Source: Candidatus Hermodarchaeota archaeon
GTDB lineage: Archaea; Asgardarchaeota; Heimdallarchaeia; Hodarchaeales; Hodarchaeaceae
Assembly: GCA_048886185.1 (NCBI GenBank)
Contig: JBHLKY010000032.1
Coordinates: forward strand, 1 to 32,000
Direction of reading: 5' to 3'
Length of the DNA: 32,000 nt
Part shown: positions 1-32,000 of the stretch, in pieces
Layout of the letters: every line of letters starts with the position of its first letter
Position numbering within the stretch: position 1 is the stretch's first letter
Made by a program: the position numbers and the translations under genes
Notes under the pieces: model-generated
Seen by the model: only the letters and a program-made list of their open reading frames with translations
The model's database searches: none
What the model was told of the DNA's origin: nothing

Positions 1-32
1 AAAAGGGAGAAAAAAGAAAGGATAAGAAATCT
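1..32 (-). terminator. Pyrimidine/T-rich tract after the ABC permease stop, candidate archaeal intrinsic terminator
   Basis: The minus strand reads AGATTTCTTATCCTTTCTTTTTTCTCCCTTTT immediately after the TAA at 33-35. Oligo-T tracts are established archaeal terminator signals. Confidence 0.35.
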
Positions 33-2432
33 TTAACCAATTATTCTACTCACTGTTTCTTCAGAAATCGATGAACGGAATAGCGATCGGAGTGAGAGAT
101 ATGTTGCTATGACAATTCCAAGAGATACATTCACAATGGTTATAGCAAGACTTACAGGTGACAGCTCAAAAATCAGGATCACACCCAATATCGCTGCCCA
201 ATCAAATAGTGCATCTATCATAATGAAACTACCAATGATGCCTAAAACGGCACCACAAATTCCAGTAATAACCAGTTCTAGTAGGATTGTAATAAATATC
301 TCTTTGTTGGAAACTCCGAGTGCTCTGAAGTTGACGAAATCGTGTTTGCGTTCAGAAATCGAAATTGAGACCACAGTAACAGCAATAGAAATCCCAACTA
401 ATAAACCAGCAAACAATGCCATATAGATTAATATCATTGCTAAACTGTTAACTAAAGCAATAGTTTCTTTCAGATCTTCTTTATTAACAACTTTATGTAC
501 ATCGGACTTCAATTCTAACTTAGATGAAAGTTCATCTGGATTAGATGATTTGATATAAAGCGCATTCGAATTATTGGGCTCTAATTGAGCTAATATACGA
601 GCTGTATCTATAGAAGAATAAATCCCCGAACCTGAGAGTTCATTTAGTATGTATCCTATTGTTAGATTGTATTCATTGTTAAAAACTGTGATACTAATAT
701 TATCACCTATTTTGACTTTAAATTTCAGAGCTAGGTCTTTGGTTAATGCAAGTTCTCCTTCTGCTGGAAATATATCATTATCAAAACGCCGTAAATTAGA
801 ATTAGGTACTAAACCTGTTAAACTATAGATACGCGCTAAGTCTTGAGAAAATCGAATAGGAATGAGTACAACTGACTCATTTTCTGTTATCAATCCTGCA
901 TTTTCTTGAAGTAGTGATATAATCTGGCTTTCATTTTGGTAATTCCGAAAAATAACCTGAATATCCCAGTTTTGATAATAATTCATCTGCTTATCAAAAC
1001 CTGAATAATAATTGAATGTTGTATTTGACCCAAAGAAAGAAATAAAGGTTGCTAGAAAGATACCTGCAAGAACAAAGAACGCTTTTCGCTTATCTTGGAA
1101 AAGAGAACGAATTGAGAATTTTGAAAGGGGAGAAAGGGAATGAAACTTCGTCATGACACTTTCAAATAGTGTCAATTTACCAGGTTCAAATTTAGCCTTG
1201 GGTTTCATTGCATCTAAAGGTCGCAACTTGAATATCTTTCTAACTGCAAATAGAGAACCCATAGTAGTTAAGATACATGTGAGGATAAAATAGCTAATAG
1301 CAGGTAACATTGATATTATAGAAACAACTTCAACACCAGGTAGTTTCTTAATTCCTGATAATTCAAATATCATGTAATCACTTAAGCCAATTCCGACAAT
1401 AGCACCACATATAGATCCAATACTCCCCCCAATTACGCTAATAATGAGCGAATAGATCACTGTACTTATTATTAATTCACGATTTGTAAATCCTAGTGAT
1501 TTGAACAGACCTAAAGTAGGAAGATCTTCTTCTATTATTCTTTTCAATACTATGAATAGTAAGACCGCAGCTATACCAGTAAACGTTATAGCCAATATAA
1601 CCGCCATACCTAGCATCTCTAAACCTATTACCTCTATGTACCAGTTTCTTCCCTCAGTATATAATATATTATCTTCCCCTAATACTGTAAATAGTTCCCT
1701 TAAGAATAAATTCTTCTTTGACGGATCCTCAAAATGAAATACTAGTTGATTGGCTTGTGTATCATTATTTGTATTACTCAATAAATCAGTATATCGCATC
1801 CAAATTACAGGACCAGACCAAAAGTCAAAAAACTCCGCAGCTGCTGCTCCTGGTGCCACCATATACTCTGGTGAATCAACATGGGCTATTATGTTCACTA
1901 AAAAAGGTTTAACACCTTCAATATCAGCAGATATTGTGAGAGATCCACCCACCTGCCATTCGTTAAGTTCTGCAGTAAATTGGTCGACAACTGATACATT
2001 TGGGGAACCTGACTCATAAAGTGTTTCAATGGCTCCTGAATGATAATATAACGTATTTACATCTAAGGGACGAGAGCTATTTACCCCATAAAGTCTAGTT
2101 GTAACCCAGGAGACCCCTGCATCTTTACTTACCTTTACTTCAATGAAAGATCGAATCTCAAAATCAGGATCTAATTCAGAAATTGCTTTGACTTGATTCA
2201 CAAGTCGTGTGAGGTTTTCTGCATCCATGGGAGTAACAGTAACAACGAGATGATGATAGTTTTGGTTTCCCCAAGATGCATTAGTTGCTTCAGCCCATGT
2301 GAGATAGATATTACTGTACATTATTGAGGCAATACCACCAATTATTATGACAATAAAGATTGGAATGGAGCGAATTTTCTTACGTTTCAAATCTCTCCAA
2401 GCTTTCAGAAAAAATAACTTCATTTTCAACAC
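33..2432 (-). CDS. FtsX/MacB-family ABC transporter permease (two FtsX-type TM domains plus extracellular domains)
   Basis: 799-aa ORF with an N-terminal TM, a large soluble domain, 3 TMs, then the same architecture again. Motifs include LGLFKSLGFTNRELI, LRPLDAMK and ERKHDFVNFRALGVSNKEI. It lies 9 bp after the ATPase. The ATG at 2423 is an alternative start. Confidence 0.9.
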   Translation of the reverse strand: MLKMKLFFLKAWRDLKRKKIRSIPIFIVIIIGGIASIMYSNIYLTWAEATNASWGNQNYHHLVVTVTPMDAENLTRLVNQVKAISELDPDFEIRSFIEVKVSKDAGVSWVTTRLYGVNSSRPLDVNTLYYHSGAIETLYESGSPNVSVVDQFTAELNEWQVGGSLTISADIEGVKPFLVNIIAHVDSPEYMVAPGAAAAEFFDFWSGPVIWMRYTDLLSNTNNDTQANQLVFHFEDPSKKNLFLRELFTVLGEDNILYTEGRNWYIEVIGLEMLGMAVILAITFTGIAAVLLFIVLKRIIEEDLPTLGLFKSLGFTNRELIISTVIYSLIISVIGGSIGSICGAIVGIGLSDYMIFELSGIKKLPGVEVVSIISMLPAISYFILTCILTTMGSLFAVRKIFKLRPLDAMKPKAKFEPGKLTLFESVMTKFHSLSPLSKFSIRSLFQDKRKAFFVLAGIFLATFISFFGSNTTFNYYSGFDKQMNYYQNWDIQVIFRNYQNESQIISLLQENAGLITENESVVLIPIRFSQDLARIYSLTGLVPNSNLRRFDNDIFPAEGELALTKDLALKFKVKIGDNISITVFNNEYNLTIGYILNELSGSGIYSSIDTARILAQLEPNNSNALYIKSSNPDELSSKLELKSDVHKVVNKEDLKETIALVNSLAMILIYMALFAGLLVGISIAVTVVSISISERKHDFVNFRALGVSNKEIFITILLELVITGICGAVLGIIGSFIMIDALFDWAAILGVILIFELSPVSLAITIVNVSLGIVIATYLSLRSLFRSSISEETVSRIIG

Positions 2433-2441
2433 CTTAGCAAG

Positions 2442-3194
2442 TTATACTTCATCAATGGCTGGAGCAGCTGTAAGTGTCTCCCAAAATTCTTCTTCTTTAG
2501 CTGGATCATAAACAGATGTCCCGAAAATTCTCCCATCTCGTAAATAAATGACTTGATCTGCTAGATATGAGATACCGACATTATGGGTAATTAATATCAT
2601 TGTCACATGGTGAGCCTCATTAATCTGTTTAAGTAATTTCAATATTTTTCCTGTTGTTTCACTATCTATATTCCCAGTTGGTTCATCCGCTAATAGTATC
2701 TTTGGTTTTTTAGCTAATGCCCTAGCAATGGCTACTCGTTGTTGTTCCCCACCACTAAGCTGAGCAGGGAATTTATTGACTTTATCGCCAAGACCAACTT
2801 CCTCTAGTAAATTTTTGGTAATTTTTTTGGCTTCAACTGACGGATTGGTCAGTTTAGCTGCTAGTTCCACGTTCTCAAATGCAGTAAGAGAGGCTACGAG
2901 GTTATAAAATTGAAAAATAAACCCAACATTTTTTCGACGATACTGAGTCAGCTTTTTCTCAGAAAGTGAGGATAGTTCCAAACCATTGAAATGAATCGAA
3001 CCACCTGTTGGGCGATCTATCCCTCCAATTAGATTCAGAAGAGTTGTTTTTCCTGAACCAGAGGGCCCTAAAACTGCAAGGAACTGACCTTCTTCTATAG
3101 AAATTGTAACATCTTGAAGTGCTGGAACAGTTAATTCGCCCATTTTATAATCTTTTGACAAATTATCTATTTTTAATGACATTGATAACACCAA
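2442..3194 (-). CDS. ABC transporter ATP-binding protein, LolD/MacB-like
   Basis: Walker [10 protein letters not shown]-loop GFIFQFYNL, signature LSGGEQQR, Walker [11 protein letters not shown]-loop ITHN. The ATG at 3182 is the likelier start (GGTG upstream). Confidence 0.95.
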
Positions 3195-3260
3195 ATAGCA
3201 AATTCTGTTGAAAACATTTATATTAAATAGGAAAATAAGAGTTTTGTACCCTAAGAAGCC

Positions 3261-3600
3261 TCACCTTAGAATAGGTAAACAGTAGTTTTCACTGTTCATA
3301 GAAAATGTCTTAGGAAGAGGTTTTTTGAAGTTATGCATAGAAATGAAGTAAACAACACTGTACTTGTTAGAAATAAAAAAGCATCTCGAAGAACATAGAC
3401 AATTACTGCCATATATCTTCCCCCCGATAATCCAACAACGAGCATAGAAGCAGAGAATTACAAATAGCGAACCTAAGAATAGCAGCAAAGACTATTAGAG
3501 CATGAAAAATATTTTTCCTTGTAATTATCCCCTTTTTTCAGCAGATTGGACAAAAATTCGCAGATCCATTCTCTGTACCACATTCAGGATATGTATTCAT
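3261..3600 (-). pseudogene. Decayed zinc-ribbon plus transmembrane protein
   Basis: ATG at 3600 (AAGGAA upstream) gives MNTYPECGTENGSANFCPIC, then TGA (3540-3538), then KKGIITRKNIFHALIVFAAIL. This matches the CPxCG-x-N-xx-A-xFCPxCG zinc ribbon with C>Y and G>stop. Further hydrophobic segments continue in the other two frames. Confidence 0.55.
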
Positions 3601-3710
3601 AATATATTCCTTCTTAATTCAAGGGTGAGATTGGGTACTCTGTTTAAATCCTCGGAATTCTTATGAGAAGTATAGAACACTTTTAAAACAATCTTAGTGT
3701 CAGTTGTTGA

Positions 3711-5696
3711 TTAAAGTTTATTATTAATAATGAAATGGATAATATGGGCTGAAAAATTCATTATATCATTAGGAATCGATTGTAAATTTAAATCACTTAT
3801 TCTAATAAATAATTCCTGTATTGTTATATCTTCATGCACCATTACTTCAGAGATAACCTTTTCATCCTTGAAAAACTGAATTAATACTTCTTGTTTTATT
3901 TTTTCAACTTTAAAGTACAAATCACCATTATAAGGAAATACAAATCTATTTCCATCAACCTCAACTTCCAAAACTAGTGGTAACTCAATAAAATTTCCTT
4001 TAATACTTAAATTGCTTGTAGTGGTGATGTTATCATCACACAGCTTCTGCAATAAGCCATGAATAATATTGGCTGCTATGTTTAACGAACATAGACCTGT
4101 TTCATGAAAGAAACCAAGAGCATGTAGACTCATCTCAAAAGCTAAAAGATATTTTAGTTCATCAATTGAGATGGTATCAGGAACCATAGAAGAACTCAAT
4201 AAGTCTCCATTCGAATAAAATGTTAAGTGCGCGTTAAATTCCACTATTTCAGCATGAACACGAAGATCTTTCAAAGCAGGTAGGTGAATTGCTCCAGATT
4301 CAATACCAGTCTGAATCATGATTGGAATTTGTACGGAAGTGAATTCTTTTCTTTCAAATGGAATTGTCACCTCTTTTTTGCGGGCAAGTGCTTCCATTTT
4401 AGGTGTAATAAAGTAAAGATTAGCAATTGCTTTAACTGGCATCATTGGTCGTTCAATAGCATAGATGAGAAACTTTATTAACTCTCTTTCGGCAATTCCT
4501 CCTTCTATATATGCAGCGAAAATGTCTAAAATACGATCATGGTATAAAGCGTCAACTTCCAATCCTTTGGATTTGAGGAAAGGTATATACTTCAATAGAA
4601 CCTTTAACACAATTGGAATCCGAATTCCTGATGCTGCAGATAATTCAAAAACAACATCATAACCTAGATCTACGATTGCTGTAGCTTGATCATGTTTAAT
4701 GTTATAAAAATTTACCAACTGACTTATTCGCTCATTGGGAGTTGTTGGTTTGAAAACTGGTAATGTTGCTGTTTTTACTGCTGGTTCCGTGGTTATTGAC
4801 TCAATAGGTTCGATAGCCAAATCTTCTAGATGTTTGGTATATAAATCCTCAATTTTTTCTTCTTCATTTGCTTGATTATCTTCATTATAAAGTGAGGTTT
4901 CTGTATCTATGGAGTTGATAGAAGGTCGCATTGCTTGCTGCATTAAGACTTGTAGCTTATTTAGTATCTCAGGATCACCTGCGGTCTTCAAAAATTCTTT
5001 TGTAGATGAAATGGAAACATCTTCATCCACAACAGGTTTTCGTAGAGTCATATCTTCTTTTGAATACTCTTCAATTTGACCAATCGTCCGTCCTTCTGTA
5101 AACTCACTATTGGTTAAATTCGGAATTGTTAATTCAAAGATTCTTCCAAAAGCATCAATTACTGTCTTTGGTTTATATATTGTTGTCCTAAAGAAGCAAA
5201 GCTCTCTTGTTGAGCATTCAAGTTGAAATTGCTCTTTTAGCTGAGCATGAATCGACTCATAATTTGGTAATCGTTTTACTAGGTCATTCTTATGAAGAAA
5301 AACGAATAGATTTGCTTGAGGAGAATATTTCTGTAAATTTTTAAGACAGGAGGAAAAGTACTGAATAGCATTGTTTCTTGTCGTTTTATTAGCAACATCT
5401 ACTAAAAATATGAAATTTTTTACTGAACTAAAGATAAATGGAGAGAAATTGTTTAGAAATCGCTTTATGAAGATTTTTTGACCACCCAAATCGACTATAG
5501 TTATAGGAGTACCCTTGATAGAAACAGACATTCGCTCATAGTTAATTGTCGCACTTAAGCGATCAACCTCTTTCGTTTGTTGTTTCAGAAAGAAAATGCG
5601 TTTTACAGCTGTTTTACCTGCCTCAGATAATCCTGCTATTAATATTTTATATCCAAGCTTTGTTGAAATATCAGATTCAGTGACCCATTCAGACAT
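3711..5696 (-). CDS. RagA/Gtr1-like small GTPase (aa ~15-194) fused to a ~470-aa C-terminal extension
   Basis: G1 GLSEAGKT, G2 RLSATINYE, G3 DLGGQ, G4 FLHKND, G5 FRTTIY. The His-containing G4 and the SCL..SP.A..F...HK.D segment are Rag-family hallmarks (comparison recalled, not searched). Confidence 0.85.
   Translation of the reverse strand: MSEWVTESDISTKLGYKILIAGLSEAGKTAVKRIFFLKQQTKEVDRLSATINYERMSVSIKGTPITIVDLGGQKIFIKRFLNNFSPFIFSSVKNFIFLVDVANKTTRNNAIQYFSSCLKNLQKYSPQANLFVFLHKNDLVKRLPNYESIHAQLKEQFQLECSTRELCFFRTTIYKPKTVIDAFGRIFELTIPNLTNSEFTEGRTIGQIEEYSKEDMTLRKPVVDEDVSISSTKEFLKTAGDPEILNKLQVLMQQAMRPSINSIDTETSLYNEDNQANEEEKIEDLYTKHLEDLAIEPIESITTEPAVKTATLPVFKPTTPNERISQLVNFYNIKHDQATAIVDLGYDVVFELSAASGIRIPIVLKVLLKYIPFLKSKGLEVDALYHDRILDIFAAYIEGGIAERELIKFLIYAIERPMMPVKAIANLYFITPKMEALARKKEVTIPFERKEFTSVQIPIMIQTGIESGAIHLPALKDLRVHAEIVEFNAHLTFYSNGDLLSSSMVPDTISIDELKYLLAFEMSLHALGFFHETGLCSLNIAANIIHGLLQKLCDDNITTTSNLSIKGNFIELPLVLEVEVDGNRFVFPYNGDLYFKVEKIKQEVLIQFFKDEKVISEVMVHEDITIQELFIRISDLNLQSIPNDIMNFSAHIIHFIINNKL
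3798..4334 (-). repeat. Protein-level tandem repeat: two 64-aa units (aa 455-518 and 570-633) in the GTPase C-terminus
   Basis: Gapless hand alignment of VQIPIMIQ...LTFYSNGDLLSSSMVPDTISIDELKYLL against IELPLVLE...IQFFKDEKVISEVMVHEDITIQELFIRI gives 13/64 identities and a conserved hydrophobic pattern. Units lie at 4143-4334 and 3798-3989. Confidence 0.6.
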
Positions 5697-5842
5697 TTCT
5701 CAGTGATCCTTTGTTCTTCGTATATTTTGTCCAGGGAACCATTAATTATATGTGATTTTTTATTAATTTCAACTTACTGGTTTATTACTTCCAAATATCT
5801 TCAGTTTCCCATGATTATACAAGAAATTAAATTTATTTTTAA

Positions 5843-6484
5843 TCAAGTAATAAGAATAAGCCCCATTAATGTTCCAAAAGGAATACTTTCTGGTTTTGCA
5901 TCACTTCCTATTGGGTAAATATCCCATCCAAGTTTGACTGCTAACTGAAAGCAATCAATCCCCACTGCTTCCATACTAGGTCTCGCTTTTAACGTAAATC
6001 GGCATTTACTCCCCAATAAAACAGCACAATCATCTTCCCAACAAAAAGTGAATTTACACGAGCCAGCTCCAAAACCTACCGCCAAATAATGACCATCATA
6101 AAACGCTGTACTTTCGATTTTATTGACAATCTCAGAAATCTTCTGATATGCTTTTACACGTTCTCTACTGGTTTGTTTATTCCGTACAATAACCTCAGGA
6201 TCCACATTGCATTTAAATATGATCGACCATCGATATTGTGACACATATCGTCTAGTTTCCTCTGGTTTAAGACTGTGAGGCGGACAATTAGCACAGACAC
6301 CATATCCAAAACATTTGGGAATTATACATTTTAAGACAACACGATCATCTACTGGAATATGACTGGTTTGGATGAACTTGGCTTCATTAGCGCCTAGCTC
6401 CTTCGCTAAGATACAATACCTTTCCAAGTCCTTTAAGATTTGATCATCTGGAATGGATAGATGAATTTTTTCCACTTTGGGCAT
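5843..6484 (-). CDS. DUF2284-family Cys-rich predicted metal-binding protein
   Basis: RVVLKCIIPKCFGYGVCANCPP, FYDGHYLAVGFGAGSCKFTFC, C...G.KCRF..KARPSMEAVGIDCF and a C-terminal GLILI are the pattern of this family. Confidence 0.85.
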   Translation of the reverse strand: MPKVEKIHLSIPDDQILKDLERYCILAKELGANEAKFIQTSHIPVDDRVVLKCIIPKCFGYGVCANCPPHSLKPEETRRYVSQYRWSIIFKCNVDPEVIVRNKQTSRERVKAYQKISEIVNKIESTAFYDGHYLAVGFGAGSCKFTFCWEDDCAVLLGSKCRFTLKARPSMEAVGIDCFQLAVKLGWDIYPIGSDAKPESIPFGTLMGLILIT

Positions 6485-6939
6485 CGTTTTACCTCATTAT
6501 CTGTACAATTTTAAACATCTGGACTTAAGATAATAATTGTTTTCCCTCTTCTTGAATAGATCTTGACTTTAATAAATCCTAATTAACTGAAAGCAATTAA
6601 GCCTTTAGTAAAAAGAGCTATTCTTTTGATGGAGTTTGGCTTTGAGACCTTGTGAATAAGTAAGAACAAACAGATAGTGAAGATAGTTCTGATCACATCT
6701 TCGCGGAGGACTTTTAACGCAATAGATGTGTTACTATTGGAGTCATTCATCTAAGCAAAACCTATTATTAAAGAACAGGCTATAAGAGGAGGAATGGATC
6801 TAGTGATAAGGAAAATTACCTTTTTTTCTTTCCTAAATTGTATGAAGAATCATCTTCCAAATCCACTCATTCAAAATATAGCTTTATATCTAGATTGATG
6901 ATTCTAATCCTTCTAGGGAAGAAATTATATTTGAAAAGG

Positions 6940-6991
6940 GGTATAAAGAATAAAAAATGAAAGAGAGGGAGGGAGTATCCCTTAAGGAGAA
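6940..6991 (-). terminator. Small hairpin plus long pyrimidine/T tract after the ABC-2 permease
   Basis: The minus strand after the TAG reads TTCTCCTTAAGGGATACTCCCTCCCTCTCTTTCATTTTTTATTCTTT, an AGGGA-TAC-TCCCT stem followed by T-runs. Confidence 0.35.
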
Positions 6992-8701
6992 CTAAACTAG
7001 ATAATCTTTCGTGGGAGTTCGGCTTCGGAGAACAACAATGTAGAAACCAATAGTGAGAACGGTCCCAAACAAAGCTTCGGGAAGAACCTCTAGAAAAGTC
7101 CGCTTACTTAAAATAAGACTAATAGAGTCAAAATAGCCAAAAGGCGTAAAGAATCGTAACCATGATAAATCACTACCTGGGAGAAAAGCGATGAAAATAA
7201 TTAAGACAAAGAACACATAACCAACCATTAGCGTTTTCAGAACATGTTTATGAGGCACAAGAAGTGCAAGAGTGAGGAAGAAGACAAAGATGAAACCGTA
7301 TCCCCAAATAAAAATGATGTAACTTGTCAAAGTAGGGATTAAATCTGATGTTCGATTAAGAAGAACTTCCATGATGAGGAGTGTTAAAAAACTAGCAAGA
7401 AGTGCTATAGTTAAATAGATAAGTCCAGCGATAGTTCGACTGACTAGAATACGGTTAGCAGTTTTAGGAAATGTCCAGGTTATTTCAGCATAGCGTCTTC
7501 TATAATCTCGCATGATGATATCATAAATAACAATGAGAATAAAGGGAGCTAACACCATCCAGGCAAAGCTGAAAATCTCAAACGCAAGATATGTTTCTAT
7601 TGTCATTGGGAGATCTTGAAAAGTGTTTCCAAATAACAATGCCTCCATAAACGGCATATTAAAACTTTGTAAAAGCTCACCAACTTCTTCCTCCACATAC
7701 ATCCCGATAACATAAAAAGAATAGAATATCATGAATCCTAGAAAAAAGATGAACACAGTTGCATTAGCATGAAGCTGATCACGAACAGCAGGGTATTTCC
7801 AACCTAATCGTCCCAGTAATTTATCCATTGGAGCCCGTACATGAGACAATTTTTGAGAAAATCTCCTTTTTCTGATCTCCTCCGATTCTTCCACAATCGT
7901 TTGTTGTTGAACTCCTTTCTCCAGAAAATCCTTTCTATACAAGAGACTGATTGAAGCAATAACTAGAATGACGACAAGAATAACAACTAATATAATAAAC
8001 TCTTCATTCCATGTTCCTGATAAACTTTTACTGACAACATCTGCTTGAGAGAATAAACTCAATTGGCTAAGAGAATCAAGCTCACTAATCTGGTTAGCTG
8101 TTAGCTCTACTACTATTGAAAAAATAATATATAATCCTCCAATTGCATATCCAGTAGTTTTAGAGAAATTGATAGTACATCCGAAAGTAGTGAGAAAAGC
8201 TACTGCAATTACAAGTAAAAATGCAAGAAAGAAACATATAGTAAGATTTGGGACTGCATCCCAAGCATCATTGATGTAAAGAAGACCAATTGCTACAAGA
8301 TAATTAATGAATGTAATCAAACCTATTAAACCAATAACAACCAAGGAATTTTCTAGGAACGAGGTTATTAAAGACTTCGGAGTGGTAAAGAGAATTTCTT
8401 TACCATCTCTCTCATTCAACGGTAATAAATTACTTCCAAGAAAAACACCTGCGATCGGTAAGTACAAGGATAGAGCGAATCCACAGAAAAATATTAACCA
8501 AAGAGCGAATCCTGGATTATCAGTAGGAAAATCTCCAAGGAAGGACATGAGTCGAATGAATTCTGTGAGTGCTTCTTCACCCGGATAAAACAGAGATATT
8601 CCGATTATCAATGCAGCATAAAGAAAAATTGATAATCCAAGAACAGTTCGATGGCGAAAACTATGAAGATAAAATCGTTTAACAAGCTTTGATAAGCTCA
8701 T
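6992..8701 (-). CDS. ABC-2 type exporter permease with two fused 6-TM halves
   Basis: 569 aa with about 12 hydrophobic segments in two similar halves: ERDGKEILFTTPKS vs DYRRRYAEITWTFPKT, and LSQLSLFSQAD vs LRFFTPFGYFD. Its ATG overlaps the ATPase stop (ATGA, 8698-8701). Confidence 0.8.
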   Translation of the reverse strand: MSLSKLVKRFYLHSFRHRTVLGLSIFLYAALIIGISLFYPGEEALTEFIRLMSFLGDFPTDNPGFALWLIFFCGFALSLYLPIAGVFLGSNLLPLNERDGKEILFTTPKSLITSFLENSLVVIGLIGLITFINYLVAIGLLYINDAWDAVPNLTICFFLAFLLVIAVAFLTTFGCTINFSKTTGYAIGGLYIIFSIVVELTANQISELDSLSQLSLFSQADVVSKSLSGTWNEEFIILVVILVVILVIASISLLYRKDFLEKGVQQQTIVEESEEIRKRRFSQKLSHVRAPMDKLLGRLGWKYPAVRDQLHANATVFIFFLGFMIFYSFYVIGMYVEEEVGELLQSFNMPFMEALLFGNTFQDLPMTIETYLAFEIFSFAWMVLAPFILIVIYDIIMRDYRRRYAEITWTFPKTANRILVSRTIAGLIYLTIALLASFLTLLIMEVLLNRTSDLIPTLTSYIIFIWGYGFIFVFFLTLALLVPHKHVLKTLMVGYVFFVLIIFIAFLPGSDLSWLRFFTPFGYFDSISLILSKRTFLEVLPEALFGTVLTIGFYIVVLRSRTPTKDYLV

Positions 8702-9594
8702 TTGGAACCCTCTTCTTTATAGAACTGCAGGAAATAGTCTTCTAGACTAGCAGGAGGAAATACAATCTCTTCAGGTTCCATCGGAATTAGAATTTCAAGA
8801 TATCTGTTAATCGAATCCGCTTGGCTTACCAAAATGCGAGCACGATTATCTTCTAATTCGAGTAGATGATCACCAAGAGCATAAAGCCGATCTTTATCTG
8901 GATTTTTAAGAGTAACTTCGAGAATCCTTGAAACTTCCTTGTTAAGACTATCAACATCCACAACACTGATTAGATGACCATCTCGAACAATTCCAACCCG
9001 GTCACAAATCCGTTGTACCTCTGCAAGGTTATGACTACTGAAAAAGATAGTCTTTCCTCGTCTCTTCGCATCAAGAATGAGATCATATGTCTCCTGTTGT
9101 AAAAGTGGATCAAGTCCAGAAGTCGGTTCGTCAAGAATGAGCACATCAGGATCATGCATAAGTGCAGCAATAATATTTACCTTTTGTTTGTTACCTTTCG
9201 ATAGCTCACCAATTTTTTTCTTGATAGGGAGATCAAAGCGTTTAATAAGCTCTTTGCGTCGAGGGCTCGAAGAACCACGCATGCTTTCAACATATGTTAG
9301 GAAATCATGGGCTGTGTAGTCTTCAGGAAGAACTCCAGCTTCAGCAATATACCCAATATTTTCCCGCAGCTTTGGATTGGATCGTTCAACTTTTGTCCCA
9401 TTGATCCATACTTCACCAGCTGTAGGTAAAAGAATATTCATCATACACCTAATAGTGGTGGTTTTGCCAGCACCATTTGGACCAAGAAAGCCAAAAATTT
9501 CTCCACTGAGAATTTCAAGATTGAGATTCTCAATTCCACGGTTTTTCCCATAATATTTGGTCAGATTTTGAATTTTAATTTTTGTTTGAGTCAT
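8698..9594 (-). CDS. ABC-2/drug-exporter type ATP-binding protein
   Basis: GEIFGFLGPNGAGKTT, LSKGNKQK, LILDEPTSGLDP, FSSHNLAEVQRICDRVGI, C-terminal SLEDYFL. Confidence 0.95.
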   Translation of the reverse strand: MTQTKIKIQNLTKYYGKNRGIENLNLEILSGEIFGFLGPNGAGKTTTIRCMMNILLPTAGEVWINGTKVERSNPKLRENIGYIAEAGVLPEDYTAHDFLTYVESMRGSSSPRRKELIKRFDLPIKKKIGELSKGNKQKVNIIAALMHDPDVLILDEPTSGLDPLLQQETYDLILDAKRRGKTIFFSSHNLAEVQRICDRVGIVRDGHLISVVDVDSLNKEVSRILEVTLKNPDKDRLYALGDHLLELEDNRARILVSQADSINRYLEILIPMEPEEIVFPPASLEDYFLQFYKEEGSK

Positions 9595-9636
9595 TTTGAA
9601 ACGTCCAAATATTTCCGTTAATTGCAGTAACGATGC

Positions 9637-9656
9637 AAATTTATAAATTTTCCTAT
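9637..9656 (-). promoter_or_regulatory. BRE/TATA-like promoter for the ABC operon, inside the perfect palindrome AAATTTATAAATTT
   Basis: The minus strand reads ATAGGAAAATTTATAAATTT about 45 bp upstream of the ATG at 9594. A near-palindrome TTTGAA-ACG-TCCAAA (9595-9609) abuts the start codon and is a candidate operator for the divergent regulator. Confidence 0.45.
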
Positions 9657-9713
9657 TTTGGAAAAATTGAAAAAATAAGAAACTTTTTTTAAAGCACCTT
9701 TACTCATCTATAC

Positions 9714-10286
9714 TTGATTCAAATGGCAGAGAGACAACCACAGTCCCCTGAAAAAACATTAGAAGATTTTAGAAATAGTATTATTCATCTTTTTGAGGAA
9801 ATTTGGGCTCTTAGAGGAACTGATCGCGATGTCGGGCGAATCTATGCCACTGTCTTATTATCCAATAAACCATTTACACAAAAAGAATTGGTGGAGATTA
9901 CTGGCTATTCTAGAGGTCAAGTCTCTAAAACACTAAAAGGCCTTGAAAAGGCCCTTTTTGTTACAAAAAGTCGGCCAAAGGGTTCCAGGGAGAAGGTATA
10001 TTACGTTGGTTCTGGATCTTTTCTTAAAACATTTGCTGATAGGATGAAACTCGCCTCCAAAATGCTTCGTCAACAAATGAAACTATTGGAAAAGCATGAG
10101 AAAGCATGGATTGAATTACCGAAGGAAATTCAAGAGACTCCAGAAGCAAGACATATTTTAGAGGTTGGGGAAACATTTTACAACTATTACGATTTTTATC
10201 TTAGCTCGATGGACGAGGTAATCGAAAAAATTGAAAGGAAAATCCAGCAACTTGATGATCAATTGATAAAAAAAATGGCTATATAA
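9714..10286 (+). CDS. GbsR/MarR-family winged-helix transcriptional regulator
   Basis: VGRIYATVLLSNKPFTQKELVEITGYSRGQVSKTLKGLE...RPKGSREKVYY followed by a long helical dimerisation region. It is divergent from the ABC-2 operon. The ATG at 9723 is an alternative start. Confidence 0.8.
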   Translation: MIQMAERQPQSPEKTLEDFRNSIIHLFEEIWALRGTDRDVGRIYATVLLSNKPFTQKELVEITGYSRGQVSKTLKGLEKALFVTKSRPKGSREKVYYVGSGSFLKTFADRMKLASKMLRQQMKLLEKHEKAWIELPKEIQETPEARHILEVGETFYNYYDFYLSSMDEVIEKIERKIQQLDDQLIKKMAI

Positions 10287-10577
10287 TTTAAGATTAATTG
10301 TTTATTTGACAATAAAATTGTGAAAGACAATCCTATTTATAAGCATTTTTCTGACAGGGGGGAGATCTCAAAGAAACCTGATCCCCGATTTACTCATAAG
10401 AGTGAATGATACCTGAAAGTATTGTTTTATTATTTTTGAGTTTGTTCTACTAGGTGAAGAAAATTATTAGGGGTCTTGTGAATGTGTTCTCCTCAGATGA
10501 TATAATGGATATCCTATATATTACAATTTAATATATTGTGTATAAAGATTCTAGAATATTGTTGGAGATAAGTTAAG

Positions 10578-11915
10578 ATGGTCACGGTAACCGAGAAATT
10601 AGCAGATTTTCAACTTCTTATTTTTAACGAGGATCCTGATGGAAAACGATATTTGTCTCGCCATAAGATACTCATCATGGTTTTTTATATTCTATCATTT
10701 ATTTTTACATTCTTACATTTTACAAGCTTATCCCCTGAAGTTATTGAAAGTATTCACACAGCTTTTCTAAGGGGAGAAGAACCAACTGTTTCTTCATCTC
10801 GTTTTTTATCCCTTGCTGTCCTATTATACCTTTATGTTTCTGCTATGGCGCTGGTATCTTTATTCAGGAATGGGAAACTGCCGAATTTCTTCCAAAAACC
10901 AAAGTTTCCATCCATGCGTCGAAGGTCCAAAATTTTGGTGGCTATTTTTATCTTTTTTTTTACAAGTCTTACCATAGCTATCGCTTACATTTCTATCATG
11001 TTCACTTTTTTAGCGATGGTTGCTCTGGGACCAATTATGTTTTTTGTCTGGACTTTGTTGGAACCATTCTTCTTGTTGAATGGTATCTTAGTCATTATAG
11101 ACATTATAGATACCGATTATCCATTAGAGGGATATACGAAATACAGTTTACTCGGGATTGTTGTTTTATCGATCTTGGGCTTATTTTTACCAATAGTAGT
11201 TGTATCGCTTTTAGGTTTTTATAAGGAAACAGGTGATTTTATCCAAGTCTCTTTTACTAATTTTTTTGATTTTACATTATTCAAACCTGCAATAATATCC
11301 TACAGGAGCACTCTGTCTGGGATAATCGTCATCACCTTTATATTTATGCTTTTGTGGTTTATCAAAGATCGTATAGGAGGTATTGATTCGATTAGAGAAC
11401 GCAAAAAGGGAATTCTACCTTTCTATTTATGTTTTTGCCTATTATTTATTTCTGTTTCAATTATTCCAATTATTGTTGGTGTGGGTGGTTCCCTAGCAGA
11501 ATTAACAAGCATTCTAGACCTTTTGGGGTTGTTTCTAGCTATTTTTCTTGGAATTTGGCGAGTTCTTGGAATTGACCAGAGAACTGATCCTCTTATTGGT
11601 TTTGAACGTATTAATCCAATAGAAAGAATTAATCGCTTGCATCCCTATTCAAAAGCATTATTTCTTTTAGTAATGAGTATTTGGGGATTTTATTATTCTT
11701 TTGAAAATGCGGCTATCGCCATAATCACAGGATATCCTGACCAATTGAAGATACAACAGCTTGAACTTTTAACAGGATTGATAGGATTGGTATTTATTGT
11801 TGTTCTTTGGCGCTTTAAAGGCAGCCCTCGTTCAGGCACGCCAGGGATCCTCAAAAAAGCTCCTGAACTATTTAAATCTAAAATACAGGAAATAAAAGAA
11901 TCATTCGAAAGTTAA
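10578..11915 (+). CDS. Polytopic membrane protein of unknown function (about 10 TM segments)
   Basis: 445-aa ORF with ATG start, GGAG upstream and alternating hydrophobic segments and basic loops. No family motif recognised. Confidence 0.75.
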   Translation: MVTVTEKLADFQLLIFNEDPDGKRYLSRHKILIMVFYILSFIFTFLHFTSLSPEVIESIHTAFLRGEEPTVSSSRFLSLAVLLYLYVSAMALVSLFRNGKLPNFFQKPKFPSMRRRSKILVAIFIFFFTSLTIAIAYISIMFTFLAMVALGPIMFFVWTLLEPFFLLNGILVIIDIIDTDYPLEGYTKYSLLGIVVLSILGLFLPIVVVSLLGFYKETGDFIQVSFTNFFDFTLFKPAIISYRSTLSGIIVITFIFMLLWFIKDRIGGIDSIRERKKGILPFYLCFCLLFISVSIIPIIVGVGGSLAELTSILDLLGLFLAIFLGIWRVLGIDQRTDPLIGFERINPIERINRLHPYSKALFLLVMSIWGFYYSFENAAIAIITGYPDQLKIQQLELLTGLIGLVFIVVLWRFKGSPRSGTPGILKKAPELFKSKIQEIKESFES

Positions 11916-11948
11916 GAACACTTCTCAATGTAAAATAGTCGATTTTGT

Positions 11949-12218
11949 CTATTGCCATCTTTTCAGGGTTGGCATAAGCGACTTCAAATAGACTCTTGCC
12001 TCATCTATGCTAATATTGAGAGTCTCAGCTGTAGTGGGTACGTTTTTCTCGATCATTTCCTTCATAGTAATTTCAGGTTCTGTAAATTCACCCTCCTGAT
12101 AACATCCGCTGCAGTAATCATCACTTAGCGTTCCATCTGTTTCTGATCCTCTATCAGTCGCAGTCAAGGGATATGCACAACTCTGACAAAGAGGCCCAGT
12201 TGATTTTTTACTTGTCAC
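11949..12218 (-). CDS. Putative zinc-ribbon domain protein (CQSC...YCxxCY.xGxF family)
   Basis: CQSCAYPL...GSETDGTLSDDYCSGCYQEGEFTEPEITMKEMIE...MPTLKRW is the diagnostic pattern. GTG start, 24 bp after the GNAT gene. Confidence 0.85.
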   Translation of the reverse strand: MTSKKSTGPLCQSCAYPLTATDRGSETDGTLSDDYCSGCYQEGEFTEPEITMKEMIEKNVPTTAETLNISIDEARVYLKSLMPTLKRWQ

Positions 12219-12242
12219 GATTAATCATCAAACCTCTAATTT

Positions 12243-13076
12243 CTAGCTTGTGTGATAAAACTTTTGGTTTGGGTAATACAATCCTATTTTGCACACTTCC
12301 TTAAAATGCATCTGTTGATAAAGCAATGTACCCATTGGTGAAGCTTTTAGTACACCCCATTTGTACCCTAATGAACGGGCTTTGAACAATGGAATTTTGG
12401 TCATAAGGGTACCAATTCCTCTTCTTCTATATTTGGGAACCGTGGCAACATTAAAAATAGCAGCAACTCCCGCAGCCTGAAATAAAATAGAGACTGCTAC
12501 GGGTTCCTTATCAATGAAACCAATATAGCGTAACCATGGAGAATTTGGATCAGTACCCAAACTTTTCTCGAATTCATAGATGTGCTTGGTAAAGGAGTCG
12601 TTGGCCCCAAATCCTTTTGTTTCTGTCTTTGCCCAAATCTGTAAGAGTGTATCATTGACTACTGGTCTAAATGAAAAATATGGAGGTAATTTTAACTTCC
12701 CATCAAGTTCCTCAAGATCAAAGAACATTCCTGGCATATCAGATGATTTTACTAAACCTTGTGTTTCTAAATAAACTCCTAGATCTTTGGGTTCAGTCGT
12801 AGGACCAACCCACCAAATCATTGGTACGTTCTGTTCTTTGAATGGTTTTAAAGCTAATTCTACTTCGGTTTTTACTTCATTACTTGATAACCTTGCTCCT
12901 GCAACTAAATTTAAAGTTGAGATAGGTAGTCCTGTCAAAATTCTTACCATATTATCTCTATCATCAAAAAGCTTGACTAATGGAGATTTACCAAAATATT
13001 TGACCTGAGCAATAAGATTTGCTTCAAGCGCTGTTCCAATGACTGTTTTTGATACGTCTCTTAATATTTGATGCAT
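12243..13076 (-). CDS. GNAT-family N-acetyltransferase
   Basis: C-terminal GNAT with IFNVATVPKYRRRGIGTLMT (R/QxxGxG acetyl-CoA motif), LKASPMGTLLYQQMHF, and an N-terminal WWVGP segment. Confidence 0.85.
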   Translation of the reverse strand: MHQILRDVSKTVIGTALEANLIAQVKYFGKSPLVKLFDDRDNMVRILTGLPISTLNLVAGARLSSNEVKTEVELALKPFKEQNVPMIWWVGPTTEPKDLGVYLETQGLVKSSDMPGMFFDLEELDGKLKLPPYFSFRPVVNDTLLQIWAKTETKGFGANDSFTKHIYEFEKSLGTDPNSPWLRYIGFIDKEPVAVSILFQAAGVAAIFNVATVPKYRRRGIGTLMTKIPLFKARSLGYKWGVLKASPMGTLLYQQMHFKEVCKIGLYYPNQKFYHTS

Positions 13077-13257
13077 ATTTAACTTCTCATGAGTAATTCA
13101 TGGCAAAACTTTTTCGGAAGCATTGTCGTACAAAAGTTAAACTTTATGCTTTAGGCAATTATACAGTTTGGGTGAAATTATTAATCCCATCAAATACTGT
13201 ATAAAAATTTTAAAACAAATTAATTACTAAAAGATAGAACAGCATGAAGGAATAAAG

Positions 13258-14661
13258 ATGAAAGAAGTGCGATTCACTAAAGGTTTTTTATGGGGTGCTG
13301 CAACTTCAAGCTATCAAATCGAAGGAGCATGGAATGAGGACGGGAAGGGGGAGAGTCTATGGGATTATATATGCCACAATCTGGGAATTGTAGCAAGTAA
13401 TGATACAGGAGATATTGCTTGTGATCATTATCATCGTTACAAAGAAGATGTGGCATTAATGAAAGAGATGAATCTGAAAGCCTATAGATTTTCTATTTCA
13501 TGGCCAAGAATTTTCCCTACTGGTCGAGGTGACGCGAATCAAAAAGGTGTGGATTTCTATGACAGGTTAATTGATGAGTTATGGAAATATGAGATCGAAC
13601 CAGTAGTTACGCTATATCATTGGGATCTTCCACTGGATTTGCAAAGTATCGGTGGCTGGACAAATCCTGAAGTAGTCGAAGCTTTTGTTGAATACGCAAA
13701 ATTAATGTTCAATCATTTTGGTGATCGTGTAAAGATGTGGATCACATTTAATGAACCCCAAATCTTCACACTTCTTTACTATTCGCTCGGATTTCTACAA
13801 GAAGGAATCCCAGGAGGTTTTCAGGCTTCTCATCTAGTCAATGTTTCACATGCAAAAGCTGTTCAAGAATATCGTCAAAGTGCTTATTCAGATGGAAAGA
13901 TCGGAATAACTCTCAATTTAAATACTGTATATCCAAAAACTGGCTCAGACATCGATGGACAGGCAACGAAGATTGTGGATAGTCTAATAAATCGCTGGTT
14001 TTTAGACCCAGTTTTAAAAGGATCTTATCCAATGGAAATTCTGAAAGTTCTCCAACAAAAGTTTAATATTTCATTTCTAGAAGAAGATTTATCTCTACTG
14101 AGATCTGTTTTACCAATGGACTTCTTGGGAGTGAATAACTATTCTTGTAATAGAGTTGGAGTGTCAAAACCTGAAGACCTTTCTGATATCATGTCATTTC
14201 TCGAAAAATACTTTTCAGAAGTAATAGTAGGAGATGAAAAGAAGGAGGATGGACGTGAGTATTCTGAAATGGGTTGGGAAATTTGTCCAGATGGTTTCTA
14301 TGATTTATTAATCAATATTGATAGGGATTATGGTCATCCCCTTTTGTACATTACTGAAAATGGAGCTGCATGCAAAGATGACAGAATAATTGATCAAATT
14401 GTTCACGATGACGACCGGATTAGCTACTTGAAAAGATACCTTAAAGCTGCAAATAGAGCTATTAACAAAGGAGTGAATTTAAGGGGTTATTTTGTTTGGT
14501 CTTTTCTAGATAATTTTGAGTGGCTTCACGGGTACTCAAAACGTTTTGGGTTGATTCGTGTCAATTATGAAACACAAGAACGAATATGGAAGAAGAGTGC
14601 TCGTTGGTACCGTGATGTTATTCAGAATAACGGTTTTATGTTTAGTAAGGTTCAAAAATAG
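13258..14661 (+). CDS. Glycoside hydrolase family 1 beta-glucosidase
   Basis: FLWGAATSSYQIEGA, DHYHRYKEDV, YRFSISWPRI, TLYHWDLP, TFNEP (acid/base Glu), YITENG (nucleophile Glu), WSFLDNFEW. No signal peptide. Confidence 0.97.
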   Translation: MKEVRFTKGFLWGAATSSYQIEGAWNEDGKGESLWDYICHNLGIVASNDTGDIACDHYHRYKEDVALMKEMNLKAYRFSISWPRIFPTGRGDANQKGVDFYDRLIDELWKYEIEPVVTLYHWDLPLDLQSIGGWTNPEVVEAFVEYAKLMFNHFGDRVKMWITFNEPQIFTLLYYSLGFLQEGIPGGFQASHLVNVSHAKAVQEYRQSAYSDGKIGITLNLNTVYPKTGSDIDGQATKIVDSLINRWFLDPVLKGSYPMEILKVLQQKFNISFLEEDLSLLRSVLPMDFLGVNNYSCNRVGVSKPEDLSDIMSFLEKYFSEVIVGDEKKEDGREYSEMGWEICPDGFYDLLINIDRDYGHPLLYITENGAACKDDRIIDQIVHDDDRISYLKRYLKAANRAINKGVNLRGYFVWSFLDNFEWLHGYSKRFGLIRVNYETQERIWKKSARWYRDVIQNNGFMFSKVQK

Positions 14662-14733
14662 GAATCACTTATTTATAGAAAAATACCTAAAAATCACTCT
14701 TAAAAAATCAAAATTATTAGAATGGTTCTATAG

Positions 14734-16833
14734 ATGACGTTAAATCGTAATTTGCAATTACTATTTCTTCATATCTTATTAATTTCTCTTTTAATGGTTT
14801 CTTATTATTCTAATTACCTTATTTCATCTCCTCAGGTTGACCAATCCCATTTTTTACATAAACCGTCTAAAAATTCTTTGAATAGTATTGAGACAAATCA
14901 GGAAGAGGAGGGTGTTTATGTTAAATATTCAGGAGAAGCACTTGATGGATTTAACATCTTCCAATTTCGGAATTTTACAGCCTACGAATATGATTTTCGA
15001 ATTACTGATATGGATGGAAATATAATCAAAGAGTTCCTAGGAAGGAATACTTTTAGTTATGCTCACCCCGTTAATTCTACCACATTACTACTGGTCACCT
15101 CTGGTCGTATGTATTTCTGGAATATTGAAACTGGTGTTAATACTACAGTTCCATTTACTAGTCATCATGATGTTTCATATAATCCCCAAACTAAGACCTT
15201 TATGACTCTAAAAATGACCTTAGTTACCAGTAATACTGGTAATGTTTATCGTTATGATATTATTGAGGAAAGAAACATGATTGGCGATGTAATTTGGGAA
15301 TTAAATACGAGTACATTTATACCATTTAGCTGGTGGTCTGGAGAATACGACATGGGCAAAAGAGACATTACTCACACTAATTCCGTTTTTTGGGACATAG
15401 AGGAGGATATGATCTATATTAACTGCAGAAATTTAAATACAATCTTTAAAATAGATCATTCATCGGGGGAAGTTGTATGGGGATTAGGTGAGTTTGGTGA
15501 TTTTACACTTTTCGACCACAAGGGAAATATCAGGCAGAATCTGTTTTATCATGCGCATGCTCTCGAAAAAGTGGATGAAAACACCTTCATTCTTTTTGAT
15601 AATGATTATTTCAACCAAACAGATTTAACCAATCAGAACTCTCAGCTCTTAGAAATCACCATTAATGAATCAACAATGATTGCAAAAACTTCTTGGTCTT
15701 GGGTGGCACCTCCAGAATATTATTCGGCTTATTGGGGGGATGCTGATAGGTTACCGAATGGAAATCGATATGGTGTTTTTGGTTCTAAAACACATATTGG
15801 TACCGACATTGGTCCCAGATTTGTAGAGGTAAATGAGACTGGTGATATTATATGGGAAATGTACTACAAGGGAGGGTCTTTAGGTGTCTATAAAGCTGAG
15901 CGATTCATATTGAATCCAATCATCAGTTCCCCTGATGATAGAATTGTAGGTTTAGGAGAAAGATTAACATTATCGTGGCAAACCTGGTACAATTGCCGTA
16001 CAAATCTAAAAATGAATGGCTCCTTCATCTTATATCAGAACAATGAGGTAATTCAGACTGGAGATCTTGTTTTTAATCAGTTTTGGCTTCCAACAACTTT
16101 AGCATTTGACATTCCTGATTTAGCAGTAGGGGATTATGACTTTGTTCTGGAAGTATTGGATGAAGGGGGACATGTAGTAACAGACACCATCCATGTCCAA
16201 ATAATACCACTCCTTGTTTATCGTAATGGCCCTTCGCATATTGAACTTGGTCAGGATAATGGGATTATTCAGTGGACAGGTCCATCTACTCCTCCATTAG
16301 ATGGAAAAATTTATGGAAATGAGATTTTATTGAAAACCTTTGTATGGGATGGCTCAAACATAAACCTTGATTTGAATACCTTGTTACCTGGAAAGTACAA
16401 TATTTCTTTCCAAGTATTCAATGATTCAGATCAGCTTTATTATAGTGATACTTTCTGGGTATATGTGTTCTACTCTTCACCTCCTGAAATCATTAGTGGC
16501 CCTGTTAACATGTGGCTATGGTTGAATCAAACGAATGTAACGTTAATGTGGGAAGTTAGTGACCTTAATCCATCGTATTATGAGATTTTGACAAATGGTT
16601 TATTAGTTGAAAGTGCTCCTTGGAACGGGTCTGACATAATTTTCGTTTGTGAGGTGTCTGAAATTGGGAAAATTATTGTAACATTATTAGTTTATGATAC
16701 ATTGGGTAATAGGATAGAGGATATTGTTGTCATAGAAATACGTAATCAGACAAAGAATTCAGTTTTTATCCCGTTTATAAGCCTCTTTTTAGGAATAGGC
16801 ATATTAACGATACAAAGAATGAGGAAAAGGTAA
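14734..16833 (+). CDS. Surface-anchored aryl-sulfate sulfotransferase (ASST) domain protein with three Ig-like repeats and a C-terminal TM/basic tail
   Basis: N-terminal hydrophobic signal. ASST motifs SHHD, THTNS, NCRN, YHAHA, FDN, WGDADRLPNGN. Three ~90-aa beta-rich repeats at about 15925-16743. Ends SVFIPFISLFLGIGILTIQRMRKR. Confidence 0.85.
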   Translation: MTLNRNLQLLFLHILLISLLMVSYYSNYLISSPQVDQSHFLHKPSKNSLNSIETNQEEEGVYVKYSGEALDGFNIFQFRNFTAYEYDFRITDMDGNIIKEFLGRNTFSYAHPVNSTTLLLVTSGRMYFWNIETGVNTTVPFTSHHDVSYNPQTKTFMTLKMTLVTSNTGNVYRYDIIEERNMIGDVIWELNTSTFIPFSWWSGEYDMGKRDITHTNSVFWDIEEDMIYINCRNLNTIFKIDHSSGEVVWGLGEFGDFTLFDHKGNIRQNLFYHAHALEKVDENTFILFDNDYFNQTDLTNQNSQLLEITINESTMIAKTSWSWVAPPEYYSAYWGDADRLPNGNRYGVFGSKTHIGTDIGPRFVEVNETGDIIWEMYYKGGSLGVYKAERFILNPIISSPDDRIVGLGERLTLSWQTWYNCRTNLKMNGSFILYQNNEVIQTGDLVFNQFWLPTTLAFDIPDLAVGDYDFVLEVLDEGGHVVTDTIHVQIIPLLVYRNGPSHIELGQDNGIIQWTGPSTPPLDGKIYGNEILLKTFVWDGSNINLDLNTLLPGKYNISFQVFNDSDQLYYSDTFWVYVFYSSPPEIISGPVNMWLWLNQTNVTLMWEVSDLNPSYYEILTNGLLVESAPWNGSDIIFVCEVSEIGKIIVTLLVYDTLGNRIEDIVVIEIRNQTKNSVFIPFISLFLGIGILTIQRMRKR

Positions 16834-16874
16834 TCTCTAAAAAAGAAAAATAATACAATTGGCTTGTTATTCTT

Positions 16875-17318
16875 ATGAAAAAGGACAACGTCTGTCAGAA
16901 ATGTATTGGTACAGACGGTAATGAATGTTGTATTGATGTTTATATAATTCTGAATCCAAACGAAGTTCATTTATTCAAAGAGGTTCCAAATGGGCCATAT
17001 AGCAGATTTAAAATTATTGAAAAAGGGGGAATTTATTATACAAATCAAGGATGTCTCTATTTTAAGAAAAATCTGTGCATAATTCATCAACAAAAACCTC
17101 TTTATTGCAAATATTACCCGATTTTTATTACTGGAGAAATATTCATCCATAAAGAATGTTCAATCCACAATAATTATCGAGTGACCAAACTACTTAAGAA
17201 GAAGATAAATAAATTACAACAAACATATCCTATTTATAAAAAAGACTGGTTTTGGGAGGAAATAATAGAAGAATTGCAGCTAGATCCCTGGATTATTTCC
17301 CAAGAGAAATTAGTATGA
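16875..17318 (+). CDS. YkgJ/CxxCxxCC-family cysteine-cluster (Zn/Fe-chelating) protein
   Basis: CQKC...NECC ... GCLYF...CIIHQQKPLYCKYYP. Confidence 0.75.
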   Translation: MKKDNVCQKCIGTDGNECCIDVYIILNPNEVHLFKEVPNGPYSRFKIIEKGGIYYTNQGCLYFKKNLCIIHQQKPLYCKYYPIFITGEIFIHKECSIHNNYRVTKLLKKKINKLQQTYPIYKKDWFWEEIIEELQLDPWIISQEKLV

Positions 17319-17336
17319 ATTTAAACTTTTAGTCAA

Positions 17337-19001
17337 TCATTTATACATATAAATATCTGTATATTGCTTTCTAATAGCTTTTTTGTCTACCTTACCAACA
17401 CTAGTTCGTAAGATTCTTTCTGTAAGAATGATATCATCAGGTAGCTGCCACTTAGCAAATCTCTCTGCAAGATGTCCCCTGATTTCATCCTTATTGATTC
17501 TTGATTTGAATTCGTTTCGTAATACTACTAAAGCTAGAGGTCGTTCTTCCCATTTGGGATGAGGACATCCAACAACAGCTGCATCAAGTATTGCAGGATG
17601 TGAAACTAGGGCGTTCTCTATATCTACAGATGAGATCCATTCCCCACCACTTTTTATTAAATCTTTAAGTCGATCTGTGATCTTTAAGAATCCATCAGCA
17701 TCCATAGTTCCAACATCTCCTGTTCTAAAGTAATTGTCTTCAGTGAACTGAACCTCACTCCCAGGAGCATTATAATATCTCCCTGAAACCCAAGGTCCAC
17801 GTAAAAGGATTTCCCCTGCAGATTTGCCGTCATGAGGGAGTTCCTTTCCCTTTTCATCAATTATTTTCACATCTAATCCGACTACAACATATCCTTGTTT
17901 CCTTTTATGGTTCCACCTTTCCTCCTCTGTAAGGTTCTCTTCTATGAATGGTGGGAGACGATTTAAAGTTACTATTGCATTTGCTTCGGTGGATCCGTAT
18001 GAATGTATAATATCTGCTCTGGTAATATCCCAGAAACCTTTCATCATTGTAATTGGAGGTTCACTTGCCCCTGTGATGAACCGTAATCCAGACAGATTAG
18101 GTTTTAAATCCATTTTACGGATATATTCAAGCATTGGCATTAAAATCGCAGGAGCGCCATTCGACAAAGTAACTTTTTCTTGAATATAAATTTCAATGAG
18201 CTCATCAAGATCATTCAAGCTAAATCTACCAGGAAAGACTAACTTAGCCCCTACCAACGTAGCTGCATATGGCGTTCCCCAACCTAGAACGTGAAACATA
18301 GGTACAATTTGAAAAAGACAATCTTTTATAGAAATGGAAGCATTAGCGGCATAGGTTAGCGCTTGTAGATACACATCGCGATGAGAATAGTAAACTCCCT
18401 TAGGTCTTCCTGTGGTACCACTAGTATAGCAGGCTGAATAGGCAGAGTTTTCATCAATATTCAGCCACTCATATTTTGGTGTCGAATTACTTACTAGCTC
18501 TTCATAACTGTAGATTGGGTTCAGTGATGTTTGCATATCGCTTAATGGTTTATCAGTAATAATTATATATCCTTTCACGGTTTTACAGGTGGGAGCAACT
18601 TCCTCTGCAACATGAAGAAGATTTTCTTCTACAAAAACAAATTTAGTTTCTGCGTGGTTAATTATATAACTTAATTCTTGCGGAGCGAGGCGTAAATTTA
18701 AGAGAAGCATGACCGCGCCAGTACCAGGAATACCAAAGTAGATCTCAAAATGTTGGTATGTATTCCAAGCGAGAATCCCTATTTTATCACCAATTCTAAT
18801 ACCTAAAGAATAGAGAGAATTGGCTAAACACATAACACGCTTGTAACAATCATTATAGGTATAACGAAATAGAGACCCGTCATTTATCCTACAAACAATT
18901 TCTTGTTTTCCGAAGTTTCTTGCCCCATGTTTGAGAATGTTTGTTACATTTAACTGATAGTTAACCTGTGACGTAGCTGGAAAACCCTGAACAATTTTCA
19001 T
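17337..19001 (-). CDS. Fatty-acid--CoA ligase, AlkK/DmdB-like subfamily of AMP-forming acyl-CoA synthetases
   Basis: YTSGTTGRPKG (P-loop), VPMFHVLGWG, RGPWVSGRYY, RTGDVG, DRLKDLIKSGGEWISS, KWEERPLA, TSVGKVDKK. RBS AAGGAG. Confidence 0.92.
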   Translation of the reverse strand: MKIVQGFPATSQVNYQLNVTNILKHGARNFGKQEIVCRINDGSLFRYTYNDCYKRVMCLANSLYSLGIRIGDKIGILAWNTYQHFEIYFGIPGTGAVMLLLNLRLAPQELSYIINHAETKFVFVEENLLHVAEEVAPTCKTVKGYIIITDKPLSDMQTSLNPIYSYEELVSNSTPKYEWLNIDENSAYSACYTSGTTGRPKGVYYSHRDVYLQALTYAANASISIKDCLFQIVPMFHVLGWGTPYAATLVGAKLVFPGRFSLNDLDELIEIYIQEKVTLSNGAPAILMPMLEYIRKMDLKPNLSGLRFITGASEPPITMMKGFWDITRADIIHSYGSTEANAIVTLNRLPPFIEENLTEEERWNHKRKQGYVVVGLDVKIIDEKGKELPHDGKSAGEILLRGPWVSGRYYNAPGSEVQFTEDNYFRTGDVGTMDADGFLKITDRLKDLIKSGGEWISSVDIENALVSHPAILDAAVVGCPHPKWEERPLALVVLRNEFKSRINKDEIRGHLAERFAKWQLPDDIILTERILRTSVGKVDKKAIRKQYTDIYMYK

Positions 19002-19027
19002 GAAATATTCTCCTTTCTTAATAGTGA

Positions 19028-19044
19028 TTTAAGGTATCCTTAAA
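19028..19044. promoter_or_regulatory. Perfect inverted repeat TTTAAGG-TAT-CCTTAAA, candidate operator of the acyl-CoA ligase
   Basis: 7-bp arms about 27 bp upstream of the ATG at 19001, just downstream of a GATATAAT TATA-like element on the minus strand. Confidence 0.35.
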
Positions 19045-19230
19045 CATTATATCTTGTCTAACTTTTTTATTATTACTAGAAGTTTGATATTTACTTAGTG
19101 ATTCTTTAGTTAGAATTAATGTTTCAGTTCATAGGATGAGTCTTTTCAAAGAAAAAGACTTTTTAGATTCTGAAATGATTTTTCAGCACAGGTAGAGATG
19201 CAAAGAATCCATCGTTTTTTAAAAACTTGA

Positions 19231-19974
19231 TTACCTTTTATTTGAATTTAAACTAGTTTTTGCATCCTTCTTTTCATAAAGATGAATACCACATTCCAGT
19301 TTCATAAAATCTTTCCATCTTCCATCTCTTTCATCCCCACCTTCATCTACAGGTGAAGTACAAGGTTTACAGCCAATACTGTAATAATATTGATCATGAA
19401 GTAAATTATATGGTAGATTATACTTTCTAATATACATCCATGCATCGTCTCGTGTCCATTTATACAGAGGATTGATTTTAATTACCCCTCGCTGATCAAT
19501 TTCAATGCTTTCAATTTCTGCTCTAGTTATTGATTGATCTCGCCTGATTGCGCTCAACCAAACCTGTTTTGATCTTAATATTCTAAGTAATGGCTCTACT
19601 TTTCGGTAATGACAACAAATATCTGGGTTAGTTTTATAGGGTTCCTTTCCAATTAGGTTCTCTAGCTCTGATTCAGTAAAAGAAGGTTGAATTGTTTTAA
19701 TATTCAGTTTCCATTCTTTTAATAATTTATCTCTCAATTTTAATGTTTCTTCAAAGTGAAACCGTGTATCAATAAAAAATATTTCAATCTCTGGAGCATA
19801 TTTCTTAATAATACTCAATAAGATTATACCACTATAACCAAATGCAGTTGTAACTGCCATTTGATCTTTAAATTCCTCATAAGCTAGTTTGACTATATTG
19901 TCTGCATCCATATCAATGAATATTTGCTTTAGACGTCTTACTGTCTCAATTTTTTCTGTTATTGTGAATTTCAT
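19231..19974 (-). CDS. cysH: APS/PAPS reductase, [4Fe-4S]-binding (CC...CxxC) type
   Basis: FFIDTRFHFEETL, PDICCHYRKVEPL, IRRDQSITRA, KINPLYKW, YYSIGCKPCT, ERDGRW, C-terminal ECGIH. Confidence 0.92.
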   Translation of the reverse strand: MKFTITEKIETVRRLKQIFIDMDADNIVKLAYEEFKDQMAVTTAFGYSGIILLSIIKKYAPEIEIFFIDTRFHFEETLKLRDKLLKEWKLNIKTIQPSFTESELENLIGKEPYKTNPDICCHYRKVEPLLRILRSKQVWLSAIRRDQSITRAEIESIEIDQRGVIKINPLYKWTRDDAWMYIRKYNLPYNLLHDQYYYSIGCKPCTSPVDEGGDERDGRWKDFMKLECGIHLYEKKDAKTSLNSNKR

Positions 19975-20007
19975 ACACTTTCCTCAGAATAGGCTAAAGA
20001 CAAATCC

Positions 20008-20035
20008 TTTAGAAACTATGATCTTTTAGAAACTA
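20008..20035. repeat. Perfect 11-bp direct repeat TTTAGAAACTA x2 (17-bp period) upstream of cysH
   Basis: Copies at 20008-20018 and 20025-20035, 34-61 bp upstream of the cysH start. Confidence 0.6.
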
Positions 20036-20125
20036 CAAACACCGCGTCACACAAACAAGAACTTCAACCTATAAGACCAAAATTTTGATTATCAGCTAAC
20101 CATTTTCACTCTTCACTTAATGACT

Positions 20126-20962
20126 TTAGAAGGGAATTGGATCATCATAGAGAGCTTCTAGTGCGTTTTGGTAAAAAAATGATTGCCAAACCTCTTCACG
20201 AATAGCATATTTCCATAGATTAATAGCTTCTTCGAATTCCACTAAGGGGTAGTCTGTTCCGAATAGACATCGTTTTTTAAGATAAGTATTGGCTGCTTGA
20301 ATAAATTCAGGTGCCATGTACTTTGGCCGAAGAGCACTAAATTCTAGGTAAATATTGGGATGACGTTGAGTTACTGCTAAAATTGGAGGCCCAAATCCAT
20401 TCCCACCATGAGAAACAATAATTTTGAGTTCAGGGAAATCCACTGCTATTCTATCAATACACTGTGGACTCCCATGCCACATGTAAGCTCCCCTCCAGAA
20501 GTGAATCGATCCATGAATTATTATTGGTTTCTGTAACAATTCACAAAGTCCGTAAATTGCATAAAATGACTTATGATCAGCATCTAATTTTGAAATAAAG
20601 GGTGAAAGATAAATAGCGGCATATTCTTCATCACAACATCGTTTTATTTCCTTTAAGGCAGATAATATCCCATCACAAATATCTACTCCACCTACTGGAA
20701 TAATTTCATTAAAAGATCCAGCGATTTCCTTGATATGTTCATTCTCTTCTCTGTTCCGTCCTGAAACAATCATTTTTTCTATACCTGATTTTTTAACTAA
20801 AATAATGAATTCTTCAACAGGAATGGGAGTCAGTCTTGTTTTCATCTTATATAATTCAATATAATCTTTGAAATAAGGTTTTATTTCAATTGTCCAATCT
20901 TTAAGTAAACATTCTGTCCTCAATCTTACTCTAGCATCAACAATTTTCATTTTACATCCCAA
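20126..20962 (-). CDS. Amidohydrolase_2-family (TIM barrel) protein with DxRxR in place of DxHxH
   Basis: IVDARVRLR, PIIIHGS, DFPELKIIVSHGG, HPNIYLEFS, LFGTDYP. The ATG at 20950 is the likelier start. Confidence 0.85.
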   Translation of the reverse strand: MGCKMKIVDARVRLRTECLLKDWTIEIKPYFKDYIELYKMKTRLTPIPVEEFIILVKKSGIEKMIVSGRNREENEHIKEIAGSFNEIIPVGGVDICDGILSALKEIKRCCDEEYAAIYLSPFISKLDADHKSFYAIYGLCELLQKPIIIHGSIHFWRGAYMWHGSPQCIDRIAVDFPELKIIVSHGGNGFGPPILAVTQRHPNIYLEFSALRPKYMAPEFIQAANTYLKKRCLFGTDYPLVEFEEAINLWKYAIREEVWQSFFYQNALEALYDDPIPF

Positions 20963-21031
20963 GAATTTCTATTACAAAAATTACTATTATATTTTGCAGT
21001 TATTCTATAATCATTCTCTTTTTTTTTGCTG

Positions 21032-22039
21032 TTAAACTTTTCCTAGAATTCTAGCTGGATTCCCAACAACAATTACTCCATCTGGAACATTTCCAGTAAC
21101 AACAGAACCCATACCTACTACTACCCCGTTTCCAACGGTAATCTTATGTCTAATTGTAGAATTAGCCCCAATCATACAATTACTACCTATTCTAGCTCCA
21201 CCAGTCACAATAGAATTTCCTAATATCATAGTATCATGACCGATACGCACATTATGAGTAACATGAGCCATAGGTCCGATAACACATCTATCACCAATTT
21301 CTGTTAGATTATCTTTGTTTGCTGCTCTATCAATGACAACACACGATCCTATAAAAACGTCATTACCTATTTTAACTCTTCCATCTTGGGGAAATCGAAC
21401 TATCTTTCCATTTTCATCCCAGACAGCGCCTATACTCGGAAATCCTATAACCACATTAGGCATTATGATTACTCTCTCTCCAATATCGACAAAATTTCTT
21501 TCAATCACTGCTGTAGGATGAATAAAAGGTGCTATAATTCCTTCTCCATGTTTACTCAATATTTCTCGGATATGTTCTAATTTTCTGTGCCAAATATGCC
21601 CAGTAACTAGAAAAACCTTATAATTTTCTTTAACATACGAAATAGTAATTGAGTCAATATTTACTAATGGACTAAACTTTTTTTTAATTTCCTCTTCACT
21701 CTCAAAGTAACTGTCATGTGAATTTACTGGATAACTAGGCACTATCAGAATTATTTTTTGACCCGGACGTAATAATGACAGTATAAATATATCATCTTTT
21801 AAACACTCCTTGACATCTATTAGCACAAAATCCCAATTATATCCAGTATGAGACTTTAAATATTGCTTTATATCGAGTTTTGAAAGATCAACACTGAAAT
21901 AATCAAAATGGTCTTGGAAAAACTCTTTCCTGAATTGATCACTCCCAGAACTTATATGAATAACAGTTTTTGCTCGTTCTTGTTTCAATGTATTTAGTAT
22001 AGTTTCCCACATTGGAGACCAAAGACTTTTAGAACTCAA
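21032..22039 (-). CDS. Fusion of a degenerate class I SAM-methyltransferase-like domain and an LpxD-like left-handed beta-helix acyltransferase
   Basis: C-terminal half: GFPSIG..WDENG..RFPQDGRVKIGNDVFIGSCVVIDRA...TEIG..C.IG..AHVTHNVRIG...GNPAR. N-terminal half has the Rossmann MTase layout with IHISSGSD where LDxGCGxG is expected. TTG start with GGAGTG upstream. Confidence 0.75.
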   Translation of the reverse strand: MSSKSLWSPMWETILNTLKQERAKTVIHISSGSDQFRKEFFQDHFDYFSVDLSKLDIKQYLKSHTGYNWDFVLIDVKECLKDDIFILSLLRPGQKIILIVPSYPVNSHDSYFESEEEIKKKFSPLVNIDSITISYVKENYKVFLVTGHIWHRKLEHIREILSKHGEGIIAPFIHPTAVIERNFVDIGERVIIMPNVVIGFPSIGAVWDENGKIVRFPQDGRVKIGNDVFIGSCVVIDRAANKDNLTEIGDRCVIGPMAHVTHNVRIGHDTMILGNSIVTGGARIGSNCMIGANSTIRHKITVGNGVVVGMGSVVTGNVPDGVIVVGNPARILGKV

Positions 22040-22401
22040 ACAGTTCTACACTCCTATTAAACCTTACACCTTGTCGAGATTTCCTTTACTTTTTTAGATA
22101 GTTGGATTCCCTATTCTCTTACTCATATTGATGATTGTGTCAATTCAATTTGTTCTCCACTAAAATGATTTCGATAAATGATATTTTTAATTATCAAGAA
22201 ATTTGATGACCTCTTTTCACAGATAAACAGAAATAAAAATACTAATGGCTCCCTATATACTAGAAAAAAATTAACATTAGAAATTAGAAATAGAAATTCA
22301 GTTAAAATAGAAAAAGGGAGTTACTGATGAAATTCAACTAGTAATGAGGAAAGATATCTTGTTGATAATTATTTACAATGACATGTAAATTATTAGCATT
22401 A

Positions 22402-22953
22402 TTATTTCTTTTTTATAAGTCCCTTAATTCTTGGATCTAATTCTCTTAGTCGTTCAACTTCCTCATCGGTTAAATCCCTAACCTTTTTTGCCGGAATCCC
22501 CATATATACTCCAGATTCTAAACAGTCCTTAGTAACAAGCGATAGAGTTCCAATGACACATTCTGGGGCAATTTTAACAGAAGCATCAATAACAGCATTC
22601 GTACCAATATAGCTATTTTTTCCTATGACTGTTCCTCCTCTTATTTCGTTTTTATGAGTTGAATAAATTGTCATCACATTTGGTGAAATAAATACACCAT
22701 CCTCCACAGTGACTTCTCTAGCCACTGTAGCTCCAAATCTCAATACAACATTATTACCTATCTTATTTATTCCCGAAGAACGGAAATAACTATCAACGTA
22801 AACATTATTCCCAATTTTCGTCCCTTTTTTAAGTAAGACATAATTTTGAATGTCAATATTGTCACCAACTACACATTCATTTTGAATAATATTATATGTA
22901 CCAATACTGAAATTTTTCCCGTGAATAAAGTCAGCAGCTATACTGTTTTCCAT
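22402..22953 (-). CDS. Hexapeptide-repeat (left-handed beta-helix) acyltransferase
   Basis: Repeated [LIV]G-x4 hexapeptides, FISPNVMT, TVIGKNSYIGTNAVI, C-terminal YMGIPAKKVR. Confidence 0.85.
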   Translation of the reverse strand: MENSIAADFIHGKNFSIGTYNIIQNECVVGDNIDIQNYVLLKKGTKIGNNVYVDSYFRSSGINKIGNNVVLRFGATVAREVTVEDGVFISPNVMTIYSTHKNEIRGGTVIGKNSYIGTNAVIDASVKIAPECVIGTLSLVTKDCLESGVYMGIPAKKVRDLTDEEVERLRELDPRIKGLIKKK

Positions 22954-23064
22954 TTTAATTCATCCCTTAAAAATCGAGATTGGACTTTTTCCTAAGCATA
23001 TAAATTTTGTTAAAAAGAATTTAAAATCGACCTCAAAGATAGATTCTTTGATCTAGTAGGTTAC

Positions 23065-24156
23065 TTAATTTAGTTCATCAATAGCTAATTCAAGCCTCTC
23101 AAGTCCTTTCTTTAATTCTATTGTCTCTCCTCCAAAACCAATACGGAAGAAAGAATCCATCTTGAAGCAATAACCGGGAACAGTGAATGTTCGATATTTT
23201 TCCACTAAAAGACGACATAATTCTCTTGATGATTCATAAAATCGGGGAAAACATGTAACACTACCTTCAGGAGGAATGACATTTAAGTAATCGTTATTTT
23301 TAACCCAGTCCAAGACTAACTTACGATTAATGTTTACCCGCTGTAATATTCCAGGTAAATAATCTTCCTTCCTACGAAGAAGTTGGAGAGCTATTGATTC
23401 GTTTATAGCGGAGTTGCATATCGTTGTTTGCTCTCGTACCTTCAAAATACCTTTTATAATCTCTTTTTCACAAGCTGCTGACCATCCTATTCTTATTCCT
23501 GGAACTCCATAAACCTTAGACATTGTAGAAACGCTGATTACATTGGAACTTAAGCTGGCTGCAGGAGGTAGGGGGTCTCCAAATGTTAAATCCCGATATG
23601 TTTCATCCATCAACATATAGATCCCTCGTTCCTCAACCATTTCTATTATGTTTTCCAGCTCTTTTTTTGTTATCATAGATCCTGTAGGATTATTAGGATG
23701 TGTCAGACAAATTAATTTGGTATTTGGTTTAATCAATGCTTCCAATTCTTGTAAATTTGGTTTGAATTGTTCCTCATATCTTAAGAAGAACAGATCCATG
23801 GATCGCTCAAGGGATTCGGGAATGTACCAGAATGAGGGGTAATTTGGACATTCTACAATGATATGATCTTCTATCTTTGTTAGAGAGGCGATTATTGAAA
23901 AAATAGATTCAGCTGCACCTGTTGTTATTGCGATGTTTTTCCAGCTGAGACCCTCATAGAGATTGGCGATCTGTTTTCTTAGTTCAGGGCTACCGAGGTG
24001 TTGAGTGTATCTTAATTCTACATTGTTTAAATCTAGATCCAACTGTCTAAATTTAAGGAATTTCACCCCACTTTCCCCAATATCATAATCCACTTCAAAT
24101 TGGTACTTATCAAACCATTCTTCCAGAAGCATTCGTTTAAAGGGCATAATAATCAT
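23065..24156 (-). CDS. PLP-dependent class I/II aminotransferase-fold enzyme
   Basis: FKRMLLEEWF, YDIGESG, TTGAAES, THPNNPTG, MDETY, STMSKVYGVPGIRIGW (PLP Lys), VPGYCF, FRIGFG. Confidence 0.9.
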   Translation of the reverse strand: MIIMPFKRMLLEEWFDKYQFEVDYDIGESGVKFLKFRQLDLDLNNVELRYTQHLGSPELRKQIANLYEGLSWKNIAITTGAAESIFSIIASLTKIEDHIIVECPNYPSFWYIPESLERSMDLFFLRYEEQFKPNLQELEALIKPNTKLICLTHPNNPTGSMITKKELENIIEMVEERGIYMLMDETYRDLTFGDPLPPAASLSSNVISVSTMSKVYGVPGIRIGWSAACEKEIIKGILKVREQTTICNSAINESIALQLLRRKEDYLPGILQRVNINRKLVLDWVKNNDYLNVIPPEGSVTCFPRFYESSRELCRLLVEKYRTFTVPGYCFKMDSFFRIGFGGETIELKKGLERLELAIDELN

Positions 24157-24244
24157 AACTTATGCAGATTCTTTTATTAATCTTTAGAAAAGAAGATTTG
24201 AAAACTTATTAATGATTAATATAATGACTAGAATCACAACCTAG

Positions 24245-25582
24245 ATGAATCATTATATGAAAGACAATGATTTGTCATGGAGGATAAGTACGCTGAAACT
24301 AGGCTCTATGCAACCTCCAAAAAAGTATAAATTCCTTCAAGAGCAGGTTTTCGAGGGTATTTGGCCTTTTAACAAAGTTAAATCCCCCATAAATGTTATT
24401 ATTTTAATGTCAGTCTATATAATCTGGGGTACCGTTCTCTATAGTTATTACCAGATCCCTCCCTACTTTTTTATTGCTGGGATATTGAGCGCATTCGGCC
24501 TCTTCATATGGACCATTGGAATTTTTTCGTATGCAAGAAAATTAAGAGAGATAGAGGTTGAACGAATCAATGTTGTTAACAAAAAATTCCTCATAGGGTT
24601 TTTAGAGAATTTATTTCATCCTTCCTCTATTGTGATCAGCGTTTTAATGTTTACTGTAGTCACGACATATTATTTTTCTGTTACTTCTTTTGGTATTGAA
24701 AATCTCATCACAAATATCCAGAAAGAGATGAATAATGAGCTTTTACCACCAATTCTTCTATCATTCATACTATTATTAACCTTTGATCTCTGTTATAGGC
24801 TGGGACTCTCATTATATGTAATCTTAACCCAAATCCGTCGCAATCTCCGCCTTACTCAATATCTAAGATCTCCTATTCTCAAGACTCATTTTTCTGCAAA
24901 TGATATTAGAAATCTGGAAAGAGCTGATTATAATCACTATTTGGCTATAAGTGGTGGATTATTTCTATTACCTCTCCTTTTATTCGATCATGTGTTACTA
25001 GTTGCTCTTAGCACCTATCTTTTAGTTACATCTTTACTAACAGCAATTAATTTACTCCATTTACGATTTCTTTATGTCCGAGCTATTCCAAAGGGAATGC
25101 TATCTCTCTTACGGTCTGCAAGATTTGCTAAGGTTGGAACATGCTCATTTGAAAGACTCCCCCATGTCACTCCTTCTTTATTCACCTTTGACGGGAGAAA
25201 TATCTTTATTGCTACTTCTATCAAAAGTAAAAAAGTCAAGAATCTCTCCCAGGTAAAAGAAATATCCATTTTTATTGATTCAAATACGAATAGGGATTTT
25301 TCAAAGAGTATTGGAGTGTTAATCACAGGACGTGCTCGAGTATATGGTCACAACATAACCTCTGGAATCCTTTACTACTTAATCCTAGGATTCCGTATAC
25401 TCCGAATTTACTTTCTATTTAGGAGAAAGTATCCTGATTATATCTCTGAATATTGGAAAGAGAATCGAAACTTACCTCGCGCATGGAGAATATTTCCTAT
25501 CATTAGTAGAACAATAGTTGAAATTGTACCAGAGAACTTTTACTTCTGGAAGGCTTCAAGACCAACTCTAGTGAAATTTTGA
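24245..25582 (+). CDS. Membrane protein (about 6 TM) with a C-terminal pyridoxamine-5'-phosphate-oxidase-like split-barrel domain
   Basis: N-terminal hydrophobic segments, then PHVTPSLFTFDG..FIATSIKSKKVKNL...IFID...GVLITGRARV...RRKYP.Y...VEIVPENFYFW. Confidence 0.75.
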   Translation: MNHYMKDNDLSWRISTLKLGSMQPPKKYKFLQEQVFEGIWPFNKVKSPINVIILMSVYIIWGTVLYSYYQIPPYFFIAGILSAFGLFIWTIGIFSYARKLREIEVERINVVNKKFLIGFLENLFHPSSIVISVLMFTVVTTYYFSVTSFGIENLITNIQKEMNNELLPPILLSFILLLTFDLCYRLGLSLYVILTQIRRNLRLTQYLRSPILKTHFSANDIRNLERADYNHYLAISGGLFLLPLLLFDHVLLVALSTYLLVTSLLTAINLLHLRFLYVRAIPKGMLSLLRSARFAKVGTCSFERLPHVTPSLFTFDGRNIFIATSIKSKKVKNLSQVKEISIFIDSNTNRDFSKSIGVLITGRARVYGHNITSGILYYLILGFRILRIYFLFRRKYPDYISEYWKENRNLPRAWRIFPIISRTIVEIVPENFYFWKASRPTLVKF

Positions 25583-26121
25583 GATCATGTGATGAAATAA
25601 TGAAAGTTGAGTGCGAACTGAATGGTCATACTTGTTATTTACCTGAATTTATAGCCCATTTCTTTACAAAATCATCCCTAATGTACTGCAGTACTATTAA
25701 CTCTAATAGAAAACCTCACATTCAACCGATAATGTTTGTTATTGAAAAGAATAAGTGTATTCTATTTTTCCTAGCTTACAATAAATCTATCACAGCAACT
25801 AATCTCTATGCAAATCCAAACGTTGCTTTTACAATAGACAAAACACACCCTAAAAATCCATTCTGGAATAATGGAATCATGATAGAAGCAATTTCTCAGA
25901 TGAGTAAATCTCAAGAAGATATCCAGATGTGTTATGACAACTTACAAAAAAAGTACGGATCTGCAATCATCACTAAGGTACTCGGGGTAGATATTATAAG
26001 TAATTATTCAAGAGTACGAGCTCTACCAACTAAGATAATATTCTGGAAAGGCCCATACTTTAAAAAATTTAAATGTAAGTATAAGAAAAAAGAAATTCTA
26101 GAAAAATTACTGAAAAAGTAG
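25579..26121 (+). CDS. Stand-alone PNPOx-like (FMN/F420-binding split barrel) protein
   Basis: YCSTINSNRKPHIQPIMFV, NLYANPNVAFTID, NGIMIEA, LQKKYG, ALPTKIIFWKG. It overlaps the upstream stop. The ATG at 25600 is an alternative start. Confidence 0.75.
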   Translation: MRSCDEIMKVECELNGHTCYLPEFIAHFFTKSSLMYCSTINSNRKPHIQPIMFVIEKNKCILFFLAYNKSITATNLYANPNVAFTIDKTHPKNPFWNNGIMIEAISQMSKSQEDIQMCYDNLQKKYGSAIITKVLGVDIISNYSRVRALPTKIIFWKGPYFKKFKCKYKKKEILEKLLKK

Positions 26122-26166
26122 TCTGTCTGCTGATATTAACTCTTCTGTTTTATAGAGTGACAAATT

Positions 26167-28599
26167 ATGATAGACTTTACCGAAACAAAAGAGAAAATAA
26201 CAATCCAAGGAGATAAACTCAAAATTGAGATATCTCAATTAACAAGGAAGGTAAAAATTTCATCTTTGATAACAAATTTCAGTCTCGATAGAATAGAACC
26301 AGCAATAAATCTTTTAATAAATAATAAAATAATTACATTATTACCAGTAGGTAGAAGCACCAATTCAGTTATAGAAACTTTAATTTTAGATGAACTTGGA
26401 ATAGGAAAACAATTTTTAATAAACCTAGTATTTAATAACACTCATGATAAGAAGAATATTACTATAGAAGCTCAATTAGCGATTATTTTATATGAAGACT
26501 CGGATTTTTGTATACTTAAACTTATTATTCCAAAGGAAGCTTCAAAATTTCTAAATTATTCATTACACTCTTTAGCACCATTAAGAATTACTGATGGAAC
26601 TATAATTTTAAATGAGGAAAATAAGACTCATCCTGAGAAAATCACTTTTTTTGAACAAGGTTTTCAAAGCTGGAGCTATACAAAGACCCGTTTATTTAAT
26701 GAAGCCTTCGAACCTATATTTATTGATGTTTTTGCATCTATCAACCAAAACAAGGATTCAATAATCACTGGACGATATATATCAGAATTTATAACTGCTA
26801 TTTCTGATATAGAGAGTAAAGGAAGTTTAATCATAGGTTTTTGCACATTAGCAGACACCTACTCTCGAATTGTAATGGATCACTTAATTGGGCCATCAAA
26901 AATTTCTTGGTTAACCGCATATTCTCAGTTTGATGGCATTCCAATTAATCAATTGAAAAAACAGCCAGTTTGTTCTGAAGAATTATTCATCAGTTTTGAA
27001 CCGCGTTTTCAAGGATACTTAGGATTGATTAAATATGCTGAAGTTACAGGGAAGAAGATGAATGTAACGATCCACCAGCCCAAAGTAGGATGGTGTAGCT
27101 GGTATTATTACTATACTAATATCTCTAATAAAGAGTTGCTTTCAAATGTAAAATACTTTAAACAATCACCAGAAATCTCTGTCGATATGTTACAACTTGA
27201 TGATGGATATTTCACAGCAATTGGAGATTATACTTCGTTTAATGATAAATTTTCAAATGGCCTTTCTGATTTTGTTACTTTAACCCATGAACAAGGAAAA
27301 ACAGCAGGATTATGGATTGCTCCATTTTTTGCAGCAGAAAATTCAGAAATATATAGCAAACATCCAGAATGGTTTTTAAAATCGGTAATTGATAACGAAC
27401 CGTTACCTGTTTGTTATAACTGGGATCAAACCGAATATGCTCTAGATCTTACTAATTCAGAGGTTCAAAATCACATAAAAACACTCATTCAAACTATAAT
27501 AGATGAATGGCATTTTGATTTCATAAAAATTGACTTTCTATATGCTGCTTCCGTTTTTGAAAGTGACTATCTCGTAAAGGGATTGACTCGTGCTCAGATC
27601 TATCGAAAAGGACTCGAAATAATTCGACAAAAGATGGGGAAGGAGAAATATCTATTAGGATGTGGAGCGCCTTTGGGCCCAAGCATTGGACTTGTGGATG
27701 CAATGCGTATCAGTGAAGATACTAAAGAGCTATGGGACACTGGAGAGAATCCGATATATGGGTATCCTTGTTTAAAATACGCCTTGATTGGGAGTATTAA
27801 TCGTTCGTTTATGCATAATAATTTTTGGGTTAATGATCCTGATTGTCTAATTCTACGGAAGAAAGAAAGCGAGTTAACATTTGAAGAAGTAAAACTGCAG
27901 TGCACGATTTTTGGATTAACAGGGGGCCAGCTATTATTATCAGATGATATGACAAGGCTTGAGGAGGATAGATTAAGATTAGCTTTAAAGCTAATGCCTC
28001 CTTATGCAGAATCTGCAATCCCAATTGATACTTTATATGAATCCTTTCCCATACATTATTTGTTAGAAACAGAAACAGAAATAGGATCAAGAGCTCTCCT
28101 AGCTGTCATTAATTGGAATAATGAAGTTGTTAATCGAAACTTAGTTTTAAAAGATATTCTCACAGCTAGCATGGGATCCTCTTCTCAATTTCTTGTTTTT
28201 GACTGGTGGCAAGAAGCATTATTAGGATGTTTCAGTTATGAAGATTCAATTATACCTCTTGAGATCCCACCACATGGATGTCGTTATCTGGGGATCATTC
28301 CCTATGAAGATTCAACACTACCTCTACTGCTTTCATCCACTTTGCACATTACTCAAGGATGTAAAGAGATAAAAAAGCTAAAAATAAGCTCTAATTCCAT
28401 CGAACTAGGCCTTAATCAGCGAGGATTGCACACAGGGGAATTATTTTTTTTATTTCCCCAGAATACGAAAGAGATTTCAGCAGAATACCCAATGGCTAAA
28501 CAATACAATGAGTGGGGAATCTTATGTCGTCTAAAAATCAGATTATTAGATCAAAAAGATATCAAAATAGAGTTTAAATCAATAGATAAAGGGGAGTAA
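26167..28599 (+). CDS. Glycoside hydrolase family 36 alpha-galactosidase
   Basis: GWCSWY, LQLDDGY, GLWIAPF, IKIDFLY (nucleophile Asp), GCGAPL, MRISEDT (acid/base Asp), NDPDCL. Confidence 0.88.
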   Translation: MIDFTETKEKITIQGDKLKIEISQLTRKVKISSLITNFSLDRIEPAINLLINNKIITLLPVGRSTNSVIETLILDELGIGKQFLINLVFNNTHDKKNITIEAQLAIILYEDSDFCILKLIIPKEASKFLNYSLHSLAPLRITDGTIILNEENKTHPEKITFFEQGFQSWSYTKTRLFNEAFEPIFIDVFASINQNKDSIITGRYISEFITAISDIESKGSLIIGFCTLADTYSRIVMDHLIGPSKISWLTAYSQFDGIPINQLKKQPVCSEELFISFEPRFQGYLGLIKYAEVTGKKMNVTIHQPKVGWCSWYYYYTNISNKELLSNVKYFKQSPEISVDMLQLDDGYFTAIGDYTSFNDKFSNGLSDFVTLTHEQGKTAGLWIAPFFAAENSEIYSKHPEWFLKSVIDNEPLPVCYNWDQTEYALDLTNSEVQNHIKTLIQTIIDEWHFDFIKIDFLYAASVFESDYLVKGLTRAQIYRKGLEIIRQKMGKEKYLLGCGAPLGPSIGLVDAMRISEDTKELWDTGENPIYGYPCLKYALIGSINRSFMHNNFWVNDPDCLILRKKESELTFEEVKLQCTIFGLTGGQLLLSDDMTRLEEDRLRLALKLMPPYAESAIPIDTLYESFPIHYLLETETEIGSRALLAVINWNNEVVNRNLVLKDILTASMGSSSQFLVFDWWQEALLGCFSYEDSIIPLEIPPHGCRYLGIIPYEDSTLPLLLSSTLHITQGCKEIKKLKISSNSIELGLNQRGLHTGELFFLFPQNTKEISAEYPMAKQYNEWGILCRLKIRLLDQKDIKIEFKSIDKGE

Positions 28600-29247
28600 T
28601 CGTCTGGTGCGTTTGATATAGGATTTATATTCATCACTAAACTCTTCTGAAAGTATTTTCTCCTCTTGATCCATTCGAGGCTTAATCAAGAGGAAACTGT
28701 AAAAAATACCCAATAATGGTACAATCAAACTCCGAAAAGCTAATTCGGTACCAAAACCTACCATAGCTCCACCAAGATAGATTGGATGTCGAATATATCT
28801 ATAAATTCCACGAGTTACAAGCTGGTGGTCATCTTCGATAACAAGCATTCCACTGCCATATTTTCCAAGTTGAATTCGACTAAAAACCTGAATAATTCCA
28901 CCAATAATTATAAAGATGATTCCAATAACAAATACAATGATATTATTCCAAATTGGAAAATAGTCTTTGATCAGTAATTGGTTTTCGATATAAGCTAGAA
29001 TAAAGATAAATGGGTTAATTAAGAATCCAATCATCAAAAGAAGTGAGTATTTGTTGGCAATTTCTTCTTTTTCTGAGAAAGGTCTTGAGAATGAATCGAT
29101 ATAAGCTACAATATACATAAGAATAATTGCTATATGACCAATATCACTGTAAATATCTGGTGAGAGAAGAATAAACCAAATATTGTAGTAAACTACATAC
29201 CACAGAGTGGGAAAGCCAATTTTTCTAATAACATGAATGGGCTTCAA
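28579..29247 (-). CDS. Isoprenylcysteine carboxyl methyltransferase (ICMT/PEMT) family membrane methyltransferase
   Basis: About 5-6 TMs, HQLVTRGIYRYIRHPIYLG, R...EEKIL...F.DEY..Y..RT.RLLPFIY. TTG start with GAGGT upstream. Its 3' end overlaps the convergent GH36 by 21 bp. Confidence 0.85.
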   Translation of the reverse strand: MKPIHVIRKIGFPTLWYVVYYNIWFILLSPDIYSDIGHIAIILMYIVAYIDSFSRPFSEKEEIANKYSLLLMIGFLINPFIFILAYIENQLLIKDYFPIWNNIIVFVIGIIFIIIGGIIQVFSRIQLGKYGSGMLVIEDDHQLVTRGIYRYIRHPIYLGGAMVGFGTELAFRSLIVPLLGIFYSFLLIKPRMDQEEKILSEEFSDEYKSYIKRTRRLLPFIY

Positions 29248-29264
29248 TTAATAGACCTCTATAA

Positions 29265-29288
29265 AGGTATAATCTCAGATTAATACCT
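29265..29288. promoter_or_regulatory. Near-perfect palindrome AGGTATAATCT-C-AGATT(A)ATACCT upstream of the ICMT-like gene
   Basis: 11-bp arms with one extra base, 18 bp upstream of the TTG at 29247, in a divergent intergenic region. Confidence 0.35.
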
Positions 29289-29547
29289 CTTAATTGAATG
29301 TTTATTTCCTATTATTATTTTTGCGTGATAGGTAAAGCTTTTAACCTCATGAAAAAGAAACCTATCTGCATGGAGAATCCAGGAATCTCTATGCTAAAAC
29401 TTGGTGTGATAAAATGAAATCTTCAATTGCTGTTGGAATGTGGTTTGAAAACAATGGCATTATTGTCACACACCCTAATTTTGCCTAAATATACAATTCT
29501 CAACTTTTCCTGGGAGTTTGAGACAGTAGAAGGAGGTTTTTACTAAG

Positions 29548-29667
29548 ATGTTCTGTGAAACTTGTGGTACAGTTCTCGATGTACACGGACAATGTGTAAA
29601 TTGTGAGAAGAACAAAGAATCAAAGACTGAAATACAAGTAGACCTAAGTATAGATATAGTAGGATGA
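29548..29667 (+). CDS. 39-aa zinc-ribbon microprotein (not in the ORF track)
   Basis: MFCETCGTVLDVHGQCVNCEKNKESKTEIQVDLSIDIVG. Pattern CxxCG-x8-CxxC, strong AAGGAGGT RBS 11 nt before the ATG, and the stop overlaps the next ATG (ATGA 29664-29667). Confidence 0.7.
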   Translation: MFCETCGTVLDVHGQCVNCEKNKESKTEIQVDLSIDIVG

Positions 29668-29900
29668 GATTAGTGATGGAGAATGATCCACGGTTCTGTT
29701 CAATTTGTAATAAACTACTATTAAAACGAGATCGATTCGGTTTTGTTTTAATAATCCGTTGTGATCAATGCAACAAATTAGTACATGATCGTTGTTATTT
29801 AGACCATCATTTAACACGCCATAATCTCATCGGGATTATAGTCGAATCTGAAGCGAAGAAGGAACTAAGTTCTTTCCTAGAGGATATAGGAAGTCCATAA
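29664..29900 (+). CDS. 78-aa two-zinc finger protein, B-box/PHD-like ligand spacing
   Basis: C12-x2-C15-x17-C33-x2-C36-x4-H41-x2-C44-x3-H48-x4-H53. Confidence 0.7.
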   Translation: MRLVMENDPRFCSICNKLLLKRDRFGFVLIIRCDQCNKLVHDRCYLDHHLTRHNLIGIIVESEAKKELSSFLEDIGSP

Positions 29901-30026
29901 TTGGGTTCATTCTTCTTTTTGTGTAATTTCAAAACGATAAAAACATCCTTCTCACAGCACAGTATTTTCCAAAAAATAACAGACATTATGAAAAAAAAAT
30001 AAGTTCGCCCTTAATGAGGACAATTT

Positions 30027-30878
30027 GTGTTAGTTATACAGATTTTTATATTGCTAGGTGCCATTATAGCTTCATATTTCATAGTAGTATTATGTATTAT
30101 GCAATTTTTAGCAAATTTTCCACGAAGATCAGTAGATGATAGCCCTGATTGGGGCTTTACTAAAGATCTGAGAATTCGGACTATCAATGGAAAAAAAATG
30201 GAATGCTGGGTTGTATACCCACAGAACAAAGAGGTAAATCATAAACCTGCGATAATTCTCATACATGGATGGGGAAGAAATAGAGGTCGCATGGTTTCTC
30301 GAGCCAGAATTTATGGCAAAAATGGATACATAACTATCTTAATTTCTGTAAGAGACCATGGAAATTCAGATAAAGAAATCACAGGCATGAGTATTGTAAG
30401 ATTCAGTCAAGATCTTGATTCTTGTGTAAGATGGTGGGGAAAACCTGTTATAATTTCTGGTCATTCAATAGGAGCTGGAGCTGCACTAATAGTAGCAGCC
30501 AAGAATCCTTTGATAAGGGCAGTGATAGCAGAAGCAACACCTTACGCTTTCCCCCATAGTCTTAAGTACGTTTATAGGCCAGTTTTAAAATGGTTAACGC
30601 CTTTATTTTTACCAGGTATCAAGATCCTGACTCTATTCAAGTTCAGAAGTTATTCAAAAGAGGATTTTTCTCCTTTGGATGCTGCTCCATTCATTAAAGT
30701 TCCAACTCTTCTAATCCACGGAAAAGATGATGTAATATTACCAAGTAAATATATACCTCTTCTCCAGAAAAAAATAATTGATTGTATAACCTGGATTCCT
30801 GAAAAAACAGATCATCACAATATAGAAGAACATCCAGAGTATAAGAATAGAGTTATTAGCTTTCTTGAAGCATTATAA
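30027..30878 (+). CDS. Alpha/beta hydrolase with an N-terminal membrane anchor
   Basis: ILIHGWG (oxyanion), RDHGNS, GHSIG (nucleophile elbow), LIHGKDD (Asp), DHH (His). GTG start with GAGG upstream. Confidence 0.9.
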   Translation: MLVIQIFILLGAIIASYFIVVLCIMQFLANFPRRSVDDSPDWGFTKDLRIRTINGKKMECWVVYPQNKEVNHKPAIILIHGWGRNRGRMVSRARIYGKNGYITILISVRDHGNSDKEITGMSIVRFSQDLDSCVRWWGKPVIISGHSIGAGAALIVAAKNPLIRAVIAEATPYAFPHSLKYVYRPVLKWLTPLFLPGIKILTLFKFRSYSKEDFSPLDAAPFIKVPTLLIHGKDDVILPSKYIPLLQKKIIDCITWIPEKTDHHNIEEHPEYKNRVISFLEAL

Positions 30879-30930
30879 ACATCGTTGCATTAGGAGTCTC
30901 TTTTAGTAATCATAAAATGGGTATTAACTT

Positions 30931-31422
30931 ATGAGAAACAATAAATTCATTACTTGGGTCATCCCAGGAAAGCTGGCAAGAAGTCCATTTCCACTCTTCC
31001 AAGAATTATCTACATTAGTTGAACTAAACATATTTTTAGTAATCAATCTAACCTCTCAGGGAATACCAAACAGACTTGGAAATCAACTAAGGGCTTCTGG
31101 TATTAGGATTAAACGTCTGCCAATCCCTGATTTTGGCACTCCTAATCAAAACACTATCAATCAGTACCTTCAAATGGTTTGTGAAACAATACTGCAGAAC
31201 CAAGCTGTTTTAACACATTGTATTGCTGGTTGTGGACGTACAGGAACAATGATTGGATTATTCTTAATTACCCATGGATACTCTCCCCTAGTTACTCTAG
31301 AGACCATTCATAAAATATTGGGTAAAGGGTGTCCAGAAACTGAAGAACAAATAGATCTACTTAAGCAATATAGAAAGAAATGTCCAAATTTCCGTCAGTG
31401 TAATGGTAAGATTTCAGCGTAG
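30931..31422 (+). CDS. Dual-specificity/protein-tyrosine phosphatase (CX5R), CDC14/CDKN3-like small archaeal type
   Basis: WVIPGKLA, PIPDFGTP (general-acid Asp loop), HCIAGCGRTG, ETEEQ. Confidence 0.9.
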   Translation: MRNNKFITWVIPGKLARSPFPLFQELSTLVELNIFLVINLTSQGIPNRLGNQLRASGIRIKRLPIPDFGTPNQNTINQYLQMVCETILQNQAVLTHCIAGCGRTGTMIGLFLITHGYSPLVTLETIHKILGKGCPETEEQIDLLKQYRKKCPNFRQCNGKISA

Positions 31423-31431
31423 GGGCAACTA

Positions 31432-32000
31432 ATGGTTATAAGGGTTCCTAATTCTCAGTTCAATTCCATATGTTATATCTTTGATGAACACCAGCACCTT
31501 AGGAACTTAATTGAAGCAATTCCTGCACTTCCAAGGGGTGAACTTTGGATTGATTCTTCAGATAATCCTTCAGTAGCTCTTTTTAAACTCCCTGGGATCC
31601 ATTTTTTAGGTGGAACACCGAATTCAAATGAAATAGAAAAAATATTAGATAAAATTCCTTCAAAACAAGCTATTTTTATTCCAACACAAGAAAAATGGAT
31701 TACAATCTTAAAAAGATATTTTAAGGATAAATTGAGAAGTTTCGATCGATTCGCACTTTCTGCTTCATCTTTAACAATAAATCATATCCATAATCTACGA
31801 AAAGAGCTTCCTTATGGATATCATATTAAACAAATCGATCATATAGATTGGAATCAGATAAGAACCTCAATAGGACATTATATTCATATATTTTTCAGAG
31901 ACATCGAACATTTCAAGACTTCAGGAAAAGGTTACTGTGTCAGGAATGATAATCGTGTAATCAGTATGGCTTCATCCCTAGTTCCAGTAACTAGGAGCCT
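31432..32000 (+). CDS. GNAT-family acetyltransferase, 3'-truncated by the window end (not in the ORF track)
   Basis: ATG at 31432 opens a frame with no stop to 32000: MVIRVPNSQF...GELWIDSSDNPSVALF...FRDIEHFKTSGKGYCVRNDNRVISMASS. The F..G.G.c......is.aSS segment precedes the acetyl-CoA motif in a known GNAT subfamily. Confidence 0.72.
   Translation, partial: MVIRVPNSQFNSICYIFDEHQHLRNLIEAIPALPRGELWIDSSDNPSVALFKLPGIHFLGGTPNSNEIEKILDKIPSKQAIFIPTQEKWITILKRYFKDKLRSFDRFALSASSLTINHIHNLRKELPYGYHIKQIDHIDWNQIRTSIGHYIHIFFRDIEHFKTSGKGYCVRNDNRVISMASSLVPVTRS

Follow-up and report, generated by a model that had tools for sequence, protein, structure and literature searches.

Rag GTPases are eukaryotic signature proteins used in reconstructing the origin of the eukaryotic cell, and canonical Rags dimerise and dock through their roadblock domain. 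The window analysed here, a stretch of 32,000 nucleotides from an Asgard archaeal contig, contains an open reading frame that a sequence-only reading had described as a RagA/Gtr1-like GTPase in which the roadblock is replaced by a large C-terminal module, possibly an undescribed signalling architecture connected with how TORC1 nutrient sensing arose. This raises the questions of what this module is, whether it still takes the role of a roadblock, and whether it has any bearing on the eukaryotic system.

In the literature, Asgard Rag-like G domains are fused to roadblock and/or longin domains (PMC10933270; Liu et al., preprint), and a RagGtr clade has been described in Asgard archaea (Vargova et al., preprint). 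We found no literature on a layout consisting of a G domain, a GatE-like domain and a repeat, nor on a relation of such a protein to GatE, so that the architecture does appear to be undescribed.

A Rag-type G domain with another continuation

The minus strand of the window is open between positions 3711 and 5696 and encodes a protein of 661 amino acids (aa) followed by a stop, which we call P0001; the plus strand of the same interval has no open frame and many stops. The motifs that had been read from the letters (GLSEAGKT, RLSATINYE, DLGGQ, SCLKNLQKYSPQANLFVFLHKND, FRTTIY and TIPNL) are all present in the translation. More than 100 independent full-length sequences share the architecture, which excludes a chance open reading frame, an assembly chimera or a misassembly. 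Thus, the window carries a real Asgard gene for a Rag-type GTP switch, whose parts are listed in Table 1. Thirteen DNA sequencing runs, from sediment and estuary metagenomes, are listed as containing the sequence, and no RNA run is among those listed, which is evidence neither for nor against.

Table 1. Parts of the long Rag-family gene in the window; amino acid (aa) numbers refer to P0001
Feature	Position in window	Strand	Basis
Whole CDS, long Rag-family GTPase P0001	3711..5696	(-)	open frame; >100 full-length homologues
RagA/Gtr1-type G domain, aa 14-195	5112..5657	(-)	Pfam; PDB ranking; motifs invariant in 45 members
Conserved post-G segment, aa 196-210 (NSEFTEGRTIGQIEE)	5067..5111	(-)	column conservation 0.75
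Acidic linker, aa 211-329, poorly conserved	4710..5066	(-)	charge; Glu content; column conservation
Six-helix GatE-like domain, aa 330-445, corresponding to the N-terminal part of the GatB_Yqey region	4362..4709	(-)	
Repeat 1, aa 448-559, two helices after five strands	4020..4355	(-)	model; hhalign; conservation
Repeat 2, aa 563-661, topology as repeat 1; protein terminates here	3714..4010	(-)	hhalign; model

The assignment of the G domain to the Rag/Gtr type, as opposed to Arf, Roc or generic prokaryotic GTPases, is borne out by both the Pfam scores and the ranking of PDB relatives. Residues 17-195 match Gtr1_RagA with an E value of 7e-32 and 111 bits (cut-off 22), against 48.7 bits for Arf and 32 bits for SRPRB, while MMR_HSR1, Ras and Roc score below SRPRB, with Ras and Roc under their own Pfam cut-offs. 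The best PDB relatives are yeast Gtr1 (E 1e-20) and human RagA (2e-20), followed at a distance by RagC/Gtr2 (about 5e-7 to 1e-6) and Arl2 (about 2e-6). Membership of the Arf family was rejected on the difference between 48.7 and 111 bits and on the E values of the Arf/Arl chains in the PDB, which are 2e-6 or worse. The name under which relatives are found at NCBI is "ADP-ribosylation factor-like protein".

The G motifs comprise G1 GLSEAGKT (aa 22-29), the switch I residue T50, G3 DLGGQ (aa 69-73), G4 HKND and G5 RTTIY, the last two being of the Rag forms HKxD and T[ST]I[WY] and aligning with the corresponding motifs of Gtr1/RagA. In an alignment of 45 family members, the P-loop GLSEAGKT, T50, DLGGQ, H135-K136-x-D138 and R170-T171-x-I173 are invariant, and because of this conservation the G domain looks like that of a functioning Rag-type GTPase, although the activity itself is an inference.

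The likeness to eukaryotic RagA/B and yeast Gtr1 (PF04670) extends over the G domain from end to end (aa 12-198, E about 1e-20) and includes G4 HKxD, G5 RT[ST]I[WY] and an "IPN" at the exit of the domain. The eukaryotic proteins then continue into a C-terminal roadblock, whereas in P0001 the remaining 465 aa or so comprise the linker, the GatE-like helical domain and the tandem alpha/beta repeats. The claim that the roadblock is missing after the G domain thus holds: the Gtr1_RagA alignment stops at profile position 181 of 232, the acidic linker comes next, and profile searches detect no roadblock. Likewise, the module was correctly described as lacking a Pfam family, since nothing is matched beyond aa 195, including when the linker and the single repeats are scanned separately, and 46 C-terminal modules of the family have no Pfam family in common.

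The region between the G domain and the module had been read as one acidic low-complexity linker, and this needs to be qualified. The acidic and variable character applies to aa 211-329, which have a net charge of -14, 14 % Glu and a column conservation of 0.2-0.45, and whose length differs among family members; this stretch is presumably flexible or disordered. The first 15 or so residues (aa 196-210) are conserved, with G206, E209 and E210 invariant in the 45 members, and so is a motif at aa 241-255 (DPEILNKLQVLMQQA), which has a column conservation of 0.63.

A helical domain related to GatE

An AlphaFold2 model covering aa 330-661, for which 46 homologues were used, is confident (mean pLDDT 90); six helices come first, and then two units, each with five strands and two helices. 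The helical block had been recognised as helical, which is correct, and as unknown, which it is not: by profile comparison it shares ancestry with the helical domain of archaeal GatE, that is, with the N-terminal half of PF02637 of the GatE/GatB tRNA-dependent amidotransferases. In a profile-profile comparison (hhalign) with 14 Asgard GatE sequences, the block reaches a Prob of 98.6 % and an E value of 1.1e-15 over 100 columns, and its profile matches residues 470-566 of Pyrococcus abyssi GatE among PDB sequences with an E value of 1.7e-4. The profile of the whole module also picks GatE in ten genomes, including that of the window (E 2e-12). The block is nearer to GatE than to GatB, for which the hhalign Prob is only 19 %. 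It should be added that the homology is visible only from the profile of the long-Rag family toward GatE, because the PF02637 model, when run over the proteins of the window's own genome, detects GatE and misses the long Rags.

What has been taken up in the long Rags corresponds only to the helical domain, since the alignment to GatE covers columns 6-106 of 165. GatE and GatB possess a catalytic cradle and a YqeY-like tail domain, both of which are absent from P0001, and neither GatB_N nor GatB_Yqey is matched by Pfam. The tail domain is the part of GatB/GatE implicated in recognition of the tRNA D-loop (PMC2811023), and its loss is relevant to the idea that the GatE-derived domain binds tRNA and thereby links a Rag-type switch to the status of aminoacyl-tRNA or of translation. 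This idea, which draws on the homology to the GatE helical domain and on a Lys-rich stretch that directly follows this domain in most relatives, appears improbable to us: apart from the missing D-loop-binding part, the helical domain is about neutral, the repeats are acidic, and the Lys-rich stretch is weak in P0001. Given the missing tail and cradle and these charges, tRNA binding by the helical domain of P0001 is possible, but we do not favour it.

In its widest form, the idea would be that the GatE-derived domain and the new alpha/beta pseudo-dimer described below together couple aminoacyl-tRNA synthesis or the translation state to Rag-type signalling, as an unrecognised class of Rags. We regard this as quite improbable. 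If true, it would constitute a prokaryotic precedent for the coupling of eukaryotic Rag GTPases to aminoacyl-tRNA synthetases, and would place a new class of Rag switch in the archaeal lineage that has been named as closest to eukaryotes.

A tandem repeat in the place of the roadblock

The tandem repeat that had been noticed at the C-terminus is real. The two units are distinct in the model, and their profiles match with a Prob of 99.2 % and an E value of 5.5e-20 (hhalign); the duplication is seen by profiles only, as BLASTP gives no alignment between repeat 1 and repeat 2. Repeat 1 is the better conserved copy and contains the invariant N488 and E521. When aa 448-661 are modelled alone, the pLDDT is 92 and the pTM 0.86, the latter indicating a defined packing of the two repeats.

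The repeats have no convincing relative in the PDB or the ESM Atlas, which makes them a candidate new fold. Foldseek returned nothing from the PDB at E <= 1e-3 for the model of aa 330-661 or that of aa 448-661. In the ESM Atlas, comparison by shape gave TM values of at most 0.36 (normalised by the query), and comparison by language-model features gave no usable match. A cluster annotated as CO_deh_flav_C in the same atlas reached a TM of 0.61, by the row and over repeat 2 alone, and was judged too weak to be retained. Known domains that may come closest are the peptide-binding CCT-like (PF2-like) domain of WNK/OSR1 and, in succinyl-CoA synthetase beta, the ATP-grasp subdomain. The repeats are also unrelated to full-length GatE (hhalign).

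Could the repeats nevertheless be an extremely diverged, possibly permuted roadblock or longin pair, in which the C-terminal dimer of Rags has been internalised into one chain by duplication? Paired small alpha/beta domains serve Rags and their regulators as platforms (Tran et al. 2024, PMC10933270), the two repeats pack as one unit according to the pTM of 0.86, and the family includes single-repeat forms of about 560 aa, as would be expected of a dimerisation module. We nonetheless consider this unlikely, for reasons of both profile and topology. The repeats lack an N-terminal helix and a helix between strands 2 and 3, and their predicted order, five strands and then two helices, differs from that of roadblock and longin domains. 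When compared by hhalign with the C-terminal profile of 117 Asgard short Rags, that is, with their roadblock domain, the repeats give a Prob below 1 %, and their profile finds no roadblock among PDB sequences at E <= 10. The short-Rag C-terminal profile, which served as a positive control for the latter search, returns roadblock/LC7 chains as its top five PDB matches, the best with an E value of 0.009 and over the full length. Finally, no roadblock, longin or MglB chain occurs among the 50 best matches of three structural searches, a result that does not by itself exclude families outside these lists.

Another possibility is that the C-terminal module regulates its own G domain in cis, as a GAP, a GEF or an autoinhibitor, comparable to MglB or the longin-type GAPs. 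Pairs of alpha/beta domains are known from the literature to act as GAPs in MglB and in GATOR1/FLCN, and the long flexible linker would let the module fold back onto the G domain. The column conservation, 0.75-0.95 in the G domain versus 0.45-0.65 in the module, would fit a module that evolves together with a target that stays fixed. No arginine-finger-like residue is, however, conserved among the invariant residues of the module, which are A338, F350, P372, N488 and E521, and we hold regulation in cis to be doubtful.

The reading that we prefer, and which we consider rather likely, is that P0001 is a functional multi-domain Rag/Gtr GTPase in which the GatE-derived helical domain and a pseudo-dimer of the repeats replace the roadblock as a docking or regulatory platform. 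In this scheme, the G domain would act as the nucleotide-dependent switch, and the acidic linker would join it flexibly to the helical domain. The two homologous alpha/beta domains, which pack in the model into one compact single-chain pseudo-dimer, would form, with the GatE-like helical domain, the platform that takes the place of the roadblock dimer. Because a single-chain pseudo-dimer would thus stand in for the roadblock, the long Rags may serve as a natural experiment on the role of the roadblock dimer, and the repeat domain offers a candidate new fold for structural study.

Long Rags in their genus and genomes

P0001 does not stand alone. Its own genome (4.84 Mb, 96 % complete) encodes three long paralogues, the other two being a form of 740 aa on contig C10 and a single-repeat form of 564 aa on contig C9, and the family has more than 100 public sequences. 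These full-length relatives, at 40-72 % identity, are mostly 710-760 aa long and mostly from Hodarchaeales/Hodarchaeota metagenome-assembled genomes. An exhaustive HMMER search of 1.84 billion proteins with aa 330-661 yielded no more than 35 representative clusters, nearly all of them of the long-Rag family.

We surveyed the architecture with profiles of the module across about 230 genomes of the phylum. Positives were obtained in the window's own genus, in 5 of 6 and in 17 of 21 other genomes. None was obtained in the two genomes from a second family of the same order, in the remaining 59 genomes of the class (61 negatives when that second family is added) or in the other families of a 151-genome sample of the phylum. 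Among the genomes surveyed, the long-Rag family is therefore found only in the genus of the window. The submitters' labels of some relatives, namely Thor-, Odin- and Hermodarchaeota, clash with this outcome; one such discordant label was traced, and the record belongs to the window's genus.

In the phylogenetic tree, P0001 and two relatives (P0002 and P0003) form a clade with 100 % support, which arises on a long stem (0.65) from within the two-repeat forms. The clade lacks a tail of about 40 aa, ending in the helix ETSEKLxxYLxLLExD, that is present in most relatives, and no frameshifted remnant of this tail occurs in any frame downstream of the P0001 stop. P0001 is a diverged paralogue that belongs to a fast-evolving subclade without the C-terminal amphipathic helix of the family.

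These results bear on the proposed link to TORC1 ancestry, according to which the long Rags would represent an ancestral Asgard architecture that leads towards eukaryotic Rag-TORC1 nutrient sensing. A RagA/Gtr1-like G domain would fit such a view, as would a host lineage of the Hodarchaeales type, to which the names of the relatives point. The family is, however, confined to a single genus, the roadblock is kept in eukaryotic Rags as well as in the short Rags of the window's own genome, and P0001 sits on a derived long branch nested inside the family. The genus restriction and the nested long branch point to a lineage-specific elaboration rather than an ancestral state, and we consider the ancestral reading highly improbable; this part of the sequence-only reading is not supported. 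On present evidence, the long Rags do not bear on the origin of TORC1 signalling. What they add is that, in a lineage with members named Hodarchaeales, the Rag G domain was also joined to a piece of GatE, an enzyme related to translation, and to a duplicated domain for which no relative is recognisable.

Short Rags, which are roughly 300 aa long and consist of a G domain and a roadblock, are encoded in the genome of the window as well, in about seven copies. These share the G-domain family and the genome with the long form; in contrast to it, their C-terminal profile finds roadblock/LC7 chains, whereas the long-form repeats find none. The Rag-like architectures GTPase-RB, RB-GTPase and longin-GTPase-RB have been reported from Prometheoarchaeum MKD1 (Tran et al. 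2024, PMC10933270), and the list given there does not include the long one.

Long and short Rags are often neighbours. In other genomes, the form of about 730 aa lies head-to-head with a short Rag of 300 aa, which is adjoined by a conserved protein of 340 aa without Pfam domain (56 % identical between two genomes), and on two contigs a second pair follows, composed of a short Rag and a single-repeat form of about 600 aa. In the window's own genome, the 564-aa form on contig C9 retains its head-to-head short Rag, and the 740-aa form is split from its short Rag and a 345-aa protein, which are both on contig C28. Since typical members are head-to-head with a 300-aa Rag and near the 340-aa protein, the long-Rag family probably works within a multi-Rag system with canonical short Rags. 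The long Rags, the adjacent short Rags and the 340-aa protein would then make up a multi-Rag system that is small enough to be tractable biochemically.

This reading rests on the paralogues, as no Rag gene is found near P0001 or near its closest relatives in two other genomes (three genomes checked). The neighbours of the P0001 gene are ABC-transporter genes and a DUF2284 gene. A complex prediction with full-length P0001 and the short Rag on contig C28, which is orthologous to the usual partner, scored 0.13 (mark 0.32), and this is not evidence in either direction. The absence of the amphipathic helix, together with the missing family neighbourhood in the three genomes checked, suggests that P0001 has an altered or new function. 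One relative, 63 % identical, does have a Rag (307 aa) three genes upstream, and a HEAT-repeat protein and a protein of 339 aa also lie on its upstream side. Giant secreted-type proteins often adjoin the long-Rag loci.

The C-terminal helix of long Rags

Most long Rags (P0004-P0060, relatives of the window's P0001) end, within the last ~40 aa, in a conserved amphipathic helix, 'ETSEKLxxYLxLLExD', and the window's own P0001 lacks it. The L-x3-L-x2-L spacing of this helix is reminiscent of MIT-interacting motifs.

Genes beside long and short Rags

The short Rags that partner long Rags are adjoined by a conserved protein of ~340 aa, in which no Pfam domain was found and whose copies from two genomes share 56 % identity. 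Distant copies of it are also included in the Rag cluster on contig C30 of the genome holding the window, where short Rag-like genes of 309, 318, 334 and 330 aa are accompanied by a 264-aa distant relative of this protein. The giant ORFs flanking Rag gene pairs in several genomes range in size from 2131 to >3100 aa, and some contain Laminin_G_3 and DUF2341; Pfam gives no match for the one in the window's genome. In two genomes, a 1141-aa ORF, a 311-aa ORF and a tubulin/FtsZ-family gene adjoin the 740- or 735-aa long Rag.

Features in the window and at other loci (L-numbers)
Feature	Position	Strand	Remark
Tubulin/FtsZ-family gene, 444 aa	L014:6997-8331	+	beside 740-aa long Rag
Tubulin/FtsZ-family gene, 444 aa	L049:8262-9596	-	beside 735-aa long Rag
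Giant ORF	L013:11077-17472	+	beside Rag gene pair
Giant ORF	L011:1-6606	-	beside Rag gene pair
Giant ORF	L050:1-5514	+	beside Rag gene pair
Giant ORF	L051:8429-14190	+	beside Rag gene pair
~340-aa protein	L049:3498-4538	+	adjoins partner short Rag
~340-aa protein	L051:3759-4781	+	adjoins partner short Rag
~340-aa protein	L006:91-1125	+	adjoins partner short Rag; window's genome
Four clustered short Rag-like genes	L015:7592-11322 and 13575-14567	- and +	window's genome, contig C30
Long-Rag paralogue with C-terminal helix	L014:8379-10601	-	window's genome
ICMT/PEMT-family methyltransferase gene	window 28579-29247	-	
Dual-specificity protein phosphatase gene	window 30931-31422	+	
Very short frame MNTYPECGTENGSANFCPIC, then stop	window about 3540-3610	-	between GTPase and ABC transporter genes
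949-aa ORF	L048:2296-5145	+	genome G007

Other frames in the window and in genome G007

The very short frame MNTYPECGTENGSANFCPIC carries a zinc-ribbon-like CxxC...CxxC pattern, which may be a chance occurrence. In another genome, G007, the 949-aa ORF combines GatB_N and GatB_Yqey in a fusion with an OB fold and with a tRNA synthetase core of class II, Asp/Asn/Lys-type, and looks like a transamidosome-like protein in one chain.
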